A stretch of 47,645 bases of DNA from Eremomyces bilateralis CBS 781.70. Taxonomy: Eukaryota. A model generated the notes under the pieces. That model saw only the letters and a program-made list of their open reading frames with translations, had not been told where the DNA came from and ran no database searches. Positions 1-47,645 of the stretch are shown here, piece by piece. Location: the NCBI GenBank assembly GCA_010015585.1, contig ML975161.1. The stretch is one strand, 5' to 3'. Each line of letters opens with the position of its first letter. Within the stretch, counting starts at the first letter, position 1. The translations under genes were made by a program, and so were the position numbers.

Positions 1-2480
1 GATGTCAAATGTCCCGAGCCGCGCAAGCACGGCTAGCCCATAATAGAGGAAGACAGGTGACGAATCAAAGACTTATAGTAATTCATTAGCTTAGGATGAC
101 CAGTCAATTTATTCAGAATTTTGGCGAGACCCCAATCCAACGCGAAGACACTGGTATCAAAACCCCCATAGGAGCACCTTCTGAGTACTGGGACCGCGGG
201 GATCATCTCGAGGAGCGAACAACATCCGCACTCTTCCGAGTTGCGCTTCGCCTGGCGCCGTGAGGCACGCGGGTGCGAAGGGTCGATTGGTGGTCCACTC
301 CAGCCCAACCGACGAAGCAGCTTCAACGAGGGATTCTGCATGTTTCGACGCAGGTGGATCAAACCACCCTTTTTACGCAGTCAGAAAGAACAGATGCCTC
401 TAAATCATAAAACTTTGGTGGAGACTCTGCTCGACGAGGGACGATAGGCAATGAATTTTAGACAGCCGATCCTAATCGGCTGATGAGATTCCTGAAGCCC
501 AATCCGCTCGAAGGCCTGGATCTCTCAAACTTTGAGAGCTTTTGAGAACCTTCGCCAGGTGGGGGCAAGGAAGTTCATGTTTGTCGATGCATAGTCCCAC
601 CATTGGAAGAATTCTCGAATGCAAGTACCTTCATCGGGCCTCCAGCCGCCCACGAAGTTGATGTTTGTCGTGTCGTCACTGGGGCCCTGTATCCAGTATT
701 GTCCTCTAGGAGGAACTTGTGGTTTGAGAAATCGAGATCAATGTTGCCCGAGAGTACTGCCTCTTTTAGAACCAACATTTATGACCCAACAATAGGTATT
801 GAGAACAGATTGAGATCGGTCGGTACAGAAGTTGCGGAGCATTGCTTCTTGTGGTGACAATATTGTGATCCAAAGGGCGATCTGTTATTGCAATCACTGC
901 CGGTGTAGAACTTGCGTTGAGAGGTTCCTTTCCGACAATTTGTGATCCAACGGGAAGTATGCATCTGTCCTCGGAATCACTGCCGATGCGGAACTTTCAT
1001 TGAGAGGTTCCTGCCCGACAATTCGTGATCCAACGAAGTATTTGTGTTCGGAAGTTGTGATTGTTGCAGTCACAATGTTGTGTGACCGAAGACGACCACG
1101 GAGCCTTCCCAGCATTGACTTGCAACGTGAACAGCTGACCTCGACAATCCGTGTCGGTACAGAGCTGGCCGCTCCAGGCCTGATCCGGCGACATCCTGTC
1201 AGGTACTGTGCATCACGCAGCAGTGCAACACTTCGAGGCTGGACAGCTTCTTCCAAGCCAGTCCGTCATGAGCAAAGGGAGACCTCATCATAAGGCAGTA
1301 GCACAGCCAAGTCGGGTCTCGGCAAAACCCCGACAGCCAGCCAAAGCCAAACTTCCAGTCAACATTCACACAAGAGAACTGGACAAGAGGGAGCGCCCTC
1401 AGATCGCCTTGCCAAAGTTCCCTATTTCTAAGTCTCATTGGAAGGATTGATCTGTGCAACCCCGTCACAAACACCGACGACGAGTCTCTTGATGCGATAC
1501 GCAACCAGGGTAGAATGTCATGACACTCTCGGTGGACAGGCAACACGGAGATACCGTGATGACAGGGCTTCCAATATGCGCAATCAAGTCTCTCAAAGTC
1601 GGTGAAAGTGAGGTGGAGGAGGGAATGCCTGAAGTTGGAGGAATGGGAGGGGAACGTGTATTTAAAGGTGTGGTATGTGTCACATGCGCCACCTCTCCGG
1701 ACCACTCAGAAGCCAGAACCCGACTCCGCCCTTAAGATCGCGTTGGCATCTGTCCACATGACACGTCAGTATCTCCGATCTCGCCAACCTGAACTCTCCA
1801 CTCCTCCCAGCCACCTGAATACCTGAATCCTGATTGAACGATTAAAATGAGTAAACAGGCGACTCATGTGCTTATCGTTAGTGTGATGAGTTGGTAAAAG
1901 CTACTGGATTGCACCTGAGAAACCTGGAGAGTGGAGAGAACCTCAGCCAAGCCGTGCGGCTCGCATATCCATATCGGAGTAGGTATCCCGAGTTCCCGGG
2001 ATCATTATCAAAGCCTTGGATTTTATTGCATGGAAATGCGTGTTTTAAAACCAGTTTGACATGTCATACCATGAAGCTCTAGATTCTAATTCCGATACTG
2101 TGGCCAGTGGTACTGAGTACAGTTCAGAAACACCAACATGGCCCGGCTTTACACCGGAATTTATTGCGCCGTTTATCCAGCTAATAAAACGTGTTGGTGT
2201 TGGTTAACTGCAGTGTGTAAACTGTAATGCGATGCAGAGAGCATGGTCCGCCGTTTCCTCTCTGGGCATTCTTGATTCTTGGCCAAAGACATGGTTCCCA
2301 AAAAGCGCCGACCCCGCCCCATCGATTTGCATCTAGAGCAGTTTCACCGACCTCCAGTGACTTGAGCCTTTTGAAAACTGCCTGACGAGGACTTTTATCA
2401 ACTGGCATAGGATGGAAATTCGGTATAGTTAGCCTTCGGTCAGACTAAGACACATTAGATCCTAGGTCAGGCCAAGACGC

Positions 2481-4678
2481 ATGAAGTCTGAATTTAAAAC
2501 TAACAAGATACAGGTCCAAACGATGCCTCGATTGCCCGGTCTCGTGCAAGAATCAAAAATAATTACAGACATTCGCGATTCTTTAATTGTCCATACATTT
2601 CCCGATACTAACGAAGCGGGCAGACGATCGTCTCGAAAAGAATGCTGGAAGCCGGAAAAACGCCTTGGGCGTGGACGATCTGGGCAGGTACAACTACAAA
2701 GATGCACTACGGGAGGCACACAACAGGATGCTCTACGAGCAGTAAAGATCATCGAAAAGGGATCGAATCAGAATTTCAATAGGGAGTTAGAAACGATAGC
2801 AAAATTCTCTAACTATCGAGTAAGTCGCATCTAGAGAGACCTAGACGCTAGCTAACTAACCTTTATATTAACTTAGTATGAACAGTGGTTTGTAAAATCA
2901 TTTGGATGGTATGAAGATGCGAACTCGATATTCATTACAATGGAATATTGCCGTTACGGCGATCTTCATTCCTACCTTAAGAAGCAACGTCGTCTACCTG
3001 TTCTAGAAGTCCAGCAATTGATATGTCAAGTACTTGAAGGTCTTGATCAAATGCACCAAAATGATTTCACTCATGGGGATCTAAATCCATCAGTAAGCGC
3101 GATCTAGTCAGCAAGCGACGGATCATTTTCTAACATTAGTAGAATATTCTCATTAAGTTGATGCCACCAGAGGAGAGTTGGTGGATTGTGCTTACCGATT
3201 TTGCTATCAGCAAACGAGCGAACGAAGATAATAGCCCTACAACAGCGATTAAAGGCACAGTAGGATTTATAGCGCCGGAATTGCTAGGCTTTCCGAGTCT
3301 TCCTAGACCTAAAGAAACCTCCGGCTTTAGAGCAGCAGATTTATGGGCTCTTGGTGAGATTGCCTTTATAATGCTTACTAGCGAAGCAACGTTCCCATCC
3401 CAGTGGCACCTAGGGCGATACTGTCAAGGACAGCAGAGATTCCCGTCCGATCGACTTTCGCCATTCGCTGGAGACGATGGCATAGATTTCATCAGCAGCC
3501 TCATGGAGATACATCCAGAGAATCGAATAGATACCACCCAATGCCTCGAACATAGCTGGATAAAGCCGCAGCGTGTAAATCTGGAAGAAGAGATTTCTGG
3601 ACTGGGCTTAGGACAAGATAGCTCAAGTTACTCGGCTAGCTTGACAAACGTATCACATCCGGACTGTATTCTAGAAACAGTTCAACGAAGCCCGGCAAAG
3701 TCGTCAGACTTGTACCAAAGAGGTTCAAGGCAGCCCCAACTTGAGCGGATTTGCAGCAATCCATCAACCTCTAGGACTGGCAAGGAATCGTTATTCCTAC
3801 CGGGAGCGGCACCGAAAACGCTCGAGGGGCATACGGGTTACGTCGACGCCATTGCCTTTTCGCCGGATGGCAAGATACTGGCGTCGGCATCGAGGGACCA
3901 TACCGTCAGGCTATGGGACGTCCCGTCGGGAGCGGCGCTAGAGACGCTCGAGTGCCATACAAATGACGTCTACGCCGTGGCCTTCTCCCTAGACGGTAAG
4001 AGGCTGGCGTCGGCATCGGGTGACCATACCGTCAGGCTATGGGACGGCCAGTCGGGAGCGGCACTAAAGATGCTCGGGGGCCATACATATTTCGTCTACG
4101 CCGTGGCCTTCTCGCCGGACGGCAAGGTACTGGCGTCGGCATCAGGGGACGATACTGTCAGACTGTGGAACGGCCAGTGGGGAGCAGCGCTAAAGACGCT
4201 TGCGGGCCATTCAAATGCCGTCGACGCCGTGGTCTTCTCGCCGGACGGTAAGACGCTGGCATCGGCATCGTGGGACCATAGCGTCAGGCTGTGGAACGGC
4301 CAGTCAGGAGCGGCGCTAAAGACGCTCACCGGACATACAAATTTCGTCTACGCCGTGGCCTTCTCGCCGGACGGCAAGACGCTGGCGTCGGCATCGGGGG
4401 ACTACACCGTCAGGCTGTGGGACGCCCGGTCGGGAGCGGCGCTAAAGACGCTTGCGGGCCATTCAAATGCCGTCAACGCCGTGGTCTTCTCGCCGGACGG
4501 CAAGACGCTGGCGTCGGCATCGGGTGACCATACCGTTAGGCTATGGGACGGCCGGTCGGGAGCGGCGCTAAAGACGCTTAAGAGACATACAAATGATGTC
4601 TACGCCGTAGCCTTCTCGCCGGAGGGCAAGACGCTCGCGTCGGCATCGTGGGATAAAACCGTCAGGCTTTGGACATAA
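2481..4678 (+). CDS. Ser/Thr kinase-like domain fused to a 7-repeat WD40 propeller (3 exons)
   Basis: Introns 2820-2876 and 3093-3142 (GTAAG..CTAAC..AG) join the ORFs in frame. Kinase motifs: LGRGRSGQV, RAVKII, RELETIAKFS, MEYC..GDL, HGDLNPSN, DFA, GTVGFIAPE, DLWALG. The C-terminus has 7 x 42-aa GH..WD repeats. Start could be ATG 2481 or 2523. Confidence 0.88.
3802..4675 (+). repeat. Seven tandem 126-bp WD40-coding repeats with high nucleotide identity
   Basis: Unit GAALKTLxGHxxxVxAVAFSPDGKTLASASxDxTVRLW. DNA motifs such as ttctcgccggacggcaag and ggcgtcggcatcg recur every 126 bp. The array is GC-richer than the kinase part. Confidence 0.95.
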
Positions 4679-5115
4679 TTGGCCCCTGGAGCAATTCCAT
4701 GTAGTTCTATCCACAGTACTCAAATACACAGCGAAGACGAGTGATCAGCGGTATATTGAAGCAGAGGAGGGCCAGGAAAGGCCTCACAAGTATCTCTTCT
4801 CCTACGGACATTTTACCATGCGGGCATTCGAATGTCCATTTCTGACCTCACCAATATCAGCGTATCTGTTTTCTAACCTGGTTTTTCCCTGCGTACTTTT
4901 CCCCTGCGGACATTCGAAAGTCCACTACCTCACCGATATCAGCGTGTCTGTTTTCGGACTCCTATTTTCCCCTGCGGATTACCTACCGTGCGGAACATTC
5001 GAGAGTCCATTTCCGGACAAGCAGGAAGAAGATGAATAGGAAAATGTGCCGGCTATAGATTATAAGGCCACTCAATCCATACTCCCCTGTATCGCCGCCA
5101 AAGTTGAAGTAAAGT

Positions 5116-5360
5116 CCTGCCACCATTGGCATGGTCGGCATGGGCGCACAAGGTGTACGGTACCGTGTAACCGATATCCAGACAGGCGACAAACTCATTG
5201 CGATATAGACCACCCGCTTCCCATTAATTCTCCGGCCAGCAAACGATGAGAAATATCACGAGATCTTTGGGTCCGTGAATGTCCGCGGATTTAACTTGAA
5301 GGATATGGTGAAGTAGAAGGATCACGAAATGCCTCAGAGGAAAGCTTTCTATATCTGTGG
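5116..5360 (+). pseudogene. Remnant resembling the C-terminal region of HET-6-like heterokaryon incompatibility proteins
   Basis: Reads GMVGMG..DIQTGDKLIAI*TTRFPLILRPANDEKYHEIFGSVNVRG, matching the G.hGh...GD.h....PhhLR....Y.hhG..YV.G pattern as I recall it. Two in-frame TAG stops and no HET domain upstream. Confidence 0.45.
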
Positions 5361-5584
5361 ATTCTCGCTGGAATAGAGGAAAGGAAGCCACAAAGCCCAA
5401 TCCGGATGCGATTGCGTCTTCAGAAGTGGTCCTTGGCGGGATCTTGTGATACTTTGTTCACACGCGAGGGGGAAAAGACATGTGATTTCACCCAGTGATG
5501 TACCATATTGGGTTTGATATACAAGCGGCAATGCAGTCTTGATTCAAATGCTTGTCTATGCTACTACTACGAAAACACTGGTTT

Positions 5585-6079
5585 CTAGAGTCGACTGGCA
5601 AAGCCCGCAACGGGCTTTGTGAACATGACTTGCAATGGCGCTGCCAAGAGCCCTTCCTCCTTCAATCTCTTCGAGAAAGCCTTGAATTGAGGGCTGCCAC
5701 CGTGAATGCCGAGAGCAGCTTTGTTCTTATATCTGTTGCAGAGCATCAGTCACACCTCTTGGCCCTTGCCTGGGTTTGGAGCGGAGTTACGAAGGGCTCA
5801 AAGGTTGACATACCTCTCAAGCAAGATCAATTGTGGTGCATCTCCCTTAGTCTCGCGCTGAAGGTGATACCGCAGCGTGCCGGACTCGTTGGCTTCGACG
5901 TACTCAGTGACGCCGGCGAGGAGCTCGATGACCTGATATGTCAAGTTAATGATGGGTCATTTAAGGTGTGTTTCAGATTGCCCTCGACGATATATCATCG
6001 AGTCTCTAAATAAACATACTCTGTCCGCCTTGCCGGGCTTGGGCTTGAGAATCGCAATGATGTCAAACGTTTCCGACAT
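5585..6079 (-). CDS. Small antibiotic-biosynthesis-monooxygenase (ABM/Dabb) family protein, 3 exons
   Basis: Exons 6079-6020, 5932-5814 and 5732-5585 (GTATGT..CAG introns) give MSETFDIIAILKPKPGKADRVIELLAGVTEYVEANESGTLRYHL..LLERYKNKAALGIHGGSPQFKAF..SRL*. Confidence 0.85.
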
Positions 6080-7214
6080 ACCGCTAGTTGGCTTGCAGGA
6101 CGTAATCGGTTCTGAGTTATAATCTGCGAATACGCTTTCAGCGGTAGTCACATGAAGATTCTTAAATGGTTATTGTAAGGGTCTCACTGTAGGGTATCTC
6201 CAATCGTGAGGCAAACGTAGAATTATTGCTGTGAAGGAGGAATCTATCTAAGGTTTGTAAGGCGTTATGTGTCTTGCGGAGCAAACAGGCCTGTATCATA
6301 GTATATCCCCCCGCTAATCTCAGAAATGTGCCGAGGTTGAACACACAACTCTCATCCTCTCACGGCAACGTCTATAGAAAATGTGGCATGTTATACCTTA
6401 CGGGCATCGGGCACCTGCTCGACTCTATTTCTCATATCCATTCCGTCGACACTTATAAGTATCCTACATCTGTGAAAGTTCCATCCAGTCAGAAGTAGGA
6501 ACAGCACGACAGGAGTCTCGTGCAGGTATGTACACGCATTGCCAAGGATGGTGGGCCGAGCCGCAAGCCGAGTAGACCCACTAGACAAGTCTCTGGGAGA
6601 CTCCACCGCAACGTCCCTCGAGTCCTCGACTGCATGAACTGATCCAAATATCCAATGCTTCCTCTTCACAAACAATTAGCGGGGGGCATTCTAACACCTT
6701 CGCAAGGTCTGTCAGCTCCGTTTGTCGCTGCTATACGTGAAGGCATTTCATGTATATCAGATGGTAGACTCGACCCCTTATAGTTTGGTGGTTTAATCAA
6801 ACACTTAAGTTAACTTAGTTATCCATCTACCTACCAGTCAGCTTAGTAGCCTATTTTCACGAGCGTAGCGAGTAATTTAAGTCGTATTGCTTCCGTGATT
6901 GATCAACACGCCTAAAAGATCAACAACTTGCGACAATGTTCGAGCAGATGTAGAGCTGCATATTGCGCCATGATCGTTGTGCTGAAAGGGCAGATGTGTA
7001 GAATAGGTAAATTTTTGATCAACTGGGGCCGAATCAATGAGGTGCGCTAACAGCGACATATTTAGTCAGTGTGACACGTGATTGAAGTGTACTACGGAAT
7101 TCCATAGTCAGTTTGTCCCTTCTCCGATACACACCGCGAATGGGAGACGGCAAGAAAATTGTCTTCTCCGCCATTATACTGCGAGATAAAGCACTGCAGT
7201 CTTATTCCGCCAAA

Positions 7215-8951
7215 ATGGAGCAGCTGCTGAGCCGGCGGAGCGCACTACATTGTCCCGTCTGTAAAAAGCTCTACACCAACGCTACCAACTGTAAGAGATT
7301 ACTGAGGAAGCCACTTGACCCGGGCTAACACCATGAAGCACGATCCAAGAGCAAACACATCTCATACTGCCGCAAGAAACACAAGTCAGGCCCTCTACCT
7401 AGAAAGAAAGCGTGTGATAAATGTGTGCAGTCTAAGGTCCGCTGCAGCTTAGATCCTGGAGGTTGCTCTCGATGCGCTTCAAGAGGCGTCTCATGCACTT
7501 ATCAAGGCACCTTGAACGGCCCAAATAGTGCCAACTTGGCCTTTGAAGCAAATGGTGGTAGCCGTATGCAAACGGCCTCCTTGCAGCTCACCGACGTAAC
7601 CCCGTTGAATTTCCCCCCCCAGTCTTCGAATGACTTGAGGCCCGGTCTCGACAGTCCTTCTGTCGAGGTGGAAGAGACATACAGAGACATCAATTTTTCT
7701 CTTACTAATTTTACTTCGAAGAACGACATATTCACACCTGCGTGGCCATACGTGCCTGACTTAGCGACTGACTCTGGTGAGGGTTATCCTCTCGGATCTC
7801 ATGTCGACGCCTCTATCATCAGCGGCGAGTTACAGTCTGCGTCCAATGTTATAGCCATCTCAGAGCAGTTGCTTCAGCCATCATCTTCGATTCCAGCATC
7901 ACTAGCCTATCGAGATCCTTCCTCATTGTTTGAACGGCGCAAGTTCTCAGAGCCAGAGTTTGAGCTTACTGGCGACCTTGCCCTGCACATCCTTCATTCC
8001 TACCCATATATGATAGCCAACCAGGATTCTGTTCCTCCTTTCATCCACCCGAAATATCAGTATTTGTCTGAAAATGACACGACAAGTCCAAGTCCTCTTA
8101 AAGCTGCCCTTAATCTAGCGAAGATGCTGCTGCAAGGCCGACGGATGAATAAGAGCTTGATTTGGGGGCTGGTTCGGATCGAACAGGAGCGACTTCTCAT
8201 CGAGGTATGTACTGAACCCCTCAATCCGTGTTAGCAATTACTGGAAACCAGGTTATTAACCAGAATCATCGCAAATAGCACTCCAGCTTTAGCAAGTGGG
8301 AGGTTCTGGAGGCGTTGCAATCTCTCGTCGTCTATATCCTCCTGAGGATTATTGAGGGACGCCATGACTATACCAACTTTGATACCCAGCTTCTAGCTTC
8401 AATTAATGTGAGCAGACATGGTCCAGGCCCCAAAGAACGCCCAGCGTACTCACGAAGAGAAATGTGAAGGCAATATGCAAGCATATCACCACAAACTATG
8501 GCAGCCTCATCGGCTTTGATGAAATGTCAGGTCGAATGATCCCGTGGAAGGACTGGGTATTCTTCGAATCGCGCCGTCGGTAAGTGTTTGTGCCCAACGA
8601 ACATCTCAGAGTTAGGCGGACCCAGCTGACACCATTTCATAAAGAACTTCAACTACCGTACTCATCATAAACAGCATTATTCACGCACAAGTCACCACAT
8701 CGCCTCAAGCCATGCCCGAGTATTCCTGCTCGCCTGCACCGTCCCCTATGACGCTATGGCGTGCAGAGAACGAATTGGACTGGGTAATCGACTATGCAGA
8801 GTACCTACATAAAAATTCCAGCCATGGTATGCTCAGAAACGGCGACCTTGTGGAGTTGAAGGAAGCAGCCGGACAGCAGCACGACAGGTGGTATGCTTAT
8901 GCCGATTCGTTTGGCCTTCTGGTTACGTTGGTCGCAAACATGACCAATTAA
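7215..8951 (+). CDS. C2H2-like + Zn(II)2Cys6 fungal transcription factor (multi-exon)
   Basis: CPVCKKLY..KHISYC followed by RKKACDKCVQSKVRCSLDPGGCSRCASRGVSCTY after intron 7291-7338. Middle-region motifs PPFIHP, WKDWVFFESRRR and PAPSPMTLWRA. Further GT-AG introns between ~8205 and 8645. Confidence 0.88.
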
Positions 8952-9382
8952 AGAGGCAATTTTGCTGTGTAATGCAAAAAGTCCGATTGCTTGTCATAGT
9001 TATAGAACAGTTGGACTAGAGTGCGGAGACAGTGCGATTGAAGATATTATCATTGCGATACGCGCTGACCAAACATGGGTACTTGCGAAACCAAGGCTAA
9101 TTTGCAGAGAGAAAGGGAATCGATCAGTAATATCGGGATATGGCGATTGGATTGTCCCGAGATATGTTAATTTTGCCTTTCGGGGTTTGCAGCAAATGTC
9201 TTCGGAGATGTCCTACGGAGCATATGGGTATGATTTGTCTCGCGGGACTAGTAGATCGAGAGTGGCTTCACCAAAAGAAAAAGTATTTAAAAGGCAGCGT
9301 TAGTCAATAACTATGTCTACCAATACTCTACTTGTTCAGCTACATCAGTGGTATTCAACAAACTATTCAACCTCTCGTAGAC

Positions 9383-10398
9383 ATGTCCACGTCTTCGTTT
9401 TTCCCGTCTGTTACCAAACTATCGCATAACGAATCATACCCCGCCATATCACCATCACGTCCTGAGCTCTTAGTGAAAGGCAAGGCTGTTGTCATCACCG
9501 GCGGTGGCAGTGGCATCGGTGCTAGTATCGCAAAAGCCTTTGCAGCAGGCGGAAGCACTAAGATAGCTATTATCGGCCGGACTGAGACGAAACTTCTCGC
9601 GACCAAACATGCCACCGAAGAGGAATACCAAGATACCGAAGTTCTGGCCGTGTCTGCCGATATCACCAACGCGAAACAGGTCGATGACGCCTTCCTTAAG
9701 ATCAGCCAAACCTTTGGCAAGATCGATGTCTTGGTCTGTAACTCTGCGTCCATGCCAATTCCTCACCCTATACTCAGCCCAGATTTCGATGTGCAGGACT
9801 GGTGGTCCACATTCAACACCAATATTCTAGGATCACTATACACAGTTAAAGGATTTGCCAGATATGCAGCAGAAGGAGCACATATTCTCAACATCTCAAC
9901 TTGTGTTGGCCACATGCCGCCGCTGGAAGCTGGTGTGTCTGCCTATGCTGCAAGTAAGGCCGGTGCAGCAAAGTTATTCGACTACATAACGTTCGAAAAT
10001 CCCGAGCTACACATTGTCAATGTTCACCCCGGCCTTGTTGATACCGACCTGAGTCGCAAGAGCGGCCATGGTGGCATGGATCACAGTTAGTCACCTCATA
10101 TCTCCTTACTACTTTGCTCGCTCCATTTCTCTCACTCTATTAAACTAGTCAAGCATTTTGGGATACTATAGAAGTCGAAACTGATAGCGCAGCAGTTGAT
10201 TTGTCTGGCCACTTCTGCTTATGGCTGGTTAGCTCCGAAGCCGACTTTCTCAGGGGCAAGTTCGTATGGGTGAACTGGGACGTAGATGAATTGAAGGCCA
10301 GAAAAGATGAAATTCTGAGCACCGATCTCCTGGATACGAAGCTCGGTGGAGTTTCCTTCGTAGGCTGGGATGGGTCCCAGAAGCTGGGAGAGCTCTGA
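9383..10398 (+). CDS. Short-chain dehydrogenase/reductase (SDR)
   Basis: TGGGSGIG NAD(P)-binding motif, YAASK catalytic motif, VHPG. Intron 10086-10195 joins the last exon (FLRGKFVWVNWDVDEL). Confidence 0.93.
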
Positions 10399-11049
10399 GC
10401 GCACTTGTTATTGTTTGATCCAAAGAACTGGGTAGCCTCTCAGCTATGGCTGTTCTGGCATAGATGGCACCTAATCAAGTGTATCTTCTAATTGAAGCCG
10501 TGCTGCCGCATTATTGTTGCGCCTTCTTTCACTAATATTGAGCAGCTATGGCTCTAAGCTTCGTCCCATCGTTATTAGTGCATGCAAGGCGTTTTTATAG
10601 ACGGTTACAGACATACTGTGAACATTAGGTTATAATTATCTCGCGAGAAATTCGTCAACTACTTATTTAGCCTAGATTCTTATCTACCCTACTATCTTAA
10701 GGCTGTAATATGATCTGTCTTATATTAGTAAAAGTCCATGGAAAAGTGAAGTGGTCGTTACTAGAAATGAGACTGAACCGTTAGGACTGATAGATTATTG
10801 TTCCGTTCTACAATTCTAGCTAGCCTCGAGGCACTAACTACTTTAATTCATATATCATGACTATAAGAACTTCCAATGAACCTGTACTATAAGTGGTAAA
10901 TGCTGAGACGGTTTGCCTACAATGCATGCACAGTGCTTAAGAGGCCGACGCCAACCTAATTACGTAACCATAATTAACTTCCAGGGGAACAGGCCAAGGG
11001 CCTGGAACCATAACAAATGCCAGTGCTTTTAGCCAAACCGCACTCTGCG

Positions 11050-12111
11050 TCAAAGCGCGATACTCTGGTTGCCATGGACAGTTTTCGTCCCTACTTGCTC
11101 TGCGATCTTGCTGTCCTGGTTGTTCCATGTGTTGGATACACCACTTGCTGCCTTGATCATGTCGTCCACCGTGCCTGCCTTCGCTACATCAGCCGGCACT
11201 ATCACCGACAGTAGCTCCTTCGCACACGCTGCTGCCGCTCCCGCCGCGTATGGCTGCCACTTCTTGTTCTTATGCGAATCGGCGTAGTCACAGATACCTC
11301 GGATGACAAGACATGGAAAGCTGTTCATCAGGCCTGCCGCCTCCATCTCAAAACAGAGCACTCCGCCAAATTCCTTACTCACAGTATCCCTCTCCGCAGC
11401 ATTCTTAATGACCTGATTGCCAGATGCAATTGTACCGTAGTAAATCACAAGGTCCTCGTTCGATCGTGGCTGTCGATCCACCTTCTTGTCTTGGCTGCAT
11501 GACTTGCATGTCGGCCCTTCCTCGTGATTGTACGCCGCTTCGAATAGGACGTCCTGTCCGGCGGCCTCGCGTGTGAACTCTGTAAGCCGGCGAAACTTGG
11601 AGACGTGTTCCGAGAGCTTAGTCTTCCGGCGGATTTGGTTGGCTCGCAGTCTGTTAACAGCGCCTAGTAGGAATACCGGTGGGGAATTGAGAAATCCCGT
11701 CCGTTGAAACCCGCTCGGAGTCGACTTCCCAAAGTCGTACTGTATCACTCCGCCGTAGCCTTGATGCGGCTGACTGATAACCACATCTCCCAGCCGGATG
11801 TCCGCTTCAGCACTTGGGACGCCGCCCCCGATGCCGACCATCAGGCCAAACCGTATCGACCTAAATGTTGCTCTCAACTGCGTCGCTACTGCCGCGGCGG
11901 GGTTGTTCCCTATTAGGCCTGCTGGGAGGCAGACGATAACAATATTATGTTCCCCTATGCGCCCGAGCGAGTACAGATTGTTGTCGTGCTCGTCCTGCTC
12001 AAGGTCTTCGTGCTCTTCGTCCAGCATTTCCTGTGCGGCAGCCAGTTCGACCGGCAGCGCGCACACCCATCCTACAGTGTATTCCTCGCGTTGAAGACGA
12101 CGGCACGCCAT
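11050..12111 (-). CDS. Stand-alone PNP_UDP (nucleoside phosphorylase-fold) protein of the fungal NLR-effector type, with a C-terminal N/Q/G tail
   Basis: Intact 353-aa ORF with YTVGWVCALPVELAAA, LMVGIGGGVP, DIRLGDVV, GTIASGN, FEMEAAG and IRGICDYADSHKNKKWQPYAA. Ends VSNTWNNQDSKIAEQVGTKTVHGNQSIAL with no NACHT or NB-ARC attached. Confidence 0.95.
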   Translation of the reverse strand: MACRRLQREEYTVGWVCALPVELAAAQEMLDEEHEDLEQDEHDNNLYSLGRIGEHNIVIVCLPAGLIGNNPAAAVATQLRATFRSIRFGLMVGIGGGVPSAEADIRLGDVVISQPHQGYGGVIQYDFGKSTPSGFQRTGFLNSPPVFLLGAVNRLRANQIRRKTKLSEHVSKFRRLTEFTREAAGQDVLFEAAYNHEEGPTCKSCSQDKKVDRQPRSNEDLVIYYGTIASGNQVIKNAAERDTVSKEFGGVLCFEMEAAGLMNSFPCLVIRGICDYADSHKNKKWQPYAAGAAAACAKELLSVIVPADVAKAGTVDDMIKAASGVSNTWNNQDSKIAEQVGTKTVHGNQSIAL

Positions 12112-12414
12112 TCAGATGGTCGCTGCGGTGCGGTGGGATAGTGGGAGGGAGAAAGCCGCAAGGCTAGAAAGTATACAGGAGCCGAGGAGAGTCGAAGAGG
12201 GTTGCGACTAATACAGGTTGAACACGAGACCAGCAGTAGCGACCAGTCATATATATATCGCCTGCATTCCCCGTCGCCAACATTGTCGCCTGCCTAGCCT
12301 CCCACTCCCTACTATGTACTCCCTAGGCGCTTGCAGCTGGCAGCGGTAGGGATCGTTGTAAAGTAAGAAGTGGGGACTACCAGTCGGGCGCTGTCATTAG
12401 CTATTAATAGAGTG

Positions 12415-12665
12415 CACATCGTACGACCCCGCCTTGCGCTTCTGCGGTTTACCAACTAATACCACATCGCCGAGCCCTTTTATCTACCTCCTCACTTAGA
12501 ATGCCTTCTCCGATGTCTACTATCAAGCCAAACCGGATTGACATGAATGCTGACTTCATCGGACGGCGACTATCGCCGCTGAGCTGGTCTCAGTAAGGCC
12601 CTCAGGTAGACAGGCGATGACGACGTTATGTTGGTTGACATGTCCGAGCGCGTAAATATATGGGA
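12415..12665 (-). pseudogene. Degenerate fragment of a second PNP_UDP gene
   Basis: YALGHVNQHNVVIACLPEGLTETSSAAIVA / frameshift / MKSAFMSIRFGLIVDIGEGILSEEVD..LGDVV parallels YSLGRIGEHNIVIVCLPAG..FRSIRFGLMVGIGGGVPSAEADIRLGDVV of the neighbouring gene. Confidence 0.8.
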
Positions 12666-13054
12666 TTGAATGGGCTGCGAGAAAGCCTGGGATATCTCGA
12701 GGCTTCCACACTTTTAAACTTAGAATAGCTGGCTTGGGGAAACAGGAGGGTCGAACGGCATGGGACCTTACAACGAATGATACGTATTGCATTACCATGC
12801 TTAAGCTGTGTGCTGACTTTGCTCTTTGAATTGCTGCGTCGTCAAGAAATTCAGAATAGATAGAGAAACATAGAAAAGCTAAAGAAGGTGACGATTCATC
12901 ACGTGCCATCTCCTGGTTGAGGTTGGCAGATGACCTGGCCTTGCGGACTGCATTTGGCGCCGATAATGGTCTGTCCTTAAACCTCAGTCAATCTCTCAAG
13001 ACACACAGCTCGTAGCTATGATTTTGTTGTGATACGTGGCCTATCTTCCTAGCG

Positions 13055-16000
13055 ATGTACGCTTCCCCAGATCACCAGCCGGTCAGGTTCACCAATGAAG
13101 GAGGAGGGGTTGGAGTCCAGGCCGGTCAGAACATCGTGTATAGGGACTTCAACGTGCAGTAAGTTCGGTCTACTAGTTATCTCTCTTTGAGCTTACTGAC
13201 ACGGCGCGATTATCTATGGCAGGACTACACACGATCATAATCCGCTAGACTCCCTCCCTTACGCGCCCAACGCTGCTTTCAACGCACTAGAGAAAGGAGA
13301 CGACCCTCTCTGCATCCGTGGCACTCGAGTCGACGTCCTTAACGATATCAGGAAATGGATCGATGGAGAAGACAAGCGGCATATCTTCTGGCTGAGTGGC
13401 TGGGCAGGCACCGGAAAGTCCACAATAGCACGGACAGTTGCACGGAAATACTATGGCAAAAGTAGACTAGTCGCAAGCTACTTCTTCTCAAAAGGTGGCG
13501 GCGACACTGGCAATGCGACAAAGTTCGTTGGTACAATCGCAAGGCAACTGGCGGGCAAATTACCCGAGTTCGAGAGACTGCTCCGGAAAGCCCTGTCGAA
13601 GGACAAAGACATTGTCCATCGCGTCCTAAAAGATCAATGGCAGGAACTCATTATTACACCGCTAGCGCAACTTCCGGTCGACTCGCTCCCGTCGCCACTA
13701 ATAGTGGTTGATGCGCTAGACGAGTGCGATACTGAGAGCAGTATTAGACAAGTGCTCCAGCTTCTGGCCGACACAAGAAATCAAAACCGACAACTGCTTC
13801 GGATTTTGATTACAAGCAGACCTGAAGTACCGATCCGGGATGAATTCTCGCGATTCCTACCGGGTGAACACCAACTCATATTACAGGATATATCGAAGTT
13901 TATCGTCGACCAAGATATTTCGATTTTCCTAAAGCATAACCTCGCGCAAATTAGCCCAGAAGACGAGATAGTCGCGCAGCTTGTCCGAAAAGCTGCGGGC
14001 CTATTTATCTGGGCTGCAACCGCCTGTCGATTCATCTGCGAAGGGTCATCCCCTGAGAAAAGACTCCGCATAATTCTCGGAAGCACCGGCTCTACTATTA
14101 CCTCGAACGATCATGTTGATGGGATCCATGTCACTTTGTTACAAAACATCATCAGAAGCCTAATTTGGAAGGCAAGTAGCCTTTGGTTTTGGACTGCAAT
14201 TTTCTGTGGCTTCGTTCGCGAAGGACTAATTGTTAAGCAATGGCTACAAACACTTGTTATGAGCAATACCACGCCAGAAGATCATCTCGACGCGATCTAC
14301 TTGACTGTTCTCAACAGCTCTCTCCACTCAAGGTTTTCTCCACAGGACATCACCGACTTCCATGGCACGGTAAGAGACGTGCTGGGAAGCATGGTCACCC
14401 TTTTCTCCTTCCTTTCGGTCAAATCATTGAGTATCTTACTCTTGAAACCGGAGAAAGACCTTACCTGGACGATGAAAGATCTTCATGCTATTCTAGATTT
14501 TCCAAAGGACAATGCTTCAGCTCTTCGTCTCCATCATCCGTCGTTCCGGGACTTTCTTCTTAACAGAGAAAGGTGTCGCGACTCGTACTTCTTGGTAGAC
14601 GAGAAACAGGCACATCAGATGCTAGCTAACAATTGTATACGGCTTTTGTCGACATATCTGAAGCAGGATGTCTGCAAAGTGAACTCTCCAGGTATGCTTA
14701 CGGCCGGGGTTGAGAGAAATCAAGTAGACCAGTGTCTTCCGCCAGAGGTCCAGTATGCATGCCACTACTGGATCCAACATCTTCAGAAGAGCGGTGCTCA
14801 GCTTCGCGACAATGACAAAGTACACCGTTTCCTACAGGAGCATCTTCTCAACTGGCTGGAAGCGCTAAGCTGGATGCGGAAAGTCTCTGAAGGGATTAAT
14901 GCTATTAATTCTTTACAATCAATTGCTCTGGTACTTATGCCTTATCATTATAGAAATACGTCCGCTAAAATGCTGTTTAGACCAGCGACTGTCCTAGGCT
15001 ATACGCGTTTATCTATGATATAAAGCGATTCGCTCTATATCACAGGTCAGCAATCGAGCAAGCTCCCCTCCAAATATATTACTGTGCACTTGTGTTTNNN
15101 NNNNNNNNNNNNNNNNNNNNNNNNNNNNNNNNNNNNNNNNNNNNNNNNNNNNNNNNNNNNNNNNNNNNNNNNNNNNNNNNNNNNNNNNNNNNNNNNNNNN
15201 NNNNNNNNNNNNNNNNNNNNNNNNNNNNNNNNNNNNNNNNNNNNNNNNNNNNNNNNNNNNNNNNNNNNNNNNNNNNNNNNNNNNNNNNNNNNNNNNNNNN
15301 NNNNNNNNNNNNNNNNNNNNNNNNNNNNNNNNNNNNNNNNNNNNNNNNNNNNNNNNNNNNNNNNNNNNNNNNNNNNNNNNNNNNNNNNNNNNNNNNNNNN
15401 NNNNNNNNNNNNNNNNNNNNNNNNNNNNNNNNNNNNNNNNNNNNNNNNNNNNNNNNNNNNNNNNNNNNNNNNNNNNNNNNNNNNNNNNNNNNNNNNNNNN
15501 NNNNNNNNNNNNNNNNNNNNNNNNNNNNNNNNNNNNNNNNNNNNNNNNNNNNNNNNNNNNNNNNNNNNNNNNNNNNNNNNNNNNNNNNNNNNNNNNNNNN
15601 NNNNNNNNNNNNNNNNNNNNNNNNNNNNNNNNNNNNNNNNNNNNNNNNNNNNNNNNNNNNNNNNNNNNNNNNNNNNNNNNNNNNNNNNNNNNNNNNNNNN
15701 NNNNNNNNNNNNNNNNNNNNNNNNNNNNNNNNNNNNNNNNNNNNNNNNNNNNNNNNNNNNNNNNNNNNNNNNNNNNNNNNNNNNNNNNNNNNNNNNNNNN
15801 NNNNNNNNNNNNNNNNNNNNNNNNNNNNNNNNNNNNNNNNNNNNNNNNNNNNNNNNNNNNNNNNNNNNNNNNNNNNNNNNNNNNNNNNNNNNNNNNNNNN
15901 NNNNNNNNNNNNNNNNNNNNNNNNNNNNNNNNNNNNNNNNNNNNNNNNNNNNNNNNNNNNNNCTCTCTTTTTCTGACGATAGCACTTCTCTGCGAACAAA

Positions 16001-16226
16001 CAGGGGGTCACTTCCTATTTCATTATCTCTCCCTGGCGATACACCTACTCTCCAACCACAAGGTCCACCTCTTATCTTTGTTAACGACGAATGGGTTTGT
16101 CACAATACCGAGCGTATTCTTTGGCTTCCTCATGAATATCGATTAGCCAAAGTTGCGGTCTATGGAGGCGTTGTTGCTCTCGGCTGCAGATCTGGAAGAG
16201 TTACAATCATGGTACTCGCTTTCTAA
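13055..16226 (+). CDS. HET-E-like NLR: short N-terminal motif + NACHT + (probably WD40) repeat domain; repeat region lies in the assembly gap
   Basis: Exon 1 13055-13158, introns 13159-13222 and 14931-14980. Motifs: LPYAPNAAFN..CIRGTRVDVL, Walker A FWLSGWAGTGKSTIARTVA, Walker B IVVDALDEC, ITSRPE, GLFIWA, LRLHHPSFRDFL, YACHYWIQHL, WLEALS, APLQIYYCALVF. The post-gap tail ILWLPHEYR..VALGCRSGRV is typical of NACHT-WD proteins. Confidence 0.9.
15098..15962. other. Assembly gap (N run) inside the NLR repeat domain
   Basis: 865 N between the ALVF helix and the C-terminal LWLP tail. Confidence 0.99.
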
Positions 16227-16499
16227 ACCTTTCCTAGCCTCCTCCCCACCCACCGCCGTTACAGAGAATGTCTTTATATACTAGTGGATAGCACAAGTGG
16301 CGACAGCTAATGAGTAATACTTGATTATTAATGTAGATGCTTTGAAATCAGATCGTGCCGCATTAACGTCGTGTGCTACCGAAGTTGCCTCCAAAAGGGA
16401 CACGCGCACTAAGTACTATATAGGAAGGACCTTGCATCTTCGAAACAGCGCTCAAATTCGAGCATACACTAGAGTCAATGCCATTCCTACCGCCCGGCA

Positions 16500-16833
16500 T
16501 TCATGACATCCTCACGCCACCGGCAACTGAACGTATTAGACAGCAGGATCTGCTGCGCCAGAAGGAGCAGAGGCAACATCGCGAACGGTATCCTTGTTCT
16601 GGCCTATTTGAGAAGACAAATGGTCTTCCGTGTCGTCATACTATACGAGATATAAGGAATTCGGGATCGACATTACTACTAAGTTGCCTCTACGGCGATC
16701 ATTGGCGCTATCGACGTGAGCAAGGACAGGCAATACACCTATCCCCAAGGCCACACTAGTCTATCCTCGAGCCGTTTCCTGCTCAAACTAGAGGTGTGCC
16801 GAGGGGGAACGAGGCATCAACTCGTAGAGATCG
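16500..16833 (+). pseudogene. Mutator-like (MULE) transposase C-terminal remnant
   Basis: CSGLFEKTNGLPCRHTI (SWIM-like C..F...GLPC.H), then HW, an in-frame stop, then ILEPFPAQTRG.P.G..STRRD, as in fungal MULE transposase tails. Confidence 0.6.
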
Positions 16834-17075
16834 TGTAAACAAGAGATGCGAACCCGCAAGCGGGTCGCTGAAAGAGAGCCTGGAGGGACGAAGCTAGAGT
16901 TTGCGGTTTTCGAATCTCCCCTAAAAAAAAAGTGCTCGAGTTATATTCACAGAAGCATCACAAAAGGCTAGTGTAGTGTCAAGATCTGATGTGATTACTT
17001 AGTCATTCGTTTCCCTGCTTCGGCTATTACTTAGTCATGGGTATATCTACCTCGTTCTGTATTCTACTTCTTACA
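16834..17075 (-). mobile_element. Probable solo LTR (242 bp)
   Basis: Bounded by TGTAA...TTACA. Two internal copies of attacttagtcat (ATGACTAAG on minus), a motif I associate with fungal Ty3/gypsy LTRs. Begins where the MULE remnant stops. No clean TSD. Confidence 0.5.
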
Positions 17076-17116
17076 GAAATCCAAGCATCTCACTGCCTCT
17101 GATCAGGTATCCTATT

Positions 17117-17478
17117 GGAGGGTTTCTGCCAGGAATATGTGGAACACCTAAAAATCAGGCTCGACAGCTGTAACCGGCTGATTAAGCGGTGCTGCTATAC
17201 CCCTTCTATCTTCAAATTTAGACACGTGATAGCACACGTGATTCTGTTTTTGTAGTTTTACGGTATGCTAACAGATCAGCCAATTAACGAGCTGGAAATT
17301 GGGCGAAATTAACCCGAAAACGATTTTCAGGTCAACTCTCTGCATTTAGCCGGCTTACGAACTAGTTTTTAGCGGTTAGGTTGGCTAACTGGTAATGGGC
17401 AAATAAAACGCGCTACGCTGTCGAATCTTACACAAAACGCAATTTCCAGGTGCCCGCAATTCCTGGCAGAAACCCTCC
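17117..17478. mobile_element. Non-autonomous TIR element A (362 bp), 3-bp ATT flanks; PIF/Harbinger-like
   Basis: TIRs GGAGGGTTTCTGCCAGGAAT ... ATTCCTGGCAGAAACCCTCC. ATT at 17114-17116 and 17479-17481. Confidence 0.8.
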
Positions 17479-17481
17479 ATT

Positions 17482-18183
17482 GGAGGGTTTCTGCCAGCAA
17501 TTATGGAGAACCTGGAAATTGCACCTCGCAACGAAAATTTCCTGAGTCAGCAAAGGTTTACTAGCCATTTTGGCTCAAGGCGCCTTGGCGACAGAACTTA
17601 CTTTTTATATCCCATTCGTCCTGCAAAGTGAAGCCATCCCCAGATCCTCTCACTACCTAAAATGGATCGCCAGCGTAAAATCGCGGTGGTGCTACTTATC
17701 TTGCTTATCCTACGCAGGCGCCGTACGCAACAGGAGTGGTCTTGATGAGTATAGCATTCTACCTCTCCGAAAGCGTATGCCACTTCCGCCGATCCTCGAC
17801 AAGCCGCTCCTCCTCCGCATATACCGAGGTGACTGCAGGCATCGCACGCGATGATTTGGTGATAGGGAATTCAGGATGGGATACACTCTGGGTTACAGAT
17901 CTTGGGCATTATGCAGGCGACAGGATCTGACGTTAAGATTGACGAATACGCTAGGTCGGATATGGCAGTTGAGAGATGCGAAAATCCTGGAAATTGACCT
18001 GGAAACGATTTTCAGGTCCTGGAAATCGTTTTCAGGTCAACTCTCTGCATTTAGCCGGCTTATGAACTAATATCTAGCGGTTAGGTTGGCTAACTGGGTA
18101 TGGCCATATAAACAACGCTACGCTGTCGAATATTACACAAAACGCAATTTCCAGGTGCCCACAATTCCTAGCAGAAACCCTCC
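17482..18183. mobile_element. Non-autonomous TIR element B (702 bp), same family as A, directly adjacent
   Basis: TIRs GGAGGGTTTCTGCCAGCAATT ... AATTCCTAGCAGAAACCCTCC followed by ATT (18184-18186). The last ~155 bp are highly similar to the end of element A. Confidence 0.8.
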
Positions 18184-18557
18184 ATTGCTTCCGTGATTGA
18201 CGACACGCCAAAACGTTCAACATCTTATCATTCCTTCGCACAGCGGCTTGTACTTAGATCTTCCTTCCTCCTTCGTAGATTGATTCTCGTATATCACGAA
18301 TTACAGAGTTTCACCTCATCCTTTCGTACCCTGACAATGAGGATGAATTCCAAAAAATAATAATAGAGCGCTGCATGGAGTTGAGTAGCAGAGACCAGGC
18401 TTCATCCTGGTGCTTGATCCGGTTCTGCAACCCAGTTGCCGACTTTCCTCCAGAGCCGGAGGTATAGGTAGTTACATGGAGGATAGATTGGATAGTTATG
18501 GACAGCGGTATGGACAGGCGCTGAATTGTATATATAGTATAATTGAATGCTATTTGT

Positions 18558-18705
18558 ACCAGATCTTGCAACAACACCAGATCTTGCAACAACACCAGAT
18601 TTTACGACTGCACCAGACCATGCAACCACACCAGATCTTACGACTGCATCAGATCTTGCGGCTGCATCAGATCTTGCGGTTGCACCAGATCTTGCAACGA
18701 TTGCA
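18558..18705. repeat. 18-bp minisatellite, about 8 copies
   Basis: Unit accagatcttgcaacaac and variants. Reads PDLATT on plus and VVARSG on minus. Confidence 0.9.
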
Positions 18706-19792
18706 GATGCTTTAGATGCCTATGAAGGCATTAATTGAAATAGATGGCTTGATTTCATTCAATGTATCCACAGCATCCAGTTTTTGTATGGGAGCATCCG
18801 CAGCATCCACGTGGCATCCAGTTTTTGTATGGGGTATCCGCAGCATCCAAACAGGGACATAGGACGCACGTCATCCGGGCATCCGTTGGCATCCACGACA
18901 TCAAATTAGGCCTTGAAATGAAAAATAGTTTGCTGATGAGACTATTCTGGAAATACAAACTTCTGCTAGACCTTTCCAACAATTCCTGCTCTTCAGGATC
19001 AAGGTCAATCTATCTACGCTCTTTTGGAATCTAACGGTGTTTTGCCACTGCGTTGCTGCATTAATCACCTGATTGAGTGAAACCGTTATTTATCTCATAG
19101 GCCGAAGGCGCGAATGGATCCGGTGCTGGCGTTGGGCGACCACAACACGGCCATTCTCAAGGGTTTGGGGCTGGAGGATTCATCGGAGACAACGTGAGTG
19201 CAAGGAGGCTGGCTTATTACAGGGATACTTCGGCGGTCTCAAGCTTCTGGCCGTTGTCTACCATTGGATTTAAGCGAATGAAGATAGATTTTGCTGCAAT
19301 ACCTATTCCCGTTGACAAATTCCGGTTCTCGAGGAGAACTCGCATCAGGCTGCTAGGATCCAGGTGTTGCAGCCTAAAACATCGCGCGCCGCTTTGGGGC
19401 GACCTATCCCAATGCCGGACTGTTTGGTTAGCTTCCTTCTGAGAAAGGCACTAGTTCCCAAGAAAGCGGTTAAGCCCCCAGTACGTGCGAAAGTCGGCAT
19501 GACGTGTCTGCGGCGGCGAATCAGATGCTCAAGAAAGCGCAAGGATTGATCACACGAGTGCAAGTTCTAAGATAGAGAGACGCGGTTTCGCCAGGCTCAC
19601 GAGCATCGAGACCCTTTCATAAACTGTATAGGTGTTGTTCACAGCGATTTAAGGGACAAGGCTGAGCAAATAGTTGCCACTAGATACGAACATTTAATTC
19701 CCGAATGCAGCAAAAGCTACTTGCGACACTTATAAGATACCAAAACGCTAATCAGAAGAACTGACCGTGTGGGATGGTGGTGTTGAAGCCTC

Positions 19793-21020
19793 CTATCCGA
19801 AGAAGTTTCCATTGGCGATGTCTCTAACCTCAGCAATCTTGTTCAGGGCCGTCAGATCCCCCGAGCCCAGCCGCGTGTCAGCACCAGCCAACCAGTCTAT
19901 GTCGGCGGATTCACCGAGGGTGGGAAGCTCATTCACAGAGGCGAACCCTTCGGTGACCCCACTGGAGGCAGCAGACTCGTTGACATAGGAGTACCCGTCC
20001 AGGGGAGTGGCAGTGAGCGCGCCAAGCGGAGCAGACCCACTGGGTCCGGGATACCCGTAGATCCCAGGAAACATGGTAGCGCTCGAAATANNNNNNNNNN
20101 NNNNNNNNNNNNNNNNNNNNNNNNNNNNNNNNNNNNNNNNNNNNNNNNNNNNNNNNNNNNNNNNNNNNNNNNNNNNNNNNNNNNNNNNNNNNNNNAGCAG
20201 ACCCACTGGGTCCGGGATACCCGTAGATCCCAGGAAACATGGTAGCGCTCGAAATATCGTCGATGTTGCTGAATCCGTTGATACCAGCGTCGGTGAACCC
20301 ACTGGAGGTAGCAGACTGGTTGACATAGGAGTACCCGTCCAGGGGAGTGGCAGTGAGCGTGCCAAGCGGAGCAAACCCACCGGGGCCGGGATACCCGTAG
20401 ATCCCAGGAAACATGGTAGCGCCCGAAATATCGTTGACGTTACCGAATTCGTTGATACCAGCGTCGGTGAACGCAAGGTTTATGGGCGGGGAGCCAAGAT
20501 AGTTAGACTGGGCAGGCAGTGTAGCGTTCAGACCGCTAGAAAGTCCACCGGAACCATCGAGGAACCGGAACACATCACCCGATCCGTTGTTGTAAGTGTC
20601 CGCATCACGAGCCGTGATAGCCTCGTCGAACGGGGCAGGGGTCTGTAGTACAAGGCTGCCAGTGGATACGGACGCAGACTCTGCGGTTCGGTGAACTTTC
20701 ATGTGCCGTTTCAGCCCGTCCTTCCGTGGAAAAGGGCGCCCGGGGCCAGAAACATGTCGAGCGCATCCAAAGACCGGACACCAAAATTGCTGTGTCCGCT
20801 CGTGGATTGAGTTGATGTGACGCTGTCGGTCATGCTCGTGGGCGAAGGTCTTGTGGCACCCTTGCCAATTGCAAGGGAACTTCGTGGGCCTAGCGTCCTT
20901 CTCGATGCGGCTAGAGGACGTGTCATTGGTGTAACTGGTCCGAGAAGGAGCGGTGGCTTACCTGTGCCCTTGCTTAGGCAGGGGGAGCCGGGGAGATTGG
21001 GTGATGTGAGAAGAGGCATA
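19793..21020 (-). CDS. C2H2 zinc-finger protein with a C-terminal 58-aa tandem-repeat region (5' end uncertain, gap inside)
   Basis: After an intron (~20912-20961): FPCNWQGCHKTFAHEHDRQRHINSIH and FWCPVFGC..FPRKDGLKRHMKVH, then at least 3 copies of a 174-bp repeat. Stop at 19793-19795. Confidence 0.7.
19930..20471 (-). repeat. 174-bp coding tandem repeat (at least 3 copies, N gap 20091-20196)
   Basis: gatacccgtagatcccaggaaacatggtagc recurs near 20050, 20216 and 20390. Unit ~FTDAGINEFGNVNDISGATMFPGIYGYPGPGGFAPLGTLTATPLDGYSYVNQSATSSG. Confidence 0.9.
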
Positions 21021-21088
21021 CCTGCTTGAGAGTTAAAAAAAAAACCAGATAATCCCTACCCCAATTCGGCCCTGCCATCAGTACAGGG

Positions 21089-21579
21089 TAGGGCTGGACA
21101 CGAATATTCGACTATTCGTATTCGTACGAATATTCGTAGTCGAATACGAATAAAATTTAGAATTTCCGCTTACTAATATTCGTACGAATAATATTCGCAT
21201 TATTCGTAATTATTCGTAATTATTCGTCTATCTCTGAAGCTATTTCCATGTATCTCGCATCGGAGAGATGGTCGACAGAGAGCTTTAAGCTGGGGTCACT
21301 TGGCTTGCTGAATCGTCAGGAGTGATCAATTCGACGCTATTGATATGCTTTGTATCTCTTAGAGCTCAAATCCTCCAGATCGTGTTCGGGTAAACAAAAG
21401 TCGCGACTGTTGGGCATTCATTCATTGGCTCGGCTTTTGCCGAATAAGTCTTGGCATTATTTACGAATATTCGCGAATAATACGAATAAAACGTCTCAAA
21501 ACTTAGTCGAATACGAATAATCGTTCAAGAGGAAAAGTCGAATACGAATAGCCAAAATCCTTATTCGTGTCCAGCCCTA
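21089..21579. mobile_element. hAT-type MITE (491 bp) with 8-bp TSD
   Basis: TIR TAGGGCTGGACACGAATA...TATTCGTGTCCAGCCCTA. Perfect TSD GTACAGGG at 21081-21088 and 21580-21587. Many subterminal TATTCG/CGAATA motifs. Confidence 0.93.
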
Positions 21580-22135
21580 GTACAGGGCCGCTCTTGCTGG
21601 ATGACGTGTCGCGAGGATGCCATTGGAGAATCTCGCTGGTGCCCTGAACAAGTAGGGCAATGGTTCGCTTGGTGGAATGATATGCCAGCACGAATAGTGA
21701 TGGGGAAGGGAACCGTAGAATAAATAGCCAAGTCGTTTGACCGTGAAACGAGGGGGAGCAACTGCATTTATGTCAAATTACTCGAGAGAAATCTGTCCAG
21801 TTCCGGACAGTACACGCCCACCCTACTAATACCTTTTACTGTCCTGCTCCATCCACACACTACAACCTGCCATTTGCGGCCCTTTGCCAACAAAGATATC
21901 TTGCAACAAAGGTCACCTTCTGCCATGCAGACGAAGTCAACAAAACTCCCAGCGACCAGACTACTATATTCGTAGCACACGACTATACAAGTACGCCGGC
22001 GGTATCCCTCATCGGGGATATTCTCGCCTTCTGCATAGGTCTGCCCTTAGACCGAAACTAGAAACTTGGTATCCCGCGTCCAGATATGAGCCCTCGGCAA
22101 AACGATACCTCTGGCGCTCGCTACCTGAAATGTAG

Positions 22136-23604
22136 CCTCACCGGACTGCTCAAGTGTGACCAATGCTTAAAAACCTTTCCTACGAAGGGGAAATTCAGGT
22201 TCGAAAATATCGCCATTATCTCGAGAGGCACTCGCTAATTGCTTCCCAGCCGCCATTATAATAAACATACAAAACCCCATCGGTGCAACGACTGTGGGAG
22301 AGGATTTGGACTCAATGGTGATCTTAAGCGGCATGCCAAAATACATCAACTCGTCAACTTTCCCTTCCACTGCAATGTTTCCGGATGCCGGTTCAAAGGG
22401 GCTACGAGAAAGGATAATCTGCGAAGACACATTCGTGCCCGCCATAGACTTAATGAGTTCCACGGGGAAAAGATACAGCAAGAGGACATCGAACCACTTT
22501 GCAACCAGGCACAATTGGAGGTTAAGGAACTGATCGGCGACTCTACTGTGCCCGTAGCCGTGCAATCCGGGAACGATATAGTACTGCGCTCGCTTATCGA
22601 TCTCGGGTTCGACCTTACGACAAGATTCGATCACGGCAGAACGGCACTTCACATTGCCGCAGTCAAAGGCAGTGATGTTGCCGTACGAATACTCCTTAAT
22701 GCCCGGGCCAACACCGAAGCTAGAGACGATCTAGACAGAACCGCACTGCATGAAGCAGCATATCAAGGACATCATAACGTTGTGGATCTACTTCTGCAGG
22801 CAGGAGCAGGGATTCATCATAGGGATCACAGAGAGGACACCGCGCTCCATCTCTCTGCTGCCAGCGGTCATAGTCTTGTTACAAGGTCTCTTCTGCAGAA
22901 GGGAGCTAAACCAGATGCACAGTCACGGAGAGGAGAAACGGCACTATACCGAGCGATCCAGAATGGACACGAAGATGTTTCCAATCTACTGCTAGATCAT
23001 GGGGCATCCCCCACAATTGTGTCAAATGCGTCGCGGGCGGCACTGTACTTTGCGTGCAAGGCCGGAAGCGAGAAATTACTTGAACGGCTGCTTCGAGAAA
23101 CGCCGGATGGACCAAGCATGGCTCGCAAACAGAGGTTCCTCGTTCGTGCAGTCAGGCATGGCAATGAAGATGCGACAAGGGTGCTTCTCAAAGTAGGGGC
23201 GAATGTTAATTTGAAAGGACATCAAACCGGCTGTACTCCGCTCGAGTGGGCGGCGATGAGAGGAAATGAATCCATGATGCGACTGCTTCTTGAAAATGGA
23301 CCAACCGTCAAAGGCCTCACCGGCGCACTTCAATGGGCCGTAGTACGGGGTAATGAGAAGGTGATACGTCCACTTCTCGAAAGCGGGGCAGACGTGAACG
23401 AGGCGGACAAATGGGGCAGGACAGCGCTTCATACCGCTTCTAATCGCGGCCATACAGACATCATCCGTTTACTTCTTACGAGCGGGGCTGACGCAAACCG
23501 AGCTGACAACGGGGGGCCAAACACCGCTCTACCAAGCTTCTAAAGACGGCTATACAGACATTGTCAGTTTACTCCTCGAGAGCGAGGCAGATGTTGTGCG
23601 ATAA
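22136..23604 (+). CDS. Triple C2H2 zinc finger + ankyrin-repeat protein (5' exons uncertain; +1 frameshift in last repeat)
   Basis: LKCDQCLKTF..(intron 22199-22249)..RHYNKH, HRCNDCGRGF..DLKRHAKIH, FHCNVSGC..RKDNLRRHIRARH, then about 10 ANK repeats (GRTALHIAA, RTALHEAA, GETALYRA, GCTPLEWAA). The ORF stops at 23543, while a shifted frame continues QTPLYQASKDGYTDIVSLLLE to 23604. Confidence 0.85.
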
Positions 23605-23811
23605 TGGAGATTTCGCCAAGTCAGGTGATTTGTATAGGGATACAATGGGAAAGCACCGTGAGATACAAAGAAGAAGGCGTATAGATTTATCTTGATCCTA
23701 ATGAGTGTATCAACTAGAGGGATATGTTGAAATTAGGTGAAATTACTTGCTTGATTATTCTAAGATGTAGAAGACGCTGGAAAGATTTGCGCCGAGGAAT
23801 TCAACCAATCT

Positions 23812-25129
23812 CCGCATCGATGGACGAAACCGGGCCGAGTAGCAGGAAAAACTCCTGCTTATTATCGACGAGATCAGTATGCTGGGTGCGCGGACGCTGT
23901 ATATAATGAACGAGCAACTGTACAGACTTCGAGGGTATACGGACGACTTTGGCGGCATCCCGATTATTATCTTCTGCGGGGATTTCCGGCAGTTCCGTCC
24001 GGTCCAAGAGCGGTCGATCCTTCTCCCTAGCCATGCTATTTCGTAGACCGACGATACATCCTTCCGAGCAGAGCAGAGGCACCAGCACGATAAAGCGCAC
24101 GCGCTATAGAACAAGTTTACCATAGTCGTGATGCTCGACGAACAGGTCCGTGCGGCTGGAGACCCACGACTCCAGCAACTCCTTAGGCGGATCCGGCACG
24201 GCGTACAAGATCAGTCCGATATGGATTTTCTGAACGACACGTGCTACCAGGAAGGTCGACGCATCCCATGGGAGTCCGGCATAACGGTAATCACGCCGCT
24301 GAATCGGAACCGCTGGAATCTGAACCTCGAAGCTATGCTATCCTTCCAACGCCAAAGGCAAGGCGTACTTCGGATTTTCATGTCTGAGCATAAGTGGAAA
24401 GATGGCCAGCCTACGGAGGAGGAGGCCCTGATGCTGTTAAGTCAGGGGGACGACAGCGCCGTTCCCGTCCCAGCTATCTTCATGTTCGTCCCGGGGATGC
24501 CCATCGCCGTAAACCAAAACACCCACCAAGGCCTGAAGCTGGTCAATGGCGCCCGCTATACGGCATTAGACGTCGTCCTCGACCAGGCATTCCCCGGGCA
24601 TCGCGTCAACGCCGATACCATACTCTACTTCGGGCCTCCGGCCGGGATCGTGCTGGCGACCGAGACGACGAGAGAGTGTAACTTCGTCGGCATGGCAGCC
24701 GGCACCATCCTCCTAACGCCCGTCAGCGTCAAAATTGACTGCCAGAGAAAGCGGCCGTAGCAGATGCACGACGTCAGCCGGCGAGGATTGCCGTGCGCAG
24801 CGGCGTTCGTATACACGGATTATAAGGTGCAAGGAAAGACGTTGGACCGAGTGGCGCTGGAACTTCGCGGCGCGAGGACGACGAACGTCGATGGCCAGGC
24901 CGTCCCCAGTCAATGCGATGCCTACGGCCTATACGTGCAACTGTCGCGCTGCCCATCGCTAGATGGGATTATGCTCCTGTCTCGAGCGCGGGAAAGAGAC
25001 ATTATCGGCAATCGAGTGCCCGATAACATAGTCGCCGCCGAGAATAGGCTAGAACGACTAAGCGAGGGGACGATTCGAGACGCAGAACGTTGGGACTGGT
25101 CATCAGAGGAGGGACAGACGGTATATTAA
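23812..25129 (+). pseudogene. RIP-inactivated PIF1-family helicase (Helitron/Helentron-type), 5' truncated
   Basis: LLIIDEISML, DFGGIPIIIFCGDFRQFRPV, VVMLDEQVRAAGDP, AFVYTDYKVQGKTL, YVQLSRC. Four in-frame TAG codons at positions where Trp is expected. Confidence 0.85.
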
Positions 25130-25771
25130 GGGGAAGCAAATGCGGCCTAGATATATTAAGTAAACCAGGCATTGGCTAGCGGAGCGCAAATAGAGCGAGG
25201 GACATTGAAAACCGACCCTTTGTAACATTGATCGCTTAACGATGGGGAGACCTCGCCTTCTGTTTTTCTCGCATCCCTCCTCTTTTTCTCGAGACTTTAT
25301 GATCGGAGTCAGTTTCGGCGATCAGAGCCAAGTCTCGACGGTCGGAGTTAGTCTTAACGACCGGACTTAGTCAGGCGCAGAGTCAGAATCCGGCGGTGTC
25401 TGCCGACGCGAAGTGGACGCTGTGGAGCGTGTTGTAGTTTCATAGTTCGTTCCAATCATATCATACGGGCTAAAGCGGGCGGCGACGGCGATGTCGACGA
25501 AGGGAACGAAGGAATGAATGGATTCCTACTCCCTCCAGCCAATCGCTCTAGTCGATGTGGGAAACTTGCTGACTGATATATACATGTCTGGGCATGCCAT
25601 TTGGATTGTCGACGAAGGTTGGGGTAGGAGGAGTACAAATCACGTGAAACTCACGTGAATATCATGTGATTTAAGGTCTAGTTAGAAGTTTGTTGTCTCC
25701 CCTCGTGCGACCAAAGACCTTACGGAACTTCGTTCCTCCAGGCATGCACGTATTCCAGACAACGTCACTAC

Positions 25772-25895
25772 TAGGGCTGGACACGAATATTCGACTATTC
25801 GTATTCGTACGAATATTCGTAGTCGAATACGAATAATCGTTCAAGAGGAAAAGTCGAATACGAATAGCCAAAATCCTTATTCGTGTCCAGCCCTA
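25772..25895. mobile_element. Short (124 bp) copy of the same hAT-type MITE with its own 8-bp TSD
   Basis: Identical TIRs to 21089-21579. TSD GTCACTAC at 25764-25771 and 25896-25903. Confidence 0.93.
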
Positions 25896-26012
25896 GTCAC
25901 TACGTGTCTACGTCCTTGACACTAGGGTTTGACAGCAAATCATGAAACTCGTCGCTAACTGCTTGCTCAGGACTCATCAAGATATGGGTGTATAATCCAG
26001 CTGCAATCCCCT

Positions 26013-26495
26013 TTAACAGGTTCGGATTCGTGCGCTTGGTCTCCGCTGTAACAAGGCAAGGCCTGACCTCTTCTGCTCCTCTCCAAGCTTGCTTAAAGGA
26101 ATCAACTGGATAACAATTCTGCCAATAAAGATTGGGATAGCATGGAAGATAATGCTCTTCCCAAAACCAGTCTTAGCAGAGACAATAGTATCCCCATGGC
26201 GAAAAACAATTCGTCGAAGAGCCCGAACCTGGTTGATACGTGGGAGCCGACCACCCAGGAGTCGCTGCAAACCATGGAAAGTAAGATCATGCTGGTATTT
26301 GATGTTCTTTCGTATTAGACATGTCTTGACTAGATCTTGCAGTACCGAGCATAACTCTTTCTCTGGTGTCGTTGCAATTATGGATATCCGTTCTTCAGTT
26401 GTTTTCTCGATAGGAAGTGGTTGTACAGAGGCTGGATTCTGGTATGGGGAGGTTTCACGCTGATGAGAGCGGCCTTGCCGGCGCTTCACTCGCAT
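26013..26495 (-). pseudogene. N-terminal fragment of a RecQ-like DEAH helicase
   Basis: PRINQVRALRRIVF..DTIVSAKTGFGKSIIF..VIQLIPLSKLGEEQ corresponds to the Q motif, motif I and motif Ia. The ORF ends before motif II. Confidence 0.7.
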
Positions 26496-26739
26496 GGAGG
26501 CAGATCTGGAGATTGAGCTTTCACATATAACGACACGACAAGTAGTTTTAAAACACTAGTTATAGATTGAACAGTTAGCAAATTGATATTTAAAAGCCAT
26601 AGGACGGTTTAACAAACCCTTATCTATATTTCATCAACTTTTGGAGCCCGCGCAACTTTCTCGTATGATGTTATTCGCCATCTCGTCATTTTCACCAAAT
26701 CTCACCATTCACGCGTCCATTCAGGTTTTGCAAGAGTTT

Positions 26740-26852
26740 CTCAGACGGTATCCAAGACAGTTGCAGTCAGCTGAGTGGCGTTCACGCTAAACATGGGGCT
26801 AATCTGGTTATGGTTTAGCTTAACCAGAGTCATGGCTTGGATACCGTCTGAG
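26740..26852. mobile_element. MITE-like 113-bp element with perfect 17-bp terminal inverted repeats
   Basis: CTCAGACGGTATCCAAG (26740-26756) and its exact reverse complement CTTGGATACCGTCTGAG (26836-26852). No convincing TSD. Confidence 0.55.
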
Positions 26853-28218
26853 CCCAAGCTGAGATAAGCTGGAGCTGTATTTTGTCACGGAATATCTGTG
26901 GTTCTTGGCATTTCAGCACGGTTTCATTCCGTATTCGATTCTATCCCTAAGTTTCTTTTCTTTTTGGGAAAAGGATCACTATTGTAAATCATAATAGCTG
27001 CAGGAAGAGTCTGTTTTCGCAGGATTCCTGCTCTTCAATGTCAAGATCAACCTATCTGCGTTGTTTTGGCATCTAACGGTGTTTTCCCACTATATCGCTG
27101 TACCAATGACCTGATTAAGCGAAGCCGCTATTTATCTCACATATTTCAAGCTCCAGATATGTCTTGGCAAAGTGTTCATACTTCGAGTTTTGATCAAGCT
27201 CCAGATATGAACGCTTTGCATGTCCCACCTGCGAACATATACAGTCCCAAGCCAATCAAGCGCCTGGGCTCTTTGGGTCCATTCTTAGACTGTAGATCCG
27301 GCAAGCGCCTTGGGAGTGTTCGTGTTTGGTTGCGTCCAGGATCGTGGGACCAGGATCGTGGGAGAGGAGAGTATGTGTGCGAACAGGAGCATGGGGACAA
27401 GATCATGAGAACTGGATTGTGCGCACAGGGTCGTGAGAACTGGATGGTCGTGGGAACGTCGTGACCAGAGCCAAATTTCCGACCATCACCTCGAAGGCAT
27501 CCGTGAGCGGTGCCAGTTTACAGAGCTCGAACAAGTTCGGAACGCAATTACACTCCTTTTCGGAGAGAAAAGCCTCCGTCTTAGGGATATTGGGGAGCGA
27601 CTCATTGATATTATTGTAAGGGAGAGCGTCACGAAATTCCTTCCCTACAACAGCTCAATTATCATAGGCCCAGCTTTATTTGGCCGTATACCGCGTTGCG
27701 TGTCAGATATGCCGTTGCACGAAAGAGTGTCTTCATCGGCTCCTTAAATGTGTCCCGCATATTAAAGCCAGCTTTGAGGATACTGGAGTAGTTAGCGTTG
27801 AGCAGACACATCTGGAGGAGCTTATCCAGGAGTTCTCAGTTCATAGACTTGCGTTGCTCTCACATCCAGGATCTGCAAGCGGTAAGAGAGCAATTACTAT
27901 TAAGCGTGCCTCACTCGGTGCATGTCTATTTATTAAAGAAGAAGTGTCGCATTACGCGGGGGTGATGATTAAGCAAGTTCGCTGCTTAAGCTCAGTTACT
28001 GTGTAGACACAACGCATGTTGATATTGACGATTCCCATTCTATCGAAGAGTGTCCTCTAGCTAGCTAAACCGTTGAAGATAGGCAAATACATAGGAGAAG
28101 AGTGAGCAGTCCTAAATAGGCTTAGCCTAGGGGTACGGTAATGGGCAGAGAATGGAATGTTAGGTGGCAGTAAAACCAACAGGGGCATCTTGCGACAGGA
28201 AGATCATCTGATTTAGCT

Positions 28219-29249
28219 TTATCCCGCACGTTTCGTGCCAGAAATAAAAACGACGTTGATCATCATGTCTACCCCTTGACAGGCAGTTCGAACAGCGTCC
28301 AACTGCGCTTGGGCGTTAGATCGCGAGTAGCCGCCCTCGCATATCAAGAAATGTCGAATCATATCCAACCCATCCACCCATTTCCATTCATCTACTGGTA
28401 TGGGGATTTCTCCAACCTTGATATCGTCAAAACCTGTCTCCAGCATAAGGCCGTCCAGGCAATCGGCGTCACGAAGGTCGATGCCCAGCTGCCGCAGTAG
28501 GCAGGAGATCTCCGATTGGAAGGCTGATAGTATGTTGTTTCCGTCGGGAATTTCGGGAAAGAGGTTCGGGATCTCCAATTCAATCCGCCCACCTTGTGAT
28601 AATCCGCTTAAAAGAGAACTCAAGTTAGCCGGGAAGCTTTGACGGAGGAGAAGTGACATACTTGTACATGTTCTATAGCGCGGCGCGCCAGCATTTCGGA
28701 TAGAAGTTGCGCAAATGTATAACATCGTAGTGCTTAACCAGCTCGACTTCGGCATCGTCAAGACGGAACTCCAGATTTGTAGGCAGTTTGTCGTTAACAA
28801 TGGGGACTATGTCAATAGCCTCGACGGTCGAATTAGGATTCGCTATAGCGACTTTTCCATGTCAGCTGCCGCTACGGAGGCTCCAGATGGACTGACTTAC
28901 AATCTGTTGCCCAATTCGCTTCAGGTCCGGCTTCCATGTCAATGACCCTTAATCCCCCCGAGTTGGGGTATGGCCCAGCGAGGAACCGCATGTAGCTCTG
29001 TAATATACGGTGGCGGAGTGTGTCTAAGCGCCGGCTGCTGAGATTGGTGGGGAACGGATACCCGGTCTCTAGGAAGACCAAGCCACATGGGCCGTCATGC
29101 TCGGTGTACCCGATCAAATCGGCCTCAGTTGAAGTATCAAAGGAGTTGTACGATTGAAGCGTGGTGCCACCCATCGATTCCGGCCCTTCTGAGCACTCAG
29201 TGTGTGGGGTCGACTCGCTTGCTGAGCACTCAGTGTTTGCCGAAGGCAT
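28219..29249 (-). pseudogene. LaeA/TdiE-like SAM-dependent methyltransferase with one in-frame stop
   Basis: YPFPTN..RRLDTLRH, RVIDMEAGPEANWATDF(intron)AIANPNSTVEAIDIVP, NLEFRLDDAE, YDVIHLRN, GGRIEL, MLETGFDDI. TAG at 28673-28675 in exon 2. Confidence 0.65.
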
Positions 29250-30220
29250 CCCACGGCACACCCAAGATAATCTCTGATCGGGATGATTTGGAAGAATTTC
29301 GCGAACCAGACGGCGAACCAGAAGGCGATCCAGAAGGCGATCCAGAGTTCTTGAAAGAGGAGGGCATATGGACAAAATGAAAACAATCTACGGACATGAG
29401 AAGTTAATCGAGCAACCGCGGGTTGAGGGAACCGTACCTGTATGTCTCTGGAAGGGAATTGACGACCGCCATATTCATCATAGAATAGAGAATCCGCAGT
29501 CCGCGAGAGATGTCGTGAGAGGAAGGCCACAGCACAGATCGCTGCTCCCGCTATAACTAAAAGATAACCAACCGAACGAATTGAGCGGACTGTTTGTAGA
29601 TCATCGTGCTTGCGGCGCTGAACATATATGGCAAGATAGCAGACGACATCGACCAGAAGAGATAGAGTAGAGGCAACGACCATAGCCAGAGTCTTGCCAG
29701 TAATAGCGACGCTTACAAAGTCAGTGGGACTGTTAAACGATGGCCCAAAATGGGGTTCCAGTAGCAGTAGGTCCCTACGGCCCGAAGAGGAGGAAGCTGA
29801 GGAGGAAAGGCGGAAGAAGGCGGATACTGCACAAATAACGACTCGAGTATATAATTCCGCACGATAACGGCGATACGGTTACCTAAACACAGCTTTTCGC
29901 GGAGCCAGACTTTGACAGCGTCTGTCTCGCCCGGATAAGTCACTACCAGAGTCCACTATTCGTTCACCGGTTTCACGAATGCGGAGCGTTGTCCACTTGG
30001 AAAATGGGTTCTGAGAAGCTTAGTTGCGTTGGTAGCAAGCTCCCGAGCCCAGGGCTCGTCCGTCCCTATCTCTGAGGCCGGTGATGGCGACATCGCCGCT
30101 GCCAGAAAGAAGGGAGACACAAAAGAGATAACGAATTCCGAGATGTGGTATTATAGTAGGAGAGTGAATACCAAGAAAGGCATAAGAGGATACAAAGGAT
30201 GAGAAGCAGAAGTCTGGTAG

Positions 30221-30410
30221 CTTTAACGAGGCGGTGAGGGTGCTGTGCGACCACGCGTTGGTGGGAGTGGATAGGTCCTCTAAAGGAAGCGTTGAGTCTC
30301 TGGACTACGGGATGCATAGCTGTGTGCATTCATGGACGGTTTATGTGGTCAACCAAGAATGGGATTCAGAGATGGCCGAGGTAGCTCTGGAGTGTGTAGG
30401 TAGACATGCA
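30221..30410 (+). pseudogene. Isolated fragment of an NB-ARC-TPR type NLR (winged-helix region)
   Basis: FNEAVRVLCDHALV..YGMHSCVHSWTVYVVNQEWDSEMAEVALECVGRH matches the .H..VH.W motif region of fungal NB-ARC-TPR proteins as I recall it. Cut off at the 3' end of the neighbouring gene. Confidence 0.6.
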
Positions 30411-31310
30411 TTATGTATAGATCTCAGGAGGCCTTCTATACCAGTATCTCCTCTCCAAATTCTTTACCTCCTCGTAAAAATCCGGATAGAGATAAGCCAG
30501 CCGCACCCTCTGAAATCCTATATCATGTGTACTCCTGCCCTCTATTACCGGATACCCATCATTAGCCTCGATGTCGTCCAGCTCATCCGGGTCATCGCCA
30601 GGCCAGTCAGCCTGTACCACATTTACGTATCCATCAACTGGATCGTTTTGCGCCAGAATATTGTCGATACTCTCTTTATCAACCTGAATAAAGTAGTCGT
30701 ATTTCGGTCTGCTGAGAGCAAACAGAATTAAACTTTTCTCGTTCCTAAGTTGAGGTTCGGCGGCAATCGGCCCGCCGCCGGATCGCCAGGCAAGAAAATG
30801 TTTTCTTAGCTCTATGGTGCTTGCTTCATTGAAGCGCTCTCGATCAGACATAATAGGCCACTCCATAAACTTCATATGTTCCTCGTTCCCATGTACCTCT
30901 CGGATTGTCGATATTAGAGCCTCGTTAAAGATTTGAATAAATCGCTCCCATTTCACTTCCGAGTCGTACGTCGTTCTGTAGATACGCCAGCCCCATCGCT
31001 TTTGATTCTGGCCAAGGTACCACCACCGGATCTGTTCTAGTTTCCCAGCGGTAGTCCATAAGACTCCATATCTCTCCCGACAGAGCTTGTCTAGTTGAAC
31101 TCCGTCGAGAGCGGTGATTGCATCGTCGGTTAATCCTAGGTCACCGACCGTAGACATGCGTCTAACAATTTCAGCTTCGTCGTCTATCCTGGTGTTCTGT
31201 CCGTAATTTTGGATAGGGGTAAAGCTTTGAGGTTTGTGAGGATAGAAAAAGGAGGCGACAAAAGATTGCTGGAGTTTGTGGGCGCTGCGGAGGCGGGCTC
31301 GGCTATTCAT
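30411..31310 (-). CDS. Hypothetical fungal protein (WG+xIYRTxY family)
   Basis: Uninterrupted 299-aa ORF with WGWRIYRTTYDSEVKWERF, FNEASTIELRKHFLAW and FIQVDKESI, a pattern common in uncharacterised Pezizomycotina proteins. Start may be the downstream Met. Confidence 0.7.
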   Translation of the reverse strand: MNSRARLRSAHKLQQSFVASFFYPHKPQSFTPIQNYGQNTRIDDEAEIVRRMSTVGDLGLTDDAITALDGVQLDKLCRERYGVLWTTAGKLEQIRWWYLGQNQKRWGWRIYRTTYDSEVKWERFIQIFNEALISTIREVHGNEEHMKFMEWPIMSDRERFNEASTIELRKHFLAWRSGGGPIAAEPQLRNEKSLILFALSRPKYDYFIQVDKESIDNILAQNDPVDGYVNVVQADWPGDDPDELDDIEANDGYPVIEGRSTHDIGFQRVRLAYLYPDFYEEVKNLERRYWYRRPPEIYT

Positions 31311-31865
31311 GTTCTAGGGCTGTCCGGCTATCTTGCGTAGAACTGGGGCCGTCAGGTGCTTCCCTTGGGGCGGTTGATTAATTGTATCTGTAACGAGCAG
31401 GAAGCCTCATAGACGAGCATATCTGGGATGACGGTTTTATTCGTGATATCGAATCTAAAGAAAGAAAGGAAAGAGAGAGAGAGATGGAGGCCTTATGTGG
31501 GGAACTGGGTAGGGTGACTAATTATACATGCAGTTCTCAAGCTAGGGAAGCTGGCCCGGAAACCAACTAGTGCATTCAGTGGATAATCATAAGTTACACA
31601 CAATGATGATTAACAATATGTACATAGTCATGGTCGAAGCGTTATATCGATCCGAATAGAAAATATGCTGAGAGTTTGTTATTATGACTACGGATCGCAG
31701 GGCTCTGACTACTATGGTTTGAGGCATCAAGGGAATGAGGACAGCAATAGATCCAATACCCCGTAGTTGTCCTTCGTTCCTGTTACTAGCCTACTAATGG
31801 AGCAATCCTAGCGTGGTATATTTACAAGATCCAACTTCCAAATAGTCAAGTCCTTTTGCGTACAA

Positions 31866-33196
31866 TCAACGATATAGCAAACTTTCCACCTCCTCCGCTA
31901 TCGCCAACGAGCTCGTCAGCCCCGGACTCTCAATACCCAACAAGTTCACCCACCCCTCAAACCCCTCCTCCCTCTTGATATAAAAATCTAAGAACCCCTT
32001 CCCCTCCACCACCGACCCGGCCCTCCCCATCTTCGGCCGAATGCCCGCGTAATCGAGCGCGATCGCACCCTTGTCCACGCCCGGCAGATACGCTGAGATC
32101 TCCGCCAGCGCCGCCGCTAGATGCGCGTCTGAGACGCGATAGTCGGTGGGGTCGTCGACCCAGAGGACGTCGGGGCCGAAGCGGATGCGCCCGCCCATGT
32201 CGATGGTTAGATGCGTGCCCAGGCCGGCGATTCCGGGGCTGTGCGCCGGGTAGATCAGATGCGAGGGTTTCGGTCGCGAGGAGGAGTAGCTGTAGTATGA
32301 GCCTTTTGCATACGCGGGCGTGGTTTGGCGTTCGGGGGGGAGGAGAGTGTTGGAGAGGGGGATAGCGGACAGGCCGGCGGAGTTGATGAAGGTTTCGGTG
32401 GTGATCGTTGTGGTCTCGTTGCTGTCAGGCGATGAGACTTCGATTTGCCAACCTTTGGAGCCATGGTCGAGGGGAGTGACGCTTTCCACTTTCGATAAAA
32501 ACGCCGTGGTCCCTCCCTTATCTTCGAAGTCACCCTGCAGGTACTGCATCAAGGAATGACTGTCAACAATCCCCGTCGTCGGACTCTCCAGAACGCCTGC
32601 TTCCGCGCGGACATCTGGCTCCCGACGTTTGGCCTCCTCCGCCGACACGAAATGCGTCGGGACGCCGATCTCTTTCGTGAATGCGTGCGTCTTCTCCAAC
32701 TGCGCGAATTGTGCGTCATCTTGCGCAACGATCCATTTCCCGCAATTGCGGTAGGGGATGGAGTACTTCTCGCACAGCTCGTAGAGGAGGATCCTCCCGC
32801 GAACGCAGAGTTTGGTCTTCAAGGAATCCTTTCCATAGTACAGACCGGCGTGTATCACCTTGGATTGTCAGATGCGATCCAGCAAACACGGAAGAGGGCA
32901 ACAAATGGGCTTATCCAACCTCCGAATTTCGACTGCTCGTCTCCGTCCCTACACCTCCATGCTTCTCAATCAAGATCGTATCGGCGCCTCTTGATTGTAG
33001 TTTGCGCGCGACAGCGAGACCAACCACTCCACCTGCGACGGTCGTCAGCGCACTGCCGTCAAGTCTCTGATATCAATGCATGCACACCTCCGATCACGGC
33101 ATGTTGGAAATCCGCCGAAAGGGGGGCCCGGCTGGAAAACGGACGGAGTGGCGATCGAACGGTTCGAGCCACATGTCGGCCAAGAATTGAGGACAT
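31866..33196 (-). CDS. FAD-dependent L-2-hydroxyglutarate dehydrogenase-like oxidoreductase, mitochondrial (3 exons)
   Basis: Arg-rich presequence [92 protein letters not shown]. Confidence 0.93.
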
Positions 33197-34102
33197 ATCG
33201 ATTCTACCGGCTGCATATAATGATTTTGACACCTATCATTGCTTCTCTATCGTGTAAGAAGGACGAATATTAACATTTGGCAGTTCTCAGAACGTCACCG
33301 CCTACCGCCAGGGTGGTGGAAGGCTGGGTGGGACATGGAGGTCGATCGGTGGGACCGTGGGAGAAAGCCGGCAGCTCCACTGTCTGATCGGGGTTCATCG
33401 GGTCTGTCTTGGGCAGGGCATTGCGGGGTCTAGTTGAAGGATGGTGCTGTGGACGAGAGTCAACCGCTCCAGGAACGCTGCTTTTGCTCTAATAGATGAG
33501 AACTGATGAGAATTCCTATGCGTGGCATTCCGCGTCTGGATGCAAAATTTACGATGGTTTAAGTTCCGATGGTTGCTCTCAAATGCTCTGGGATGCCTTC
33601 GCCTCAGACGATCGCAATCGAAGAGACTTGCTCGAGTTCAATGGACCCAGGACTCATCCAGCCCAAATTATGGGAATCCGTTACGTTTGAGGCACAGGTT
33701 TACGGCTTAAGAAGGGCGAAGTGGCACCGTAAGACTTGCTACCGAAAGAAAGTTGGAGCTATACACTCTGGGTATGTATTGAATATAAAATGAAAGCGCT
33801 CACAAGGAGCCGCTCAACTATTATCGTTGTTTTGACCAAGCATCGCAATTGCCGCCCGGTATGTGTTGGAATTGTACAGTGATCAGCCCAGGATACGAAA
33901 GGCTCGACCATCAGATACCCGTCTCTAATCGACCGCGAAGCGCACCGAACGCCCAACCCACCCCTATGATCCAAGAAATCCCATATGAAATCGAGAAAGC
34001 AACGCCAATCTCAGCAGCCCAGCCTATGAAAGGGGACCAATCCCAACGCCAACCCTCGTGGACCTCGTAGAAAAAACCGGACCAGTAGATCCAAGAGTCG
34101 CT

Positions 34103-36500
34103 TCAAACGTACGTGAACCCCACGATCCCTGGCCCCCGACTATCGAGCGTATCCATGCTCGCCCGCGGGCTAAACTCTCCATCCGCATCGGCCCCCGCGC
34201 TCTGCGGCGACCACATCGCGCTAACATGCTCCCTCTCCTGCGATATCCGCGCCGTCCCTTCCATCCCCGGAACGTATCGCCGCGTTTCTCCCCCGCCGAC
34301 CCCCCTGTGCGATTCCGGTCTAGAAAATCCGTCGGCGACTGCGCCGCGCTCCCCCGCGTCATCTTCGCCGTACGCAGGCGGCTCGGTTTCCGAGTCGTAG
34401 TCGGAGGCGTCGGTGCGGTAGGGGGGGAGGGTGGTGTTGCGGGAGACGCCGGACAGGCCGGACCAGCCGGAGATGGAGCGGCCGGAGGAGGATCCGTCTG
34501 AGGAGGCACGGGAGCGGACGGGGGAGGAGGAGGTGATGGAGAGGGCGGGGGAGGGGATGGTAATGGGGCGAGGGCGGTGGGCGGAGGAGCGGTAGGGGTT
34601 GGACGAGGTGCCGTGATGAGCGGCTGGTGACATAAATGCGAGATGCGGAGAGATCTGATATGCGGTTTGATGGATGTGATGGGTGGCGGTGGAAGAGGTT
34701 CCCGTAGGTCCCGGGTTAAACCCACAAGATTGGCAGACATCGGTGCGAACCATGCTCGATACCACCTCGTGAGCGATCTGTAGTCCTCGGATTTCGTTTT
34801 GCATCTCCCGCTCGAGCACATTCTCTTGCTGGCGAACCAACTGTGTTTTTTCTTCGTAATTCATCGTGTCCATTGCTGGATTCTTGCTCGACCTTCGGGA
34901 AAAGCATTTGCGCCATTTCGACGGCTGTTGTGAGAGTGCGGCGGAATGGTATTCTCGTGCCGTGCGCGCCTCTTCTCGACGGGCGGCTCGTTCGGCACGT
35001 TGGCGGGGGGAGCAGCAGCAGCTGCGGAGGAGTCGGAAGATGAAAGCGAGAGTGACGATGGAAAGAAGGATGTGGAGGAGCGTGATGAAGGGATTGCGTT
35101 TGGTGGATGGTTCGGGGTTGCCGAGAACGTGGTAGCCATTGTGGGAGTGGGATGGAGTAGCGCCGGGGACCGCGCATTCGCACCCCTTCTCGCCCTCCAT
35201 GTCAATTTTCTCCGGAGAGCAGTGGCATGGCGGTGGTGGCTGAATGCAGTTTGATTGGGACTCGAGGTCCGTCTGGGCAGCGGGATGATGCATCTTCACG
35301 ACGCCCTCACCGGGTTCCTCGTTGAAATGCCACGAAGGGAGCTTGGTATACAGGACTTGAGCCGCGCCGTGAGCCTTCTGAAGGAAATAGTTGACGTAGC
35401 AACGGATGCTGTCGCAGTCCCTGAGCTCTTCTTCGGCAATTGGGGCGTCCGGCTTCCCTTGGAGTTCGATCCTTCGTCTCTTCTGTTCGATCAAGCGCTG
35501 CAGCAGGGAGAGCTCACGCTCAAGAACCTGAAGGTCTTGAAGATCACGATCTACAGCACTGTTGGAGTCGGAGGGAAGACGTAGGCGGGGTGGAGGAGAG
35601 ATCCAGTCGCTTAGTGGATCGAGAGCGGTCGCCGACGCGGAGGTGAGGATGGGTTTGGGATCGAGTCTAAGCACCTGGGGTCGCTGGGTCTGGTTGAACG
35701 AAAGAGTAAATCCCGAGGACCCTTCAACGGCCTTCCCATTAAATCTATCAATAGCGACCGTGAGGAGCTGCGCAGACGGTGAGGGAGGTTGGTCGGCGGT
35801 GTCGGCCTCAGGGCTCAGGCAATAGAAGGCCCATGAAACGTCAAGATACACGACGTGCAGTTGTGAATGGACGGCGATGGGGACGGAACCTTGGCCGATA
35901 CCAGTGAGGACCAGCGGGGAGGTGGAGACGTCCTCGACACCGGATGTGGCCAGCGAATGTCCGTTGAGGGTGATGTTAGAGTTCGAGCAGACTTGGTCTG
36001 AGGAGGAAACACGAAGGTCGAAGAACTAGACACCTTAGTTTGGGAACACATTGTACAAGGCGCAGTGGCAGGTCGGAATATCAACGGTGAGCTGCCGGTT
36101 GGATGGAACTGGCACAGCCGGGTAGGGAGGGATACATACAACCAATGGATCGTCTCCGTCGTTTCCACTGTTCTCTGGTTCTGGATCGTCTCTACACCAC
36201 GGACACGGAACTGGAAATGCGACTTGTGCGATTGAACCGTCTGTAAAGCATGTTCAGTAAGATCGCGAATGTCTGTGGTGAGGATCCTCGGGGGGTGGTA
36301 CCGTATTGGACAGAGGGGAAGAGTGGTGTGTCAGGGAGAGCAGACGGCGCGCATCCACTGCTCAGATCGTTCCCACGATCTTCCGGCGAAGCAATGCGCC
36401 GAATATGAGTCCTCTGAGCTGCCGAATCTACCCAGCTGTTAAGTGCAGCACCGGTTGCAACGGCAGACACACACACAAGACCGGCGAGCGTGACTCGCAT
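34103..36500 (-). CDS. Uncharacterised single-pass membrane protein with signal peptide (multi-exon)
   Basis: N-terminal MRVTLAGLVCVSAVATGAA. Long last exon with a coiled coil, CDSIRC, a TM segment FITLLHILLSIVTLAFIF, RAERAARREE and cytosolic LPPY/PPAY motifs. Intron boundaries in 35850-36250 not resolved. Confidence 0.75.
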
Positions 36501-38185
36501 GGTCAACTGCTACCTCACTCACGCATGCACCAGCAGCCGCGGGGCGGGAATCAAGCGAAGGAGACGGAAAAGAATGATCTAAGAATGCATGTTTGCGGGG
36601 GTTCCTGAGCACGCGATAAACGGACGTTTCTCCTCAGGTATCACGGCGACGAGGAGGTATGGGGCCGATAGCTTGAGACGCGAAGAAAAGGAAGAAGGTG
36701 GAGAGGTGAGGAATAGGCAACAGGATTCGAGAAGGGAAGAGTTCGGAGCTCTCAGTGAAGACCGAAGAGGGAAAGTCTCCTGGTCTCAAGTGGTCGGGTT
36801 GTCGTCAGCTCCATCAGATCACCATGCAGCGACTTGTCCGGTCAGACTTGTTTAGTGAGTGCTTCCCTCGTATTAATATTGGGGAAGCTAGAGGAATCCG
36901 AACAATTGGTTCCTCACTCAGGCTCTCAAACTGTCACACCATACGGAGTTAAGGACATGCAGACTTGCTTCCTGGATGCTGCTGCGCCTCCACCAAAATC
37001 CGCTTTCCCCGTGTCCTTTTCGGTTCCTGATCCATTCCGTTTGGGGAAAATATCCATGTTTAATGCCCGATGGACCTTGTCAGCACTAAATGCATGCGAG
37101 CGGACGAGACAGAATATAGATGTCCTAAAGAAGTGGTGCAATAAGATCTGGGGCAGCGAAGGATTTTATCTTGATTCTTGGTTCCTCCCTTGCAAACTAT
37201 TAGAATCTAGAATCTCAAATCTGGATGGTGTCGAATGGTGAATTGGCATAGCTGATGCCTCAAGAAATACCCCGAAAGGCTGGAACATTGAATATTTCCG
37301 AATGGAGGACAAGCAGAATCGTCATCCGGATGGGCTGGTGCCTGGATGTCAAGTCGAGGGGGGAACTTATCATGGATGTCACTCCTAAACATATATCCAT
37401 ATGGCGTTCGTGGAGAGAATGGAAATGAGCATCAAGCGTACCGACAACTTAATCAACCCTGACTACAACTTCAAGATCATGCTTCGATAGCAATATTTAA
37501 CCTCGTTCAATTCATCGGCTCGACGTTCAATCTCTTTGAAATATTCTTGATATTGGTTCTGGTACCTGTAGTACCTGCGACCCTATTTTCTTATATCATC
37601 TGATCGAGCACACCAAGCTACCGTGGTATATGATCATCAACATTGTGCTCCTCGCATCCAAGCAAGCCTCCCTTCTCTAAAAAAAAGCCATTAAGGAATC
37701 ATTCGAAAGATGCGATATGCCGGGCCCAAGCCGTACGGATCTATATGCGCACCCTGAACCCCCAGAAAGCGGTCGCTTCGCGCAGTCGCTGGCGGAATGA
37801 ACCGTAACAAAGATGGTAGAACAAGGACATGGCCGTTCCCAAAGGCAGTCGCTGCCAATATCGTATCGTGGGCCGTCGCTAGACGGCTTATCAAAAGCCG
37901 TCGACCTGAAATCCATCGGCGAACAAATGAAACCATGTCGCTGCGAGACAAGAGGCGAAAAACTGCGCGATGGTGCAACGGGACGTCATCGATGACGGGA
38001 GGAAACGTAAGGCGCTCAAAGGACAAAAAAAGTGGCTGGAAAGGGACAGCCATATGCAAAAAGACGGGACGCGGTTGGTGAAGTCTGTGGATGTGCTTTG
38101 AATCATGGGGATCACGAACCGGTCTTCGGGGTAACTCTGACATCCTGCCACGTCGGTGAGGTGGGGTATATCTCACAACATCACC

Positions 38186-40185
38186 TCAAAACATATCGCC
38201 GTGGTGATACTGCTGCTGCGGATGATTTCCCCACGACTTCCCCGGCTTCTTCCTCCTCCCCTCGAGAATCTGCTGCTTCAGCGCCGTCTGCGCCTGTCCC
38301 TCCACCGACGACGACCCATCCTCGCTGATCCCCGGCGTTGCCCCCTCGGAACTGCCTTCGTCCATCATCCCCACCGACCCCGCCCCGCCGAAGCTCCCCA
38401 TGCTGAACCGCCGATAATCGTTCCCGGGCAACGGGGCTGCCGCACCCAGCTTCCGCGACACGGCGTGCGCGAACCCGCCGGAGGAGGCGTGCCGGTGCGC
38501 TCCCGAAAGGGAGGCTGCGGACGATGACCGCGGCATTTTGGCCACTTCGATTCGTTCGTTACTGTCGATGCGGGCGTGCTTCGCCTTGCGCGCCGAGCCG
38601 ACGACGCCGGAGGGAGGCTCAGGTTGGAAGAGGAAGGAAGAGCGCTGACTGTGGATGGCGGGGTCATCGAGGTCGTCATCGTCATCGTCCGTGTCGCTGG
38701 AGGCGGCGAGCCAGGCATGGGATCCGGAGCCGAACCGGTGAGGATTGGTCGCGGTGCTGGAGTGCGAGTTGGTCGAGGCGTGGCTAGGGGAGGCGGGGGT
38801 GGGTTCGGTCTCGGTGCGGGCACGGCCGGATTCGTCGATGACTAGCCGTGTGCGAGGGCGAGGGCGGGGGTTCGATTCAGGGATGGAGGTCAATGCTGCT
38901 TGGGAGAGGTGTTTTAGAGGGGAGGGTTTGCGCGGGATGGAGGTGGTGTCAGGAGGCTGTCGGACGGTGCCGAAACGTTGCTCTTGCACGTGGGAGCGCT
39001 GGATACGGCGGAAGCCACTGTCGGTGTTGCTACGTTGCAGACCAGGACGAGCCATGAACTGCGAGGGATTGGACGACATGTTATGAGGGGCGCGAGAGTG
39101 CTGTTCCCGCGGCTTCCTGGCCGCCTCTCGATCCCGATTCGATTCGCGGGCTTGTTGTTCGTACGGCTGGCGGTTCTCCTGGATGGCACCCATCTGAACA
39201 TAATGCGGTCTAAATCCCGGTGCATCTGAGGCGGTCGACGTACTGACCAACATGTGTGGATGCACACTAACAGGCGGTTGTTGGACGGGTTGGGCCACTG
39301 GCTGTGACGGCATGGCTTGCATCTGGTTGGGGGGCCACATGCCCTGCTGGTGTGCATGGTGGATGGGACTCGACTCTGGAAACGGTTGCTGCGGGATCTG
39401 GAAGACTGGACGTTCTCCAAACGGTTGCCATGAGGCCATGTCGGCACGTTGTGGACTGGCACCGAATGGGTCATCGCTCAGCAGCGACGGAGGCACCTCT
39501 ACGCCATCGGACCGTACATTCTGATCCCAAAAATGCTGCGTGCCATAGGGAGGAGCCGATACTGGCCCAGGGGTTGGGAACTGGAACACATCGGGAGAGA
39601 ACTGAAGAGGGTTGAACTGGAACGGGCTCTCGAATACGGATCCGCCTTGCGGGAAATTCGAATTAGGGGTCGTGATGTTTCGTTGTGCGCTGGCGGCATG
39701 CAATGGTGTGGCAGGCGGTACCATCTGGCCTCCTGGATCTCTCCGACGGGTGGATGAATCCCTTGTGGGTGGGGGCGTCTGAACCTGAAACGGGTTCATG
39801 TTAGACGGTCGAACTGCCTGGACTGCCGAGGACGGCCGTAGTTGATTCGACTGGGATACTGGGGATATAGGGAACGACGTATGATGCTGGTTCGTCAGAT
39901 CAGGAGTCGAATACGGGTACTGAGAGGCCGACGAGTGGTGCACACTCGAACGCAAGTTGGCGGAGTGGGAATTAGGAGCATAGGGATTCACGGGAGCACC
40001 CTGCTGCTCTGCTATGGCGTTCTCCGGGCGTTGCCCAATCGCTGGCGTATTTCGTGCTTGCACATACGGGGTACCCAGGGCGTCCTGGAAATGCAGGGGA
40101 AAGCGTGCGGGCTTGGGGGTGTCGAAGGTTGAAGGGTCGAAGTTCGACTTCGGGGTGGACGATGGACTGGGTAATTGCCAATCTG
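38186..40185 (-). CDS. Pro/Ser/Gln-rich uncharacterised protein (5' exon not resolved)
   Basis: Open frame of over 650 codons from DWQLPSPSSTPKS through QTPPPT, QFSPDVFQFP, LQRSNTDSG and RTRLVIDESGRARTE. Resembles the disordered part of a conserved fungal PHD-protein family, but no PHD finger is visible. Confidence 0.75.
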
Positions 40186-43066
40186 AAAGCCTGACATCTG
40201 GTCAACTCTGGAAAGTCGCACGGAAAGTGGAAGTGCAAGGTGCAAAGTGCAAAGCAAAAAACAATTGTTTGACATGGCGGATATATCAGAAAGTTTGGGT
40301 GGTGCCAGGGTGGAGGGATGGTTTAGGCAAACGGAAATCGGATCACAGGCAGCCGACCCACTTGGAGTGAGACTGGACCTGAGAGGAACCAAGGGAATTG
40401 CATTCTCTCCCCTTGCATTGTTGAGCAAACCAAGGAAAGCATTCGAATGGTTCTAGAAGTCGGGTGGGAAATGGTTCAAGTGTTCATACCCGTAGAACTC
40501 TTGCTGTTCCGTGTTCATAGCAATGTATGTACCAACCGCTTTGACCGGACCCTACTCCCCCAAGTACCGCTGTTGTAGTCGGGATATGAACCACAAATTG
40601 GATGGCTGCAAGTCTGGAGGAGTTGTTTTATATCGTCGGTCGTCTGAGGGAATGTGTAATTCGGATTACAAGCTCGAAGTAAGGTCGAGAGTTTCGAAGG
40701 AAGGTCTGTCGATCGGTCTATGTACTTGAAGCGGTTGTCGCCGTGGAATGCTCTATGGCAAGTATCGGATAGGGAATGGAGTCCAGAGTTGAACAACCCG
40801 CTCATTTGCGAAAATGGCCACGCAATGAACAGAGTAGCGTCTAAAGCAAACTCAGGATCGACTCTGATTGGGACGGAAGTATCAATTAGCACAGCTGAAC
40901 GCCTGAGGGGAACATCGAACACGAGGGCAAAGGAGGTGGTAAAGAGGGACTTGAGACGAGCCAGTCACGAGACTGTCCATCCAGTAGACATCGACGTACC
41001 GAAATAGGCCGCTGAGGCATAGATAGCGAGTCGCTTGGTCGGAGAGACGGTAAAGAAGACATCTTGGAAATTTTCAGGAGCTTAGAAGAGGAGAAGAGGG
41101 CCATGGTGGCATGGACAATTTTTGGGTACAAACATGAAGCCGGGGGGATGCCCGTACTACAGCGGTTCCTGGGACTGGATGGAGAGCCAGTACGGTAAGC
41201 GTTGGGTCTGACTTTACGGGAGTACAGTCAGGTAAGTTAAGTATGTGCGTCACAAACCAGCCTCAGGGATCGGGGGTTTAGTTAACTGAACAAAGTTTGT
41301 AACGTAGATGGATCTCCTAATGTTGGTAGCGTTCAACAATAGCTTGCTGAGGAGTAGGATAAATCAGAGCTCATCTGAACTTCAAGAGATATCCCCAGCC
41401 GTTCCTTCAGCTTGAGAATCAACCGACATTTCCAAGACTTGAAAATAAAGTCTCATCTCTCGAAGTAAGGGCAGCGTATGGTGCAGAAGGAGGAAGGTTG
41501 TATCAAAAGGCGATGGGCACACGACAGGATCCTCCAATCAGGGTGCGGATAGGGGAGAACAATCGTCCAAGCTAAGAAGAAACAAATCGACGCCTTGCTT
41601 CGCATGGCAAGAATCAGCCGGGGGTACCCCTCTATTGGTACAGGAACTACAGGTAGTGTATCAAGCTATTCGAACGGAAATCCAGTTTCGCTGACTGGGC
41701 AGTGGGCACAGATCGGAGATTCATACGGACGCAGGAGACGGGAAAAGATCGCTGCAATCCATGGGTTCCTGGAATTCCCCATCGAACGAGCCCGACGAGC
41801 CAGTGTAAGGCTGGAAGGTCTTGACTTCGACCGGGGGTTAGACACTAAAAGTTCGTATCATCAATCAAGGCCATCAGAATTCAGATGTGGTCATCCGTCA
41901 TGCCTGTCCTTTCTCCTGAAGGCTGAACGCCATTGAGGGCTCTGCATTCCAGAGCTTGCAAGCCATGGTGAACCTGCGATCGGTTGGAAGGTGGCGAATT
42001 TGTGATAGGTTATCTGCTGGTTCTCCCTTCCCATACCCAGAGTGTCCAGCTCGGATGAACCAGAATTGCCTTGATACGGCCCGGAGTTTGTTTGAAGGAT
42101 CCGTAGGGGCTAGATGGAATTGGGAAAGGTGAGGGGTTAGGCGATATAAACGGGCGCTTACCAGCCTATCAACCCCAACCCTTCGGTTTCGCTCTCGGCT
42201 GAGCATCTCGATCTCCTTGGAAGCTGTAACCAGACGCAATTGTCCTTTCCAATAGTCGAGCTCCTTATGAATGCCCCTTTCTATCCAATTCCAGGGCAGA
42301 TATTTCACAGCTGCACGACACCTCAGCAAGCTACCGTAGCAACCAAGCTACCGTAGCAGGATGTCCCACCGTCGGAGCCGGAACAGAGCAAACCGTGGGG
42401 ACGAAACAAATTTCTCTCCATGCCCCTCCGACCTAAGCTGCCAATGACATAGCATGGAACGATCGATTCTCGCCGGCAATTTTGAGGCCGGTTCTCTCCT
42501 GGATCAGAATTCAGACCTTCACATCGGTTGCCCTTCAGGCTTCAGTTGCACTATGTAAATTGCACAAGTTAGGGACGATCGGACGACAGCCGTGTGTCCT
42601 GGATAGATATGGAATCGGCGTCCGCGAAAGCGAGGAGTTCTGCCAAATATCCTTCTCGAACTCCGATGTCCTTCGTCTTCGGCCGCTAAAATAGATGACA
42701 TCCTTCCACCGTTCGCAAACAAGCACCCCGAAGCACGGAGCGAAGAGAATTGTCTGCAGACAGCATGGCTCAAGAGTTAAGACCAGCCAGTAAACTAATA
42801 TTAATATGTCCCGAGCTGTGGATATTTAATACTAGATCTACACTGAGAGCTCGGCTAGGGGCTAATTACTGGACATAAGTAAGCTCACTACCGCCTTATA
42901 CATTATTACTCAGCAGAGATTGGCTTAACCCGGAACTCCGAGTACAAACTTTGTAACTTCGCGATTACAGATCACCCCTTCACTCCTAAAGTCCTAATTA
43001 GGTGCTTAATAGCCAAGACCCTTACTACTTACTCCGAACTCATTAATGTAATCTACTCAAGAAGTC

Positions 43067-44561
43067 ATGGAGAAAATTAGATGCTCTCAATGCGACAAGT
43101 CCTTCAGCCAAAGTACGTAGTCGGCCACACCCTCCGGTCACCAGGATTGACACCAACTGTGCAGCGTCATCCCTTGTTCGACACATTAGAAACAAAAAAT
43201 GCGAGAAAGGCTCAGTCGTCATTCGTCAGAAATCCTGTCAGAAATGCTCGGATTCGAAAACGAAATGCGATTTACGGAGACCAATATGCAGTCGTTGTTC
43301 ACTAAGAAGCCTTACCTGCCAATACCCCAGGTCCGACGATACAAGCTCGAACAGCAACTCGGATTCCCGTGAAGTTGTCTTTTTTGATACCTCCACTAAA
43401 GCCACTCCTCTAGACCAATTTCTGGACAATCCTTCGCTATCTGCCAGTCCCCGAACTTTGACGCAAAGAGCAATAGACAACCACACATCTAATACGTTGT
43501 TTGATATTGTACACGGAACAATAGGCGACTTCGAAGATTTCTGTACCCCTTGGACAATCGGCCATTCAATTCCAGACCCCATTTTCCAGCCGGATCTCTC
43601 ATTGATGCCGTCGATCACGACCAGGCCAGTTCTGGCGACGCACAGCATGCAAACCTTGTTTCGTTGTCTGCGAACATGGCCCCGTATGATAGCTAAGGGC
43701 ATCTTGTCTCCGCCAATTATCCACGATACAGTGACACCAGAACGTCTTATGCCAACGGCTTTGGCCAGATGCTATACCTTGACCAAAATGTGGGATGGAC
43801 AGTCTCCTGGAACAAGCTTCATGGTGCTGGAAGCAGTTAAAAATGAAATTCAAACCCTGGTCGATACAGTAAGGTGGCTCTATGTTTCCATGTCCGATTG
43901 TTCTGACCTGTATTAGTATCAAGCCCTAACGGAAGACAATCTCATTCCAGCCCTCCAAGCCCTCGTAATTTACACCATTATTTTGCTCTTTCCTTCCAAA
44001 TCTCAACGCTCCGTCACATTGCTCCCCGAGTCCCTATTTCGTGATCTCAGGAACGTCGTCTACCACAGCGTCACTACTGGCCTCATCTTACCAGAAGAAT
44101 CCACCCACGAGCGTCCAACCTGGTCGTCCTGGATCCATGTGTCATCCAAACGTCGTGCAATCTTCGCTTTGTATCTTATCCACTGGTCTTACTCGGTTTA
44201 CCATTGCCTGCCGAGCTATGACTGTAAAGATTTGGGCATGATGCCCGCACCAGCGGCGGGGTATCTTTGGCATGCCAGAAACCAGGAGGAATGGGAAAAG
44301 CTCTACTTGAAATGGCTGGTGATGTGGGATGGGAAAGAATATATGCAGTGGGAGTACTTTACCATTCAGTCTGGGGTGGGTCTGGATGGACGAGCCCAGC
44401 TGTGGTTAGAGGACGCGGATGAATTTGGTATCATGTTCATGAGCATTGGTAAGGCAATTTCCTGGATATCATGACGGCTTGCGAACCAAAACTAATGCCG
44501 GTCGGTTGTAGTCAATGCGACTGATAGAGAACCCAGATTTGAAGCCGAGCATCTATCTTAA
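43067..44561 (+). CDS. C2H2-like + Zn(II)2Cys6 transcription factor (4 exons)
   Basis: MEKIRCSQCDKSFSQ|TSSLVRH..RQKSCQKCSDSKTKCDLRRPICSRCSLRSLTCQYP, PPIIH, RPTWSSWIHVSSKRR, MPAPA, DEFGIMFM. Three GT-AG introns. Confidence 0.9.
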
Positions 44562-44609
44562 GGTATCACCGAACTCCTTAGCTCGAAACCATATCTACGT
44601 CTCATTCGT

Positions 44610-45745
44610 CTATCTCTCCGCATCGACAAGTTCAAGGTATTGCTCAAACACACCCTTCATCATTTCCTCAAATGTCGAAAACTTCCAGCCAAAAACCTGC
44701 TCGGTTTCTCGAGCATCGACCCTCCACGTCATAGTTGGCAACGTTCCACCCAACGGCATCTCTTCGCTTCCCACTCGGTCTGGAAAATACTTCTTAGCCA
44801 CTTCATTCATGGAATCCCACACTATTCCCTCTGGTGACTCGGCACAAAGAGTATAATCAACATTCCCAGGAATCGACGGGTTGATGGCCTCGACTTGCGC
44901 TCTCGCTACATCGGTTAGATCGACTGGAACGCCAACCATGGAATCGGTTCGCTTTTCTCCGAGGATAGGGGACAGTCTCAACGCCCATTGATTCGTATGA
45001 TTCCTCAGATCCGCTGTGCTCGATGCACGATCATCCGAGCCCATAACAACGCCAGGGAGCATTTGAATTGTCTCGAAGTGCGGTTTACGAGTCTCAACGA
45101 AGTCATGCACAGCGTTGCGGGCAAGTGCTTTTGAAGTCCAGTACGCTTCCATGGGAAGTGAGACTGAACGGCGTGGATTGAGATTGCGATCTTTGGCCGT
45201 ATAAATCCGACCCTCAGGTTTGGCGAACCATTCAAAGGGAATTAGAGTGGTCATCGAGGATGTAATGATCAATCTCTTTATGGTAGGCACTTTGATCGCA
45301 GAATTGAGGAGAGAAGTAATCATTCCGACAGCTGGACTAATGATGTTGCGTTCATAGTCGTCGGCCTTTTCTGTTGAATTAGCATGTAGAAACAATCTCA
45401 AGGCAACCTCGAAAGTATTCGCTTACCGCTCTATCTAAAGGGCTAGCAATATGCAAAATAGCCATAACATCCACAAGGACATGGTCCAACGCGCCGTCCT
45501 TGGTCAAATCTGGCACGACCGCAAACTCCAGTCTGTCCGTATGTGGAACAATCTTGACATGAGTCTTCAATTTCTGAGCTTGCTCAGGTTTCCGTATGAC
45601 TGCTCGCACGGTATGTCCAGCTTCGAGGGCTAACAGGAGTGTTTTGAACCCAATGAACCCCGTTGCTCCCGTGATCTACACATGGGTTAACTATGGCTGT
45701 ATCAACGTAGTACGCCGTGAGACATACTAAAACTATTTCTTGCAT
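44610..45745 (-). CDS. NAD(P)-dependent epimerase/dehydratase-family ketoreductase (aldehyde reductase II/Gre2-like)
   Basis: MQEIVL|ITGATGFIG, ILHIASPL, IKRLIITSS, AYWTSKALA (YxxxK), VDLTDVARA. Two introns. Confidence 0.9.
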
Positions 45746-46157
45746 ATTTGAAATATCTGAAAGGTTGGTTTGGCTGGTTTTATTTGATGACAGTGAAAGA
45801 TAAAGCAATTAACAATGCTGCTCAAAGTTGACTGGAGAGAGCATATAAATACTACCTAAGCTAGTTCTCGGGCTTTAGGGTTCAGCCCATAAAACCTGAA
45901 TCCCGAAATACCTATCTTAGCATAATTGGACTCACCTAAGAGTCCGCCTCACGATGAGTAAGATTAATAAGCGCCATTTTAAATGAGATACAGATATTTG
46001 AAGGTCCTGAAGCATGATGCCGTGCATGGTGGTGGGAAAACCTATATATCCTCTCACCTTTGATTGAAGTTCATTGAGCATTCTAACCAAAATCATATTC
46101 GGCATTATAACTACCCTATTGTTCCTTTCATCTCCGGTCCCCAACACAAGCTCAGCA

Positions 46158-47153
46158 ATGGGGAAATTAATGATATACGGTGCCACTGGCTACACCGGCC
46201 GCCTTGCGAGCGAACATGCAAAGAGCATCGGCCTTGACTTCATCCTCGCCGGCCGAACCACTCAGAAACTCCAAGACCTCGCCTACTCCCTCAGCCTCTC
46301 ATACCAGACCTTTGATGTACATGACAGCGTTGCGCACGTCGATTCCGCCTTGAAAGATATCGAGGTCTTTCTCAACTGCGCCGGCCCGTTTCATCGCACG
46401 GCCAAGCCCCTCATGGAAGCCTGTATCCGCAATGGTGTGCACTATCTCGACATTGCTGCCGAACTGGAGAGTTACGAGCGTGCCGAGGAATTGGGTCAAG
46501 AGGCCAAAAAGGCGAAGGTCATGCTTATGCCCGGTTGTGGCGGCAGCGTCGCAATGCTCGGCTGCTTGGCTACGCATGTCCTGGAACAGATGGACTCCTC
46601 CGCCAGCAGCATCGATATCGCACTGCACGTCTCGGGTCAAATGTCGAGGGGGTCGGCCATCAGCGCCCAGGAGGGAGCCATGGTGACAGAACGTCAGGAC
46701 ATTGGTGGGAAGATGGTGCATCAGGATACTGCAAGCGAACAGGAGTTCGATTTCGGCGACGGCAGAGGACGTGTGATGTGCTTTCCGATCAAGTTGCCTG
46801 ACCTGATAACAATATCGAAGGCCACAGGAGTTTCCGCTGTCCGCACATTTGCCCATGTATCTGGGGCTGCCTTCCCAACTGGAGATCTCATGGAGTTACC
46901 AAGTGGTCCAACTGCTGAGGAGCGAGAGGCAAATCCGTACCACGCTGCTGTCGACATCACGGCTGAGGATGAAACAGTCAGACACGCAGTCCTTCACACA
47001 GTGAATGGATACTCATTCACCTCGATTGCTTCCATTGAGGCTGCCGTGCAAGTACTGGCTGGTAAATTTCTTCCCGGGTTTCAGACGCCAGTGGAGGTAT
47101 TTGGCAGTGGCTTTGTGGAGTGTATTAAAGGATCTACCATTGCAAATTGTTAG
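46158..47153 (+). CDS. Saccharopine dehydrogenase-like oxidoreductase
   Basis: MGKLMIYGATGYTG, ILAGR, LNCAGPF, ACIRNGVHYLDIAAE, SRGS, NGYSFT, GFQTP. Intronless. Confidence 0.92.
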   Translation: MGKLMIYGATGYTGRLASEHAKSIGLDFILAGRTTQKLQDLAYSLSLSYQTFDVHDSVAHVDSALKDIEVFLNCAGPFHRTAKPLMEACIRNGVHYLDIAAELESYERAEELGQEAKKAKVMLMPGCGGSVAMLGCLATHVLEQMDSSASSIDIALHVSGQMSRGSAISAQEGAMVTERQDIGGKMVHQDTASEQEFDFGDGRGRVMCFPIKLPDLITISKATGVSAVRTFAHVSGAAFPTGDLMELPSGPTAEEREANPYHAAVDITAEDETVRHAVLHTVNGYSFTSIASIEAAVQVLAGKFLPGFQTPVEVFGSGFVECIKGSTIANC

Positions 47154-47524
47154 AAGGGAGCTTCAGACCAGCAGTCTCAATTTTTAGATAGATAGTCATA
47201 CGCAAGAGGTCGAAATACCTTCCCAGCAAACAGAATCAAGCCTTATCTTAGCGTCATCGCGGTATCTCTTGGTCACGACCGGGTTTCGGAGACCAGAAGG
47301 CAGTACTCGACAGACATCTGGCGGTTGCGAAATGTGAGAGAACGCTTGGCGTTTTTTTGAGTGTGTGTGTGTCCCGCCCGCAATTCCACCAGAAAACGCG
47401 ATATCGCCCATTTTATGACCACAACGCGCTGAATTCGGGGCTCAAATGTCTGAAATGTATATATTCCTAGAGAACTAATATAGTTTAAATTACTGACGCG
47501 ATTTTAGCCAGCCTTTAGAGCTGC

Positions 47525-47645
47525 AGTATGACTACCATGGCGTAGAAGACACGAAACGCGCTCAATGCATTAGATATTTCCTCCTAGGTTGGTCACCACA
47601 AGCTATTGCAGCGGAAACTGGCCTAGGAGTTTCTACTATCTACCG
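47525..47645 (+). mobile_element. Possible N-terminal helix-turn-helix of a Tc1/mariner (IS630-like) transposase, truncated by the window edge
   Basis: KRAQCIRYFLLGWSPQAIAAETGLGVSTIYR has the G.S...IA...G...STIYR HTH pattern. No start codon or TIR identified. Confidence 0.4.

Follow-up and report, generated by a model that had tools for sequence, protein, structure and literature searches.

Can an NLR that lacks an effector domain of its own act on the enzyme encoded next to it by means of short motifs at the termini of both proteins? The question is raised by a divergent pair of genes in the window, i.e., the whole analysed stretch of 47,645 nucleotides from Eremomyces bilateralis CBS 781.70 (contig ML975161.1), for which a preliminary description had proposed that the NLR signals to the adjoining PNP_UDP protein via a shared terminal motif of amyloid type.

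Organization of the locus

The PNP and NLR genes are situated head-to-head (Table 1). The distance between their starts, put at around 940 bp in the preliminary description, amounts to 944 bp from ATG to ATG, and the region in between presumably constitutes a shared promoter region. A PNP relic detected there by tblastn covers residues 46-124 and is disrupted by one frameshift and one stop. It exhibits 76% and 57% identity to tail-bearing PNPs of the P0026 type, versus 48% and 43% to the adjoining intact PNP; given such a relic between the genes, the PNP now in place may have supplanted an earlier effector.

Table 1. Features of the PNP/NLR locus (positions within the window)
Feature	Position	Strand	Evidence
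PNP_UDP effector gene, intronless; 353 aa (12111 to 11053) plus stop (11050-11052)	11050..12111	-	ORF, PF01048, homologue start, X1 contig
Nucleosidase domain (PNP_UDP_1), residues 13-300	11212..12075	-	Pfam, fold match, PADLOC
C-terminal 29-aa tail of PNP, residues 325-353, effector-side motif TWNNQDSKIAEQVGTKTVHGNQSIAL	11053..11139	-	low pLDDT, conservation
Divergent intergenic region	12112..13054	.	gene coordinates
Degenerate remnant of another PNP_UDP gene	12419..12657	-	tblastn
NLR exon 1, N-terminal motif MYASPDHQPVRFTNEGGGVGVQAGQNIVYRDFNV and nothing else	13055..13158	+	translation, upstream stop, X1 joint
NLR intron 1, GT..AG, phase 2	13159..13222	+	X1 contig joint
NLR exon 2, NACHT/NPHP3_N NTPase module and winged-helix region	13223..14929	+	Pfam
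NLR intron 2, GT..AG	14930..14979	+	14929-14980 joint in X1 contig
NLR 3' part, mostly N-run, stop at 16224-16226	14980..16226	+	homology to P0139/P0141

The nucleosidase and its tail

The PNP_UDP ORF is single and unbroken. A contig from run X1 is colinear with positions 10500-12192, which cover the whole ORF, such that no intron was removed there in that contig. Homologues use the same start Met, whereas the database model of the gene, P0003, has its start at Met29 and comprises 325 aa.

The domain assignment is significant in Pfam (PF01048, E 1.2e-11), and the AlphaFold2 model (pTM 0.80) matches the fold of MTA/SAH nucleosidases, with target TM-scores of 0.65-0.79 among the matches listed. 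The PADLOC model of the CBASS effector 'PN-superfamily' also matches (E 1.5e-18, 64.6 bits). The domain is thereby equidistant from housekeeping MTAN models (65 bits) and from the CBASS PN effector model, such that the scores single out no substrate; ATP/dATP is a predicted one.

Residues 325-353 show a pLDDT below 50 and no secondary structure in the AlphaFold2 model, which gives a tail of 29 aa, in agreement with the length of about 29 aa described before. This tail is kept in 9 of 120 PNP homologues, while the PNP domains drop to around 70% identity. Across 8 tails, 19 columns are invariant, a conservation equal to that of the enzyme domain, with the consensus WNNxxSKI[GA]EQVGTKTVxGNQ, in which the effector side retains conserved charged positions (K, E, K). 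A search of the protein collection with the tail profile yielded 21 matches, 10 of them with PF01048 and 4 with a precomputed HeLo domain (PF14479), i.e., HeLo proteins bear the same tail as the PNP.

The NLR and its N-terminal motif

The ATG of the NLR at 13055 is preceded by an in-frame TGA (13019-13021). Exon 1 comprises 34 codons plus 2 bases and is followed by an intron of the form GTAAGT ... TACTGAC ... CAG; the X1 contigs connect 13158 to 13223 and 14929 to 14980, both GT..AG. The statement that just 34 aa stand ahead of the NACHT-proximal region thus holds, and exon 1, the usage of which had been left to transcript evidence, is spliced to exon 2 (13158-13223) exactly as predicted. A phase-2 intron directly past the motif is also found in the NLR of locus L001 and in both NLRs of locus L003 (see below).

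Exon 2 encodes NPHP3_N/NACHT (109 bits at a cut-off of 24.8, E 3e-31) and HTH_TANC1 according to Pfam, and has 21455 library matches. Positions 15099-15962 of the window, within the 3' part of the gene, read N. Residues 553-591 and 1245-1328 of the homologue P0139 bracket this N-run, and its WD40 region falls between them; by homology, the portion of the NLR behind the N-run would be a sensor made of WD40 repeats. The predicted final 86 aa of the NLR run up to the stop codon, and the C-terminus aligns to that of P0141 (E 6e-14).

Concerning the motif, it occupies the extreme N-terminus of an NLR without any other N-terminal domain, is around 23 residues long and PP-like, and has the core G-V-Q-A-G. 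It was seen in 4 of 150 NLR representatives. The exon 1 peptide aligns with P0141 (PSN61266.1), which is catalogued under NLR39 ('PP', residues 12-35) in supplement file 2 of PMC9815663. The motif of the window NLR ends with Y-R-D, where six of the seven further N-termini in the alignment have [HQY]-G-x.

Similarity between the two termini

The gapless alignment of the two termini given in the preliminary description exists, and its register is upheld by profiles, but its pairwise weight is at noise level: the best gapless BLOSUM62 segment (score 22, 18 columns, 4 identities) is equalled in 459 of 3000 shuffles. When 8 NLR N-termini are compared to 11 effector tails with hhalign, the same register results over 27 gapless columns (probability 90%, P 1.6e-6, 15% identity); with the register fixed, both sides share 4-8 of 23 identities. 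As judged from sequence, the likeness between NLR and PNP motifs exceeds chance only once relatives are included.

An HMM built from 7 NLR-side motifs reaches just about 1-4 bits on PNP tails, i.e., decoy level. This agrees with Table 1 of PMC9815663, where NLR39 is given with 0 motif-bearing neighbours and stands outside the motifs called supported in signalling. The same HMM matches the PNP homologue P0065 at E 4e-6; this protein possesses a tail of the NLR-side type and, at the level of its sequence, bridges the effector and NLR sides. Cognate pairs show no greater likeness than non-cognate combinations, with the diagonal sum at rank 22 of 24 permutations, such that there is no pair-specific co-variation. 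Pfam models of amyloid motifs gave zero matches to any motif peptide, even at E 10, and proline is absent from the 184 motif residues of 8 paired segments.

Recurrence of the pairing

The co-occurrence of both motifs in neighbouring genes, suggested earlier as a check, was found elsewhere. A metagenome scan aimed at the tail returned four loci, two with flanks (L001 and L003) and two too short (L002 and L004). With the PNP of the window, the PNP of L001, and the HeLo (PF14479, E 8e-54) and SIR2_2 (E 4e-19) effectors of L003, four effector/NLR neighbourhoods with enough flank could be counted. In all four, the tail-bearing effector is head-to-head with a motif-bearing NLR, and the NLR motif occupies its own separate first exon, although the effector domains (PNP, HeLo, and SIR2) are unrelated.

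Proposed mechanism and alternative explanations

The signalling proposal is the best-supported reading, on account of the conserved terminal families, the head-to-head pairing in all four neighbourhoods, the link to the NLR39 catalogue of PMC9815663, and the splicing of exon 1. By analogy, the window pair probably represents a fungal NLR signalosome that is encoded by two genes and belongs to the amyloid-signalling type, made up of an NLR with an NLR39 motif and a tailed PNP_UDP protein of MTAN fold. All steps of the mechanism are drawn from the NWD2/HET-S, PNT1/HELLP, and PUASM pairs. A ligand on the NLR repeats would bring about NACHT oligomerisation; the N-terminal motifs, gathered by the oligomers, would form a cross-beta nucleus, which would template the PNP tails; the polymerised tails would draw the nucleosidase domains together and thereby switch the nucleosidase on; and the PNP in this state would probably cleave ATP/dATP, with arrest of cell growth or cell death as the outcome. 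We infer from these analogies that the window proteins would exhibit amyloid formation and ATP-nucleosidase activity; the amyloid fold, the direction of templating, the activation by proximity, and the substrate are predicted on the same grounds.

The two motifs might instead form a real and conserved recognition pair with a limited non-amyloid contact, e.g., beta-augmentation in a hetero-oligomer, or an ordered complex of small size assembled on the oligomerised NLR. The systematic difference between the sides (seen in the shared identities at fixed register as well as in the profile alignment) and the lack of cognate-specific similarity point in this direction, as do the conserved K, E, and K of the effector, which would self-stack in an in-register homopolymer. 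Such a contact is nevertheless rather unlikely, as the motifs resemble amyloid motifs of the PP/RHIM type in their G-x-Q-x-G core, their length, their lack of proline, and their terminal location (PMC5485727), PUASM, a sister motif on PNP_UDP proteins, forms fibrils and prions in experiments (PMC9815663), and RHIM itself assembles two different kinases (PMC5485727).

Distinctly unlikely, too, is a mismatched or decaying pair, in which the PNP would have taken over from a previous partner and the motif of the NLR would have drifted, with weak triggering or with a P0065-type partner elsewhere in the genome. The Y-R-D ending and the 4 identities would suit such drift; the intergenic relic is closer to other tail-bearing PNP lineages, the fit to the NLR motif is far closer for the P0065-type tail than for that of the neighbour, and non-adjacent pairs of NLR and effector motifs are reported for some families (PMC9815663). 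However, the same low-similarity combination of this tail and an NLR39-type N-terminus is found in the L001 pair and in both L003 pairs, which makes the divergence the norm of the family rather than decay; furthermore, both ORFs are intact and present in X1 contigs, the NLR in its spliced form, and the tail is conserved as strongly as the enzyme domain. A chance likeness of unrelated low-complexity termini in accidental neighbours would explain why the pairwise alignment is non-significant, and the G/N/Q/S/T-rich composition of the motifs inflates matches, but this explanation is disfavoured and very improbable in view of the profile-profile result in the same register, the pairing in four of four neighbourhoods over three unrelated effector domains with a motif so rare among NLR representatives, and an independent published NLR39 pair with the same tail (PMC9815663).

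Comparison with known systems

The NLR/PNP pair is genuine, but the kind of cell-death switch is already known. The novelty implied by the preliminary description is not sustained: PMC9815663 describes PNP_UDP effectors that bear amyloid motifs at their C-termini (PUASM, PP, sigma, HRAM3-like) and lie beside motif-bearing NLRs.

Most similar is the sole NLR39 pair in that publication (Wojciechowski et al. 2022), XP_018036993.1 (NLR) and XP_018036994.1 (HeLo) of Paraphaeosphaeria sporulosa. Like the window, it combines the same NLR-side motif in a NACHT-WD NLR with the same effector tail in an adjacent gene: the C-terminus of XP_018036994.1 (P0290), ...TWNNRNSKIGEQVGTKNVYGNQNITV, represents the same kind of tail as in the window PNP. 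The effector is a HeLo protein, whereas it is a PNP_UDP nucleosidase in the window. In the supplements of PMC9815663 other than files 9, 10,.fa, and.hmm, the PNP and SIR2 partners found in the loci above are absent, and the 'PP' annotation of NLR39 in that publication is based on pattern resemblance only.

The layout of PUASM (PNP_UDP-associated amyloid signalling motif; e.g., EQB50682.1/EQB50683.1 of Colletotrichum gloeosporioides, PMC9815663) equals that of the window, with a C-terminal motif on PNP_UDP and an N-terminal one on the adjoining NACHT(-WD40) NLR. PUASM formed fibrils and prions in ThT, AFM, and Podospora prion assays (PMC9815663). Side-specific endings are found in both systems, G-N-D (PNP) and A-R-D (NLR) in PUASM, G-N-Q and Y-R-D in the window. 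The PUASM pattern FxGxGxQxxGxGxF is, however, absent from both window peptides, which places them in a different motif family.

PP/RHIM motifs have around 20 residues, a conserved central Q, and GxQxG, and occur N-terminally in NLRs and C-terminally in effectors (PMC5485727). The PP system (PNT1/HELLP/SBP; Chaetomium globosum, Podospora anserina) and the RHIM of RIP1/RIP3 share the GxQxG layout with the window, where its counterparts are G-V-Q-A-G-Q-N in the NLR and G-E-Q-V-G in the tail family; PP-cluster motifs are also reported on PNP_UDP proteins (PF01048_013 rows, PMC9815663). In contrast to PP, the flanking N of NxGxQxGxN is just partly kept in the window motifs, the upstream [FW]xN and downstream V-[HY]-G-N blocks are specific to their subfamily, and the similarity between the two sides falls far short of what a pseudo-palindromic PP pair would lead one to expect.

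With NWD2/HET-S (HRAM, Podospora anserina), the window shares the paradigm of an effector-less NLR templating the C-terminal prion-forming motif of an adjoining cell-death effector, and HeLo effectors likewise exist with the present tail. The motif family differs, as Pfam HET-s_218-289 had no match to the motif peptides at E 10; the window motif is single instead of a double repeat, and the window effector is enzymatic.

Finally, PF01048 in an NLR-linked immune context is common to the window and to immune ATP nucleosidases (Cap17, Detocs DtcC, and the PNP domain of an NLR of Hyaloscypha variabilis). In vitro, the latter domain was active as an ATP nucleosidase, and in E. coli it proved toxic (Rousset et al., bioRxiv 10.1101/2023.01.24.525353); whereas it is fused to its NLR, the nucleosidase of the window is a separate protein, with predicted recruitment via its tail.

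Organization of the PNP and NLR genes

The PNP and the NLR gene are divergent and stand head-to-head, with start codons 944 bp apart (the features are compiled in the table). The first NLR exon directly precedes NPHP3_N/NACHT, which is found on the long exon (E 3e-31, P-loop GWAGTGKST visible) and places the product among the NACHT-type STAND NTPases, and the gene carries no other effector domain. A run of 864 N (15099-15962) masks the NLR repeat region; the 86 residues behind it align to the C-terminal end of relatives with NACHT-WD40 architecture (database proteins P0139 and P0141), such that the sensor is presumably a WD40 repeat domain. The codon frames before (from 14981) and after (from 15966) this run are one base apart, so that the length of the run is not true to scale, or another intron lies inside it.

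Features of the window and of two metagenome loci (L001, L003) found with the tail alignment
Feature	Coordinates	Strand	Remarks
Window, PNP ORF	12111 to 11053, stop 11050-11052	minus	uninterrupted, 353 aa
Window, degenerate second PNP_UDP fragment	12419-12657	minus	residues 46-124, one frameshift, one stop
Window, NLR ATG	13055	plus	twelve codons past in-frame TGA 13019-13021
Window, NLR exon 1	13055-13158	plus	104 bases, 34 aa, peptide MYASPDHQPVRFTNEGGGVGVQAGQNIVYRDFNV
Window, NLR intron 1		plus	64 bases, GT..AG, TACTGAC branch site
Window, 511-aa frame	3143-4678		7 WD40 repeats; aligns only to WD40 part of NLR relatives
Window, Zn(2)-Cys(6) transcription-factor frames (two)	7329-8234, 43047-43916
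Window, ankyrin-repeat frame	22239-23543		weak, below-cut-off C2H2 zinc-finger match, E 9e-4
L001, PNP with tail	9107-10126		head-to-head with NLR
L001, NLR first exon	8664-8560		reads MNLSQGSPQVSFTNEGGRTGVQASHYEVHGNNIIQ
L003, HeLo protein	9283-10102	plus	PF14479, E 8e-54
L003, first NLR	8943-7210, first exon 8943-8842	minus	faces HeLo, starts MATPADSKVGITNAGGKVGIQAVNYIAHGTTVVK
L003, SIR2_2 protein	11081-12335	minus	PF13289, E 4e-19
L003, second NLR	12708 onward, first exon 12708-12812	plus	faces SIR2_2, starts MQTPAAPLPAKFTNEGGIVATEAGQLNVQGDYNV

One public sequencing run, X1, holds the stretch; its RNA nature is a guess, and it consists of contigs without transcript ends or levels. Two joints are seen in its contigs, 13158/13223 and 14929/14980, each with GT..AG borders, so that exon 1 is spliced straight to the NACHT exon and no larger upstream domain occurs in these contigs. 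The preliminary description depended on exon 1 being used and on no larger domain being spliced on upstream, and the first joint agrees with both. One contig is colinear with 10500-12192 and includes the whole PNP ORF, of whose unspliced frame the tail is a part. The interval 12194-12963 has no X1 contig cover, which is evidence neither of silence nor of a promoter.

A spliced X1 contig (window 13112-13348) differs at 8 of 173 bases, another contig being identical; X1 therefore includes a second NLR allele or a near-identical paralogue, in which exons 1 and 2 meet at the same point. The contig over the PNP gene (2760 bases) extends past 10500 toward a convergent short-chain dehydrogenase gene (window 9311-10090; adh_short, E 7.7e-35). 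Upstream of the 511-aa WD40 frame, no NACHT was seen.

The nucleosidase and its tail

PNP_UDP_1 (PF01048) covers residues 13-300 of the PNP (E 1.2e-11; 45 bits vs a Pfam cut-off of 25.1), and the domain folds in an AlphaFold2 model built with 40 homologues (pTM 0.80). Residues 325-353, which follow PF01048, are unstructured in this model (pLDDT about 28-30, i.e., below 50), in keeping with the 29-aa tail beyond the domain that had been noticed before. The database model of this protein, P0003 (325 aa), starts at Met29 of the window PNP (window 12027-12111); the 28 residues upstream of Met29 (…YTVGWVCALPVELAAAQE) are kept in homologues and spanned by an X1 contig, such that the 353-aa model is to be preferred.

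Concerning the enzyme, Foldseek places the model closest to MTA/SAH nucleosidases and to futalosine hydrolase among solved structures (E as low as 6e-14), and a sequence search of solved structures returned the same distant family only (best E 4.8e-6). As regards the Cap17-like clade of immune ATP nucleosidases, the PNP scores 64.6 bits (E 1.5e-18) with the PADLOC model of the CBASS 'PN-superfamily' effector and 65.1 bits with the housekeeping MTAN model, far under the cut-off of 169 of the latter. Since effector and housekeeping models match about equally, ATP is a candidate substrate by reasoned guess; a fungal NLR PNP domain is described to cleave ATP in vitro and to be toxic in E. coli (Rousset et al., bioRxiv 10.1101/2023.01.24.525353).

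The degenerate PNP_UDP fragment, situated between the starts of the two genes, is 76% and 57% identical to tail-bearing PNPs of the P0026 type (a homologue), vs 48% and 43% to the intact PNP, which suggests an exchange of the effector at this place.

In the PNP homologues closest to the window enzyme, which are 76-84% identical to it where they align, the conserved tail is another one, GPVFQNYGSVHGKNVLQGQT..G.SNTLNFS, and is probably a further amyloid-type motif (P0005, P0008, P0009, P0011, P0014, P0017, P0018, P0031, P0042, P0044). Further tail types are found in P0022 and P0045 (HIGEGAKAHLGDTYHFG), in P0053, and in P0081. Given the different tail of the closest homologues, tails and PNP domains appear to have been shuffled between lineages.

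Similarity of the NLR-side and effector-side motifs

The NLR and PNP peptides of the window have a best ungapped segment of score 22 (18 columns, 4 identities), a value matched by 459 of 3000 shuffles, so that the similarity of these two sequences is not above chance. Profiles of either side were therefore compared: with hhalign, eight NLR N-termini align with eleven tails over 27 gapless columns (probability 90%, P 1.6e-6). The preliminary description had aligned the two termini without gaps, and while its register is confirmed by the profile-profile comparison, the pairwise resemblance that it read from them stays at chance level.

The PNP homologues (the 120 best of 8000 scored) were classed where a domain-end anchor was present (117 of 120). 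The tail SNTWNNxxSKI[GA]EQVGTKTVxGNQSI.. ends nine of these 117, the window's own database model counted, and a different tail, GPVFQNYGSVHGKNVLQGQ..., ends ten; 76 stop <=20 residues past the domain, and 22 have other extensions. Among eight tails, attached to PNP domains 66-84% identical to that of the window, 19 of 42 columns are invariant. A tail-profile search of a large protein collection yielded 21 proteins, four of them with a HeLo match (P0288, P0290, P0291, P0292); the tail region of the window sequence alone retrieved only two proteins, owing to the few words shared. At the NLR start, the motif occurs in 4 of 150 representatives of the NLR relatives (P0139, P0141, P0178, P0211).

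The PNP homologue P0065 ends in HFSNQGRVGVQANQYIVHGNNIVG, which matches an HMM of seven NLR motifs (window excluded) with E 4e-6, and by this profile match it connects the NLR side with that of the effector. Ordinary tails reach about 1-4 bits with the same HMM, which is the decoy level, and always align at full length and in register. The two sides share 4-8 of 23 positions, and proline is absent from all 184 motif residues. Similarity is no higher in cognate NLR/effector pairs than in non-cognate ones (the diagonal ranks 22 of 24), which argues for the tail acting as a generic module and not as a pair-specific key. A complex prediction with two NLR N-termini and two PNP tails scored 0.01 vs a mark of 0.34 and is evidence neither way.

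Recurrence of the pairing

When the tail alignment was run against metagenome contigs, four loci were found, two of which (L002, 1998 bp, and L004, 1265 bp) are too short for neighbours. In all four neighbourhoods with flanks (the window, L001, and two on L003), the tail-bearing effector faces a motif-bearing NLR; together with one published pair, this provides the conserved pairing in other genomes on which the amyloid-coupling proposal had been made to depend. With HeLo/NLR and SIR2_2/NLR, the one contig L003 contains two of these pairs, separated by about 3 kb.

In each of the four NLRs, the motif forms a separate short first exon, after which a phase-2 intron follows at an identical position. 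On L003, the HeLo tail STWNNYNSKIGEQVETKNVYGNQNTTF is situated on a small last exon after an intron (9961-10009, GT..AG), and the predicted last exon of the SIR2_2 protein ends in the tail variant TFHNHNSKIGVGATTMTVNGGQTINL (splice predicted); the HeLo and, by prediction, the SIR2 tails thus have small exons of their own, whereas the PNP tail has not. A motif on its own exon is a layout that would ease exon shuffling. The central Q is absent from both the SIR2_2 tail and the motif of the NLR facing it.

Mechanism and alternative explanations

The preliminary description made a real observation, and its interpretation, an NLR probably coupled to a nucleosidase through a shared amyloid-type motif, is sound. 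For the NLR/PNP locus, with its observed anatomy, splicing, conservation, and pairing, the most likely mechanism would begin with a ligand binding to the repeat domain of the NLR, upon which the NACHT module would oligomerise and the clustered N-terminal motifs would take a cross-beta fold; this fold would template the disordered PNP tails, whose polymerisation would gather and activate the nucleosidase domains, and nucleotide depletion would end in cell arrest or death. Of this chain, the amyloid fold, the direction of templating, proximity as the activating step, and the substrate are putative elements carried over from sister systems.

The chief competing explanations are less probable: the NLR and PNP motifs may touch without forming amyloid, or the NLR/PNP pair may be mismatched or turning over. 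The latter is suggested by the relic of another PNP gene, which is nearer to other tail-bearing lineages than to its intact neighbour. A pure chance resemblance of the two motifs is unlikely, since the pairing recurs across loci.

As an extension of the amyloid mechanism, the family formed by the tail and NLR39 (the published PP-like NLR-side motif treated below) might be a hetero-amyloid 'plug and socket', asymmetric and operating in one direction only, a reading that we regard as rather improbable. In that case, the tail would serve as an all-purpose module, almost without variation and with its K/E/K charges fixed, which has moved among unrelated executioners (PNP_UDP nucleosidase, HeLo pore-former, SIR2-like enzyme), is unable to self-nucleate, and folds only on a differently composed NLR-side template. 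Such one-way templating would explain both the low number of shared positions and the effector partners missed by motif-similarity scans. Furthermore, one motif family would then command two amyloid-triggered metabolic-suicide effectors, PNP by depleting ATP and SIR2 by probably depleting NAD+; in the papers searched, coupling of SIR2-type effectors through amyloid motifs is not described for fungi.

Comparison with published motif families

Amyloid signalling motifs at the N-termini of fungal NLRs and the C-termini of neighbouring effectors are described by Wojciechowski et al. (2022, PMC9815663), where PUASM, an HRAM3-like motif, PP, sigma, and the rare PF01048_015 are tied to PNP_UDP. In its terminal motifs, adjacency, and recurrence, the window locus fits such a fungal NLR-associated amyloid signalling gene pair.

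Concerning NLR39, Table 1 of PMC9815663 gives 24 residues, 20 NLRs, and 0 motif-bearing neighbours, and the motif is labelled 'PP' there on account of its G-hydrophobic-Q-hydrophobic-G pattern. Supplement file 2 assigns PSN61266.1 to NLR39 at residues 12-35; this protein is P0141, and the same residues are the motif found here. The single NLR39 pair in supplement file 7 consists of XP_018036993.1 and the HeLo protein XP_018036994.1, which is P0290 and ends in the same tail as the window PNP. Both halves were thus already catalogued in these files, once, with a HeLo effector. An NLR39 assignment calls for a match to the 24-residue profile near positions 8-35 in a NACHT NLR; the N-terminus of the window NLR aligns at full length and at the same position with the member P0141 (41% identity; a one-member comparison). 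In the supplements of PMC9815663, files 9, 10,.fa, and.hmm aside, there are neither PNP or SIR2 partners of NLR39 nor the motif strings, one unrelated 'KIGEQ' in an alignment excepted, and a literature search found 'NLR39' as a fungal motif only in this paper and its preprint.

The PP motif, some 20 residues long, has Q at its centre and has a GxQxG segment in common with RHIM (Loquet and Saupe 2017, PMC5485727). Compared with the pseudo-palindrome NxGxQxGxN (PMC5485727, PMC9815663), the window NLR (G-V-G-V-Q-A-G-Q-N) possesses the core and the right-hand N, whereas the left N is G; the window tail (A-E-Q-V-G-T-K) lacks the first G and both N, whereas its relatives have G-E-Q-V-G.

Other families were rejected. 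For HRAM and sigma, a Pfam scan, in which HMMER filters drop most weak matches, gave no match for protein P0001, the window tail, or five related motif peptides, and chance matches among the motif peptides were to Rrp40_N and M-factor (E 0.14 and 0.04), both unrelated. We take the Pfam entries HET-s_218-289, NACHT_sigma, and Ses_B to be the models for HRAM/sigma motifs. Neither window peptide fits the PUASM pattern FxGxGxQxxGxGxF, for which ThT, AFM, and Podospora prion evidence is given in PMC9815663. PF01048_015 is rejected weakly, by positions only, its motif being situated at 369-396 of longer proteins vs 329-351 of 353 here in two pairs of the 15 occurrences (PMC9815663 file 6).

The effector half of NLR39 was barely detected by the published motif scan, owing to the strong difference between its two sides, and similarity-based searches for partner motifs would undercount such systems. 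The locus is a further example, supported by transcripts, of an NLR and a nucleosidase coupled by amyloid motifs, and the tail on PNP, HeLo, and SIR2-like effectors beside NLR39-type NLRs would make the motif a portable activation handle, by which enzymatic, nucleotide-depleting effectors would be wired to fungal NLRs like pore-formers. The principle, the association with PNP_UDP, and the NLR-side motif are already in print; the system belongs to the published class, its NLR-side motif belongs to a published family, and no new category is constituted. New here are the definition of the effector-side half of the NLR39 family and the occurrence of its tail on three effector types (PNP, HeLo, SIR2-like).

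Follow-up and report, generated by a model that had tools for sequence, protein, structure and literature searches.

Prion-like signal transduction in innate immunity is best modelled by fungal NLR/effector pairs connected by amyloid motifs, which are related to the necroptosis signalling of animals. The HRAM template has G at position 19, hydrophobic residues at positions 5, 8, 10, 16, and 18, R or K at position 15, and N, Q, or H at position 3, and is carried as two repeats by the effector (PMC4518210). The PP and RHIM motifs are built around a G-phi-Q-phi-G core, which reads [IV]-Q-[IVLC]-G in RHIM (PMC7885112). The Pfam model for PP is Ses_B (PF17046), and NACHT_sigma is PF17106 (PMC12261475). 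PUASM (PUASM1), the PNP_UDP-associated amyloid signalling motif, has been shown experimentally to form prions, and ends in GND on the PNP side and in ARD on the NLR side (PMC9815663).

The class to which the motif described below belongs, NLR39, was catalogued by Wojciechowski et al. 2022 (PLoS Comput Biol), who labelled it PP-like and whose text says that its G-hydrophobic-Q-hydrophobic-G pattern resembles PP (PMC9815663). Table 1 of that study annotates NLR39 as PP, gives a length of 24 aa, 20 NLRs, and a fraction of 0.80 passing ArchCandy, and lists no experiment for the class (PMC9815663). Its hosts are NACHT(-WD) NLRs of Dothideomycetes, Eurotiomycetes, and Leotiomycetes, and 7 of 12 rows among those listed have residue 12 as its first position (PMC9815663). 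The NLR OWY43226.1 of Alternaria alternata (P0142 in our set) is labelled "NLR39, 12-35" in S1 Table, and S6 Table pairs NLR39 with residues 236-257 of the Paraphaeosphaeria HeLo protein XP_018036994.1 (P0154), a HeLo tail independently matched by a profile that had been built from NLR heads (PMC9815663). As a whole, the published record of NLR39 comprises 0 genomic neighbours, 2 effector hits, 1 strain, and a HeLo partner only (PMC9815663).

Here we describe a locus in a stretch of 47,645 nucleotides (hereafter, the window) from Eremomyces bilateralis CBS 781.70, contig ML975161.1. It comprises a PNP_UDP_1 gene, whose product ends in a motif, and a divergent NLR gene, whose product bears the matching motif near its N-terminus. 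The features of the locus are as follows:

11050..12111, minus strand: PNP_UDP_1 (nucleosidase-type) effector gene, a 353-aa ORF, stop codon included in the coordinates
11053..11139, minus strand: effector-side motif, the final 29 residues (325-353) of the PNP_UDP_1 protein, from the ORF translation
11059-11127, minus strand: conserved 23-residue core of the effector-side motif, WNNQDSKIAEQVGTKTVHGNQSI
12419..12657, minus strand: remnant of a second, decayed PNP_UDP gene, covering residues ~46-124 only, with one frameshift and one stop (tblastn)
13055..13158, plus strand: NLR exon 1, 35 codons, of which the last takes its third base from the start of exon 2
13088-13158, plus strand: NLR-side motif, residues 12-35, FTNEGGGVGVQAGQNIVYRDFNVQ, from the translation
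13159..13222, plus strand: phase-2 intron of 64 nt, GTAAGT...CAG, directly 3' of the motif, from the sequence and the contigs of run X1
13223..14930, plus strand: NLR exon 2, NACHT-type nucleotide-binding domain, with an inferred 3' boundary
14981..16226, plus strand: putative last part of the NLR, in the frame after the inferred splice, with the ORF stop at 16226

The PNP_UDP_1 match to the 353-aa protein in Pfam (PF01048, E=1.2e-11) covers residues 13-300, and the tail therefore lies outside the domain. On the minus strand, the ORF 11050..12111 terminates in ...GVSNTWNNQDSKIAEQVGTKTVHGNQSIAL, and the 29 proline-free residues that an earlier note on this DNA had quoted are exactly those encoded by 11053-11139. 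This tail is predicted to be disordered, since residues 323-353 have pLDDT <50 and no secondary structure in an AlphaFold2 model. The database model P0002, which is 100% identical to the window's PNP, starts at Met29 and retains the tail, a 2760-letter contig of run X1 matches the tail without differences, and one contig of this run spans the whole gene. The nearest solved structures are MTA/SAH nucleosidases, whose VEMEGAA and IRAMSDNAN align with FEMEAAG and IRGICDYAD of the window's PNP. The latter two motifs are invariant across 20 homologues, and their E-M-E and S/C-D residues are presumably catalytic, which we take from the MtnN literature. By sequence comparison, the protein combines the PNP_UDP_1 fold with the E-M-E and S/C-D motifs by which immune-type nucleosidases are recognized, and homology to other immune PNP domains indicates that it is probably an ATP/adenosine-nucleotide nucleosidase. 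ATP nucleosidase activity has been demonstrated for the PNP domain of a fungal NLR (bioRxiv 10.1101/2023.01.24.525353). The broken second PNP gene, which is located between the window's PNP and NLR genes, is 76%/57% identical to P0025 and 70%/55% identical to P0039, the lineage adjoining the NLR in a related metagenome locus (L001), and its identity to the window's intact PNP is lower (48%/43%; all by tblastn).

The NLR gene is divergent from the PNP gene and starts at 13055 on the plus strand. Its exon 1 (13055-13158) translates to MYASPDHQPVRFTNEGGGVGVQAGQNIVYRDFNVQ, which contains the VQAG that had been noticed in the NLR, and the exon that follows encodes the nucleotide-binding domain, with Pfam matches of NPHP3_N (E=3.7e-31) and NACHT (E=1.8e-5) on the translation of 13200-15020. 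The motif exon is spliced into the NLR mRNA, because two contigs of X1, a public run presumed to be RNA, connect 13158 with 13223 and skip the 64 nucleotides in between, with GT..AG borders. In the contigs of this presumed RNA run, 12265-13083 has no coverage. The end of exon 2 is set by a putative intron at 14931-14980 (GTACTT...TTTAG), read from the genomic sequence. Bases 15098-15962 inside the NLR are masked as N, which makes its repeat domain unreadable, and the translation of 15966-16223 has no Pfam match. Residues 12-35 align without gaps with 12 other NLR N-termini, including the catalogued OWY43226.1. The window's copy deviates at near-invariant sites, with R for G19, N for Y15, and G for R/K7, and may therefore be weakened.

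The two peptides form a conserved matching pair of an effector-tail and an NLR-head motif. A two-sided profile, searched at a threshold of E<=1e-3 against 1.84 billion representatives, retrieved 18 proteins, 15 of which are family members; in a collection of 5.8 billion, where the alignment used for the search had a first row of 44 aa, 34 proteins were obtained (20 PNP, 11 NLR, and 3 HeLo). The tail is also kept in 9 of the best 120 PNP homologues, with the window's own protein counted, as well as in further PNP and HeLo proteins, so that the conservation on which the earlier reading depended is real; a homologue search restricted to the tail region returned the window's own protein only. Altogether, 20 distinct cores of 22 or 23 residues were collected on the effector side and 16 on the NLR side. 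The effector-type consensus is W-N-N-x-[ND]-S-K-I-G-E-Q-V-G-T-K-T-V-x-G-N-Q-x-I, and the NLR-type consensus is F-[TN]-N-[ED]-G-G-[RK]-[IV]-[GA]-[IV]-Q-A-x-x-Y-x-V-x-G-[DN]-x-I-V. MAFFT alignment of 26 peptides from both sides left the core gap-free, a single-residue gap occurring in just 2 of the 26, and placed N3, Q11, and V17 as invariant in all 26 and G19 as conserved to at least 90%. The cores of both sides are rich in G, N, and Q, and both have recurrent glycines at positions 9, 13, and 19. Proline is absent from all 20 effector cores and present in two NLR-type cores. Residue 12 is the first of the motif in the window NLR and in all 11 Met-initiated NLR sequences. The closest relative of the window NLR, P0135, is 91% identical over exon 1 and has V at position 19, in a truncated model of 193 aa.

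At the sequence level, the effector-type and NLR-type versions are clearly and systematically asymmetric. BLASTP with the two window peptides found nothing, and one-sided profiles reached no significance on the opposite side (E=5.7 or worse; E=1.4-22). For instance, a profile of PNP tails only did not single out NLR N-termini, ranking the NLR of L001 12th of 2420 ORFs (E=5.7) and the window NLR outside the top 30 of the ranked ORFs. Cognate pairs have 4-8 of 23 residues in common, and the window pair, with 4/23, has the lowest similarity of the four. When the in-register BLOSUM62 score of each pair was compared with 20000 composition-preserving shuffles, the score was reached by 6 shuffles for the window, 3 for L001, 0 for L003, and 19 for L005. 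Cognate partners are not more alike than non-cognate ones, and pair-specific co-variation was thus not found. Two PNP proteins, P0064 and P0158, bear the NLR-type version instead (NLR-side profile, E=7.7e-9), indicating that homotypic pairing also occurs.

Five related metagenome loci were found, and a divergent NACHT gene is present in all three with sufficient flank (L001, L003, and L005). In each of these three, a 35-codon first exon of the NACHT gene bears the motif, and the intron is placed after it identically to that of the window. The general arrangement of fungal NLR amyloid motifs, with one copy at the effector C-terminus and one at the NLR N-terminus in adjacent genes, is therefore found in the window and in the same three loci. 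The effector bearing the tail is a PNP_UDP protein in the window, L001, and L002, and a HeLo protein in L003, L004, L005, P0149, P0150, and P0154. Since the same tail also terminates HeLo pore-forming proteins, it is a swappable module.

The earlier note had proposed that the shared motif might represent a distinct, undescribed family. This proposal does not hold, since the motif profile matched OWY43226.1, a catalogued NLR39 member (E=1.1e-10), and the catalogued partner XP_018036994.1 ends in TWNNRNSKIGEQVGTKNVYGNQNITV, a tail of the same type as that of the window PNP. OWY43226.1 aligns gap-free with residues 12-35 of the window NLR, with 10 of 24 residues in common. The window motif therefore belongs to the NLR39 class, an assignment that is indirect in being based on homology to a catalogued member and not on a profile score. 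It shares with NLR39 the homology and register with that member, a length of ~24 aa near residue 12, a NACHT domain downstream, and a C-terminal copy on an effector. Unlike the published record, which has HeLo as the only partner and no neighbours, the window has a PNP_UDP_1 partner encoded by an adjacent divergent gene. The PNP_UDP link, the gene adjacency, and the systematic asymmetry between effector and NLR versions appear to be new. RYN64081, KAF1809926, XP_033531557, CAN9321847, KAF1960185, OAG06629, OAG20740, and XP_018386161 are absent from the published supplementary tables searched, which is weak evidence.

Comparison with the other classes supports several parts of the earlier note. 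As it had suspected, pattern and profile tests place the motif outside both PUASM and sigma: the PUASM pattern FxGxGxQxxGxGxF had 0 regex matches in all proteins and loci examined, and the Pfam models HET-s, Ses_B (PP), and NACHT_sigma had 0 matches in 26 peptides at E<=10, where very weak ones may be lost to the HMMER filters. PUASM has the same effector domain and NLR type as the window pair, and the C-terminal ends are similar, with V-x-G-N-[QD] and then a hydrophobic pattern in the PNPs of the window family and "..RD" in the window NLR. However, the spacing from the aromatic residue to Q is 10 residues in the window family and 6 in the published PUASM peptide. A PUASM motif with indels, suggested by the similar ends, was considered and rejected because the defining pattern fails. 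The motif PF01048_015, which is probably the "PUASM 2" of PMC12261475, a second PNP_UDP-only motif, is likewise found at a PNP_UDP C-terminus, with the paired NLR carrying it N-terminally (residues ~9-24). Its 15 listed pairs, however, share no accession with the window family, a comparison made by accessions alone. We take the accession prefixes of PF01048_015 to point to Fusarium, Verticillium, and Torrubiella.

The HET-s/NWD2 system resembles the family in having a HeLo effector with an adjacent NLR and a unit of ~21 residues (PMC4518210). Like HRAM, the window family has N3, a hydrophobic position 8 (and 10 on the NLR side), G19, and N or D at position 20. Unlike HRAM, its positions 5, 16, and 18 are not hydrophobic, V is conserved at position 17, R/K15 is found on the effector side only, and the effector has one copy instead of two repeats. 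Overall, the family does not conform to the HRAM template, and PF11558 had no match in the 26 peptides at E<=10. Regarding PP and RHIM, many members of the family have a central Q with glycines two residues to each side, and the motif plays the same role at the effector C-terminus and NLR N-terminus. The effector type is pseudo-palindromic around Q (K-I-G-E-Q-V-G-T-K), with G at -2 in 14/20 cores, G at +2 in 17/20, K at -4 in 19/20, and K at +4 in 17/20; the NLR type is not palindromic. The flanks differ, being K in the window family and N in PP (PMC7885112). The RHIM-like core of the earlier note, compared there with the (V/I)Q(V/I)G of RHIM, stands as far as its central Q is concerned, but not in its likeness to RHIM, which is peculiar to the window: none of the 36 distinct cores contains the strict RHIM core, and just 3 of them have G-phi-Q-phi-G (3/16 NLR-type, 0/20 effector-type), with GVQAG in the window NLR. 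The Ses_B PF17046 and RHIM Pfam models had no match at E<=10 in the 26 peptides or the full-length proteins.

We consider it likely that the locus is a fungal cell-death module of two genes, an NLR and an effector, wired by an NLR39-class motif of the amyloid-signalling type. For such a module, we infer amyloid formation, templating between two unlike motif versions, and activation of the enzyme. The activated NACHT receptor would oligomerise and thereby cluster its N-terminal motifs, and the clustered motifs (residues 12-35) would adopt a cross-beta (beta-arch) fold. The disordered motif at the C-terminus of the PNP_UDP_1 protein, which is encoded by a separate gene, would be templated by this fold, and the templated enzyme would be clustered and switched on.

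Head and tail might instead bind one-to-one as a non-amyloid docking pair, for example by beta-strand pairing, with no self-propagating polymer. The systematic difference between the two consensus sequences would suit a heterotypic interface, the one-sided profiles miss the opposite side at significance, and Table 1 of PMC9815663 offers no NLR39 experiment. Such docking nevertheless seems quite unlikely, as the cores are rich in G, N, and Q with fixed glycines on both sides and proline in none of the effector cores, 80% of NLR39 instances pass ArchCandy (PMC9815663), the NLR-type motif on P0064 and P0158 implies homotypic pairing too, and a HeLo C-terminal motif beside an NLR N-terminal motif is the architecture of proven amyloid systems (PMC4518210). 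It is also unlikely that the motif is a true PP/RHIM member, with the same fold, cross-seeding with the PP motifs of the HELLP/PNT1 type, and no class of its own. The PP annotation and the stated resemblance of NLR39 (PMC9815663), together with the GVQAG of the window NLR and the Q-centred effector pseudo-palindrome, speak for membership; the scarcity of G-phi-Q-phi-G on the NLR side and its absence on the effector side, the lack of any strict RHIM core, the K flanks where the PP description has N, and the failure of Ses_B to match speak against it. Moreover, the N3...G19-[ND]20 spacing and the hydrophobic positions 8 and 10 suit the HRAM template (PMC4518210) about equally well.

Another explanation concerns this genome alone: the family would be real, and the window NLR head would have lost key residues and, with them, signalling to the PNP. 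The substitutions at G19, Y15, and R/K7 would fit such a decaying relic, as would P0135 with its V at position 19 and truncated model, the broken PNP between the genes, and the low similarity of the window pair. We give this explanation a small probability, because the reading frames of both genes are long and open, the PNP has intact and invariant catalytic motifs, the X1 contigs contain the exon 1-exon 2 splice and the entire PNP gene, and only 6 of 20000 shuffles equal or exceed the similarity of the pair. A chance resemblance, in which the tail would be a disordered, lineage-specific extension of the PNP with no relation to the NLR head, is hardly credible. The empty BLASTP result and the 4/23 common residues would agree with it, but the recurrent pairing of the tail with an NLR motif at residue 12, in three of three loci with enough flank, effectively refutes it. 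The same tail on the unrelated HeLo domain, independently matched by the NLR39 profile (PMC9815663), and the MAFFT register with invariant N, Q, and V also contradict chance.

The locus is thus a known kind of system, not a new one. With the module reading that we prefer, NLR39, a barely characterised in-silico class, gains a second effector that is enzymatic, a PNP_UDP nucleosidase, as well as neighbouring genes whose adjacency is conserved, an exon dedicated to the motif, and a clear sequence asymmetry between effector and receptor. The defined peptide pair lets experimenters ask whether two unlike sequences template each other, and how a cross-beta tail activates a soluble enzyme and not a pore-former. 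More tentatively, NLR39 could be an independent amyloid-signalling family and no variant of PP, with a strongly conserved W-type version on effectors (HeLo, PNP_UDP), a distinct F-type version on receptors, and heterotypic templating between these unlike sequences, which have only the N3/Q11/V17/G19 scaffold in common. If this is true, one type of receptor could trigger effectors of either kind, those that attack membranes or those that destroy nucleotides.

The effector candidate, a 353-aa PNP_UDP_1 protein (PNP), and the NACHT receptor (NLR) are encoded by divergent genes, with 944 bases separating their start codons.

Features of the PNP/NLR locus
11050-12111 (-): PNP_UDP_1 ORF, 353 codons (ORF translation)
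11053-11139 (-): PNP tail motif, final 29 residues, VSNTWNNQDSKIAEQVGTKTVHGNQSIAL (ORF translation)
12419-12657 (-): broken second PNP_UDP gene, residues ~46-124, with frameshift and stop, flanked by the intact PNP gene and the NLR
13055-13158 (+): NLR exon 1, MYASPDHQPVRFTNEGGGVGVQAGQNIVYRDFNVQ (translation)
13159-13222 (+): NLR intron 1, 64 nt, GTAAGT...CAG (sequence and contigs of public sequencing run X1)
following intron 1 (+): NLR exon 2, NPHP3_N/NACHT, E=3.7e-31 (Pfam)
14931-14980 (+): NLR intron 2, inferred from sequence alone
after 14980 (+): last NLR exon, entering the N-masked stretch 15098-15962, likewise inferred from sequence alone

The PNP_UDP_1 domain occupies residues 13-300 of the PNP (Pfam, E=1.2e-11), and its nearest solved relatives are MTA/SAH nucleosidases, in alignment to which FEMEAAG and IRGICDYAD stand opposite VEMEGAA and IRAMSDNAN; both window motifs show no variation across 20 homologues. 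In an AlphaFold2 model built on these homologues residues 1-322 are folded, and the tail is predicted to be a disordered appendage because residues 323-353 have pLDDT <50 and lack secondary structure. One contig of X1, which is RNA by guess only, covers the whole gene with zero differences. The broken second gene shares 76%/57% identity with the lineage of homologues P0025/P0039 versus 48%/43% with the window PNP, and belongs to the lineage adjoining the NLR in L001, a related metagenome locus; its presence between the two genes suggests turnover at the locus.

As for the NLR, X1 contigs (again RNA by guess only) connect 13158 with 13223 ("skips 64, GT..AG"), which is exactly the predicted splice. 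Two spliced contigs from this run span the exon 1/2 junction (13112-13348); one equals the window, and the other has 8 differences and is thus an allele or close paralogue in the same run. The Eremomyces bilateralis model P0135 shows 91% identity to NLR exon 1; its length of just 193 aa and its out-of-frame-looking end suggest that the gene is either broken or poorly modelled. The window contains two N runs, 15098-15962, which conceals most of the NLR C-terminal repeat region, and 20091-20195. Elsewhere, two ORFs, one of 511 aa with about seven WD40 repeats (3143-4675, +) and one of 434 aa with ankyrin repeats (22239-23540, +), may be the repeat domains of additional NLR-like genes.

The earlier note had claimed that PNP tail and NLR head carry a matching motif, perhaps a distinct family with a RHIM-like core. 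By themselves the two window peptides are weakly alike: BLASTP found no match, and 4 of 23 core residues are identical. Among 2420 ORFs, a PNP-tail profile did not significantly retrieve NLR heads (L001 NLR at rank 12, E=5.7; window NLR outside the top 30), and a profile from four NLR heads scored PNP tails only at E=1.4-22, though always in identical register. MAFFT alignment of 14, then 26, peptides from both sides left the core ungapped, apart from a single-residue gap in 2 of the 26, with N3, Q11 and V17 invariant and G19 at least 90% conserved; glycines at positions 9, 13 and 19 recur on effector and NLR sides. Out of 20000 shuffles, the in-register pair score was reached by 6 for the window, 3 for L001, 0 for L003 and 19 for L005. 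The observation of a matching motif was confirmed.

The 120 best PNP homologues were grouped by their tails. The effector-tail (W-type) version occurs in nine, including the window protein itself; P0064 carries an NLR-kind tail (NLR-head profile, E=7.7e-9), 11 carry a different Q/G/N-rich tail, and most of the remainder end where the tail would start. This conserved alternative tail, FQNYGxVxGKNVLQGQTxYGDSNTLNF, may be another signalling motif; it is found in P0004, P0007, P0008, P0010, P0013, P0016, P0017, P0027, P0030, P0041 and P0043, from species including Kalmusia, a Phaeosphaeriaceae species and Periconia, and one carrier, PVI01693.1, is absent from those supplement tables of PMC9815663 (Wojciechowski et al. 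2022) that were searched. Still other G/Q/N-rich C-terminal tails are present in P0021, P0044, P0052 and P0080, those of P0021 and P0044 looking HRAM-like. The NLR-type (F-type) motif stands at the C-terminus of two PNP proteins, P0064 and P0158, and a cluster mate of 410 aa, P0139, which runs on into a Walker-A containing region, is a fused PNP-NLR form. Tails seem to be swapped freely within this PNP clade.

Scanning metagenome contigs with the tail alignment yielded five loci. L001 and L002 have PNP_UDP effectors; those of L003, L004 and L005 have a HeLo pore-forming domain instead, with the tail on a separate last exon. All three loci with enough flank (L001, L003, L005) have a divergent NACHT gene, whose first exon, 35 codons long, carries the motif and ends at an identically placed intron. 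A two-sided profile matched 18 of 1.84 billion representatives at E<=1e-3, namely 12 NLR heads, three effector tails, one repeat peptide protein and two long proteins matched over many short stretches. The repeat protein P0137 (138 aa, E=6e-4), with three FNN[LY]GSQIG[VQ]Q units and KKR sites between them, resembles a processed repeat-peptide precursor and is probably unrelated to the family. The same kind of profile gave 34 proteins (20 PNP, 11 NLR, 3 HeLo) in a 5.8-billion collection, including named proteins from Alternaria, Eremomyces, Byssothecium and Paraphaeosphaeria. In total, 20 effector-type and 16 NLR-type distinct cores were obtained, and the NLR motif begins at residue 12 in all sequences starting with Met.

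G-phi-Q-phi-G, the core said to define PP and RHIM (PMC7885112), occurs in 3/16 NLR-type and 0/20 effector-type cores, so the GVQAG of the window NLR is atypical of its family; none of these 36 cores has the strict RHIM core. The effector type does form a Q-centred pseudo-palindrome, K-I-G-E-Q-V-G-T-K. Pfam HET-s, Ses_B (the PP model, PMC12261475) and NACHT_sigma gave zero matches at E<=10 to the 26 peptides and full proteins. Of the HRAM rules of PMC4518210, those for N3, G19 and a hydrophobic residue at position 8 hold and those for positions 5, 16 and 18 fail; the effector bears a single copy here where the rules ask for two. PUASM, defined in PMC9815663 as FxGxGxQxxGxGxF, had 0 matches. 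Identity with PF01048_015, the second PNP_UDP-only motif of that paper, is unlikely, as judged from accession lists: none of the family accessions is among the 15 PF01048_015 rows consulted there.

The NLR-head motifs of PMC9815663 include NLR39, annotated PP in Table 1 (24 aa, 20 NLRs, 0.80 ArchCandy-positive, 0 neighbours, 2 effector hits, 1 strain, experiment none). Its S1 Table assigns NLR39 to residues 12-35 of the Alternaria NLR OWY43226.1, which is P0142, matched by our profile; its S6 Table links NLR39 of XP_018036993.1 to a HeLo protein, XP_018036994.1 (P0154, residues 236-257), which terminates in a W-type tail, as does the window PNP. From these two rows, the family is already catalogued as the NLR39 class. 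The earlier note's reading holds in part: a real, distinct, Q-centred motif pair stands, and the novelty of the family does not. Searching full texts for "NLR39" turned up no further paper of relevance.

Proven fungal amyloid signalosomes likewise combine a disordered C-terminal effector motif with an adjoining NLR bearing an N-terminal motif, and exchange the motif between HeLo and enzymatic effectors. From this shared architecture we infer that, in this class, NLR oligomerisation would nucleate a cross-beta fold, which may template the PNP tail and so activate the enzyme. ATP nucleosidase activity was shown for a fungal NLR PNP domain (bioRxiv 10.1101/2023.01.24.525353). Against such a mechanism, however, the effector-side consensus departs systematically from that of the NLR side, cognate pairs display no pair-specific co-variation, and the window NLR lacks the near-invariant G19, Y15 and R/K7. 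Four features appear to be new for the NLR39 class: it is linked to PNP_UDP, the two genes are conserved as neighbours, the motif has an exon of its own, and effector and receptor versions are asymmetric.
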